Source: Bispira polyomma (Eukaryota). Taken from it: a stretch of 64,000 nt of DNA. Under the pieces are notes generated by a model. It made no database searches. It was not told the DNA's origin and was given only the letters and a program-made list of their open reading frames with translations. Position 1 is the first letter of the stretch; each line of letters starts with the position of its first letter. Shown piece by piece: positions 1 through 64,000 of the stretch. The stretch lies in contig OZ287750.1 of assembly GCA_965649765.1 (NCBI GenBank), forward strand, positions 47,864,001 to 47,928,000. Reading direction: 5' to 3'. A program made the position numbers and the translations under genes.

Positions 1-1
1 T

Positions 2-499
2 TGCTCCTGGACTCAGGAAACATTCCTGGAGACAAGCCTCTTTAATGTAAGTAAATGTATAAATCCCAAGCACTGCTTCAAACTGGGTGTCGTATACAAT
101 CAACTTGACCATCTTGGCCAACACCATCTGTATAACACAAACATTCCCATCCAGTGCTATTATTTGCATGTTACTTTTCCACATTTTATTAGGAGATACA
201 TACTCCTTTCCAATATGTACTTTGCATAACATGTCTTCTTTTCCTTTGGTATGCCTTTCTTTTATCACACAGGGTGACCATAACCTCTTTTCTACTCTGA
301 GACCCCTACTGTGAATATTATCATTCTTACTAAAGCCTGCTATCTGCACTCCATTATGGCACCAAACAGCAATGTTTGTTTTCTTTATGCAGGACCAAGC
401 ATTATAACAGTTAATGTCTTTAACTGAACTTTCCATGACAACATTCTCATCAGTTGACTGACCAGACTGACCAGATAACTGGCTGGCTGTGACACCCAT
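2..499 (-). CDS. Second gene, first coding exon, 3'-partial: uncharacterised protein MGVTASQLSGQSGQSTDENVVMESSVKDINCYNAWSCIKKTNIAVWCHNG...IVYDTQFEAVLGIYTFTYIKEACLQECFLSPGA (166 codons, open to the window edge)
   Basis: Manually translated stop-free frame from ATG at 499 to the edge. Acceptor tattattttag at 502-503 lies 2 nt before the ATG; CCATGG Kozak context; MGxxxS N-terminus. Confidence 0.8.
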   Translation of the reverse strand, partial: MGVTASQLSGQSGQSTDENVVMESSVKDINCYNAWSCIKKTNIAVWCHNGVQIAGFSKNDNIHSRGLRVEKRLWSPCVIKERHTKGKEDMLCKVHIGKEYVSPNKMWKSNMQIIALDGNVCVIQMVLAKMVKLIVYDTQFEAVLGIYTFTYIKEACLQECFLSPGA

Positions 500-1936
500 G
501 GCTAAAATAATACACAAAGACATGCCAATTTTAATATCGACAGAAAAAAATGCGATATAAAGAACTGGTTTAATTTACAATTTTTACATTAATTAAATTT
601 CACACAATTTTGCCAAGAAGATACATAATATGTATCAGGTTTACTACAGAAAAAAAAATTGTAGACAAAATTAAACTATCACCATTTATAAATTTATGAA
701 AACATCATTAGTTTGTTCATTTGTAAATGCATATCAAAATGTCATTTTGGTGTCATTTACATTAAAAGTGTTGCTGTGGTAAAATAAACCACAGTCCAGT
801 ACGCATTCTAGAGAGTGGTTGTCTGTATCCTAACAAACTTGCTATAGTAAGGTTGGCCAAAACAGTGTTCTTGATATGGGATCGCTGTAAATTGCTATTA
901 AGTTCTTGTAATTCATGTGCTCTCATGACAATCTAGCACTTTCTCATTAAAATAAAATGTCTATGACAAGTTTGCAAATTGCTTTTAAATCCCTTTTTTA
1001 TGGCAAGTCCATGTGGTTTTATAATGGCAATCTAGCACTCACTCATTAATACCATAAAACATCTGTGATGACCAGTTTGTGACTTGCTTTTACTTTATAA
1101 TAACTCTAATCCATGTGTATTCCTAATAGCAATTAATGAGGTGTGTCTGTCTGATTCCATTACACATTTACAACAGCTTTGAACAGTAAACAACTCTGTT
1201 GCTAGCAGCTGCACTTCAAAAAAAAAGATGTTAGTCTTCCCATATTGTGCCCCTAAACCCACAGTGAGTAGGATACAATAGCAGTAGTTTTTGTTTAAAT
1301 TTTATTCCTTGTTTTAATTATTTTAACGGTATGTTGTATTAAAAGTTAAATATATTTAAATTTACATAAAATATTGTCTGTAGTTTATTTATGTTTTAAT
1401 ATTTCATAAAAACCTTCACAATGAAGCTCCACCAGTACGATACAGTATAGACGGTGCACTGTATATCGAGGACATAAGTAAGCACATAGTTGTTAGTCCG
1501 TGGATATATGACTATTTGACATAAAGTCAGTGCGTATTTCTACTAACGTCCTATCTTAGAGCTACCTGTTTAATAAGCCAATTCAGCATTTTGAGTGCGC
1601 ATGTATAAATAGCCGTGTGTGTGCTTCGGTTCAGGATAAACAAACCACTGAAACCTAACAGAAACAGATCACATATTGACATTTACTTAAATTAAATGTT
1701 ATAACGTACAATTACTGTAAAACTAAACTTATAATCAAGAAGCTCTCATCAAAACTTTTCCTTCGGTACCAAGACTGCATATATTATTGCTTTATACTAA
1801 TTGTTTTAATTATTTCTAAAATATGAAGTTGTAAAAATTGCAGACATTTTGCAGGATTTCGAAACACTCTGTCGTTATCGCTCACACGTGGCTTTATTTA
1901 TCCCGACGTGGACATGCGCACTTGATCTTCTTTCTT

Positions 1937-2114
1937 TAATATTCCCCCTAACAGCTTAAACCATGACGAAGTTGTGCGTCAGTTCCAGATGCAACAATTA
2001 AAAAAAAAAACACAACAATAACAATTAATATTCCCCCTAACAGCTTAAACCATGACGAAGTTGTGCGTCAGTTCCAGATGCAACAATTAAAAAAAAAAAC
2101 ACAACAATAACAAT
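1937..2114. repeat. Perfect 89-bp tandem duplication
   Basis: 1937-2025 is identical to 2026-2114, including the A11 tract. Confidence 0.95.
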
Positions 2115-2119
2115 ATTTA

Positions 2120-2450
2120 CAGTTTGTTTTAAAATCTTGTGCATGGTGACTCAAATCAACTTGGTCCTGGCTTTTAGACGAGGGTCCAGGATTTTGTGGT
2201 TGCAGCTTTAACGAACCTCAGTGATGTTATCAAGGTAACCAGCTGAGGTTTAAATGAGTCTATTGTAGGAAGGGTGGCTAGTTCTATCGGGAGACTATTC
2301 CAGAATCTAACTGTTCTAACATAGAATTGATTTTTAAAGGCTTCGGAGAAAATGCTGAATTGGCTTTGTTACCACCAGTATGAGTGCCCTAGACCAAATA
2401 ATCTGTCCCTATTTAGCAAGATTCCTTGCTGTTATTTTGACAGTTAAATC
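2120..2450 (-). mobile_element. CR1-group LINE 3' fragment
   Basis: Minus strand translates to FKNQFYVRTVRFWNSLPIELATLPTIDSFK, the typical ORF2 C-terminal WNxLP motif. Confidence 0.7.
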
Positions 2451-2959
2451 GTGAAAAGGCACAGAACGGCTACTATAAGCAAAACGTTTAAAAAGCCGTC
2501 ATTGGCAGCAAACTCGCACTAAAGTGCGGATATCAATGGCTACTTAGCTTTTTATCGCTCATTAAAATTTTCCGATGAACCGTAAATATATATTTCAAAG
2601 AAATTTAAATAACATCTTGTTAAGAAAGCGTTGCTCGATGAAGTAAACAAAGTACAATACAAAGAAGCTTTGCCACCTATTAAATAAACATAAAAGGAAA
2701 CTGACCAAAACAAAGTAGCTCCTACTAGATACCGAAATGGCAGAAAAAGCCACAAGAGGTACATACTAACCCTCGGATCCTATCCGAGCGGCAGTGGCAA
2801 AGTATAATTCTAATGGAAAGTAAAACCGTAAATAGCAATCTACTTAAATGTTAATGGGTGTATGGGATGATATTTTTCTTTCGGAGATAGTCATATAACA
2901 TCAAGATATTAAATCAAGACATAAGATTCACTTACTGATCTCCGAAAACTATAATATGC

Positions 2960-3745
2960 ACGTCGTATTGTATTGTATATTTTTAACGCGCCTTATTGAT
3001 AATAGGCATCTCCTAAGACACAACATCAAAATCAATCAGTCAATAGAAAAATCGATAAACAATAGCCAGGCCGTAAGGATGGATGCATCAGCGCACAGGG
3101 AAAGGACTACAGAGGATAGGCAAGCCTGAAGAGATAGGTTTTGAGCTTTTTCCTAAATCTAGAAAGTGTTTCAAGCATTCTAAGCTAGACTGGAAGGCAG
3201 TTCCATAGCATAGGGGCGGCAACTGAAGGCTTAGATCCGACCCTCTTGGTTGGTTTTTAGAGGAAACAGAGAGCCTCTTTCCCCTCTTGAGGTTGCTGAA
3301 GGAGAGTTTTGTAGCAAGGTAGTGAGGCTGTTGAGAGACAACAGCTTTAAAGGTAGTTACATGAATTTTAAACAGGATTCGATAGTGAATTGGAAGCCAA
3401 TGGAGTTGCTTGAGGTATGGTGTTACATCAGTACGAATACCCGAAATATGACTCTACATAGATGGTTTTGAATGGACTGCAGCTTGTTTATGTGAGACTT
3501 ATTAGCTTCAAACATAAGAGAATTACAGTAGTCAAGGCGGCTACTCACAAGAGCATTGGCCACAGTGATAGCAGTATCTAGTGACAGATAATTTCTGATT
3601 CTTTTGAAATCCCAAATGTGATAGTAGCAGGAGCGGCGAATGTTGTTAATGTGAGGAAGAAATGAAAAAGCAGGGTCAATAGTGACACCTAGGTATTTGA
3701 CCTGTTCTGAAGGTGTAATGCCCAGTAGTGTCATTGGGAAAAGTA
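2960..3745 (-). mobile_element. 5'-truncated L2-clade LINE (RT C-terminus, 3' UTR, (ATACA)n tail)
   Basis: VKYLGVTID...SRLDYCNSL...KLQSIQN, then frameshifted LHWLPIHYRILFK and VAAPMLWNCLP...FRKKLKTYLF; short tandem tail at 2965-2980. Confidence 0.9.
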
Positions 3746-5749
3746 TTAAGTATTAACATTTTAATTTACATTTAGTACACAGAAAGACGTATGTAGTAAT
3801 AAAATTACTGTTGTTACAAAATTAATGCCAGATAGTGGTATGACAAAATTTTTTTTTGTGTGTGTGTAAATCTTGTATTTTGACAGCAAATGCTTGAAAT
3901 TACAATGTACCAATACACGCATTCTTAAAAAAAAAAAGTAACCATATGTATAGATCTACAGTTATTACATTTACGTTTGTTTATATAAAAGAACACAAAG
4001 ACTACACAGGACACTTACAGCACAAGTCAACGGACAATTATCACAGGACAAACACAAACATTGTCACCACTAGCTATTGGAAATATTTAATTATAACAGT
4101 AATGTTATTACATAACAACATTAATATCTACAATAAAACATTGCATAGTTTTTTTAATTCTTCGATGGTTGGATGTTTTTTTTTTCTAGTTTTGACTTCC
4201 AGATGTAATATTTACCATAAAGTATAATTGTATTCATTTGATTCACAATAACATTTTTATGATCACTTTCAAGTATTCCCCAAAAAATTTGCTTCTCTGA
4301 TAAAATTCGGTATGACAAAGATACATTTATTACCTTTATTATGTATGTACAGATTATTTTTTATTTATTTGTTAGTTATTCTGGCTGTTATCTTATCACC
4401 AGTCACCCTGTTGTAAGATTAAAATATAACATGATGCAAATGTACAATTTTTTTCGTTATAACAGTTTAAAATTTCACTTGAAAGATAGCACTAGATGAC
4501 ACGAAATTGAATCTTAACCTTGCAAACTCTTTTACAAGGTGTTGAATATGGAGTTTTAATCTCTCTGGTATACGACCATGCAGTATACTACTGTTATTAT
4601 GAATCTACTCTTGTCTTAATTGTTAAACATAAATTATACCCAAATGGTATAACAATAGGGGACACTTACAACAATGCTGGCTGAGCTGTTTGAATGTGAA
4701 AATCTGTAAGTTTATGTAACAGGAAATATATCTCGTTAAAAAAAGAAAAACTATGTTACTCCTAGATTGATACAGCTTGTGCTTAAAGTTCATAGAAGAT
4801 TATTTTTTACTGAAATCAATAAATGAAATAAATGGGCTTGTCTGTAGGAGCCCAGATAATTATTTACTAAATACATATCTTACAATTCTTAATGCTGACT
4901 AGCATTGAATCTGGTCGTCACAATATGACTTAAACTGTTGAAAGCGTCCTAAAACTCAACTAAATTCAAATTATACCATTTGTGATGCCTTAAAAGTAAA
5001 TTTTCATGCCTTTAGCTCATTCTCTGTCGTGGAAAACTAAACCCTATTCCTGGACCCTACTATGTATGGCTCAACTACGCACACACATATATATATATAT
5101 ATATATACTATCAGAATTCAAGCAGCTCTGGCTTTAATGAAATGCCTTTATTAAGTTTTATCCATACTTAGGACACTGAAGTATGACTTCTTAGATAAGA
5201 TTTAGACTTCACCAAAATGCATGCATGGTTTTTTATGACATTAAAAATTAAGTGAATCTTGCCTCACAATGGAATAAAATAAACAAGAGAAGAATGGCCT
5301 GGCGGCCATATCATGATAATGCCACTACAAATCAAGTTACTGTTGAGTCTGAAAATAGTGAACCAGTCACTAGTTAGCAGTCGAAATGGATTTCTAGAAC
5401 CATCTACTGTGGGGAACCGAGTAAGGTAAACGAAAATTAAAATCTGAAACATCTATATATAAACAAAATTTACGAGACCCGAAAAAACGTTCTTCACAAA
5501 ATAATAATCCGTTACTAGTGAGGTTTGGTTAGTCTACCGTAATAGTGAAGTGGACAAAATTGATCTTAACCTCAAATATTAACTTAAAAAGTGTGTATAG
5601 GAAGCTAAAAAAAGACATATACAAAGCATTCAGTGACCAATGAATCGGTTACATATCTTCGATACATAAAATGTGAATAACATTGACATTTGTAAAATAA
5701 AATAAAATGTTGCAACTGTAACCTCCCCATTCTTGATATCTGAGAAGTT

Positions 5750-6615
5750 TACATCAGTATACAAATGTAAATAAAATCCACCAAGCAGGTTTTGTGTTAC
5801 TGTCTGGAAGTAATTAAACACTTTAAATTCATTATAATACTTTTACTGTTGAGAGTTTAAGGTCACCATAGGGTTCCTTAGGTCCATATACTTGTCCATC
5901 TATGCGCCGAATATAAATGAAATCCATCAAGCAGTTTTAAAGTTAGAGTCCAGAATGACTAAAACATGCTGTAACCTTAAAGTCGTCAGAAAATGTTAAC
6001 TCTTAGTAGTTTAAGGTCATCATACAATAGGGTTCTTCCTCAGGTCCATATACATGTACATCTATGTGCCAAATATAAATGAAATCCATCAAACAGTTTT
6101 GAAGTTAGAGTCCAGAATGACTGAAACATGCTGTAACCTAAAAGACGTTATAAAATTTTAACTCTTATCTTCCAAGGAGTTTAAGGGCACCATACAGAAA
6201 AGTTCCTGCTCAGGTCCATATAAACCTGTGTTTCATATTAATGAAATCCATTAAGCAGTTTTAAAGTTAGAGTCCAGAAAAGCTGAAATATGTTGTAACC
6301 TTAAAGTCGTTATGAAATTTTAAATCTTAGGGAGTATAAGGTCATCATACAATAGAGTTCCTCCTCAGGTCCATATACATCTGTGTACCAAATATGAATG
6401 AAATCCATCAAGCAGTTTTGGAGTTAGAGTCCAGAAAGCTGAAATATGTTGTAACCTTAAAGTCGTTATGGAATTTTAGCTCTTAGGAGTTTAAGGCCAC
6501 CATATAATATGGTTACTCCACAGGTCCATACGGATCTGTGTACCAAATATGAATGAAATCCATCAAACAGTTCTAAAGTTAGAGTCCAGAATGACTGAAA
6601 CATGCTGTAATCTTA
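5750..6615. repeat. ~160-bp tandem array (~5.5 copies), satellite/HINE-core-like
   Basis: gaaatccatcaagcagtttt..agttagagtccagaa recurs near 5775, 5920, 6082, 6244, 6402 and 6556. Confidence 0.9.
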
Positions 6616-6810
6616 ATAAGGTTTGTCCTATATATACCGGTATATGCCTTTTGAAATGGACCCTTCAATCAAATCTGACAATGTCAATATATAAAACTTG
6701 AATAACTTATACTATACCCACTATAATCAAGCCAAATTAATTTTGGACCAACTAGAGACCAGAGAGTGTATATATTCCAAATATAAAAGCACAACGCCTT
6801 ACAGATTGTA

Positions 6811-9482
6811 AAAATTTTATTGTAATTTATCTCTTTGGAAGATAAATACTTACCTTATCCTCACTAATGCTTTAATTTAGTACACCTAAATATGTTCGAC
6901 CAAAAAATCACTTGAGTCTTTTTTTAAAAGACTATTCTTGCGATTCGACTTAAATTATTCTCACCAACCTCACTGCGCATATGCCGGAAGTCCCTTCAAC
7001 TCTCGTCCTAGAGATGCCCTTCACAATTAATTTGAGAGATGTTTCCACAAATAAAAGTGGGGCTGGTTGGGACGGGATCTGGATTAGTGAGGATAAGTTA
7101 AGTATTTATCTTCCAAAAAGATAAATCACAATAAAATTTTACATTTTATTGCGATAAATACACCTTACCTTATCCTCACTAATGTTTGAATCCAACCTTG
7201 AAGGAGGAGGGCTATTTGTGTGAAACAGAGCCCCACATAAGGAATTAAGGAGTTTTGAAGCATTACTTGTTGAGGATAAGGCATTTGACTTACTCTTGTC
7301 ACTTCAGAAGAAGCATGTAAGTCTGACAAAACAGCCAACTACACAACTGGAAAACAAGTATTGCTGCGTTCTATACCGATATGACTATACCATATATGCA
7401 TGTCAATTGGCCAAGAAGATAATGTCATCTGGCTATCATGCTCAACCATCATCAAAATGACATCACATCCCACAGATGATCTCTTCACAAGATGCCACTT
7501 AATGAAAAGCTTGCAAGAAAAAAAAACAGACAAGTCATCAGCACATGCAAAGATGTATGTAGACAGTATTAAGGAAATTACTTCACTGGACAATTTCTAA
7601 TGAAACCAGTAAGTAGGGCACCAACTGACTACTTCACTTTGTGGTAAGTAGTGCTGTCCTGCAAAGATAAGTAAGGACACTTTACTGGACATTTCCTTAT
7701 GAACCAATAAATATTCAACTAACAGACCACTCAGATAATGTAAGTAGAACTGTAGAAACAATAAGACGAAACTACTTCACTGATAAGTGTCCTGGTATCA
7801 GTAAATAGTAAACCAGAAAGTCGCTTTACTCCATGATAAGTGATGCTTTACTTAAAGATAAAAGAGAGTGACTTCACTGAACAGTTCCTAGAGAACCAGT
7901 AAGCACTCAATCAACCCTATTCAAATTCATGAAAATAGTGCTGTCCGTTAAGGATTAAAAGATTTACTTAACTGGACAGTTTAGTAACCCAGTAAGAATT
8001 CAAACAGCAACCTCCTTCACTCCAAGGTAAGTGGAGCTGTACTGGAAGGATATGGAAAAATACTTTACTGGACAGTTTCTAAAAAAACAGTAAATATTCA
8101 CCCAACAGCATACCAAACAACATGCAAGTAGTGCTGTCCTTTAAGGATAAGAAGAATTACTTCACTGGACAGTTTAATGAACAGTAAGAATTCAGCCAGT
8201 AAAACAACTTCACTCCATGGTAAGTAGTGCTGAATTACAAGGACCAAGAAAGTACATCACTGAACAGTTACTTATGTGCCAGTAAGTATTCAACCAGCAG
8301 CCTACTTCATTCAATGGTAAGTGTGCTGAATTTTAAGGATACAGTTACTTTACTAGACATTTCTTATGAACCAGCAAGTATTCATCCAACCTTCTACTTG
8401 AAGACATGGTAATAAGAGTATGCCTCTATACCAGTACTAAACATGTAGAGCATGAAAACCCAGATGGAGAAACAATACATGACCCACTTAATAGATAAGG
8501 TACTGCACTCTGGTCGTCATCCAGACGTCATCATCTTCCCCAACAGAAAAACTCTTCACTTCTAGAACTCACATGAAGAGAACTAAAATTGAGAAAAACA
8601 AAACAGCTCATCAGCATATGACTGTATGTATGACGATAAAATACTCCCTGTGACAGATCTAACAAGATAATATCTTCCAGATCTGCCAGGACATCAAAAA
8701 TAAATTCCAGCAAATGAACCGTCCAGGGCAGGTTTAATGGCTGGAATGAACACCAATGAAACAGAATCTGCAAGCTCAGATGCCAATTAATTCAGTTTAT
8801 GAGTTTCAGACATCTCCAAAACATCAGGTACCCTACACAGCAATGGTCCTAAGCTTAAAATTCCCTGTCTGATAATCCTATAACCAGGACCATCCTCAAT
8901 GATAATTGTATTTGAACATCTCCTGCATCAATTGGAAAGCTTGACTACAGGACCGAAAACATAATCCATCCAGCACCAATCAAATCGCCAACTGTGGGGA
9001 AAATGTACAGAAGCACGAGCATTGGTCGATGAAGTAAACATTCTGTAGTAATCACCCTATCTCTGGTCTTGAAACTGTGAAATCGTTCTGGGCTGGAATT
9101 CAATGTTGAAGATCACAAGGCCAAAAACTGCTCAACTCCAACCAATTCCTTGCATTTGGAATAAAATATCTAAAACAAGTACTGCAACCTTTACTGCAGG
9201 CCTCTGTAAATACTATTCTACCAACTAGCTTCTCATTGGTAAACTTCCAAAAATACTTGGCTGGAAAAAAACTGCTTCTGCTTTGAAATAAGTCTGTCAC
9301 TTTGTCACCTGACTTAAAAAGAAATGATAGCTCAGACACTCGATTTCCTGACTTCCGGCGCATGCATCACAAGAATAGTCTTTTAAAAAAAGACTCAAGT
9401 GATTTTTTGGTTGAACATATTTAGGTGTACTAAATTAAAGCATTAGTGAGGATAAGGTAAGGTTTATTTATCGCAATAAAAT
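6811..9482 (-). mobile_element. Non-autonomous or decayed DIRS1-like tyrosine-recombinase retroelement (ITRs plus ICR)
   Basis: ~100-bp inverted repeats (6843-6940 / 9370-9472) with non-identical outer ends. Internal segment 7083-7184 is complementary to both outer ends joined. T-rich termini, no obvious TSD. Confidence 0.8.
7560..8412. repeat. ~96-bp diverged tandem array (~9 copies) inside the DIRS-like element
   Basis: ttcactggac-like anchor recurs near 7582, 7681, 7776, 7873, 7968, 8064, 8161, 8256 and 8349. Confidence 0.85.
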
Positions 9483-10199
9483 CAGAGATTACCCTGTGGA
9501 CAGGATGTTGTCCTGCGTAACTATGGTTCTTCCACTATCCCCCCCTCTTTCTCCAGAAAAGCATGATTATGCCAAAAAGAATTGGCATAATCATGCAAAA
9601 AAGGCTTGAATTGTAAATGTGTCTCATAGGTCAACACACCAGGCTTGTTTGACATTTGTAAAATACATCTTAGGAACCAGGGGGCACTATAAGTCAATAC
9701 TTGCTGTGCATACATTATGCTGTTCTAGCAAAATAAGCCATACTGTTACCTTGTGCAGAGGAACGACTAATAAAAATACCAATGTTGACTTTTGTCTTAT
9801 CTAGGTATGATATGTTTATCTCAGAAAAGACATGCGAAAGATAAATTTACATCAGAAAATATCATTGGACTAGAGAGTGTAATGTTATAGTCGGAGAGAA
9901 GTTCCAACCCTAAAAATCCTATCTACTCCATATAGGAATGCCATGAACTGATCACAGAATGGGGTGGTAGTCAGAAGAATCTTATTTATAAATTGTCTAT
10001 TAACAAATTCCAAGGCTGATCAAACTGTAACAAGCAATCTCATTAGCTAGATCTGCAATCTCATTAAAAACTGGTAAAATGGATTGTTAATAATATAGAA
10101 TGTGGAAAAAAATTATTAAACATATTGCAGGATTTATAGAAGAAACTTATGAACAATAAATGACCAAGGTACATAGTCTTTTAGGTCCGTGTAATTTTG

Positions 10200-10341
10200 G
10201 GTTCGTATTCAAGAATAACAATCATCTTGGGTCATATTGGGACAGGCCCAGAGCATTTGCCACTTGTGGGAGGCGAACCCCATAGACGTGACAGCCTGTG
10301 ATTAGATGCCAAACTTGCTAACCACTCGGCCACTGAGGACC
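10200..10341 (-). mobile_element. Short tRNA-derived SINE
   Basis: A box TGGCCGAGTGG and B box GGTTCGCCTCCC followed by a non-tRNA body. Confidence 0.7.
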
Positions 10342-11344
10342 TTTATCTTGCTTGAAGGTATTTTAACTAATTTGGTGATAGCGAATTATAGTATAAAACT
10401 TTAAGACAGAGTTATTGACCAAAACATTTCTTTGGACGATTTTAAGTGCAAAAAGTAGATCAAAATAATTTTTTAAAATTTTTTTTAACAAGAGCACTGC
10501 TAAGGACTCTCGAAAATTGACAAATTACGCACAGTGCTTTGAATATGTTGACCAACATATAGTACTTGGGCATTCTGTAAACAAGTACATACATTGCATG
10601 CATATCCTTGCATTATATACTAGCAGTCTTGGAAATACAGACTGGATAAGATTTCAAGATTTCCACCCCAGATCAAAGTAAGGCAAGACCTTAATGTTGC
10701 ACATTTAGACCTATTAATACTAAATACAAACTTATTTTGGACTAGTTGTACCCAAGATACAGCATTGACAGGTGCTGCACCTTTCATCCATCAACATATA
10801 TATATAAGCTTAAGATAAATGATTTGTCCAGATCTTCTAAAATAGTTGAAATTAAGTGTTAATGTAAGCCCGCTCAGGCCTCAAAGCAATCCAAAGTCCC
10901 CTGCCACAACCTGGTGCTCATATTTGTTGAGACTTCCAGTAGTTTACCTTTCAAAGAAATCATTTTCATGATAATGGCTATGGTGGTTTAAAAATCAATC
11001 ACTATTTAATCTAGAATGAGCTGCTGTCAAGCTAAACCTGTGCATTACACTTGGTAGAGAGATCTGCATCATTTTATCTTTAACTGCGAGAAAATGTTTT
11101 TACAATGACCATAGCAATTCTAAGCGAGCTACTTCCATGAAAAATCATGAATGAAATGTGAGCAAAAAAATCTGCTGTATAGTTTTCAGGGAAATCAATT
11201 TACACAGCTTTTGAATAAGGACAGCGGCAGTGTGTGGTCAGGTGTCTCATCTTTACAAGATAGGATAAAACAAAAGTCAATAAATATTGACAATATATCA
11301 CATTATTTGATGCACAATAACTAACTTTCACAAAAGAAAAACAG

Positions 11345-14300
11345 TTTTTTTTGCCATACAATTGTTTTATTAAATCTCATTTTTGTGACATATGTACACT
11401 ATAAATTACATGATTACACCAAAAATTATGTAACTTACTCATTATTTATAGCAAATGTTCACACAAAACACGAACCAATATAAGAAAAACATACACAGGA
11501 GACGAGAAAACTTAAGTTAAAACTTTGATAAGCACAATGTCATCAGGTTAGTTAAATGCATATTAGCTACCTATTTTCAATAAATAGTTTATACTAATGC
11601 CAAGCAAACACAGAAGCAAATATTTTTAGTACACACTCAGGAATTTTACATAAATGAGGTCTATGGCCTTAAAGATTAACTCATGTCTTCAGGATTCCAA
11701 GCAAACCTCTTTCTTAACATCTTATTATAAAAGAGCAAAATATACAATACAGACAAAACTTAGCGTTCATACTTAAACTTTAGAAGAATATACTTCTAGA
11801 TATACATTTATTACAGCTCACACAGAAATTTCTAAACATAGAATTCTGTTGAAATAAAAAGACAGACCTTTTAGATTACTTTTTATCACCAATAAAAATC
11901 CAAAGACCAGTTATTGCTTTGTTTGGAGTATTTTAATAAAATAGATAACAACAATAGGATTTGGTTTTTCTAAATTATTTATATTTATTATAAATTTTAA
12001 TAAAATAATACCCAAATAATTCTAAAATTAATATAAAAACTGCAGACCTTAATATATATTTGTAATCTAAAAGAAGAAAACATTATCCTGGAATTTTGTC
12101 TGCTAACAATCCTCGGTTTCTGGTGTGAACCTTTATATTGATCCCAAGACGTCTGAACTACAAGAGGACCACATTCTACTACACAGGATACGACAGACAA
12201 ACCTTCTGCTGTCTGAATGAATGGTCGGATTATCAATTAGAGTAAAGACTTCTCTTGTAACTTAACTGTTATAAACATGGATTGAGGACCAAGAAACTAA
12301 ATCTACATACTGGACACAATTCACTTCAGAAGATGAATCATTTCACTTTTCAAACAATCTATATTTATAATCAAACAATTCTGACAAAATAAATATAGAT
12401 ATTTAATTTTATTGTAAATGTGCAAATACAGAATACACTGTAAAGAAGTATAACATACATTAAACTTGTACGCATCTATATAATGGTTTTAAAATATACA
12501 ACACGAGTACGAGAAATATCTGTGTAATTCTTATTCCAAACACATTCTGTATCTTGAATATCTGATCATGAAAGATATAGATTTATGTGTGCCAAACTGA
12601 AGAAACTATAAGGAGAATATACTTTTAAAACAATACCAGTTCCAGAAGTATATGATGCATATTTTTTTACAACTATGAATGGTCTTCTTTCCAAAAGAAA
12701 TATTTTACTTAGTTCAGGTTAATCTTGTTTCATATAGTTATAGCTAAAATTTATGTACTGAGATTAATCAATTTAGATAGAATATACACATTTAGTGGTG
12801 CAAATGATGAGGTAGAAGTAGGTATGGCTATTCAAATATTTGTTATCTTGTTTAAAAGCTTGCGTTGTGGCCATTCTGACACACCGAGTACATTTACAAA
12901 AATACAAAAGAAAGAAGTCCTATAAATCATCTAATGAACGTGTATACAATAATAAATATGATATCTGGACAAATATTCAAATCAGAATGGCTACATAATA
13001 TTACACCTTATGAGTTAGCACCATTTGTCTTAACAAATATGAATAGAACTGAACTTCTGCTTCAATTTCAAGCACTCCCAACAAACTTGATAAAATGTGA
13101 ACTTAAAACCTCTGTGTAAATATCTTCCAATCAAAAGTAACATACACAAACAATTCTAATATATAACATTGTCTGACCAATGTTTTACACTGCCATGTAA
13201 AAAAACCCAATCTACAATGATATCAACTAACCTGTGATAAAACTGCATCTTTCTGATTCTTAACATACTATCTAAACTGACATAAATTAGTATAAGTAAA
13301 GGTTAGAAATTAAAAATGCTTTATTAAAAGATAAAGACATGACATTAAAAGGGCTGCGACAAGTGCTAAGAAAATGGGAGAGGATTAGTTTAAACAGCTA
13401 TGTACCAAAATAACTGGCATCAGACTTTAATTGTCTAACTCCAATTCAAATATTTTTCTGTGTGAAAAGCATAACTTACCAAATCTTTCATTACCTTTGG
13501 TTTTTTTTGTTCGTTGTCACAAACTAGACTGAGATCACTTAAGTAGAATATATTGTTTTTTCAGTAGAACCTCTATTATCTGAATATTCGATCCTATGAA
13601 CACACTTTCACTTTCCTACATTTCCACAGTCCTACTGTGTTATACTAAAATGCCTTTTCGATTTTATGAACATTCCATTATCCAAACTAAATCATGCTTT
13701 CCTAACATGTTCAGATATTAAGAGGTTACAGTGTATTTACAACATTAAGACCTTGTAATATGCACTTATCTCAGCCCTAACATAGAGAAAGCTATAATTT
13801 GACTTCAAGTTATACGGGCAATGACAGAGGAAACAACAGCTCCTGACTAGAATGAACTCTTCATCTATTCACACTTAATAACCTCTCCAGTAGAACATAG
13901 GATCACCCCCCCACAAAACTAATTACACACTTGTTACAGTAAGAACTCATACCCACTACTACAATGTTAACCCTTGTGTAGCATTCCATCTTTAGGTTTA
14001 GAATACATACTTTTGGTCACTTTTGTCCATTAGAAAAATTAGAAAACACAAGTATCAGTGGTCTTAAAACAATGACAACAAGGAGAAAGTGGTACTAAAT
14101 CAGCTGACTTAGGGAAAAATACTAAGCAAGCCATTAACTCGATACACCTGTATACACATTTTGGTAACTGCGACACTTTTCCTGTAAATGAGCAGTATCT
14201 GTTTCGAAGATATTTACTGGTGGACGTCTTATTACTGAATGGGTTGAAAATACGCTGAAAATCACCTATCTCACTCCATTATTATATACCAAACATTTTT

Positions 14301-15833
14301 GTAACAGGTCATAGATCTAAATAAATAAAACGATCAAATATGGACTTAAAATTGCAATACATCGATCCAATTTCAAGATATTGGGTATTTTTCATCATTC
14401 GGTCAAAAGATCACTGCAAAAGTAATTTTAAAAGCCCTAGTTTTGGATGATAAGTTGACGTAGACACTGCGGACCTGTGGTATAATGTCCACAACTTAGT
14501 CAGCTGACATGAAAAGAAAGCCCTGATGCGAGATCATCTCTGTATTTATAAAGACTTCTTATTTTCAAACTCCCCAGGTCGAGTTATATTTAGAACCATT
14601 AATCGAGACCACTTCTTTATAGTGATAAGACCACTGCTCTTTTAGTTGGTGATATTTATATGCATATTTGGCACAGTTTTACAAAACACTGGAAACAGCA
14701 TTATATAAAAGTTCAGTTAAACCTGTCTATCTACTTCAACAACTACACATGTTTACCAAATACTAACACTACTCTCGAGTTCCTGAGCTTCACAAATTCT
14801 TACATTTCAGGGCCTTATTTCTGAAAGGATTCATCTATTAAAATTCAGAGAACTCTCAAACTATAATCTCTTTATGTTTTGAAGTATACAAGAAATAAAT
14901 AATAAGTATGACCACATCTTTGATTTGTCTCAATGAAAGAAATCTATGCACCGAGTGGTTTTAACACTTTGAACAATTAACAGAAGTTGAAGACCCTCTT
15001 AGACTTTTGGCTTCAATGACTATCTCCACCTTTTCTCTCTCGGAACCACCCTAACGAATGAGACAAAGTCACACAATAAGCTACACAACAGAAAGATGTC
15101 CAATATAACCACTATCTCAGCACACAAGTTCACTATTTTTATGCTGCCCACTGTTTATATAGTACAGATGATGCCGGTATATAAAAATATAAATACATTC
15201 TGACAATGTTAGACAATCAGCAGTCTGTGTGCACCTACTTTTTCCCCCAACCCCCCCTTGGGACTCTCTTGTCCTCAGAGCAACCACTACGTTGTCAAGG
15301 AGACTGAGATACACCACAACACCGATGACTACTACACACCTACATCATTAGCCAAACTGGTGTCCCCCCCCCCCCCCCCCTCCCCCCAGTCTGTGTGTGT
15401 AACCATTGATAATCACTATGCCCTACACCACGAAAAAAACAGAAAAAGCTTTTTAACAGAGAAAATGCACTACGTCTTCATGTGACACAAAGCTTCTAAT
15501 TTGCTGCAAGCAGAACAAAAACATTTTTTCCCTGTTCACTTGGATACATAGTAGTATAAGGCACCTGGCAGGGAGTGAGCATACGCCGTATGTGTCTGAC
15601 TATATATATATACGTATACAGTAAAACCTCCGCTAGTGAACACCTCCGAATAGTGAACACCTGTATATATAATGAACATTTTTGTTCACTCCTACTTGCC
15701 ACCAGTTTATTGTATAGTACCTCTGAATAGTGACCACCTCGTGAACATTTGGGTTAATTGGGTAGAGTGAGTAGTTCACTGCACAGAGGTTTTACTGTCT
15801 ATATGCTAGTGTGACATGTAGATAAAATCAGTG
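11345..15833 (-). other. Putative long 3' UTR of the neogenin/DCC gene
   Basis: No further exons found; minus-strand AATAAA near 11366-11371 followed by a U/GU-rich tract, and another near 13320. The 3' end is an inference. Confidence 0.35.
15619..15797. mobile_element. Tc1/pogo-type MITE just 3' of the stop codon
   Basis: CAGTAAAACCTC...GAGGTTTTACTG TIRs; internal acctc.gaatagtga repeats. Confidence 0.75.
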
Positions 15834-15932
15834 CTAGCAGTCAAACTCCTGCTGAGTGATAGCGTTTAGATCCTTCATCAGTCCTTCCAGATTGGCCATT
15901 TCTGCTGTCAGTTCTTCAGTACTGAAGGACTT
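15834..15932 (-). CDS. NEO1: Terminal coding exon, P3 motif (KSFSTEELTAEMANLEGLMKDLNAITQQEFDC*); not in ORF track
   Basis: ctttttcag acceptor; EMAxLEGLMKDLNAIT P3 motif; TAG at 15834-15836. Confidence 0.96.
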   Translation of the reverse strand, partial: KSFSTEELTAEMANLEGLMKDLNAITQQEFDC

Positions 15933-18900
15933 CTGAAAAAGAGTCAAATAGAGAGAATTAGATTAATGTCTCAGAACATAGATTGCTTGAAGATAATAAA
16001 GTTAAAACTCGGATTCTACTTAAAATATGTGGTATTCATTATTGAAGATCAACCATTTCAAGCTATATGTGAATTCAGTGTTCGAAGCTATATTAAAAAC
16101 AAATGGTCAAAAGGATAGTTTAATTGCAACATACCAGTGATATCCACATGGATGTTACTTGTAGTAACTGTACGATTCGATGAACATCTTAGCGTTCATT
16201 GGTCTATTGACCCATAGACGTCGATCAGTAAAGATCATCAGAAAATTGATCATTACTCACCAAAAACACTAATATATATTTTGACGTTTTCATGTGATTT
16301 AAAATAGTTTTTAGGTTAAATAAAGCACTTTTTGTCAATTTATATTTGTTTTTATTTATCGCCATTTTTACCAGAAGTCATATAGGTTAGCGGTTGATAC
16401 TAAATGTCAAACGTTTGAATTTGACCAAATTCTTATCGGATCACAATATATTCAGCCCGGGATGGAAGGATAAGTAACTTAATACTTTATTATAATAAAA
16501 TTATGTTAATAATCGATTCCAGATCGATCATCAGTCGATAATAAAGCAATAAATCGATCTGCAAAATACAGACCAATTCCACTCACTAGTTACTTGAGCT
16601 AAGTTTTAAGCCTAATAATTTTCAGTTTATTTTTACATGATCATTCATAATATCAACACACTAGTATATTAACAGGGTTGATGACATTGTAGGCCACTAT
16701 ATTTGGTACTGATATTGAAAGGTTGACTCTAGAAATGATTAATCTGACATTATTTTTATATATAAATATGTTGACAATTTATTGACAAAAATTGCCATAT
16801 TTGTACATCACAGTAACGTCATAATTTGTGTTGATGACGTCCACTTTCCCCCCCCTCAAATCAATGCCGGTGGCATGAGCAAAAGCTAGTTGTATTTCTT
16901 AAGTAACCAAAGTTTGTACAAGGACACCAGTAGACGTAATCCTGCACTATGACATGCAGTGTTTGAAATCTCCATTCAAGCTTTTTAATGCATGGTGGGA
17001 ACTTAAGAAACTAATTCCCTGTTGGGATCGCAAGGATGACCGAATCAAATTTCCCATACAACAGAAGAAAATTAATTTATTAAGGTTTCAGTGTTTCTCT
17101 TTGTTTATTTATTTTTTTATCATATATCTAAGTCCTTGGTAAAGTAATGTTAAAAGTATTATTTATTATGTCCCATCAATTTATGCCAGTACAAAGAGTT
17201 TAAATCTGTTAAAATATGCTCATAATATTAATAGAATGATATTCCAGTTTTCAGGTTATCACTTTTGTTGGAAGTCTGTATGTTATAGAGTCTATATTTA
17301 GATCACTGATTAGCACAGGTTAATGTATGCACATAAATTAGACATCATTAAAAGCAGCAACATGTAGTACAGAACATTGAAAGCAACATAAAGTTAGCTG
17401 TTATCCCGAGTTTTAATCTTAAGTAAAAGTTGTTAACCTACTCTATTACCAATACATATTTATGCTGTATTAAAACTTTAGGGGAAGCCAGATTAAGCCA
17501 TAGTAACTGTGATAAACTGAAATACCATTATATTAATAGTACTGGGTAAAGTATTAAAATAGTATGATTATTTGAGATATTAACAAATTGTACTTGTTTA
17601 TTTTGATTAAAATTGTTATGGGGACTTTTCTAAGGACGTATCAAAATAACTGAAGGAGACTACAAAAAAAGTGAATGTTTTGAGAAGTGATTAAGTAGGA
17701 AGACAAAAAATAAGACATCCATACATAATGAAGGCTTTTTACAGTGCGAGTGAAACCACTAATTTACTCCTAAGAAATACTCACCGAAGGTAATCCTTTG
17801 ACAGCCAATATTTAAAAGAGAAAATTTAGGATATTTTAATTTATCAGGCCAATATTTTCCACATCTTAACAGTGAACTCGCATCAACCAATAATGCAGTG
17901 ATATGGTACACGTGTTTTGATCTATGGTGTGTGGCAGTTAACTATGCAATAATGCCATGCAACAGTTCAAATCTTACCTGTATGTCCCATATTTACTGGT
18001 ACTAATAAAACGCCTTATTCTAATTCTGATGTCACATCAGGAGTCACTACATCCCTGCTACAGGAAATCCACTTATGCTACACTTATAGCAATACAAAAC
18101 CATTGGTGTATTCAGGGATCAGACTAAATGTTTTAAATATCAACAACAAAGCTTAGCACTTATCAATATTGTGTTAAACCTTTCCAAGTGATTTTAGTAG
18201 AACCTCTATTATCCAGAATTTCATTATCCAAACGTACAGTAAAACTTTTACACTCACTCTCAAAAGATGACCATCGCGAATAGCTGGGACTGTTCCGACA
18301 TATCCAGACATATTTAGCATTAAAATAGAGCTTGTACCACGATCACAAGTTCCAACGAGCGATTGTCATTATGTAATCTGTGACCTTTATATGACCTACA
18401 AACTGGTGACCAGGAGAGTAATTTAGTGAGTGGTGATACAACATATCAACAAAGCAAAGTGACTCCTAACAACTCCAAGCATGTCTATTGGCAGTTTATT
18501 AGACAGAATAATTGGACAGTGAACACTACATATAATGGATGTATCATTTCATCAATTTCCATAGATAAAGAATTATTCAGGAGTTTCATTATTTGCAATT
18601 TTTTGCCAATTGCATTAATCACAGGCATTTATCTCATTGTTAAATCCTGCATCCCATTTTATAACTCAAACAATTACAAACACGACTAAGTAATAAAGCT
18701 ATTTTATACAAATATGTTTATTTAAAAATATTACAAGGGAGTATACAATTGCATGGGTAGCGGTTATAAAATCCCCAGAATTTTACCCTCGTTAAATTTT
18801 CATTTTGAGTGATTCCTACAGAGGGTTGTCTTGTACAATTAGAAGAGAAAGTGCCCATCTTGAGTGATTCCTACACAATGACTGTATATACAAGTAAATA

Positions 18901-21900
18901 CTTACCAGAAAACCTAGCACTTCTAATCTAATCAGACTTTCAGGGATTTAATCTCTGTACTAACCGATTCTAAGGGATAACAATCCCAAAATATTTCACC
19001 ACCCATTTGGTGTTTATAGACTGGTAGTTTGATTTGGGGTGAAACGTCACTATCAACACATTTTAAAGGTCACATCATGACGGGGAGTTTTACTGATGGA
19101 GGAAAGTCGAGCATAGTTGGTCAAGATTCTGCACTGTAAAACACCATCTATTGGTAAGTAACTTGTTACTGCTAGGATGTACCGTTAAAATACCTACCGG
19201 TATATCTGAGTCTGTGTCACTTCTCAATGAGGAATCCAGCTGGTCTTTACGGCTTGCTGAGCTTCCCGATACTGGGGGGTTGGGCTTCTTGTATGGACTA
19301 CTGGCCTGGGGTTTTACTGTAACCAAAATACAGGGGACATGGAGGAATGTCTTAGTGTCTGTACACTGTAGTGTAGATGAATAGAGAGAGTATGGGAATC
19401 ACAATCTCAGCTCAGCCACTTGGTAGGCCAAAAGATGTTGAAAGTGATGTGAAGCCCAAATACATTCAAACTTCTTAAAATAGGCTCATAAAGGAAAAAA
19501 CACAATTTTCTAAGGCATTTTACAGATACAGTGGAACCCTGTTAAGTCGAATCTAAAGGAACCATGGAAATTTGTTCTACTTAGCAGAACTTCTAGTTAA
19601 CAGGTAATAACACTTATCAGAGTACTACTTAAAGGGGTTTGATTGTATATAACAATAGATGTAGTAGTGTCTAACTCAACAATCCATTAAAACAGCTCTA
19701 AGATGCGTTTCTGTATGAACCAAGCAATACCTTGTGACATCACACTAAAACACTACAAATGGGAGCCGTTAATACTGTATATCTACAAATTCTCTGCCAG
19801 GAATTAATTTGAGCTTATTTTCACTCCTTGGACAGTGAAATTTAAATTTGCATTAATCTTGAAGTAAAAGGTTAATACAGGTCATTTACCTGGAAAATAT
19901 CAAAAAGTGATAGTTAATTCTAGTGAACATTTTTTATTCATATACAGATTTTTATTTAAACACAAAACATATGTCTGTTGTGCCCTATTAATGCATAAAA
20001 AAATCTGTCCTAACCTATGAAAGCAATGTGCGCTTAACTCGTTTAATAATTTATCATTTCTTTTCATTGACAATTTATTTTTTTCTTTTAGACACAAGAA
20101 CAATCACTATCGGTAGAACTCAGGGTTCCTGTTGTCTGCTATTTTAAGCATAAGGATAAATGATTTTTAAGAAGATACGATTGTATCAAGAAAATGGTTA
20201 CACAAAACACTTACAACATTCAACAACACATTTATTGTTTTTAAACTTTATAAATCCCATCATACATTCATTTACAGGCATACATGTTAAATTTTCATAG
20301 CATTAAATAAGCTTGACAATTTAAACACATTGATTATCATAGACAGTTACCACATATATTAGAAAGAGTAGACGACGTATACCTTTCAAAAACAAAACTA
20401 TTCACAAATATTTTTTTTCGGGGCGGCATGCTTCAAAAGCTTTCTGCTCTGAATTATTTACACAATCGTAATGAAAATTTCTTTTCCCAAAAATGACATC
20501 TTTATATTGACAAACATTAAGAAAATTGTCATCCATTTCTTTGTTAATATTTGTGAATAGTTCAATGATATAGAATACATTTTATGATAATCGCAGTAAG
20601 ATACATTGATTTCAGTATTAATAATATATAATGCAGCAAAACAAATATTGTACAAGCAGATGAATAAAGTTGGAATAAATTTCCTATTAATTTAAAATTT
20701 TATATGAAATTTATTTAAATTCATTTCCGACTGTCTTTAAATAGAATGGAGTTGAATGAATATTTATATCTTAAAACATGTTCTATTAAAGAGAATGTAT
20801 CACACTGCAGCAGTTTATCACAGTTTTACCGATTAAGCAGCATTCAGTATACTGCTAACTTACAAGGCATACACAATATGAATACATGTATACAATAAAA
20901 ATTTACAGTTGAAACCCCTTTAAACTGAACCTCCCAATGGAGCAGCAGAAATATCTCAATGCAACCAGGATTATCACTTAACATTTTAAAAGAAAAAGCC
21001 CCTTGTTGGGCTACAGATTTTACTCCAATCAACAGGGAATTTGACTTTGACAAGAGTTCCAGTTAAAGGGTTGCAACTGTATATAGAGACATAAATATAC
21101 ATATAAATATGATATAATGTTTAAAATTAACAATATAAAGAAACATATGAACATCTATATATAGATACAAGTATTGTGTGCAAAGGAATGAGAAATATGA
21201 ACTTCTAGACTTGTTAAGGTACAAAAACCAATGCTTCAATATATACAGTTTTTGAACCATACATGTCGAGTTTAATATTATTCGCATACAGCCATACGCA
21301 TATGTTTGTCAGCAGATACATTATGTGTAGTTGTTTTACAAAAAAAAGGACAAGGTAGAAGGTAGAGGTTTCATGAATGTTATCTTGTGTTAGCAGGGTA
21401 GTATAATTATCATAAGTTAGTGATAAAACAAAAAGTTACAAGGCCCTTATATCAAGCAAAAGTGAAAGATTGACCTTTTTGCCAACAAAATGACTGCTCA
21501 TGCTATCACCATTATAGATTAGTAGTGACAATAAAGTTATGAAGTAGTAGTTTATTGTTACAGAGATGTAGTTTTTAGTAGTTTAGCAATGTTATTAAGT
21601 ACAAGTTTCACTCCAACACATGGAATTAGATGTTAGTAATATATTTCTTCTTTTTTGTATTATTACAAGAATATCACAAGAGACATATACGGAAATGACA
21701 AAACTGTCCATGATTTCCTATAGGTTGGTTTCACATCCCAAACATCTACGACCAATAATAAGCACGATATAGGCACTTTTAAGTTTGGCCATCTGCATTT
21801 GACCTTGAACGAGGGGCCCAAGGTCAAATCTAAGAACATCAAACGATTCCCAGCCCATGGTTTTCTATAGGTTGGTTTCACACTCCAAACATCTGGGACC

Positions 21901-24900
21901 AATGATAATTTCAGGAGCCAAGGTGTAAAATTTTTTCTAGAAAAGCAGTAACGGTAAAATATCTACACACACAGACGCAGCGGTGGCATAACAAAGCATA
22001 AACCAATGTATCTACCGGAGTTTCCTGCTGGTTACAATTATTATATTGATAAGGCACCAGTGTTATCTCTTAGAGAAACGTGGGTTAATAATAATAAGCA
22101 TGTACAATAACTTCACACTTATTGACTTTGTTTATGTTGGTATACATTGAAACATTTATATGAAGATATTCTACAATGGGATATACTATTACTGTTGGTA
22201 TGGATCTGATAATAATTAAACTGTTGATGTTACACTGCTATGTTTCTGAATAAAAATATTGGGCAGAGTGTCCATCCAGAGACTAAGTTGAAAGTCACAG
22301 CAAATGTTTAAATTTTACATTTTTGTCCCGATATTAGACATTTATCTAGTCTATAGTGTTTTTAAGAGCTTGGTGAAGTTTTAGAAAGCTAGTATATTCC
22401 TAAATGGGAACAAATAGATGAGTGTTGGTTGCATTCCTTCATCGTGTGTAAATCCAGAGTCTAAGGTCAAAGTGGCAGGAAATGTTAATATTTTTCTATT
22501 TTTGTCCCGTTATAAGAAATTTGTCTAGTCTTTGGTGTGTTTGAATGCTTGGTAAAGTTTTGGAAAGCTAGTATACATGTATTCCTAAATGGGGATAAAT
22601 AGGAGAGTGTTGGCTGCATTTCACTATCCTGTGTTTATCCAGAGACTCAGTTGCAGGAAAAGTTCCTCAATATTAGGACTTAAAAGGGAAAATGACAGGC
22701 GAGTCTGTCTTCCATCATTGTGTTACGGACAACCGGAGCTAAGGTCAGGCCAGGACCCGTATTCATAAAGGGACTTAGCTAAGTCTTAGGCTTAACTCTA
22801 GCACAAACGTATACTGATATAAGCCCAAGACTTGGCTAAGTCCCTTCTTTAATACAGGCCCAGGGTGCATAAAAACTAACAAATTATTGAGAAATCATTC
22901 AATCATTGTGTAAAAAGGTTAATTTCTTTCCGTTTTTAGAACAAGCATAGAAGCTTTAACAGATAAATATTTAAAGAGTGATAGTTGGTGTAAAATTAAG
23001 CTTAACCTATGTGCAGATATTACGGTTATGGTTACAACTTTCATCCTAATCATTGCTGATGTCAGTGTCAAACTAGAAAACGGTTTTTGATAACAAAAAA
23101 AGCGCAGAAATTGAAGATGGTTGCCCAAATCAAAAATTACTTCAAAAATTTACATAAAAGAAAAATCAGCCCTATGAGTCGAAAAGGAGCTTGAAATCGC
23201 TCTATCTAGCACCGTTTCTGAGATAAAGGACATTTTCGAAAAAGACGCAGAAATTCAAGATGGCCGCCAAAATGTAACATTTTTTTAAAAGTTTAAATAT
23301 AAGCAAAATCAACCCTGTGGATTGAAAATGAGCTCGAAATCGGTCTATCTATCACCGTTTCCGAGATAAATGACATTTTCAAAAAAAGACGCAGAAATTC
23401 AAGATGGCCGACAAAATTAAAATTTTTAAAAAAGTTTACATATAAGTAAAATCAACCCCGTGGATCAAAAATAAGCTCGAAATGGCTCTATCTAGCAGCG
23501 TTTCCGAGATAAAGGACATTTTTGTAAAAGTCCCAGAAATTCAAGATGGCTGCCAAAATTGAAAATTTTTTAAAAGTTTACATATAAGCAAAAACAACCC
23601 TGTGGGTCGAAAATGAGCTCGAAATGGCTCTATCTAGCACCGTTTCCGAGATAACTGACATTTTCGAAAAAGACGCAGAAATTGAAAATGGCCGCCAAAA
23701 CTGAAAATTTTTTAAAAGTTTACATATAAGCAAAAACAACCCTGTGGGTCAAAAATGAACTTGAAATTGCTCTATCTAGCACCATTTCCGAGATAACTGA
23801 CATTTTCGATAAAGACGCAGAAATTCAAGATGGCCGCCAAAATTGAAATTTTTTTAAAAGTTTACACATAAGCAAAATCAACCCTGTGGGTCAAAAATGA
23901 GCTCGAAATGGCTCTATCTAGCACCGTTTTCGAGATAACGGACGTTTTCGAAAAAGACGCCGAAAATCAAGATGGCCGCCAAAATTGAAAATTTTTTAAA
24001 AGTTTACATATAAGCAAAATCAACCCTGTAGTTCGAAAATGAGCTTGAAATGGCTCTATCTAGCACCGTTTCCGAGATAACTGACGTTTTCGAAAAAGAC
24101 GCAGAAATTCAAGATGGCCGCCAAAATTGAAAATTTTTTAAAAGTTTACATATAAGCAAAATCAACCCTGTGGTTCGAAAATGTACTGGTCTAAAATTAA
24201 AAATAAAAAAAATCCTCACACGCTCAAAAAAGCACCCATCAACACATTTTTTTCCCCATTTTGTATGATTGATCGACCCTGTCAATCAGTCAATTATCAC
24301 CAGATTGATCTAAAAATTTACGGACATCTATGCTTGGTATTTGCAATGTGCATGCAAAATTTCATTGAACTATGACAAGTACTTCAAAAGAAAAGTTGAT
24401 AAAAGTGCAAGATAGAGCAAAATACAGCAAAATACTCATTTGAAGTACTCAGTACTCATTGAGTACTGGACTTAGAACTGTGAGATTTTTACATCATACA
24501 TAAAATCAAAAAGTAGATGAATAACTAACACCAAGAAAAAGCCGAAATCCCAATAGTTTCCGAGATAGCAAAAAAGTACCGATTTTTCGCATTTCAATAA
24601 AAATCAATCGGTTGGGAATCGGTCAATTATCATCCGATTAATCTCATCAGCGTCTCCCGTTCTGAAAATTGCCTTACCAAGGTACATACCAAATTTCATT
24701 AAGCTATGATGAATACTTTTTGAGAAAACCTAGTGACAAGCACTTTTACACCCCCAGGGTCACCTGTGATTTAAGTAGGCCAAAGTTCAAACCCAAGAAT
24801 ATGAAAAAAATTTCCCACTCCTAGTTAAGAGAACTGCCAAAAATAATTTTGATGCAGATAATATTGAAGGAGATATTCAAGGAAGACCATGCGGCGGCGG

Positions 24901-27900
24901 CGGCATCGAGGAAACCAGGGGTGAAACTAAATAAGTGCCCTTTTCAAGGGACGCTTAATTATTATAAGGCCTATTATTACCAGGGTAAAAATAACATATA
25001 TTGATTTTTCTTACTCCCAGGTATTTTTTTTCTTGCACACTGTCATTATATATGAGTAGATTATAAAAGTGTTACTTTAAATATGATAAACAATTAGCTT
25101 TTTAGTAATTGTTTAGTGCAGGTACAACAAATGAAACATAATTTCTTTAAAATGAACAACCAGTATATATCTTGAGGTATGCGTTATTTCAGGTCTCTAT
25201 TTGTTTTGGAAGAAACAGGTATATGTCTTTAGGCATGTGTTATGTTCTCCTGTAGCTTTCGCTTTGGTTTTTCAAAAACAGACACAAAGAACATTAAAGA
25301 CTACAACAAGGTTCATGCAAATACAGGATAGGTTACTACACAGTACTACACTATCAGTAAACAACAGCATCTGGTATTATATATTTTAAAGTTTTAAAAC
25401 ACCCAATCAGGGGCCGTATTCAAGAAAGGTCTTAGCCAGGGCTTAGTCTTAAATCTAGCACAAAAGTATACTGATTTAAGCCTAAGACTGGGCTAAGTCC
25501 CTTCGTGAATACGGCCCCAGGAGTCATGCAAGAAAATGTATCAAAATATTAAACAGTAATATTAAAATTAAATTTATTAGTATAAATGAGTAGACTGTTG
25601 TGACAAAGTATTATTATGTTTTCATGAAACTCAATCTTATTTGTAAGTTAGTTTCAGTTGATACCCTTTGTAAAATTGGTTAGTGTACACCTCAATTTTC
25701 AAAAGACAAAAAAATTATTTCTTTTATAAGAAAATTTTTTTTTCTTCAAAATTTATCCAAAGAAAACTGTAATTTGACGATTTAAATAAAAGAAAATGAT
25801 AAACCATGCTAAACAAAAAAGACCCCCCATGAGTGTGGGTTTGAGTTGAGCCCCTCACAGAAATACACCCTAGACAAAGCCAGCACATGAGTACGATTAT
25901 ACAGAGGTCCTGTCCTTGTACACAGACTTGCACACAATAACTCTGTCTATATATATAGATACCTATATGCTTGGGTAGTACACCCTGGGAGATGACCCCT
26001 GGAGGTCCAGGCACTGCAAAGCTCTTGAGAGGGTTGCCTGTCCTGGGCATTGAGAGCGTCTTGCTGGAGTCAGTGGGAGACTGAGCTGTGGCTGTCAATG
26101 GAGGCTGCTGCTGTTGCTGTAGGGAGGGCTGGGGTGATGGGGACTGCTGCTGTAGATGTAACTGCTCATAAGGGATAGGGATATGCTGGTTACTATAGGC
26201 AGGAGACTCGAGTGGGGACTGGGCACCTGTAGAGATAAAATGTGAGTGAAAAAACAGGTTACAATAAATTTTAAAGATTGTGTACAAAGTACTGGTTTGG
26301 AGAAACGATTAGGTTTTTATTGGGGATTTGTGTATACTTTTACTTGTGTCAGAAAACAAGGGCAACAGTTACAGATATAACACATATCTTTATATTTAGG
26401 TAATTTTTAGGATGCAATAATCATATGGGTAAAGTATAGGTTTGACTAAAGATACAAATTTCTGTAGAATTTAAAATATATTTAGCTACAATAAGAATAA
26501 GATTAATCACAATTTTATTGTTAATTTTCCTGCCTTTCTATTAAGTATCGAACAAGTATCATTGGTGTTCTTTCAAAACTAAGAATTTCCATCAACATTT
26601 TTTTTCTAAGCCATTACAAATTTATATATATATAGAAATCAACTTGTCAGATGGACAGAACCACAGAGATAGAAAATTTCTGATAATTTTTTGAAAAATT
26701 CTTGATGCAATATCTGGCACAAATAACACTAAGCAGGGCATACACAGAAGAACCTCTATGATCCAAACTAATTAGGTTTTTGTGAACCCACCCCCCCCAC
26801 CCCCTCCTCGCTGTTATCTAAATATTCAATTTGATGAACTCATGTTTACTCTTCCAAATTTCTGTTTTCCTGTTGTTTTATTAAAACCTTGTTTGTAAAC
26901 TAAAGATTCCTCCACCTTTGAAATAAAACAGGAAATCATTTGGTACTCAAATGACTCATTAGCTAACCTATCCAAGACTATGGTACATTGTATTGGATTT
27001 TTATATCATTTTAAACGGTCAAACTATCGAAATGTATCCTTAAAGAATCTAGATAACATATGATATGCTCCTACTGTATATCTAGTTCAGCAGGGTACTG
27101 AACAGCAGTTTTAACAGAAATAACCTAAAATTTACTATCAAACAACAGGAAAATGATACTTTGCCTGGATACCGGTCTATTATCTGAGACCATCAAACTG
27201 ATATTCTGATCTTTGGTTAAGGCTTTACTAAAGGGAAGTTGTACTCCAACAAGTTCTGTAATATTTGGTAACTAGTGTGTAATTCTTGGGGTTTTAACAT
27301 TTATTGATTTACACAGTTGAACCCATTTAAGTAAAACTGTGTTACGTTAATTTCCCTTGAATGTAGAGAAACATCTATAGTCCCACAAAGGCCATCTTTT
27401 AAAAAAAAATTCACCCTGCTAAATGAAAATGGTTTAAAAAGAGACATTTCTCGTGGTCCCTTGAGATTTGACTTAAAGGGCTACAACTGTATATACATGA
27501 TATATAGTAACATCACTTTATCACAGTAGATATATAAGTTGTAGATATCACAAAAGACAACAAAGGGCTGTAAACAAAGAAAGAATAGCGACCAGCAACA
27601 TGACAACAAACACTGGCAAGGTACTTTAAGCAAATGCAGTGTTAAAGGCAGAAAAATGTAGTGCGTGTATTAAATATACATGAGAATCAGGACAACCAGT
27701 CATCCACCTGTTAGCCCAGGCGTACTGCCATGCTTTTTCAGCTGATCAAAATGAGCCTTGGGACGCTGTCGCTCCAAAGTTGATGAATAACAACTTTCTG
27801 CAATAGGATTAATTGTCCAACTTTAACAATTTTCAAATCAAGTTCTTAAGACTGTGTGTACATTTTCTACTTAGCACTAAAAATAATGCCACTATTGCAT

Positions 27901-30900
27901 CACTACTCCTATTAAAAGAAAATTACAATTTACAATATGGTTACCAGTGCAAATGCAACAAAAGCAGCCCTAAAGCAGTAGCTTTATTATACAAAGAAAT
28001 GTTGCAGCCGTATTTTGTGCTAAGAAGCAACTGATACAAAAACACTTTAATTTATACATGATCTTAAGATATAGTCTGAAATTGGCATGAGATGTTGCTT
28101 ATTATCAATTTAATACAACTTGTCACAAAAATATTAACTGATAACCTGCGACTTGTGCTTGTATTTAACTGAGTACATTGTACAGTAGAAAACCTCTGTT
28201 ATCTGAGCTTCTATTTCATTAAATATTTGATCTTATGAACTCATTTTCACAAATTTTGGGTTTTCCTATGTTTATGAACCTTCTGAGATCTAAACACAAT
28301 CTTGCCCTCTCTCAACATGTTTGGATAATAGAAGTTCTTATGTATACAATTTTATTTTTTTGAGGTATATACAGAGAAAAAAATATTACTTCACACAGCA
28401 AAAATGCAGCAGTAACAATGGACCAGCATTTGAACCTCACACATTCACACACACTCGTACAGCTTTCGGGGCTTTACCTGAACTTGGCTGTGAGAAGTCT
28501 CCTGCATTGACCCGAGGGGTACTGGTGTAGTGTGAGTTGTACTGTGTACGTGGGTATATAGGGCGGATAGGGGTAGGGTGTCCCACCCCAGAGTGGTCAT
28601 CCTCCTCCTCATCACTAACCATCAGCTGACCGTTGGGGATTGCTGTCGCTATGGCTGCAAATAGGTTGTAGCAACCATACACACTCACACGCCTCAAGGT
28701 GGATTTTAAAATGTCGCAGTTTTATTTTGTTTCTTTTTTTTTACAAAGTTTTTTCAGGGTAATTTATCAAAGAAGCACAGAATATGTTTTACAGAAAACA
28801 TGTACATATACACACACTGACTAGCATACAGTTCTAAAGATAAGGACATTGGTTTGATCAAAAAAATACAGAAACACAGCCACAAATTTTCTACAAATTT
28901 TTTATGTAGGAATTTTACTTAATTTAATACAGAAGAATCTAATATAAAACACAAGGGTAATTTGTTTTTCTGACATCAAAAAAGAGGTGAAAAGCCTGAT
29001 AAAAACAAAGCGTCCTATGATCATGCACAATGTAATCATTTCTGATACGGCACACAATTTTTAACTTTCAAATCATGCTAGCTACAAGGCTTTATTTTGG
29101 CTGTAAGGAAGAAGTTAAGACTGTCACAATTCCCAAAAGATAACAACTGTTTATTTCCAGCCTGGTTTTCATTGTGGTATTAAATATAATTTTCTTTTTT
29201 CCTGCTATCTTATCTTGTTTACATAAGATTCTTCTGTGTAATGGTCTTTATCACCCACAAAAAAGTAAAGGTGATAATAAAATGGCTGTTAATTACTGTA
29301 ATTTTCATCAAATACATTTTTTTTAAAAGTTTTCCCAACATCCTTTTTTAAGCGCTATATGACAACAGTTATTTCAAAAACATAAAAACAGTCTAAAATT
29401 TTCTTCTATTTCAAAGGTTCCCCATATTACAGAAAAGCTAAAACTCATGTTAATCTCAACAAAATCAAAACAAACTTTCAGCAAGCAATGTACAAAGCAA
29501 ATCAAAAAAATCAATTTGACCACTAATCTTGTAAAAGTTACAGTCAATGAATATAGATGATAGTAAACAACATAGATGAAATTCAGGGTTTTTACGAAGA
29601 ATCTTAAGCTGCATAGAACAACAAACCAGGAAACAAACTGGATGAAATAAACTGATTTCTTTGTCTTCATACAAGGTTAGAATGTCATTGTGAAGCAAAA
29701 ATTACTGGTCACAACACAAATAATTTCTTCATCAATAAATAAGTAATATATGGTACTTTAAATGACCCATTTAGTAAATAAATACTGACAATTTTGTTAC
29801 CCATTTAGTATGAAGACAAAAGAAAGTGGGGGTGAAAAAACACAAGAAGTAAAAGATGTAACGACAAGCCATCAGTATATTTGTAACCAAAGTCAAACAA
29901 GTGCTTCTATGACGTGACCGACTGCGGATCACATATAGTTGGAGTCAATACACAGAGGCGAGACTTACGTTCCCTGGGTGGGGGCGGTTGCTCCACAGAT
30001 ATCATGATGGGCTTAGAACGTACTGGGGTACGATGATAACGCTCAGTATCTCGGGAGTCATAGCTACGGTCGCCTACAGGAATACAACAAACAAACACAA
30101 AAAACACAAACTAAAATAAAGCATGAAACAGTGTAAGCCTTCCCTAAACAAAACAAAAGAGCATTGGAGATGCCAAAACCCCCACAGCTTTTGGGTTGAA
30201 ATCAGGGGCTGTATTCAAAGATTCTTATCCTTAGAATTACTCTTATTTTAGGAATTTTTTTTAATCTAAGAATTTCCTTAGACAAATTCTAAGAATAATT
30301 TTTTTTTTTTACATTTGTTGCTTTCTTAATGTTTTATTTTTTCGAAGAATTACTACCCACAAAGGTGTTAATTTGGGTTCCATTCTTAGATTTCAGCCTT
30401 ATTTAATTTTTTTACTTAAGAAAGTCGCAGAATACAAATAAAATAAATTTGCAAATTGTTATTCTTAGAATTTTACAAATGTCTTATTCTAAAAAAAAAT
30501 CTTAAAAAAATTCTCAATTCTAACAATAAGAATCTTTGTGAATACGGCCCCAGACCAAGAAATTCTAAAGCCACACCCCTAAGGACCAAATAGGAACATC
30601 CTCAGCTTCAAAGTTATAGAGAACTAACCCGGACAAACTTTGGCAGTCACCGCCCCCAGACACCCAGGTGAAAACATAGGGTGCAACAATAAATCCATCT
30701 AACCCCCCCCCCCCCCACCCCCAGGTGAAAACAATACTACTGTAGCCTATATATAGGCTGTGGGGTTAAAGACAAGACGGTGTAACAGTAAATCCATCTA
30801 CACCCCTCCCCCCACCCCCCTCACACACCCTTAAAAGTCTAGGTTAGCCTGGGCGGGAAAGAGTTTCTGTTACACTGGCTTTCCTGGATAAGCTTGGACC

Positions 30901-33900
30901 TACATGAAATGAAAAGTCACAACAGTTATATCTAACTATATAACACAAACATGACCAAAACATACATACTGAGTCTATTCGATAGAAGAACAATTACTGC
31001 TACCTGAGATAAAAACTATATTTGATAACAAGTCAAACTTAAAGAAACAAGAACAAAGCAGAGACTATGGTTTTACAGCTTAGAACTAATAAAACTAGAC
31101 GTACAATATAACTTACAGCTAATATATATTAAGATACAAGAAGTTATGTATAAAAAATGTCATACAAGAAATAGTGATAGAGAGTCACCTATATTGCATT
31201 TACGATTGTTTTAAAATGTTATAGATACATTCAAAACGCCTGGATTAAAACATACTCTGAAGGATATATATTTGTACGGTTGGTATATTATAACTTTGTC
31301 AGTTTTGGCTGAATAAGCAATACAATACTACAATACACCACAAAGTGAAGACAAACAATTGAAGCGGAAATTAAACAATAATGTTGATTTTATATTTCCT
31401 ACAAAAATTAAATTGATACAGTAAAAGGTAAATCCTATTGCTATATACTAAGTACAGTAGAATTTCTATTATCTAAAATTCTGTTGTATGAATAATCAAT
31501 TTATCAATATAATATTTAATTTATAAACACAACTTCACTTTTCCAAATTTACATTTTCCAATTGTTTCGTACTAAAATGTGCCTTCTATTTTATGAACCA
31601 TTTTTTATCCGACCAAAGCTTTGCTCTCCCAAAATATTCGCATAATAGAGATTCTACTGCCTAATACAAGTGGTATTTATAGGGATATATATAAAATAAA
31701 TTTACTGACACTTCTACAACTGTAAAAAGGGGTAAGCTAACTATACCAATAATCTATCACAAATTAATCACAACTTTGTATAAGTATATACTGGAATATA
31801 ATTTGGACACTATTTTTAAGGTCAAGATTCTCTAAGATCAGAGGTCAAATACCACGTCACATCTATAGCCCAAACATGGGTGTCTGTCGATTGACAAGAG
31901 GAGTTAATGAGATATAGTGCACCCAAAGTTGAACCTTGATTGAAGGTCAAATAAAGATCACACCATTATATTGCACATTTGCACACCTTTAATGAATAAG
32001 TGTAGCAAATATAGAATATCTGTGACTTGTAGAATTTTAATTTATAATTTACCCCCTTTATTTGAATAAAATTTGAATGCCCTGGATAAGTAGCTAGCAA
32101 GGTATAGTCTGTACCTTAGGTTGAAGGTGATAGTAATAACTTAAAGGTTAAAGGGAGGTCAAACAATGACACTGCACAACTGTACTCTTGAATATATATA
32201 TGAGGCAAACAGAGATCAAGTCTGGACAAGCAAGATGGCCAACCACCCTCCTTACAGGGGGACTGACAATATCAAAACAGTCATTGATGGTAAATAGAAG
32301 TTGTGGATTGGTAAATGTCACAATTTGTCAATTTTCCTTTTAAAACTGAAATGTACCATTCAAAATTTTCATTTTACAAATATATGTACTGATAATTTAA
32401 CATAATTACAGCAATATAAATATCTTATCGGTCTTGCTGAAATCTAAAATTATGTTAATAATCAGTGGGTGTTAGTGATTAATGTGTGGGTTTGGGTATT
32501 TGCTAACGAGTATGGAGCACATACACAAACACAGAGTGCCCAAATACCTGGAAAGTATGGTGCCCTTCTTAATGTGCTGCTTTGTGACACGCCTGTTTGT
32601 TATAAATAAAAAGTCCAAGCCAACATATTAACCTCTGAATATTGAGCCAACTACCTTTACACACTTTTTACCATCACTTAATAACACGAAAATATATCCA
32701 TTAGATATCATTACAGGGAAGTTTTGTAGCAGCGAAACAAATCAAAGCAATACATGTGTTAAATGAAAGGGGACTTCACAACACAAAGCAATTTTACTGA
32801 AAAATTCATGTACAAGATCTCAGTCATAAAGGTCACTACATTAAGTAGGCTCCTATTCCATTTAAACTATCAACTCTCATTTTATTATTTTACACTAATC
32901 CTCTATTGGTGCACAAGTTCCTGTTTCCTAACCACTGATCTCAATTAGAAAAAGCAACACCACAACAGAGAATTTACAAAGCAACAGCTGCTTGTGCAAA
33001 ACAAGAAAAAAAAAAGAAAAATGTGCAAGAAAACTTGTGTTGAGCAATTCCTTTTTTCGTTCTTTAAATTTTAAATGAGTAAAAACAGAAAACTAAAAGT
33101 GAAGCAAAGCGATGAAAGCGCACACACTTACTAATAAAAGAATTTCTTCTTTTGTCCATGTCCATACCTGAGTAGTCTGTGTTTAAAGGCTTCATTTCCT
33201 CTGGCACTTGCATCCCGTCCGGGTTGTTTTTATCAATGCTTTTGAGCTCCACCTGTTCGTGATGAATCCATAGATCGGGAGGTTTCAGGACATTTACACT
33301 GGGCTTTGTGTTGGCCTGCACGTAGCTTCTGCTTGGGGTGAAAAAGCAAAACAATGTACTATTTATTGTTTTTTATTATGATTTTTTTAATGCACTTCAT
33401 TGATGCTAGGCATCTTTTAAAGTACAACAGCAGAATAATTAACCCAATCATAAGGATTTATAGACTTTTGTAGTCTATTGTATTTACAATGTACTATTTG
33501 GAGGGGTCAGGACAAGCTCTGACAATAAAAAACAGCTGTCAACTTGTATAAAAGACAATCTTTATTAGGTAACCACCTGGTTATAGATACGTTGTTATCT
33601 AAGAATGACCAGTATATACAGACCATATGTATTAAGTAACCACTATAGAGGTCTGCTTTCAACATATTCTTTGCTATGGCTTTTTGTATAGCCTCGCCTG
33701 TTTTATATATAGACCACGCAACTACACACACCATCGCAAGACCTTCCCATGAGAGGGTGTGTGTGTCTTTAGTAATATAATGTACTACACATCTTATTTT
33801 TACTACCAATGTATTACTATTGTGATTTAAACGAAAAAAAAAAGAAAATCTATTCAACACATGACCGCTCATACATAACATATCCTGTGCAGCTATTGAC

Positions 33901-36900
33901 AGTCTTTCTAAATCCAAGACTACATAAACCCATACATGGCATAAACAAAGTGTACAACATACAATATGAAGTTACTAACACTGACCCTTTCCTGATGTTT
34001 TCATTCCTCCTTCTGCGACACATGATAAAAGACACTACGGCCACAGCAATCACAGTCACTCCAGCCACACAAGCTATACTGATGTACAGAATGAGGGGTG
34101 GGAAGCTGTTCTTCTTTGAGGAGGCTTCTGTATAATAAACAACAAATACCATTGAGTGCATAGTTGTGGGCATTAAGTTTGGGTTTGATGTCACTTTCAA
34201 CACGTCATGCATCATATTACAACAGCCAGTTCACAGATAGAGGAAACCAGAGCAGTGGAGGTTGGTTAAGGTTTCCTACACTGCAAACCACTTCCCTTCA
34301 GCAAGTCTACTGCCAAGCTCCCCACATACAGGCCAGGGCCGAGATTCAAACTCAACGTGGCAGAGATGCGAGGTGAATGTATTACCACAACACTACCGAG
34401 GCTTCGGATGAAAGTGCACAGCAAAATTTGTTCAATTCTACCCCTAATTTCTGGTAATACATAAAATGATACATAGAAATATAGGTTGTGGTGAAAAAAC
34501 CAAAGGATTCACTGCATTTTCTGACTGATGTTCTTCCTTTCTTGGTTTGGCTTAGTGCATATTCTGGCTTACAGAAAGGGGGGGGGGGTTCTTCCTCAAA
34601 TAAACCAACCTTCTTTTTTCTGCTTTTCTTCTTCTTTCAAATCTTTTTCTCTGTCTTCAAAGTATTTGTCAATATCAAAATCTTTATTTTTATGTGTACC
34701 GTCTGAAAACCATAAATACAACAAAATGAAATCAACGGACCATCACTACAAATACATGGCTTATTTTTATGACCTAATATATCTGCACACATAATCATAC
34801 TAGGATAAGAAGCTTTATACTAGAAGAAAATATAGCATCCATTTGTGTAAAAGATGTCAAATCGAATAGCAACCCTTCTTTAATTTTAAACTACAGGAAA
34901 TCAAAAGCAAAAACACGTAAAAAAATAATAATATGCAGAATCCCATTAAATTTCACCATATCCACATTGTAACAATATTATGGGCTGCGTTATTAATAAC
35001 AAAATTTTAGTCAAACTGTTGGGAATGGCCATATTCTGTTTACAGTTATGACTCATGTACACTTTTGTGAATGTTGTACGTATCGCCAGACACTTAGGCT
35101 GGGAACTGAACAAACTGATTGTCACCTGAATAAGGGTTTTAAATAAAACATTTGATCACAACACTACTTATGCTTGATTTTGTTCCTTGATTTCCATGAC
35201 ACTACCATGTTCAAATGAATGAAGATTTGCTTAAATTTCACCTAATTGCCACATACTTTGACAGAAGTACCAAATTTCACATACAGATACACAAATAATA
35301 TAACCTCCACGTTTAGTAATAGGACATGGTCAAGACATGTACTTAACAATTAATTAGTTAAACATTACCTAAACTTCTATTTGCTGTATGTTACACACTG
35401 ACTATATAGGGACACTATTCGTACTTACCCCTGGGGTAACCATTTGTCACTGTGCCATAGTCTGTAGGTATTGCTACACGTCCACCACCATTTCCCTCGC
35501 CTAAAGATAGGATATAACATACACTACTGTAAGGCAGGATTTAGCAACTAAACAAGAACCGGATCAGAAACTGTACCTCTGCAGACATTCAAACCCACTG
35601 CAAGACAAACTCTGTGTAGTCCTATTTTCCTTTGTATACATAGGTGAATTTTTATTTTGACTTTTTAATACAATATAACGCATGGTGAACTAATGGATTA
35701 GATTGTATTGAATAATAGTGAGATAATATGAGAGAAGTTTCGCTTTGTAACACCCACAATGTTATGATGCCTGGCCCTTGTTTCTCAGAGCTCTACTAAA
35801 TACTACTAATTTTAAATATCCTACCATTGCAATTTAAATTTAGTTGGGTTTTAGAAGTCACTTTCAACAGCTTAAGTCATATCATAGTGGCCAGAATTAA
35901 TGGTGAAGGAAACAAGTGCTGAAGCACTGTTAACTATTGACATATGTCACAGAGGCCTTTCCTACTAAGTAGTGTAGTCGGTCTTTACCAGTTTTGTAAT
36001 GTATGTCACAGTAATCTATGACATTCAGTAATTACTGTAAAGTTACTGTATTTAGTGACAGAAACTTGTTTTACTGGGCACTATATTACTATTAACTACA
36101 GATACTACGGAGTACAAGGTCAGTATTTTATTACCCACTCGGCCAGGAAGTACACTGTTTTGACGGCCAATATAAAGCGGGATATCAAATGTGTTGTACT
36201 ACCAGGTGCACCATATTAAGCATTAACTTCAAAATAAACAAAGGCACATGTTTGTAGTTTATAACATAATGGATACTTAATGTCATGATTTTTTAGTACT
36301 TTTTGGTTTTAAGTTAATTCTTTAAGGTACAAATTCTATATATTTGGCTTTCAGATTTACATTGTGATGTCATAATGGAGGGTTTAGAAAACATAAACAA
36401 AGCGTAGATCTGTGTAAGATCACAGTACTTAGTAGGCATGTATACTCATACTGTATGGTATATTCTTCTCTTTTCATATACTTTTTTAATATATTTGTCA
36501 CTGGTGTGGGCATAGTTTTACTATTGTAACGTGAAGAACACACTTACTATTAGGAGTGCGGTAGAGAACAGTTGGGGATACTGGTCCCATGCCCTGCTTA
36601 TTACGGGCCTGTACTTTAAAGAAGTAGGTGGTCTCTGGGGTCAAATCTCTGATGGTTGTAGAGAGCCTCTCGCCACCCACCACACCATCTACCACCCACT
36701 CCCTGTCACGTTGTGACCCATCAGTCGTATACAGCACCACATAACCTAGTGTGGGAGGACACAGATAAAACACATACACCTTAAAATGACTCGTTCTTAG
36801 TGTTTCAACTGGGTTGTCATATATTAGCACAAAAAAAATATCAATAGTTCAAAGCAAGTAAGGTAATGTGAGGGCATGAATAACTTCATTTTTAGTGAAA

Positions 36901-39900
36901 AATTATAAGAAACAACAAAACATAAAAGTTTATCCAAATGCATATTAAAAAGATGTACGTTATTAGTTTGCTCAGGAAGGCAAGTAGTGAGTATATTATT
37001 AAACTAGGAACAATATGTTAAAATATTAACATTATTGTACGTTCTGAATTTACAAAATTATACATACAGTTAAGCGATTAGTCAAAAATTCATAAATACG
37101 ACATTAAGATAATAATAACTTTGATACAAGTAGTACCTACACTACACTTTCATCCTGACTGGGAAGACTTCTCTATTTAATGTTTACCATTTAACGCTGC
37201 CTTAATTCAGATCACCTTTGTAATTGTTTCGACTCACATTCACTTTCTACTACAAGCCTATTTTTTTTATGTCATACAAGTAAAAAGGTCAGGCAAGCAT
37301 ACAATATTTTAGTACTAAGTTTATGGTTAGTCTGTCATAGAAAGTTGCATTCACATACAATATTACTACATCCAACCTAACACCAACACATTAAATTGCA
37401 TTTTCATAAATGCTCCTTGGTTCCTATTGCTTTCTAAAACACGATCTCACACAGAAATTCAACATTTAAAACATCTAACCTTGGGTACGACCAAAATTGA
37501 CCAATCAGCAAGAACTATCACAAATCGATAGACAAATTGTCCATTTATTTATCGCCTTCCCTTTAGTGAATATCTACAAAGTAAACTAATCCATAACAAA
37601 AACCTCCAGTAACTGGTACCCACATTGATCCAAGTAACCCAGTAAGTTTAGTAAACACGGTGAAATAACAACATTCATCAGAATACCCTGTAAAAAGATG
37701 AAGTCTCATGCAACAGCAAAGACTAGAGATTAAAAGATTATAGTTTCTGGATTTAGAGGGGTTTAATTCCTCATACATCACCAACTAATGCTGGAAAAGC
37801 TTCATTGATAGAAAATCAAAAACCTCAACAATATTGAGGTCAGTAGCACTGATGCAGTTCTTGTGGGTAACGTTATCACAATTTTTTTTTTATTTTTTAA
37901 GTGGAAATCCTTGTTATGTAGAGGTATTTCACCTGGTCCCTTGACGTTCAACTTAAAAGGGTTCAAATGTAGATGACTGTGACATAAATGTTGTGAAAAT
38001 TATTTTATTTCATTGTGCATATGTGATATAAATCACCACTTGTGGGGTTTTTGAAAATTTATTGCCATTAATATTGTTTTATAACACACGATTTTTAGCA
38101 CTGAGAAAATTTGTGCATCTATCTGGTGCTTAACCATGGCAAAATTGGATATTCATGGTCAACGGTTGTGCCAGTTTTTGATCCAGTACCCCTTGCTCAT
38201 GGGTGGTTCAAACGGCATGCATACATTAGTCAGCATGTGACAGTGTCACAAAGAACTGGTAAAATCAAAAACTTTTATGTCATAAATAAAATTGACACAA
38301 TTTCAGCTGATACCAAATCGAAAACAGATATTTCAGCCTGCTCGAAAAGTAAGATAGTGCCAAATATTTAAACTAAGTTAAGCAGAAAGGAAAGTTTATG
38401 TCTAGAAAAGAGTGCAAGTATAGTACTGAATTTGAAGAAAGGTTAAACAAAGCAGTGCAAAGCTCTTAAGATTAAGAAAAGATACTCAAGTAATCTCATA
38501 ATTCTTAAGCCCTAATGCTATTTCATAAAGCATCGGTAAGACGGATAGTAGACAGAGAAAATTGCCAGCCCATGCACTGATGAAAAGGAGTAAAAGTTTA
38601 GCAATAAAATACCCTTACCTGAGTATGCCCAGAAATATCAGATCGAACAAGATTGAAGCCAAAGTAAAGCTACCCACTAAACGTCTATCATGTTATCATT
38701 CCCTCGCAACCATTTACGGTAGTCTCCCTGGTTACGACTTCCATCCGCCCACTATTTTTGATTTGCGATTAACGTTTTGGGTTTGTTGCGCCTTAGAATT
38801 TGTTGTACAAAGATTAAGCGCTATAAAAGTACGATTAGATTAGATTAGATTAGATTGGCACTTATAATTTCACATCTAAATCTAATGCTTATCTTTGGAT
38901 ATCTTTCGGAAATACCTTTCTAGCATGATGGCTCCTTTACATGCATTGTGGTTTTTATAATTTTAAGTCTTAGGTCCCTACAACAACATACTTTCCCAAT
39001 TCTACTTAAAAATAACTTTGACAGTAAATGACCTTAAAGTCAGAGTGATATGATTAAACACAATAAAAAAGCTGACGATTTATGTTGTGCCACGACACAT
39101 CAAGGAGAAGTTTGTCTTTGATCACACCTTGTAAACATACCAATGACATGACAATGACACGTCTCTAAGCTACTGTACTATGACAGCCTTTCCTCAAACC
39201 AGTCATCTACAAAGTCCATAGTACAGTGGAACCTCCTCTATAATCCAACATGTTGGGAGAGCAAACATTTTTTTTGATACTAGAAGGTTCATAAAATATA
39301 AGTAGGGACAGTTGACGCCTGCCTGCGGCCAATCTTTACCTTTCGTTGCCTCCCACTGCAGGGCCAAGTTGGCTTTTTTTAAACGTTGAAATATGATTTT
39401 ACTATTAGTTACACCCATACCCCAGTACGGATGGACGCACGGATGGGAGGGTATCTTATAACCCACCATATTTCTTTCAAAATTATTGGGGGACAAAAAT
39501 GAGTACATGAAAACTTAGAACAATTGAAAGGAGTTCATAAAATCTAATATTTGGTTAATAGAAGGTTAGTTAATCCTGGTTCTAATGTACTGGACAGAGT
39601 TGGAATATTATATCGGTATGAAGCCTCTCTGGAATTAATGGAGAACTTATTTTTTCTATTATTAACGTTGTATGAGGGTGTTTTTTTTATACAAATATAT
39701 AGAGGTTTTACTCTGGAATTATTGTTATTATTACAAGAGCTGATCTAGAGCTGTGATCTTCAACAAGTAATAACCATGTATCCCATCAAACATTGGAGAA
39801 AAACACATACAGCAGGCAATGAATGGTTTCATTTCCTGAGTGGCAATGATGACACAGATATAGAACACTAAAATGACAAAAACAAGCCCGCTTTTCTCCA

Positions 39901-42900
39901 TTACAAAACAAACCAAGGCAGTTTGACCTGCCCTGAACAAGACAAGAGTTTCTCTCTATACTGGCTACAACACTTAAAATAAGTAAGACTTGTCTGGTGA
40001 CACAACAATTTACCATTAACTACAGATTGATGTGCATGTGGGTGATACTCAAAGTGTTTAAATTAACAGGAAAATAGACCTGTATAGTTCAAGATTACTA
40101 AATAAAACAAGGTATTTAAGTTTACAAATCATGACAAGACTGTGTGTATTCTATTTAAGACTAATGACTAAATAGGTTAAAATTGCTCAACTAACTAGAT
40201 TTAGCATTTTAATGCAGTATGCAAATATGTATCAAGCTTCATCCATGTAATTATAACTATACATGAAGAATCCAGGTTATTTATGTTATCTGACCAAATG
40301 TAAGCTTAAAATAGAAACTCCAGATAGTGTTACACAGACCTACAACTGATATCAGCAACTAATATGAGCAAACTGTGAGGACATGTCAGGAAAATAACAG
40401 CTCCTATATTCTGTTTCAGTTATTACACTGACATACACATTGAATATCTGAATATCTTGTTTGTCCAAACATAAGAAATCAGATATCAAATATGCTTTTA
40501 TAGTACAACGCAGTGTCAAAATGTACTACAACATAGTGTCAAACTTGCTGTGAATGCAAGTACCAACAAAAGATACACATCAGACTCTTAAATCACTCCA
40601 TAAAATCATTCCACAGAAATTAAGTACAGTGATAGAAGTCAACTTAATTAAGTGCTACTGAAAAAAAGTATAATATTTTTTCAATAAAATATAAAAGATA
40701 ATTTGTGAAGAAAATTTTTAACTGGATTAATTTAGCTATTTTTAAAATTCAATGAAATTTATTAAAGTACTGATTGCTTAAATATAGAAAGGATTTAGAT
40801 ATTAATTTTCATTAGGACTTTATTTTTATTTTTCCTATTGAAGCTCATTCACTTAAACACATAAGTTAACTTCCAGTTGAAATATCCACTTAAACACCAA
40901 TTGCTTTGAGCATTTTTCTTATAACGATTTATCACCTAAGACAAATATTGAATAATTCAGGGTTTAATTCTTACTTATGGTAGTTAAACCTACCATTTCT
41001 TTGCCCTTTTTACGTAAAACCTTACACAAAAATAAAATTTGATTAAATGAATTATAAAGCACAATTTTCCCAAGCACAGATTAAAAAAGCCAGTATAGAT
41101 GAAACTGAAAAAATAGAAAACAAAGCACAAACAGAATGCACAAAGAAACACACACAACACAAAGATATCTGTGCAAGGTTTGGGGCCCTCCCAGTTTGTG
41201 GGGTGTGTTGGGGGTTAAATACTACAGTATACAGACCTGTTATATCCTCTGTAGATAACACAACGGGACATAAGATTAACATGTGGTGCCGGGGCAGGCA
41301 CACAAACACACATTAAATATTGTAAGTTGTAATAAATATCATGGAAATATCAAATATGTTGGCCATTTGCCATTAATAGAAATAATACATTTTACATGTA
41401 AAGCAAGATTATACACAAAACTGAATTTTAAAATCAATTAACTCATGCTTTCAAATTTTTCGTATTATAACTTGATTTTTTTTAAATTTAATTTAACACT
41501 TACAAACAGTATATACAATTAAAAAAAAAAGAAAAATAGTTACAATTTAAGCTCTAAACTGAAATCACCAGAGATTATGTTAAATTTCAGTGACTTGTCA
41601 CCTTTTACAATTGATTATTTTAAATTTTGAAATCTTTATTTGTACAAAAGTATTGAAGAGACAAAAAGCAGGAAACTGATTACATTGCTTAATGATGAAA
41701 GGAATGTAACTTTTACAGAAGCTATAAGGAGGTGCATGAACTGAAGGTAGCCAAGTGTTCCCCCAAGTGACAGGCATAAGGTGAAAGGTGCAAGGCTTTA
41801 TATAATATATATACATGTGAAATGACTACACATGGAGTGTGCACTCTGTGAGATGTACAGCTAGTGGTACGCAGACACAGTCAAGTCAATACTCTCAACA
41901 CACATAGTACTATTTACAAAACTCCTTTCAAATCCCCGCCACAAATTGTTTTAATATAATACAGAATTAGATTAATTTCACGTAAACATTTCAAGGCAGA
42001 TCACTGATGGAAGGAAATCAGAACAGGGTAGTTAGCCAAAGTTTTTAGCTCTGTGAACCACTGTAAACCTTCAGCATGTCCACTGCCAACATTTCCACAA
42101 TCCAGTCAGGGGCGAGAATAAAACCCTTGACTGCAGAGGTGGAAGGTAAGTATGTTACCACTACACCACTGAGGCCCCAAATATTAGATTGCCCAAATGT
42201 AGAATATTACACGGAAAGATTGCTGGTCAAATGTTTACTCAATCCCAGGTGAAAGAATATAGATCAATCTATCAGTTCAAAAAATAGCAGAGAACTTCAA
42301 CAAGTATGCAAACATAATAATATATTTCTTTTCATTTTGCACTGCTGTTTATTAAAAAGATATACTCGTAATAGATCAACCTATAACAATTTACGTCAAG
42401 ATCAATCTTTAAAATAGAATGACCGAATTAAACAAAACATCGTCCCCAAGCTTAGTTTCTGTACAATGACCTCTTAAAGCGTGTGTCAATACAAGTGAGC
42501 AAGACTTAAATGAGGACATGACAATAATAAATACAAATACTGTAGATAGTTAAGTGTGCCTGAAGCGAAAAGTAAGTGTGCAAATAGGTACATATATTAT
42601 GGAGAGAAAAAAACTATAAACTAGCTACATAGTTTACGAGTCGTGAACATTTCAAATAACAGTCATACTGCACACTGTTAAACCAGTGTAAAATTTCCAA
42701 TTTGAAATGTCACTACTATTTCAAAACAAAAATAAAACTTCAGCAAAATCACTAACAAAATACATTGTTTTGGGGGGAGTGTAAAGAGTAATTCAATCAA
42801 TTTTTGGCAGCCTATAACCACAGTCAAGTAGCAAGTTTTTTTAGCACATACAAAGTTGACAATTTGAGATATACCATAGAGAGAGCTATTTTTAAAAATA

Positions 42901-45900
42901 GGAAACAAAGATCTAAAAGAAACCTAAATAAGAGTACTACTGTACTATGATAAATATAAATATAAGAACCAAGTCTTGGAGTATTGATTGAGTACAGAAA
43001 TAAAATTTCTAAAGACAGTGAATGTAAAGAATAGATAAATCAAACTCAAAACAAGAGCAGTTTTCAGACACTCACAATAACACCAAGACTGGACGACTAT
43101 CTATCAGTGCTAATGCTAAGAAGGCTCTTTTTGATTAAATTTTTTTTTCCAACAGGAGAGAATCAATAATTTGATTGACACTTGTTTTCAGGTGCTACAA
43201 ATGACATCAAAGGGATGTGTGCTACCTGTGATGAGTCCGTTGGCCTGACGCGGGGGTTGCCAGCTGAGGGTGACAGCGGTAGGGTTCTTGGGTACACCCA
43301 CAGGGGTGAGGTCACGGGGTGCACTCGCTGGAGCTGTAAATAACAGAAAAACAGCTGTCACTGCACGCTTTATTGGCATATAAATTAAAACAGACACTTG
43401 GTATATTTTCTTGACTTCTAGAGTAACTTGATCAGTCCTGTTGAGCTATTTGCCATCATATTGGTTCTCATTTCTAGTACAGGTTTTCATCATATCAAGA
43501 AACTAGAAATAGGACGCCCTGTTAAGAGTAGCTGCAACATATGAAAAGAAACAGGATAGCATAGAAGAACACACGTTAGCATGTGTAATGTCCACCCCAT
43601 GAACCTTTTGGAACAATTGCACATTAGTCTTACAGGACTGTTTTGTTTGTAAAATATATCAACGATGCTCCAAAATTTATTAGTATACATGTAAATTATT
43701 CCAACTGCACGGACAAAATGTCGTCGGACAAAATATCGAGGGGACAAAACGGCAGTCAAAATTGCAAGGGGGACAAAATGCTGTCTAACTAAATGGTATA
43801 TAACACATTTACACAAGCACTGCCTAGTAGTGTACACCATGTAACAGATTCCTAAAAAAAATCCATCAGGAAAAATGTCCATCAAGTGAATCCCATCAGC
43901 AAAAAATCCCATCAGGAAAATTGGCCATCAGCTAAAGTGATGGGTGGGAAAATTGGCCATCAATTTTGCAAAATTTCTTCACAACAGATAATTTAACTAT
44001 TATTTATAAAAATCTGATGTAAGGTAATGATAAACTACATTTACAATTGATTAAGGTCCATTTTTTTTCAGGTTTATGTATAAGTTTCATAAGTTTATTT
44101 ATTTAAATCAAAGGAATAGTGCATAAATTTCATGTTATTTTATTTGTATCAAAAGAAGGGTGCACAAGTTTCCTAATTTTTTATTTACACCAAAGGAAGG
44201 GTGTATGTGGTGTGTCTACTCAGGCAAGATCAAGAAAAAGCTATTGTTCGTTGTATAATCTGTGCGTGAATTCTTTGAAAGCTCAGAAGAAATCAATTGA
44301 TGGGCAGTGTGTGAGAATAATAACAAATTGCTCTATCTCGCACGGTTCAGGAGATAGAAGCAAATTTGTGTTTTTGCCAAAACGGCCGCAATATTGGGGG
44401 AGAGGAAAATTTTCTGAAAATTGCCTATAGTACATTTTTTAGATACCCTGTGGGTCTAAAATTTCAACAAAATCGCTCTATCTCGCACGGTTAAGGAGAT
44501 AGAAGCAAATTTGTGTTTTTCCATTTTTGGCAAAAATTCGAAAAATCAAAATGGCCGCCATTTTTGGGGAGAGGAAAACTTTTTGAAAATTGCCAAGATT
44601 ACATTGATATGATACCCTGTGGGTCTAAAATTTCAACGAAATCCCTCTATCTCGCACGGTTAAGGAGATAGAAGCAAATTTGTGTTTTTCCATTTTGGGC
44701 AAAAATTCGAAAAATCAAAATGGCCGCCATTTTTGGGGAGAGGAAAACTTTTTGAAAATTGCCAAGATTACATTGATATGATACCCTATGGGTCTAAAAT
44801 TTTTCAACGAAATCGCTCTATCTCGCACGGTTAAGGAGATAGAAGCAAATTTCTGTTTTTCCATTTTTGGCAAAAATTCAAAAAGGCCGCCATTTTTGGG
44901 GAGAGAAATTTTTTAGAAAATTGCCAATAGTACATTTTTAGATACCCTGGGGGTTGAAAATTTTGACGAAATCGCTCTATCTCGCACGGTTAAGGAGATA
45001 GAAGCAAATTTACGTTTTTCCATTTTTGGCAAAAATTCGAAAATTCAAAATGGCCGCCATTTTTGGGGAGAGTAAAATTTTTTTCAAAATCGCCAACAGT
45101 ACATTGCTCAGATACCCTGAGGGTCGAAAATTTCGACGAAATCGCTCTATCTCGCACGGTTTAGGAGATAGACATATTTATGTTTTTTTGCTATGTAGCT
45201 ATTATTACTAAAAGTAGCTAAGTAGCTATTGCTGAGTCAGTTATATAGCTATTATCATTAAAAGCAATCCCAAGCAAGCTATTGACCTAACTATTGGTCA
45301 TACCAAATTTGGTAAAGATATGTCAAATATTTTTCCTTAAAATACCCGGAAACAAAAGAAGTACATAAAAGTAAGTAAGTAGCTATTACTCAGTTAGCTA
45401 TGGAGCTATCTTCACCAAAAGCAATCCCATGCAAGCTATTAACCCAATAAACACCCATACCAAATTTGGTAAACATAGGATACATACTTTTCCTTGAAAT
45501 GACCGGAAACCAAACGTGACGGACGGCGGACACCGGACGCTGGAAAAAGCAAAAATAATATGTCCACCCCCCCGCTGGGGTGGACATAACTCTATCTTTA
45601 GGCCTAACTATGTCACAAACAAATCTTCAAATATCAAAGTAAACACAATAATAATTGGCACAGACTACATTTTGAGAGAGAAAAGAGATCTAAGACAAAA
45701 CAGGCAGTACAACTGGGAGAATACTTTACCAGATTCAAATGTTGTGTTAAATGTGCTCAAACTCCAGGTACTTTTCCGTCGCCCTTTGATGACCTTGACA
45801 CTGAAGTCATACTCTGTGTTAGGCTTGAGTCCCTCAATGTGTGCATTCACTGTGGTGGAGTTCATGCTCTTGTACTTGCTGCTATGGGAGCCAGTGGTGG

Positions 45901-48900
45901 GTTTATAGCGTACTGTGTAGTAACGTTGATCCATAACTCTCTGGTTCTTACTTAATGTGGTGTCTGTCCATGTGAGGAGAATGGTTGTAGAGGACATTAC
46001 TCGGGCCTTGAGTCCTACAGGGGGAATCATTGGTGTACTGACCTCCTCATCTGAAAAAACACAAACTTAGCATTAGGACCTCACCTTCTTATTTAAAAAA
46101 ACAGATAGACTTGGCATTAAGACCTGACCTCTTCATCTAAAACAAAAAAACTTAGCATTAAGACCTGACCTCGTCAGAAATTTAGCATTAAGACCGTAAC
46201 TCCTCACATATATTGTCAGTCTTTAATGGACTATCTGGGACTGTGTCTCGATGTCATTACCAAACCAAAATCCTTTCCAAGAAATTCTCTTGGCTTAATT
46301 TTTTGTATTTAAGTTATAGATCAACTCTGTTTAACAATATAGACAATCCAGGCATATTAAATCTAGTTCTTTGTGGCATTTACTGAATATTATAAAAATA
46401 AATTTACTGTACAGACGTATCATAATTATGTTCCATAACAATAAGAACACTTAATTGAAAACCAAGCCTGCTCGATTTAAAGTGCATAAACTGAAAATCC
46501 AGTTTTATTGTCAAATTATGCTAACTTTACTAAGGAGTTGTTATGAGTCACTAGTTTTATCCTTTGTATACTTAACTTTTCTAAATATTGTCAAAAAATA
46601 TCAATATTAGCACAATCTACCACCTGTTGGTTGTAACACACAGGTAATTTTCTATGGAAAACACCACCAGTGAATGACATGTCTTTGAAAGCAATATCTA
46701 TCACACATCATCAAAGAATATTCAAAAAGTAGTGCTGCATTTAAAGTTAATGGAGGACAAAAATCTCTACCAAGGTATGTAATTATTATAATTATCAGCA
46801 AGGTGAAGAAACACTTCACAATTGTAATTGTTATTAGACTTTTATCGTGCTCAATCTCCCCTTAACAAAGGGGACTCTAAGGACCAGCACAAAAGACAGT
46901 AATCCAATTTCCAAAATCAAGGGACAGAAAAGGGTCAGCACCAAAGAGTGCGCCGGGGGATGATTGAGACTAAGGTCGGTATGCTTTAGTGAGTTTTAAG
47001 CTGCTTTCTAAAACAGGCTAGTGAGGGGGAAGCACGAATCACATCAGGAAGAGCATTCTAAACAATGGGAGCATCAAAAGCAAAGCTGTGACCAAACTGT
47101 TTAACCAACTTTTGAGTAGATGGGTGGAACTTCGGAACAACAAGGAAATTACTACCACAAAAATGTCATGATTAAGTACATATGATTTTAGCAGTGCTAC
47201 CACAATATTCTAGAAGGTGATAAAACTACTGATACTGAACTGGGGGAAGCTATTAACCCTGCTTTAACTTACTGTTACTTTTATTACTGTTACAATTACC
47301 TGGGTTGTAAAGATTATATCTGTACACCATTATTTGCCTGTATTACTAATTCAGTTAAAATCTATTAGCACTTACCCAAAAATAAAAATCCCTTTGGCCA
47401 TAAAACTGACTTTATAGGAATCTCTATCAAAACATGGGATTATGAGAGATCCAAGATTACTTACTTTATAAATGGTAAGAACTAAGTAAAGCGGGGGCAA
47501 GGGATATTACTTGACTAGATTGAGAGGAAAGCCCTCATCACTCACGGTGGCTCCTCCGAGCCTCCAACTGGATGTACAGAGAAACTCAGTGTTCTTATTA
47601 AAAGGACAACAACACAGCCTTTTTTTCATTACAAATGGAGAATGGCTTCCAACTTTACCTCGGTTTTATCAGATCTTTCTTTAAATTATTGGTATTACAC
47701 CAACAACAAAAAAGTGGGAAAAAACATTACAGATCTTAACAGGAAGATATAATCTCCTTGTTTTTGCTTCACTGAGCTGCAGCTTTCATATAATTATGTC
47801 CTAACGGCTCAGAAAATAAAAGGCGCACTCAATCATACAAACAACTAAATAAAACTAGAGTACTGCTTTGCAAATGAAAGGAAATTGTTTTTGCACAGCA
47901 AAAACAAAGCGTCCCAATAAGACATTGGGCAATTTTCTGCATTTTCTGTCCGAGCCCAAAATTCCGCAGAAATTGCTCTATCTGGCATCGTTTCTGAGAT
48001 AAACGCATTTTTGCATTTAACACAGAAATTCTAGTTGGCGGCCAAAAATGGTGAGAGAGTAGATTTTCAAAAAATTTTGCAAAAAAAAAAAAAAAAAAAA
48101 AAAAATTAAATTTAAACTTTTTTAAAAAAAATTAAACAAATTTTGCATAAAATTTAAAATTTTTTTTTTTTGAAACTTTTAAAAACTGTTTTTTTTTAAA
48201 TTTTTTATTTTTTTAAAAATTATGAAAATTTAGACTTTTTTGAAAAATGTTAAATTTTCTTAAGCAAGTTGCTGAGTTCTGAGTATACCTTCTGGACCCA
48301 AAATTCAGTCGAAATCGCTCTATCTCGCACCGTTTCCGAGATATCAAGGACTTTTCATTTTCTTTGTTGAAATATAAAGATTTTTTAAAAATTTAAAAAT
48401 TTTGAAAATTTCAACTTTTTGACTTTTTAAAAAAATTTAAATATTTTTGAATTTTACCAAAAATTTTAAATTTTTAAATTTTTAGCTATAGCCAATAGAA
48501 AAGGCGGGAGCCGGCCCCTTCGGCGTGAATTTTCTCCTGTATACAAAACAAGGGAAATTATTTTTGTCACGTATTTTCAATTGGCTATAGCTCAGCAACC
48601 ACTGGGTGGATTTTCTTCAAATTTGGCACATGTATGCAGTAGCCCTTGGGCAAATTGTCAATATAGTGTCATCACATTTCGACCAATCAGAGAAGTCACA
48701 TGACCAAAAATGCATAAATTTTTCTCCTATATACAAAACAATCGCCCTTACGGGACGCCTAATTGACATTTGCTGCCTTGAGGAATCTTTTTTTTTAAAT
48801 TTAAAAACAGTTTAGTTGAATTAGGAATTATGTAAGAGGAAAAATATGTGAAATTTCCTTGATATTTTCCCACAAGACACTCCCTTCCAGAGATACAGAT

Positions 48901-51900
48901 CCAAACAGTCGGTACATTGTATTTTGACTAATTTCTTAAACGGGTTGAGTTCTTATTTTGTAAATGACGGGGAGCTATCATAGTGTAACAATTTAGGATA
49001 TTGTTTAGTGTACAAGGTTTGATATTGTTTAAAAGTTGACATATAAGCAGAATCAGCACTTTTGGTCAATGTAAGCTCGAAAAGGATCACCATTTCCAAG
49101 ATAACAGACGTTTTCTAAAAACACGCAGAAATTGAAGATGGTTGCCCAAATCAAAAATTACTATAAAAATTTACATAAAAGAAAAATCAGCCCTATGAGT
49201 CGAAAAGGAGCTTGAAATCGCTCTATCTAGCACCATTTCTGAGATAAAGGACATTTTCGAAAAAGACGCAGAAATTCAAGATGGCCGCCAAAATGTAAAA
49301 TTTTTTGAAAGATTACAAAAAAGTTAAATCAACCCTGTGGATCGAAAATGAGCTCGATATCGCTCTATCTAGCACCGTTTCCGAGATAACGGACGTTTTC
49401 GAAAAAGACGCAGAAATTCAAGATGGCCGCCAAAATTGAAAATTTTTTAAAAGTTTACATATAAGCAAAATCAACCCTGTGGGTCGAAAATGAGATCGAA
49501 ATAGCTCTATCTAGCACCGTTTCCAAGATAACCGACATTTTCAAAAAAGACGCAGAAATTCAAGATGGCCGCCAAAATTGAAATTTTTTTAAAAGTTTAC
49601 ATATAAGCAAAATCAACCCTGTGGGTCGAAAATGAGCAGAAATTCAAGATGGCCGCCAAAATTGAAATTTTTTTTAAAAGTTTATGTATAAGCAAAATCA
49701 ACCCTGTGGGTCGAAAATGAGCTCAAAATCGCTCTATCTAACACCATTTCCGAGATAACGGATGTTTTCGAAAAAGACGCAGAAATTCAAGATGGCCGCC
49801 AAAATTGAAAATTTTTTAAAAGTTTACGTATAAGCAAAATCAACCCTGTGGATCGAAAATGAGCTCGAAATCGCTCTACCTAGCACCGTTTCAGAGATAA
49901 TGGACATTTAAAAAAAATCCTTAATTTTTAAAATTTTTGAAATTAAAATCGTTTTATATCAGTAACGATCGCATATTTTTGGATGGGGTACAAAATAAAT
50001 AAAAATTCAAGCTATTCTTTAAAAGTTACACGCTGCATGTACTGGTCTAAAATTAAAAATAAAAAAAATCTTCACACGCTCAAAAAAGCACCCATCAACA
50101 CATTTTTTCCCCCATTTTGTATGATTGATCGACCCTGTCAATCAGTCAATTATCACCAGATTGACCTAAAAATTTTCGGACATCTATGCTTTGGTATTTG
50201 CAATGTGCATGTGAAATTTCATTGAACTATGACAAGTACTTCAAAAGAAAGGTTGATAAAAGTGCAAGATAGAGCAAAATAGAGCAAAATACTCATTTGA
50301 AGTACTCAGTACTCATTGAGTACTGGACTTAGAACTGTGAAATTTTTACATCATACATAAAATCAAAAAGTAGATGAATAACTTATACCAAGAAAAAGCC
50401 GAAATCCCCAATAGTTTCCGAGATAGCAAAAAAGTACCGATTTTTCGCATTTCACTAAAAATCAATCGGTTGGCAATCAGTCAATTATCATCCGATTAAT
50501 CTCATCAGCGTCTCCCGTCCTGAAAATTGCCTTACCAAGGTACATACCAAATTTCATTAAGCTATGATGAATACTTTTTGAGAAAACCTAGTGACAAGCA
50601 CTTTTACACCCCCAGGGTCACCTGACATTTAAGTAGGCCAAAGTTCAAAGCCAAGAATATGAAAAAAATTTCCCACTCCTGATTAAGAGAACTGCCAAAA
50701 ATAATTTTGATGCCGATAATATTGAAGGAGATATTCAAGGAAGACCATGCGGCGGCGGCGAGGAAACCAGGGGTGAAACCAAATAAGCGCCCTTTTCAAG
50801 GGACGCTTAATTATAACCACTATTCTGTATGCACCAAGTGTAGGAATTCAATCTGGCCAATTTGAAAAGTTTGAATTGTGATCTTGTATTATATTGATAT
50901 GCATGTAGTATTGGATGTCAACTGAAGAAATTAAGTGTATTAAGCAGAAAGAACTGGAAATACAAGACATCAGAGTTCTACAGTCTATCTATCCTGTCTC
51001 GATAACTATAAAGTGCCTATACTTTATAGTGCTCTGATGTATATAATCAAGCATTTGTATAAAAAAATCGGTATACCAATTTTCCTAGCCTACTGGGGGA
51101 AAACAATAAAGGTTTATATCTACTACCCATCAATTTTCGCTAATTGCATTAGTTTAGTCCAATTTAGTTTGATATTCTGCTTCTCAATCTCTGATGAAAA
51201 TCATATGCAGCACTTACACAGTAATTTTTACTGCGACCAAGTAACCTTTTCAACATCTAAACCTTACAACATCTAAACCTCGTTTTATCCTTGCATTTCT
51301 AGCTCAAAGGTAATAATGTTTGCTTATTACATAGAGGTCATTACTCCTTAAAATATATGTACCAAACCAAGATCATTGCACAAAAAGTCAACTAAGTTCT
51401 CAAGTTTCCATAGAAAAAATCTGAGCCTGTCATTGCAACTAATTTGATCATCAGGATTCAACACAATCCCTTTCAAGTGCAAAAATATCAAGAGATCACT
51501 TCAGAAAACAAACTATTTATTAAAGCTGCGAGTCGGTGTGCGAACTGCATTGATTATCGCCCACTCGGACTTGATGCATCAGTCGATGAATCGAAAAACC
51601 AATCCCAACCAAATATATTGCTGATACATACCTTAACTCAACTGTTTTTAATGTTTCCCCACAATATAACTTCAAATTTAGATGTAAAATGAACATAAAG
51701 TTACACTTTTACGTATCTATTATTTATATTTTTCCTAGGTGACAATGTGCCTTTGGGCATATACATAAATTTGGGCAAAAACGGATTAATACATACATGA
51801 TTGAGTCGCAAATCCCAGACTCGATGCATCACTATATATGCCATAGGTGATTAATGTATCGGCTAAACAACTTATCGCCGCTGCTTTACCATTTGCCATA

Positions 51901-54900
51901 GACAAATTCTTAGACATAAGAGAAGCATGGTTTAAAGATACACTTTTCATACTGCAAAATGTTTTTACACTACACTGGATTAATGAATGTATCAAAACCG
52001 TGTCTATAATACAGCGCTATGGCTGACCCCGAGTTGAAGACAGAGACTTGTGGATTAATACTTGTCAATGTCTCCAAGGTTCTTACAATTTGCCACTGGG
52101 TGAGAGGCTGGAGAGCATATATATTGACATAGGACTGTCATTGAGTGCCCACTGGAGCCAATATAGATTTGTCTGTACATGTATCTCAAAAAAAATACTC
52201 AATTTAGGAGGTCTCTACTTCTAAACTAGTTGACTAAGTGACAGTTACAAATGATTCTGCATTCAAGGTAACATCTTTCAACAAAGAGTCAGGGCTGGTA
52301 TTCTCGAACGTATACTCAGCTTAAACTCATACTCAACTCAAATATAGACCATGTGGAAATCATTATATATGGAAATAACCTATACTTGTGACCATTCATT
52401 TTAATATAGCTTTTAACCCTGAATTCAAATATCAAGTCAGATTTTAGATATATTTACCGTATTTAGAGATATAGAGATGCCATATTTGAGTAGTTTTGGG
52501 GGATATCAGAAAAAAGTCTGAGTCTTAACTTAGCTTAACTTAAGCTTTGTTTAAACATACTTTATTCACAATGAGGCAACAATCGCAAAAATACTATTAT
52601 ACAAAGCCTTCTTGAAATGAGAGAATTTACAAAATGAAGACAATGATTGAAAAACACAGGCAAGAATGAATAATGATAGAATGCTGGTGTGTGGTCAAAA
52701 ACAGTATATTTAAAAGCGTTTTGAAAAAAGTGTGGACTGCTTCAAATATTTTTAGTCTAAAGCTTAACATTAACGTCTAAACTATATAAGACTACCTACT
52801 GTTAGTCTTAAGAGTTAAGAGCAAAGTTATCACTAACCAAAGATCTTTTGTTACTATCACTGGGACTACAACTAAAATTTTTAACCTTTTTTCGGCCAAA
52901 ATCAAAGAGTAAAATCTCGAGCTGAAGACCTTTTTGTAAATACGGCTCCTTGTTTGATGGAATCTAGAGCTAGAGTGTAACTACTGACCTGACTGCTCTG
53001 AGCGAGTACTCTCCTCTTCTAGCCGAGGTCTGCCCTCTCCCTGATTGTTCCAGGCCTTGATACTAATCACATATGGGGTACCTGGTTCTAAAGAGACAAA
53101 ATTTAAACACATAGTACAGCTTCACTAGAATCTCTATTATTAAAATATATTGGGACAGCATGATTTTTCCCAAATAATGTCAGGGGTTCATATTTAATGG
53201 TAGAATGGTTTTCATGTAATACAATTTGGGGGAGTGAAAACACGTTTATGAACTAAAATATTTGGGACAATAATAGAAGTTTGGATAATCTATTTTATAC
53301 TGTACTTGGATAGCATAGTTAGGTATGACTACACCTGTTTCAAAATTAAGGACTAACATTACCACAAACAACAAAAAACTGATATATCACTTTGCCAATA
53401 TCAGTGACACATTATTGAGGATGACAGCCAACTTCTGAAAATGTTTAAAATATTTGCATTGCAAATTCTGACCACATTTATACTACTACATAACTTTAGT
53501 ATATTTTAAAACCACCCCACTTTATTAAATATTAAAGAAAACAAACACCAACGAAGTGTATTCAAAGTAATATCTCCGGATAAGAGGATGAACTTAAAGT
53601 TTCTGCTAATAGTCTTATGTCAGTTTGTTCCACACTATGAGTTTTTTAAATTGTTTGTTCTAGCATGAAATATGCCATGGGCAAAAACCCTAATGTTTTA
53701 TGCTAGGAATAACATCCAAAAGTAAACTACAACTGTTTATTAATTTTTGTTTTGATGAAAAAAAACAAAAAAACAACAACATAAAGGATCCAAAGTCATA
53801 ACAAACTGCTACAGAACAACCTCCATCAAAGCTGAGGTTTTTATATCAACAAAAACCCACAACTATGTAACAGTAATATATGTATCCCTCTGTAAAAGGC
53901 TGTTAATCACTAATAACATAGTGCAAGTCAGCGTTAATGGATGGAACTTCAACATATCACTTGAACCAACTACATGTACATAATATCTCATTAATATATA
54001 ACCATTCCAAGGAATGTACGTTTTAAATCAAAAAAAATATAGATAAACTTTAAAGATAACTTTCCATCTTTTCTTAAAACAACAGACATTCCCATTTTCA
54101 GAAAGTGTACCTTGTTGAGAAAAAGAAAACACACAAAGTACCGACAGTCATTAGAAGCTCAGACAATTCTTTTTTAAACATAGTTATCTATAATACGTTT
54201 ATTTTCCTTGAAGTAGTAGTTACACCTTCTTACATTATTATTATAAGAGCACAGTTTCAGGGTGAACATTATTTTTTATCCCTCTGTCTGAGGTAAAACA
54301 CATGCCAGCCAAATGGCATCACTTTAGAGTATCATTGCCCAAGAATTCTTATTTTAAAGAGAATCTAAAATTTTACTGAAACAAAGTTGTACAATAGAAC
54401 TGTATTTATAATACACAAGAGAACCTCTATTATCTGAATAGCTTGGGGGAGCAAGATTTTGTTCAGGAAAGAGGTTACTAAAACACAAGACATTTTAGTA
54501 AAACACAATAATGTAAAATTTAGGGGAGTAGAAATGAGCTCATAAAATGGAATTTTAGGCTACTAGAGGTTTGGATAATAGAGTTTGTACTGTATTACAT
54601 TTTTTAGATCTTTGTGATCAGTCAGCTGATAGAATCAAACTCCTTGGTTTCATTGCCCCGCTTACCTAAACTTTTGATGGTATGAAACCTCTGGTCATGA
54701 TCCAACCACAGCTTGTACACATCTGGTATTCCCTTGCCATAACCCAGGATATATCCACGGATACGGATATCCCTCTCAGGGGGAGGTATCCAGCCCACCA
54801 TGATAGAATTTGTCTGTGGTCTGGTGGTTAGGGAGGCTGGTTGCCCGGGTACAGTGGATTCTGTCAACAACAGGATAAGACATACATCTAATGAAATTCT

Positions 54901-57900
54901 ACACTGATAATTATCACCTAATTATTCTTTTGTGTGTTTCAGAATAGGGATAGGAAAGACCTCAACATGGTAACAAGAAAATGCTTGTGAAAAAATGAAC
55001 CTCTTTTAATGATGGAGGAGAACAAATACTTTAGGGAAGTAGCAAGACAATACATGAACTTACACCATCAAAACTGCATGTTTTTACCCATAGCTGGTTG
55101 ACTTAGAAGATTGATCATTGGTAACCTGTAGATATAAGAATCTTTCAAGAAAATATAATACCATGATACAGTGGTCTAAAGAAGTTATAATGCATCTGAA
55201 TATATACTGTGAAACTGTACTCTATTTACAAGTACTGAATTAAGCACTAATTAATATTTTAAATAAATTAATTTTTTAAGCACACACTCAAAAAACAGCA
55301 GATTGAGTACTCAATTTCACCTTAAAGGCACATATTCAGTTTTGTAAAATAACCGGAAAATATATCAAGTACAAGTAACTTATCAGCCAGAACACACACT
55401 TCACAGCTATAAATACACATTCACACTTTTAGCCTTACATGTACCCAAACACACACACAGGATACTTAAAATGTACCACTACACCAATTTAATACATAGG
55501 TGTCATTTTGCATCAGATCACAAAACTCACATTTCATTTGTATAAACAGTTAGAGCTGAAATCTTGTCTCAAGTACATCTAGTTTGATTTGTTTGAAAAG
55601 GTTTCCTTGTTAATTTAAGAATTCAACTGTTGGGAGTTGTGTCCTGTTTATAATACAAACACCCTTTCAGAATAACAACTTCTAAAACAACAACAAACAA
55701 TGAAATCTGAGAACACATTTTCATACCCTTAAAATCTTGTGGGAAGCCTTAGTACATAACCAGATGATTAAATCTCTTGTGTGACTTTTATATAAACTCA
55801 CTGCTTCTTTATCATACTTTTAATTACACACAATAAACATTGTACTCAGTAAAGTGAGTTAGGGAAATAACAAGACAATGAATGAATTTAAAACGCACCA
55901 AAGCTGCATGATTTTACCCATACTTGGGGGTTTGATGTAGAAAGATTAATCATCTACTGAAAATGTGAGCATATTAATGTCAACCAGCATGTGATTAACG
56001 TGTTGTATTCACATGATCTCCAGGACATAAACCAGCACAGATACAGAGCAACAAAAGAACACATATTGATAAAAAGTCTTGGTCATAAAAGAAAACAATA
56101 TAAACTGTCAACAAGGTCTTGATTTTTATCTTTCTGATATGATCTCATGTCAATGGGTCATATTTTTCCCATTCAGTTACTTAAATGTCACAGACTGTCC
56201 CAATCTATAAGCCAGCTTACCATCCAGGTCATACTGGTACGTATTAGCAGACTCCCAGTCTGTAGGTACACCACTGCCATTTACATTTAAGGCTGCCACA
56301 CGGACCTGGTACACTGCTCCTCGTTCTAGCTCTGAAAATTAAGGTAAAAACAAACCAAACAGCTTATTTCCTGCGTGTTTATCAAGTTTTTGTATTTTTT
56401 TTTTTTTTTTTCAAAAAACATCAGGCCTATTATTTTTAGTATCATATATCAATATCAGTTTATTTAACACTCCAATAAAAACATTTTAAAATCAATATAT
56501 CTTAATGAGGTAATTCTGTTTAGTCAAACTGCTAAGGCATTCTCTTTTAAAATCAATCGCATTGAGTGAAATCCGGCTGAAGTAGGTGTTTTTTGCCCGT
56601 CCTTTAAGCTTCGACTTTAGGAGGTTAAAGTGAATATTGATTTTGTACTAACATTTTGTATAATATTCAAATGTAACCATAACATGTTTTATTTTGTCAA
56701 TTTTTACACAATTTGATTAGAATTTTACTAAACACTAAACAGGCACCACCATTTAGCATTTGATTGTTTCCAATCGGGAAATTACTTTGCCACAAAAATG
56801 TTTGAATACACGCCACTCAGTCAAACAATCAACATTATTTCGCCTTCAACATTCTATTATCAATTATGGCAAAGAATGAAAAAAGTTTTGACATTGATAT
56901 ACAAATTGTCATTCAATAGCAACACATCAGGCGCATGACCTTTTATTAATATACTGTAATACTGGCTAGTAGCTAAAGCGATATCATTATTGAGCTTGCC
57001 AATTTCCGCTCACAGATAAAAACTGCAGCCATCTAAATTCAAGTTCCCAGCAGATTTTGCTTACAACCTTAACCAAATGTTTACAACCCTCTTCCTATGG
57101 AATATTTGTTTTCTGCAATAAATATATAGCTTAGGAAGCATTAGGAAGATCTTTGGACTACCACATGTACAAATATCCATTCTACTTTATTTAAAATTTC
57201 ACAGCAGATTCTCATGGTACACACTGGGTTAAAGGGGGCAATAATTTAGTAAAATTTAAATTTTTATTAATAGGTAATACATAATAAAGGATAAAATGAG
57301 AGTTATAGGGACTAAAATTTAACGACAGGCAAATTATGACTAACTAATTAAACAAGCATGCTATTAGTTTGCTCCAAAATGACGAGATTTCAGCCAAAGG
57401 AAGATCCATGACATTTACTAGGTCAGATATTCATTGCCTATTCCAAGACACAATTGGACTTTTGACTTTCAACTAGATTGTACACAACAATGAGGTAGGT
57501 TATACTGGGATTACTGTGGCTTTCATTAGCTTGACTTATATATCATGGTATATGAGAGGAGGGCCAAAATATGCAGACAGATAATTATGTAAATGAAGCC
57601 CATGTTTCAAATGTAGCCAACAGCCTACTCTGGCTGTATCACTACTGTCTGGTTGTATATGAAGTGTTTTCATGCAACTGATGCTGAGGACAGCCAGCCA
57701 ATACCGACCAAAACTATTGCTTATGGTAGTAAAAATATTAGTTGGTGTCTGCTATCTGGTTTTCAACAATTGGCCATTCCCTACATCAAAACACAGGTTT
57801 TATACCACAGTAATGTTGTGTAAAAAGTCTACCTGCTAAAGCAAATGATCTCTGGTTGGCGTCCTCTGTTATAGTGGCTCCCCTCTTGTCTCCGTCTTTC

Positions 57901-60831
57901 TTGTATCTGATCTTATAACCCGTGATGATGCCGTTCTGAGCCTCTTTGGGTGGGGGTTCCCACCTCACTACAATAGTCTGCCAAAACAATTAACTTTAGT
58001 TTAGTTTGGGTTTAATGTCACTTTCAACATGTCTTGTGTCAGATCATATCAGGGAAGCCCACTGGTAGGGGAAATCAGAGTAGTTAGGTCAAGGTTTTCT
58101 GCTCTGCGAACCACCGGCTTTTAGAAAGTCTACTGTCAAATTTCCCAAATACATGCCGGGCACAGATTGGAACCCATGGCTGTAGAGGTTGGAGGAGGGT
58201 GTTACTACTACACCATTAAAGACCCTGTTAAAACAGTACACATCATACAGACTCAAGAGATGGATGAAATCAATGAAACTGATGAGTAATGGATTCTAGT
58301 TATTTTGTCAGATAAAAAGAGCATTCTATAGCCAATGTAGCTTAAGTATTTGACCTCAAGTAACTGCCAAGGTTAAGTCAAGGTTAAGTCCATGTATATC
58401 TTACCATTAATATCTGTGGTATAAAAAGTTAAATAGATTACTACTCCTCCTGGAATACTTAAATAAATCCAGGTCCCTTGAAGAGAAAAAAAAAAAAATA
58501 TCATAAAACACATTTTAGTACAGTTCTGATAAGAGTATGTCAAATTCCATCCTTTTGACAACTACAAATAGTTTCTCTTCATACTACATAAATGAAAGAA
58601 TTTGACCCCTTGACAGGAAATCTAAAAGATTTATCATATAGCAACAAAAACAAAAAAAATTGGACAAGTGTTTCATTTCAAGGCAATAACAACTTCTACA
58701 ATTTGGAACTGGCAGGAAATTTAAAGGGGATAGGAGAAACAATCACAGTCCTCCAACATTTCTAGTAGTATGGCTGTTTATTGACACACTTTTGAACTTG
58801 GTTTTTTTTTTTACTTTTTTCTCTAAACAAATTTCATTTGCATGGAGCAATTTGTTAGACCTATACATCAAACATCTTTTTTTTTCTCATCTGGGGAAGT
58901 CAGATTTGGCCTCCCTTGTTTGACAGATATCCCAATCACACACTAAAAGGCAGCATGGGCACTCCAACCCTCAAAATGTAAAGAGAGATGTGTAAAGTGG
59001 AAACTCTCCACCACACCATTCAAACTCCATGCCATGTTAATTTTTTTTTAATTTATTGTTTCTGTATAAAAAAAAAAATGTATTATTATATTTTTTTTTA
59101 ATGCCAGTAGAATATCCCCAAGAGGTTTGATATAAAATCTCACTGATATTTCATTCAGAGAATTTTTTTTTTTTTTTTTTTGCCTCTCTTTAATTCTCGG
59201 CAAAAGAATGATGCTGATAGAAGGAAAGAACAAAAATTTGCGTTAATTTTTTGTGTGTTCTACTCAGTATAAATACCCTGCCATATATCACCAAAAGGTC
59301 CCTAATGTTTACTTGTTCTTTTTATAGCACTGCATCCAACTCCCCCACCCCCCCCCCACCCCCTCCAAAAAAAAATTATTTTATTGATTAATTTACAGGA
59401 TTACACTGTACTCGACTCGGTTTTTTATAATTATTATTATTTTTCCCTTTACTATTTTTCAGTCCACTCCCTTGATATTATGGCTGTATTTGATTGACAC
59501 AGCAATCAGAATTACCACCTAGACTGTGGCAGTGATGTATCTGTAATGCCCTAAAGTTTAAATGGGCTTCTGTGGGGTTTTTTCTTCACTGATGATGTCC
59601 CTTAAATAGATACAATACTTACAGTAGAGCTGACAGCCTCCAGTGTAAAGTTCTGAGGGGCTAAAGACGGAACTGAAAATATACACATAAATTGTTCAGG
59701 GAGTCCTGTTTATTAATCATAAAATAAATACCAAAATATAGGGCACACAATGAATACTGCTGATGTATATTACAGTGAAACCTCTATTATCTGAACATGT
59801 TGGGAGAGCAAGATTTTATTCTGTTAATAGAAAGGTTATAAAATAGACAAAGCATTTTACCATCAAACAATAGGAAAAGATTAAAAAAACTGGAGAGTGA
59901 AAATGAGTTCATAAAAACAAATATTACAATAGTAGTTTGGATAATAGAGGTTCTACTGTATTATCATCACACTTTCATGATGATGCACTAGCATCAAGCG
60001 GTAATTTTAGGGGTAGTAATTTATCACAGCATAATTCAATTTCAAGGTCTAGGAACAGAAAGAGGTTATTTTAAATGAGCAGTTATCTTAAGATATTAAT
60101 GCCTCTCGCAAGTGTTGGCAAAGATAAAATTTTAGGGGTTGGAAAATCAGTCTTTCCAATATTTAGAGCTCACTTACTGGGCTTGAAATTGCATTGTTTT
60201 AAACTTGTCTTTTCCATTGATATCCTAAGAACATGCGAGAACTCCTTTCCAACTCTTAGTAATAAAGAAAGTAAGTACCAGAAATATATTTAAATATAGG
60301 CAAGAACACCACCAAAATATACAAATTTATTTTATAGATATGTATCAGGAAGATTTGGTCTAGATGCTTGATGAATAAAGAAAACAGAAAAGCCATTTTA
60401 ATAACAACCAAAACTTGACAATCTAAACTTGGGAGTTAAGACACTAGTTAATACTATAACTGAAAATTCTAATGATAAAAGTTCGGAAAATAGTATTTGC
60501 AAACTAACCCTAGTTGAGGTTATTCAGTGCTGACATCACTTACCATCAGAATACGTCCTGGCTGCCACCTCTTCAGTGGGGCTCCCTGCTCCGTTCTGGT
60601 TATAGGCCACAACATGGAAGTTATAGTTGGTAAACTCATCCAGTCCAGACAGCGTGTACTCCGCTTCACTCACTTCCACTGTGTGCTCCTTCTTCTCGCC
60701 ATTTTTGTAATAGATCACGTGGTACTTGGAAATTACCCCGTTTGGGTTGGACGGAGCATCCCACTTCAGATAGATAGCCATGGAGGACTTGGTCTCCGCA
60801 TTCAGATTACGCGGGGGACCGGGAACATTTA
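15834..60831 (-). CDS. NEO1: Neogenin/DCC/frazzled (UNC-40) family netrin receptor, spliced, 5'-partial (Ig1-4 and FN1 not found in the window, presumably upstream of it). Exons: 60544-60831, 59623-59672, 57833-57977, 56221-56331, 54666-54860, 52989-53087, 45730-46050, 43226-43333, 36548-36745, 35429-35500, 34610-34702, 33986-34127, 33132-33328, 32548-32592, 30849-30899, 29969-30073, 28478-28654, 27708-27797, 25963-26226, 19198-19316, 15834-15932
   Basis: Five consecutive FN3 domains, a TM helix, and the diagnostic cytoplasmic motifs P1 (LKPPDLWIHHEQVELK), P2 (NPLKSFAVPGPP) and P3 (EELTAEMANLEGLMKDLNAIT). All exons have AG acceptors and GT donors (one GC) with matching phases and no internal stops. 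The single invertebrate gene is co-orthologous to vertebrate DCC and NEO1 (fra/unc-40). Confidence 0.97.
19198..19316 (-). CDS. NEO1: Penultimate exon (VKPQASSPYKKPNPPVSGSSASRKDQLDSSLRSDTDSDIP)
   Basis: ttttggttacag acceptor, CCG|gtaggt donor, 119 nt, phase 1-0. Confidence 0.88.
20905..21079. mobile_element. Tc1/pogo-type MITE, second subfamily (relatives near 19528-19646, 27314-27489, 37900-37971)
   Basis: TA|CAGTTGAAACCCCTTTAA...TTAAAGGGTTGCAACTG|TA. Confidence 0.75.
21665..22038 (+). mobile_element. Small HINE/pearl-like element (ACAAG start, ~1.5 core repeats, terminal hairpin)
   Basis: Duplicated ctataggttggtttcaca..ccaaacatct..gaccaat block; tttgacctt...aaggtcaaa inverted motif. Confidence 0.55.
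22255..22650. repeat. ~180-bp tandem repeat, ~2.2 copies
   Basis: tttttgtcccg...tctagtct...gcttggt.aagtttt.gaaagctagtata...ttcctaaatggg occurs twice. Confidence 0.75.
22754..22860. mobile_element. PIF/Harbinger-type MITE, same family as 25411
   Basis: Same 107-bp body, CAG flanks. Confidence 0.8.
23095..24960 (+). mobile_element. Satellite-bearing Helentron/HINE-like element, copy A: ~7.5 x 142-bp monomers, ~780-bp unique arm, (GCG)n, 3' hairpin
   Basis: Monomer starts near 23102, 23244, 23388, 23530, 23672, 23814, 23957 and 24098; ends taagtgcccttttcaagggacgcttaatt. Confidence 0.8.
25411..25517. mobile_element. PIF/Harbinger-type MITE, near-palindromic
   Basis: TIR GGGCCGTATTC...GAATACGGCCC flanked by a CAG/CAG 3-bp TSD. 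Confidence 0.85.
25963..26226 (-). CDS. NEO1: P2 motif exon (GAQSPLESPAY...Q/P-rich...GNPLKSFAVPGPPGVISQGVLPKHI)
   Basis: PLKSFAVP motif; tctctacag acceptor, G|gtatct donor, 264 nt, phase 1-1. Confidence 0.94.
27708..27797 (-). CDS. NEO1: Candidate cytoplasmic cassette exon (ESCYSSTLERQRPKAHFDQLKKHGSTPGLT); not in ORF track
   Basis: cctattgcag acceptor, CAG|gtggat donor, 90 nt, symmetric phase 1, GC-richer than flanks, stop-free. Confidence 0.7.
28478..28654 (-). CDS. NEO1: Cytoplasmic exon (PIATAIPNGQLMVSDEEEDDHSGVGHPTPIRPIYPRTQY...SQPSS)
   Basis: tatttgcag acceptor, G|gtaaag donor, 177 nt, phase 1-1. Confidence 0.88.
29969..30073 (-). CDS. NEO1: Cytoplasmic exon (DRSYDSRDTERYHRTPVRSKPIMISVEQPPPPRE)
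   Basis: ttcctgtag acceptor, C|gtaagtc donor, 105 nt, phase 1-1; RxKPIMI resembles the DCC/NEO1 R-x-K-x-[IM]-[IM]-P segment. Confidence 0.9.
30206..30550. mobile_element. Longer Harbinger-type MITE nested in an older repeat
   Basis: GGGCTGTATTC...GAATACGGCCC TIRs, CAG TSD, internal ttctaagaa/ttcttagaa motifs. Confidence 0.8.
30849..30899 (-). CDS. NEO1: Candidate 51-nt cytoplasmic exon (G/S-PSLSRKASVTETLSRP) with non-canonical GC donor, or a terminal exon reading to TAA at 30844-30846
   Basis: Strong acceptor cttttcatttcatgtag; in frame; CAG|gctaac gives symmetric phase 1; G-runs immediately downstream. Confidence 0.5.
32548..32592 (-). CDS. NEO1: Candidate 45-nt cytoplasmic cassette exon (SVSQSSTLRRAPYFP); not in ORF track
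   Basis: cttttatttataacaaacag acceptor, CAG|gtattt donor, symmetric phase 1, stop-free. Confidence 0.6.
33132..33328 (-). CDS. NEO1: P1 motif exon (GSYVQANTKPSVNVLKPPDLWIHHEQVELKSIDK...RRNSFI)
   Basis: KPPDLWIHHE motif; cag acceptor within AAG-CAG-AAG, A|gtaagtg donor, 197 nt, phase 2-1. Confidence 0.95.
33986..34127 (-). CDS. NEO1: Transmembrane exon (EASSKKNSFPPLILYISIACVAGVTVIAVAVVSFIMCRRRRNENIRK)
   Basis: tattatacag acceptor, GG|gtcagt donor, 142 nt, phase 1-2; hydrophobic stretch followed by CRRRR stop-transfer. Confidence 0.95.
34173..34405 (-). mobile_element. tRNA-derived SINE (Meta-SINE-like); further copies at 41965-42178, 57996-58225 and 60858-61045, partials near 35840, 19025 and (plus strand) 4905
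   Basis: Degenerate A/B-box head, central ctggtttcct core, tgttgaaagtgac.tt/caaacccaaac tail shared by copies. Confidence 0.75.
34610..34702 (-). CDS. NEO1: Candidate cassette stalk exon, highly charged (DGTHKNKDFDIDKYFEDREKDLKEEEKQKKE); not in ORF track
   Basis: ggttttcag acceptor, G|gttggt donor, 93 nt, symmetric phase 1, purine/GAA-rich, stop-free. Confidence 0.65.
35429..35500 (-). CDS. NEO1: Extracellular stalk exon (SEGNGGGRVAIPTDYGTVTNGYPR); not in ORF track
   Basis: ctatctttag acceptor, G|gtaagta donor, 72 nt, symmetric phase 1, GC-richer than flanks, stop-free. Confidence 0.8.
36548..36745 (-). CDS. NEO1: Neogenin/DCC exon, FN3-6 second part (GYVVLYTTD...TTYFFKVQARNKQGMGPVSPTVLYRTPN)
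   Basis: cacactag acceptor, A|gtaagtg donor, 198 nt, phase 1-1. Confidence 0.95.
38655..38857 (+). mobile_element. L2-type LINE/SINE 3' end with (GATTA)n tail
   Basis: AGATTAAGCGCTATAAAAGT followed by (GATTA)5; same terminal motif as the 46820 element. Confidence 0.6.
43226..43333 (-). CDS. NEO1: Neogenin/DCC exon, FN3-6 first part (APASAPRDLTPVGVPKNPTAVTLSWQPPRQANGLIT)
   Basis: tatttacag acceptor, G|gtagc donor, 108 nt, phase 1-1. Confidence 0.95.
43710..43962. repeat. Two clusters of ~15-bp direct repeats (ggacaaaat.. and aaaaat..ccatca), probably DNA-transposon subterminal repeats
   Basis: ggacaaaa x4 at 43711-43780; ccatca x7 at 43860-43962. Confidence 0.6.
44322..45588 (+). mobile_element. 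Related HINE-like element with ~169-bp monomers (~5.5 copies), GACG-type microsatellite and 3' stem-loop
   Basis: gctctatctcgcacgg near 44330, 44475, 44644, 44815, 44974 and 45144; perfect 12-bp stem tatgtccacccc/ggggtggacata at 45559-45588. Confidence 0.8.
45730..46050 (-). CDS. NEO1: Neogenin/DCC exon, FN3-5 (DEEVSTPMIPPVGLKARVMSS...[33 protein letters not shown])
   Basis: tttttcag acceptor, G|gtaaag donor, 321 nt, phase 1-1; PMxPPVG, RYYTVR and KGRRxSTWS motifs. Confidence 0.96.
46040..46207. repeat. ~42-bp degenerate tandem repeat (4-5 units) spanning the FN5 exon splice acceptor
   Basis: tgacctc.tcatct.aaa...actt(a/g)gcatta(a/g)gacc repeated. Confidence 0.8.
46820..47160 (-). mobile_element. 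L2-clade LINE 3' end
   Basis: FGHSFAFDAPIV*NALPDVIRASPSLACFRKQLKT on the minus strand; AGATTGAGCACGATAAAAGT terminus. Confidence 0.8.
47907..48763 (+). mobile_element. Related HINE-like element with A/T-expanded interior
   Basis: aagcgtccc ... gggacgcctaatt subterminal inverted motif; two copies of the gctctatct..gcaccgtttc.gagata box. Confidence 0.65.
49025..50811 (+). mobile_element. Satellite-bearing Helentron/HINE-like element, copy B (~6 monomers of 142 bp)
   Basis: Same monomer and a near-identical unique arm (50037-50811 vs 24181-24960); same terminal hairpin. Confidence 0.8.
51519..51888. mobile_element. Possible Kolobok-type MITE
   Basis: ttaaagctgcg ... cgctgcttta termini; CpG-richer interior with internal repeats. 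Confidence 0.45.
52989..53087 (-). CDS. NEO1: Neogenin/DCC exon, FN3-4 end (EPGTPYVISIKAWNNQGEGRPRLEEESTRSEQS); not in ORF track
   Basis: tctctttag acceptor, G|gtcagt donor, 99 nt, phase 1-1; YVISxKAxNNxGEG motif. Confidence 0.93.
54666..54860 (-). CDS. NEO1: Neogenin/DCC exon, FN3-4 first part (ESTVPGQPASLTTRPQTNSIMVGWIPP...RGYILGYGKGIPD...)
   Basis: ttgacag acceptor, G|gtaagc donor, 195 nt; RGYxxGYGxGxP motif of the netrin-binding FN4. Confidence 0.95.
56221..56331 (-). CDS. NEO1: Neogenin/DCC exon, FN3-3 end (ELERGAVYQVRVAALNVNGSGVPTDWESANTYQYDLD); not in ORF track
   Basis: ttttcag acceptor, G|gtaagc donor, 111 nt, phase 1-1. Confidence 0.94.
57833..57977 (-). CDS. NEO1: Neogenin/DCC exon, FN3-3 middle (TIVVRWEPPPKEAQNGIITGYKIRYKK...SFALA)
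   Basis: ttttggcag acceptor, G|gtagac donor, 145 nt, phase 0-1. Confidence 0.94.
59623..59672 (-). CDS. NEO1: Neogenin/DCC exon, start of FN3-3 (VPSLAPQNFTLEAVSST); not in ORF track
   Basis: attttcag acceptor, gtaagt donor, 50 nt, phase 1-0; joins flanking exons in frame. Confidence 0.93.
59773..59958. mobile_element. Tc1/pogo-type MITE (representative; relatives near 13562-13732, 28183-28343, 31455-31659, 39224-39570, 53125-53302, 54417-54592)
   Basis: TA|CAGTGAAACCTCTATTATC...GATAATAGAGGTTCTACTG|TA. Confidence 0.85.
60544..60831 (-). CDS. NEO1: Neogenin/DCC exon, FN3-2 (NVPGPPRNLNAETKSSMAIYLKWDAP...VVAYNQNGAGSPTEEVAARTYSD)
   Basis: ttctcacag acceptor, G|gtaagtg donor, 288 nt, phase 1-1; typical FN3 W/Y/LxxxTxY/VxAxN pattern. 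Confidence 0.95.
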
Positions 60832-63784
60832 CTGTGAGAAAAATACAAGGAGTTAAAATTAGTCGGGTTTAATTGCATTCTCAATAATAAAACGACCGTG
60901 TATTATATTGCTACAGGATTTTATTGGTGGTGTAAAGCAGAACAGGGTAGTTGTTCAAAATGTCTAAATCGAAAACCATACAATTCTATAAGTTTCCCAC
61001 GTATATGCTGGGCCAAGGTTTGAGAGGCGAGAGGATTACCGCTATATTGCTGAGCACTTACTACCACACCCCAATACCAGGATGAGGAGATTACAACATT
61101 TTAATTGGACATCAGGTGATATTTGCTATATAAGCTCAATTTGAAATAGCTCTTTTGCATAAGGAACACTTCGTAATATAAGAGAATATGACAGAGTAAC
61201 AATAAGCCTACACTTCCATGTGTCAGATATTTATTGGCTGGTGTCGGCCGACATTAGCCAATATTTTTTGCACCCAATACTTACAGTGTAGACACTTTTA
61301 TGTGTCAGATTATATACAGCAGATGAGATTAGATGTCGACAAAAGCGAAAGATTTTTTTCCATCAGGGAGTCAAAAGATCGGCACATCAGTCTTTTTTTC
61401 TGCAATATGTATTTTTTTTAGGTTTTTCCGATGAAATATGACTAGCAGAAACATATTTTTATCGGCTGCATGGAAGCATAAATCGGCCAGCGTCTGACCA
61501 AAAAAATGATTTGCTCAGCATATATAACATCGGCGACATAGTACTTTAGGCTAAATTGAAAATCCGAATATATGTGACAAGATAATTAAAGTACTATGGT
61601 TCTGCAAAATAAAATGTTTATATATTCTATCCACACATCTAGATAAAGTGTACTGTAGTTTATCATAGGCTCACCTTTAGTTTACTACTTTACTATATTA
61701 TCAAACTTTTGCTGTTACTTTTCACAGATAGGTGTTGTAACTTGGTGGGGAGTACATGTGTGTAAAACATATTTCACTGGAAATATACTCAACAGACAAG
61801 GAAAAAACTTGTGGCAAAGGAGTGTGAAATTGTGTGAAGATTTGCAACACATATCGTAACACCTATTTCCGTGCATAACTGAATGTGAGCTTGTAAAAAT
61901 ATTTGTAAACACGAGAGAACTCAGTAAACTTAAGATAGGATTACATATTCTGTAAAAAGACAAGAATAAAAAGAGCAGAATTATGGAAATAAAAGAAACA
62001 CTTAAATTAATGCATCATCACTGCAGATTACCATTCTGACAAATGAGGCCATACACACACAAAGCCTGATGCAGGTATACATGTTACTAAAATAAAAAGT
62101 TGAAAACACATTACATTTATGCATTATCAACAAATCTGGTACATATCAAGGTATTATCAAAAACGAAATTCTGTACATACAACATATAGTCACTAAATCA
62201 CTACATTATTACGTTTATTCTGATAACTACCACTCTTTCCCTTTTAAGGAGTCTTACACAATAGAATACTGGGTCCTTGTAGTCATAAAAGGTCTTCGTC
62301 TAACTTAGCCTCAATCTTAAGATTTTGGTATTAGTCCCAGTGACAGGAAGAAAACATTGTTGCTTAGTGGTAACTTTGCACTTAACACTAAATTAAAAGT
62401 AGGTAGTCTTTAATATTTTAGACATAAAACTTAAGCCTAAGACCCTTTGCGAATACGACCCTTGAAGAATAGTAAGTGGTTGCGTAGCTCAAGTCTCAGC
62501 TTGGTATATTAACAATTTATTCCATCAAAAAGTCGTAGCAAAAACCAAGCGTTCCTGTTTTGTTAATGAATGTGGAAGCTGTAAATCCAACTCTTATTTA
62601 ACTACCTGTTAAAAATTAAAAAGTACATTTTTTTTTTTAGCTTTTTCATGATTGTATACGGTAAAGCCACAAATATTTTAACTCAATTTGTTCCACAAAT
62701 TCAGGCATATCTGGGACGCACCTATAACTGCATGGATTTCTAAGCAAATGAATACGGTAACTTATGTTTCATGTATTAATGGACACTTTTACCTGTTGTG
62801 TATATAAGAGAGTTTTATCCAACTTTAAGTGCCGAGATAGACATATTTATTTTTGTTATAGCTATAGCAGAGCATTAAAGTTAATGGTCTATCCAAACAA
62901 AGCTCTTGCAGGAAATGAAAGGCTAAATTGTGATGAGAGTTCTTATTAATTCAATGCCACACTGTTATGCCTTTATGTTCTTATTTTCTCTGCAAATAGA
63001 AACTTTTTTTCAACATGATGAAGGAATATGCAGACCACACGTATGTAACACAGCACTATTAACATAGGAATGTTGTGAGCTTAACTCCCAAGGTGACTTG
63101 TGAAAAGAAAAAGACATATAATGTCTGCTCTATCAATATCCCTTCAAATAAATAACTGCAACTCAATTTTTTATTAAAAAAAGATAAGGATTTAATTATA
63201 AATATGATTGATTTCTCAGTTATTCTTAGTGAAATATGTTTTGCTCGTGGCCAACCATTCAAATATAACTTTGTACAAAAGATGTTTTTCAACATTCTTT
63301 CCAACATTCAAGGCTTGTGTTTTAAATGCGTTCAATGTATAACCAGGCTAAATTTCCCCAGCACAAATGCTTTATACAGGGAATTGAACCTTAAGTAAGA
63401 TCTCAAAACAGATTAATGGCACCAAATATATATACTTTAGTAGGAATTGGGGTACACAGGTATAGATTTAACTGGAATAGCTTTTAGAAGCAACTCAACC
63501 ACTACTTAAAAGGAAAATGTGCTGCACAATTATACAAAAGTGGATTTGACTGTATAATGTACTCGGTGACTAAGAATGTGGTAAATTTTAAAAAATACTC
63601 TGTTATCACCTTTGCGGAACTAGATTAATAGTAACTTACTGCTAATATTATAATATGCTATGCTACTCTTCTTTGCTGACATTGTATTCTTTCCCTTTAA
63701 TACAATTTAACAACATTACAAATTTTGTCTATATTTGCAGATTAAACTTCATGAAAAACATAAACTTGTTATATTATTTATGCA

Positions 63785-64000
63785 ATACCTTCATCCTAAG
63801 TGTGGACATTGATTGTGACTGGCCTGCCTACTTAACTTAAACCATGAGCTTGTTACATACAAAGTACCTGCATCCTTAGTGAGAACATTGATTGAGACGG
63901 TCCTGCCTACTTAACTAAAATCATGGACTTGTTATATAAACAAAGTACCTTCATCCTTAGTGAGGACATTGACTGAAGCTGCTCTGCCTACTCAACTTAA
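63785..64000. repeat. ~80-bp tandem repeat, at least 2.7 copies, runs off the window
   Basis: tacct.catcct.agtg..gacattga.tg....ctgcctact.aact.aa occurs three times. Confidence 0.85.

What the first reader, a model, noticed from the sequence alone, without database searches (positions are those of the whole stretch)
6811..9482. Miniature DIRS1-type retroelement: complete ITR and ICR cis-signals without a recognisable intact ORF
Seen: the termini share a ~100-bp inverted repeat but differ at their outer ends (left aaaattttattgtaatttatctctttggaagataaat, right atttatcgcaataaaat). Segment 7083-7184 consists of the complement of the left end, ac, and the complement of the right end, i.e. a copy of the circle junction. 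Established: this ITR plus internal complementary region layout defines DIRS1-like tyrosine-recombinase retrotransposons, which integrate a circular intermediate without TSDs, and the ICR lies near the 3' end (so the element is on the minus strand). At 2.7 kb I find no RT, RNase H or recombinase motif, while the cis-signals are almost unmutated. Inference: a non-autonomous DIRS derivative mobilised in trans (a TRIM/MITE analogue for this class). This is the best candidate in the window for an undescribed mobile system.
Basis: partly seen in the sequence, partly recalled or inferred. Interest (0 to 1): 0.8.

Follow-up and report, generated by a model that had tools for sequence, protein, structure and literature searches.

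The report
Deleted copy of ORF-less DIRS-type repeat
The 2.7-kb element is a one-off, internally deleted and decayed copy of a very abundant 5.5-kb jumping-gene family that keeps the end signals of DIRS-type retrotransposons but encodes no protein, so it is not a new miniature mobile system, although its parent family is a good example of a parasite of other retrotransposons.

Summary
Inverted terminal repeats bound the element, and an internal segment spells the joined ends, as in DIRS1-type retrotransposons. The element lies on the minus strand.

Two corrections apply. The true limits are 6808-9482, because the "ac" in the internal segment pairs with gt at 6808-6809 and is not a spacer. The signals are 94-98% matched, not almost unmutated.

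The 2.7-kb form is not a family. Every other copy examined continues for about 2.9 kb where the window copy jumps into its right repeat. The window copy equals a 5.4-5.6-kb element minus 2,872 bp and about 33 bp. Its deletion junction is unique in the 1.04-Gb assembly.

The parent family has about 4,000 copies, precise ends and differing flanks. It makes no target-site duplication; about 2,400 uninterrupted paralogues of the target exist. Variants at the ends are mirrored in the internal segment. The family has no open frame above 126 codons that escapes stops shared among copies, and no protein domain or relative was detectable.

It is best read as a large non-autonomous DIRS1-type family copied by enzymes supplied in trans. 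The helper element was not identified.

The parts
6808..9482 (-). Whole element: an internally deleted copy (2,675 bp) of a ~5.5-kb ORF-less DIRS1-type family
   Evidence: Limits are fixed by paralogous empty sites and by the shared left ends of about 25 copies. It is 87-92% identical to other copies over 1-2543.
6808..6848 (-). Unique outer segment of the sense-strand 3' end, not part of the inverted repeat
   Evidence: Its reverse complement is at 7102-7142.
6849..7043 (-). Complete 3' inverted terminal repeat arm
   Evidence: 6849-6944 pairs with 9366-9461. Its inner part matches the inner right arm of full-length copies.
7083..7142 (-). Internal complementary region, half that matches the left (3') terminus, including 'ac'
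7143..7191 (-). Internal complementary region, half that matches the right (5') terminus
   Evidence: 49 nt, 94%.
7570..8420 (-). Internal array of about nine diverged 95-98-bp tandem units, present in all family copies
9350..9351 (.). Junction of the large deletion (2,872 bp of L033 missing), exact to about 1-3 nt
   Evidence: A 32-mer across it is unique in the genome.
9351..9365 (-). 15-nt island of inner repeat sequence retained between the two deletions
9365..9366 (.). Junction of the second deletion (about 33 bp of the right repeat arm)
   Evidence: The window's own left arm still holds this stretch.
9366..9461 (-). Remaining outer part of the 5' inverted terminal repeat arm
9462..9482 (-). 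Unique outer segment of the sense-strand 5' end
   Evidence: Its reverse complement lies within 7143-7191.
6794..6807 (.). Left half of the target site, part of another repeat family
   Evidence: Left and right halves joined occur 2,379 times at up to 3 mismatches.
9483..9496 (.). Right half of the target site
   Evidence: and joints 6806->9482 and 6807->9484.

Best explanation
Window 6808-9482 (minus strand) is a dead, single-copy deletion derivative of a high-copy (~4,000) 5.4-5.6-kb repeat family.

The family has the complete cis architecture of DIRS1-type tyrosine-recombinase retrotransposons. It has inverted terminal repeats of about 200 nt with unlike outer tips. It also has an internal complementary region that spells the joined ends exactly. 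It has no coding capacity of its own.

Inferred mechanism for the family:
1. An RNA is made that lacks the extreme tips.
2. It is reverse-transcribed by enzymes supplied in trans by an autonomous DIRS-order element.
3. The internal complementary region restores and aligns the two tips.
4. A tyrosine recombinase inserts the product next to an A-A-T-T-like motif, without target-site duplication.

The window copy inserted in this way into a member of another repeat family. At or after insertion it lost 2,872 bp plus about 33 bp, covering the inner half of its 5' repeat arm and the 5' half of the interior. It has since drifted about 5% from the family norm and has left no progeny.

What is shown: the architecture, copy number, precise ends, TSD-less insertion, the unique deletion junction, the ORF-less master, and the co-variation of ends with the internal region. 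What is inferred: the RNA route, supply of enzymes in trans, and the identity of the helper.
For: Architecture:
- Shown: Other copies run on:
- 29 loci match the query only over 1-2543, then share at least 1.5 kb more.
- Full-length copies with both ends are L031 (5,395 bp), L033 (5,599 bp), L045 (5,496 bp) and L047 (5,520 bp).

The window copy is a deletion form:
- It equals the full-length element minus L033 coordinates 2569-5440 and about 33 bp.
- The junction 32-mer has 1 hit genome-wide at up to 3 mismatches.
- A 111-nt probe across the junction matches in full only to itself.

Copy number:
- 8,147 hits for the left-end/internal-region 34-mer and 2,313 for the right-end 33-mer, with controls at 0.

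Independent insertions:
- About 20 different left flanks, all with the identical terminus.

No target-site duplication:
- The joined flanks occur 2,379 times, 3 of them exact.
- Contig joints run 6806->9482.

ORF-less master:
- 222 sense-strand stops are shared by at least 60% of 41 copies.
- The longest interval free of shared stops is 378 nt.
- There is no ORF of 120 aa or more in L031 or L033.
- 30 frames were blank in Pfam.
- The 257-259-aa frame was blank in the word search, in phmmer against 1.84 billion representatives and against PDB sequences.

Functional coupling of ends and internal region:
- They are identical over 60 nt in 13 of about 22 copies, although the copies differ by 3-8% overall.
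- The L045/L047 subfamily carries the same variants in its tips and its internal region.

Established knowledge:
- Structure and TSD-less integration of DIRS1-like elements are described in PMC3266345.
- A non-autonomous DIRS-order element, TOC1, is known (PMC9940879).
Against: - No autonomous partner with these ends was found. After no more genome sequence could be fetched, so elements with intact recombinase frames could not be compared.
- There is no RNA or cDNA evidence. The three runs found are contigs of unknown kind.
- The 5' 1.4 kb of the family is covered by only 2-6 copies in the shared-stop count.
- Junction uniqueness was tested at up to 3 mismatches in 32 nt, so a sibling more than about 10% diverged at the junction would be missed.
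- The target motif (ATT before the insertion point) is similar to the element's own last bases (AAT) but not identical. The published 3-bp identity model is therefore not met cleanly.
Confidence: 0.8

Rival explanations
1. One reading: the 2.7-kb unit is a distinct miniature non-autonomous DIRS family, amplified in trans like a TRIM or MITE.
For: Both tips and the internal complementary region are retained, and insertion was clean. DIRS-1 proteins can act in trans (PMC7192593).
Against: The deletion junction is unique in 1.04 Gb. All 29 other loci carry the longer form or other truncations. The copy is older and more mutated than the family norm. Half of its 5' repeat arm is missing.
Confidence: 0.03
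2. The 5.5-kb family is an ordinary autonomous DIRS1-like element whose copies decayed after insertion, so the window copy is a deletion of a once-coding element.
For: The size matches autonomous DIRS1-like elements, at 4.7-5.9 kb for the mollusc and lizard entries of Table 3 in PMC3266345. Open frames of 80 aa or more are commoner on the sense strand between family coordinates about 1570 and 4050.
Against: The stops are shared among copies and subfamilies, so they predate amplification. No RT, RNase H, methyltransferase, recombinase or gag signal appears in any of 30 frames. phmmer gave 0 hits. About 850 bp of the interior is a tandem repeat, and more minisatellites lie in the 5' part.
Confidence: 0.08
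3. It is not a retroelement. It is a DNA transposon or foldback element with long terminal inverted repeats that happens to carry an internal copy of its ends.
For: It has long inverted repeats and no coding capacity.
Against: There is no target-site duplication. The outer tips are unlike each other. The internal segment is exactly right end plus left end in inverse orientation, at a fixed place in all copies. That segment co-varies with the tips.
Confidence: 0.04

Closest known systems
DIRS1-like retrotransposons of animals (e.g. LgDIRS and AcaDIRS of molluscs; PMC3266345)
   Same: Inverted terminal repeats with unlike outer tips. Two abutting internal complementary regions near the 3' end that give the circle junction. 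Length about 5 kb. A/T-only junction and target motif. No target-site duplication.
   Different: No gag, RT/RNase H/methyltransferase or recombinase frames. The interior holds tandem repeats. The target trinucleotide is similar to the element's terminal trinucleotide, not identical. No sequence relation to any named element was tested.
TOC1 of Chlamydomonas, called a non-autonomous DIRS retrotransposon (PMC9940879)
   Same: A DIRS-order element named in the literature as non-autonomous and present in multiple copies.
   Different: From my own memory, not tested here: TOC1 has split direct repeats rather than ITR plus ICR, is about 5.7 kb and has TOC3 as its likely helper. It comes from a different kingdom. 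The family here has thousands of copies.
LARD/TRIM (non-autonomous LTR retrotransposons) and the engineered truncated DIRS-1 donor of PMC7192593
   Same: Elements that keep cis signals and depend on proteins supplied in trans. The engineered DIRS-1 donor lacking GAG, RT and RNase H coding capacity was still reverse-transcribed by endogenous RT.
   Different: LARD and TRIM use LTRs and integrase. The engineered construct is artificial. Natural trans-mobilisation of this family is inferred, not shown.

Membership tests
DIRS1-like (ITR/ICR-type) tyrosine-recombinase retrotransposons | Inverted terminal repeats bounding the element | tested here: met
   96 nt, 98% in the window copy; 195 nt, 94% in L033.
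DIRS1-like (ITR/ICR-type) tyrosine-recombinase retrotransposons | Internal complementary region near the 3' end, complementary to the start of one end and the end of the other | tested here: met
   It is an exact junction of right end and left end, at the same place in all copies.
DIRS1-like (ITR/ICR-type) tyrosine-recombinase retrotransposons | Insertion without target-site duplication | tested here: met
   2,379 uninterrupted paralogues of the joined flanks; joints. The five two-ended copies show no duplication.
DIRS1-like (ITR/ICR-type) tyrosine-recombinase retrotransposons | Short junction motif identical to a motif in the target (3-bp crossover) | tested here: inconclusive
   The left flank ends in ATT in 19 of 24 independent copies, AAT in 3 and ACT in 2. 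The element's right end is AAT. The crossover is ambiguous by only 1 nt.
DIRS1-like (ITR/ICR-type) tyrosine-recombinase retrotransposons | Encodes gag, RT/RNase H (and methyltransferase) and a tyrosine recombinase | tested here: not met
   It can therefore be filed only as a non-autonomous element with DIRS1-type ends, on cis structure alone.
Non-autonomous retrotransposon family amplified in trans | Many copies with identical ends in different flanks | tested here: met
   Met for the 5.5-kb family. Not met for the 2.7-kb form, which is unique.
Non-autonomous retrotransposon family amplified in trans | The source element already lacked coding capacity during amplification | tested here: met
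   222 shared stops, and the longest frame free of shared stops is 126 codons over coordinates 1400-5603. The 5' 1.4 kb rests on few copies.
Non-autonomous retrotransposon family amplified in trans | An autonomous partner with matching ends in the same genome | not tested
   The genome holds many intact recombinase frames of 328-358 aa.
TIR DNA transposon / MITE | Target-site duplication flanking terminal inverted repeats | tested here: not met

The most novel reading that the evidence does not exclude
The ORF-less 5.5-kb family is a large, long-lived non-autonomous DIRS1-type retrotransposon. It has about 4,000 copies and several subfamilies, and would make up to about 2% of the genome if most copies were full length. 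It would be kept mobile by enzymes of a different autonomous element. That element might be one of the Ngaro-type elements, which are the intact recombinase-bearing elements noted elsewhere in this genome. This would be cross-superfamily parasitism, in which only the ITR/ICR signals are under selection.
Probability: 0.15. Interest if true: 0.6.

Novelty: new member of a known kind. Interest (0 to 1): 0.3.

Why it matters
The window copy itself is ordinary genomic debris.

The parent family is worth a line in a repeat annotation. It shows that DIRS1-type end signals can sustain thousands of insertions without any coding capacity. Its tips and internal complementary region are far better conserved than the rest of the element and change together. 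That is natural-history support for the experimental finding that the ICR is essential and that DIRS proteins act in trans (PMC7192593).

It also gives a clean, abundant substrate for defining the recombinase's target choice. Thousands of filled sites and thousands of empty paralogues are available.

Tried and rejected
1. RT vestige. From memory, a stretch in the longest frame (F-L-D-Y, then G-L-V, then F-L-G) looked like RT motifs C to E. No search supported it: Pfam at E up to 10, the word search, phmmer against 1.84 billion proteins and PDB sequences. Rejected as unsupported.

2. Sense-strand excess of open frames as a sign of a former gene. The copies are not independent, and base composition alone gives about a 1.5-fold bias by my own estimate. 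No claim is made.

3. A recombinase frame at C1:74731100 lies beside a family copy. About 1.5 such coincidences are expected by chance, and its position would overlap the 5' repeat arm. I read it as a nested or adjacent element. It was not fetched.

4. Head-to-tail joints 9482->6810 in contigs could suggest circles or tandems. The letters between them (GA and others) match variants of the internal region in other subfamilies, such as L002. This is no evidence of circles.

5. Rfam and tRNA scans of 5800-10500 were blank.

6. A search for flank paralogues inside the held loci was blank. The question was settled by the genome pattern search.

Shared stops were only counted across natural copies.

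Full report
**Observation.**
- Inverted arms lie at 6849-6944 and 9366-9461 (96 nt, 98%).
- Segment 7083-7140 is the reverse complement of 6811-6868 (95%).
- Segment 7143-7191 is the reverse complement of 9434-9482 (94%).
- The outer tips are unlike each other.
- No ORF exceeds 87 aa.
- The interior holds about nine diverged 95-98-bp tandem units between about 7570 and 8420.

**The 2.7-kb unit is not a family.** A search of the window's own 1.04-Gb assembly gave 3,542 first-look candidates.
- The 29 best other loci, at 87-92% identity, match the query only over positions 1-2543. None has the right arm after that point.
- Their downstream 1.5 kb is instead shared among them.
- Longer fetches show full-length copies of 5.4-5.6 kb: L031, L033, L045 and L047. 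Their arms are at least 195 nt, and the same internal segment is present.
- Aligned to L033, the window copy lacks family positions 2569-5440 (2,872 bp). After a retained 15-nt island (window 9351-9365) it lacks a further 33 bp or so of the right arm. The window's own left arm still carries that stretch.
- A 32-mer across the junction occurs once in the genome at up to 3 mismatches. A 111-nt probe matches in full only to itself.

**Limits and insertion.** In about 25 copies the left terminus is identical and is always preceded by different flanking DNA.
- The 'gt' at 6808-6809 is part of that constant terminus. The 'ac' of the internal segment pairs with it, so the segment is an exact junction of right end and left end with no spacer.
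- Contigs of three public runs contain joints 6806->9482 and 6807->9484.
- The sequence made by joining the window's two flanks occurs 2,379 times in the assembly at up to 3 mismatches. Three are exact, and the reversed control gives 0.
- The copy therefore sits inside a member of another repeat family, between ...CAGATT and CAGAG..., with no duplicated or lost target bases.
- Across 24 independent copies, the three bases before the insertion point are ATT in 19, AAT in 3 and ACT in 2. The element's own last three bases are AAT.
- This is close to the short-motif crossover described for DIRS1-like elements, where mollusc elements use ATT/AAT (PMC3266345). The motifs are not identical, so I leave that feature inconclusive.

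**The parent family.** The left-end 34-mer, which also occurs inverted in the internal segment, has 8,147 hits at up to 3 mismatches.
- That implies about 4,000 copies. The right-end 33-mer has 2,313 hits. Both controls are 0.
- Sampled copies are 92-97% identical to each other. L045 and L047 form a subfamily at 96.5% over the best 4.2-kb alignment (87-90% over their 5' parts). The window copy groups with the older L002/L003 type.

**Coding capacity is absent.**
- There is no ORF of 120 aa or more in L031 or L033.
- Thirty of the longest frames from many copies give nothing in Pfam at E up to 10.
- The longest frame, 257-259 aa in L045, gives nothing in the word-based protein search. It also gives nothing in phmmer against 1.84 billion representatives or against PDB sequences.
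- Counting stops across 41 natural copies, 222 sense-strand stops are shared by at least 60% of copies over family positions 1400-5603.
- No frame escapes shared stops for more than 378 nt.
- The stops therefore predate the amplification, and the source elements were already ORF-less. The first 1.4 kb rests on only 2-6 copies, which also show no long frame.

**The end signals behave as functional parts.** The terminal 60 nt and the reverse complement of the internal segment are identical in 13 of about 22 copies, although those copies differ by 3-8% overall.
- The L045/L047 subfamily carries its own variants at both tips: a C near the left tip and a three-base change near the right tip. The same variants appear in its internal segment.
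- This fits the model in which the internal region restores the tips at each cycle.
- It also fits the experiments showing that the ICR is essential and that DIRS-1 RT and other proteins act in trans (PMC7192593).
- A non-autonomous DIRS-order element, TOC1, is already named in the literature (PMC9940879). The kind is therefore known.

**The window copy is old.** It has 3+3 mismatches between its tips and internal segment. Roughly 140 positions differ from the bulk of family contigs. It has the lowest identity to other copies. With half of its 5' arm gone and no siblings, I read it as dead.

**Limits of this work.**
I did not try to obtain more sequence by other means.
- The many intact recombinase frames of 328-358 aa in this genome could therefore not be checked for matching ends, and the helper is unidentified.
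- No RNA run was found.
- Scan notes mention Ngaro-type elements and another ORF-less DIRS1-type element elsewhere in this genome. I used these only as leads.

**Verdict.** The object is a unique deletion copy. The parent is a new member of a known kind, a non-autonomous DIRS-order element.

Noticed in passing
window 6617-6807 and 9483-9700: The two flanks of the element are halves of another repeat family. About 2,400 uninterrupted copies carry the joined sequence. The right half holds a perfect 13-nt-stem hairpin at about 9563-9597. The family was not identified.
   Followed up: partly
window 5910-6616: A tandem repeat of 155-162-bp units, about 4.5 copies at 81% match, lies just upstream of the target repeat.
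   Followed up: no
L012, L014, L017, L020, L025, L027 (left flanks, 1-1500 of each oriented locus): Six family copies share up to about 1.2 kb of left flank (as little as ~330 bp contiguous in pairs with L014) at 88-98% identity, about as similar as the elements themselves at 95-98%. Either they are same-site insertions into a repeat, or element plus flank were duplicated as a unit.
   Followed up: partly
G000:C1:74726210-74731950 (not fetched): A 328-aa open frame with a tyrosine-recombinase match, on the same strand, lies at the 5' edge of a divergent family copy. It is probably a nested or adjacent Ngaro-like element, but it is the one place where a helper could be looked for first.
   Followed up: no
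L034:1818-3638 (-): A 607-aa open frame whose N-terminal sequence, read by eye only (no domain search run), recalls a LINE-type reverse transcriptase sits beside a family copy.
   Followed up: no
L045:8032-9921: Long open frames on both strands (up to 630 aa) are produced by a tandem repeat with a period of about 21-24 aa, next to a family copy.
   Followed up: no
L033:5593-6173 (family 5' part, absent from the window copy): Minisatellites of 14/28 bp and 29/55/84 bp lie in the 5' third of full-length family copies.
   Followed up: no
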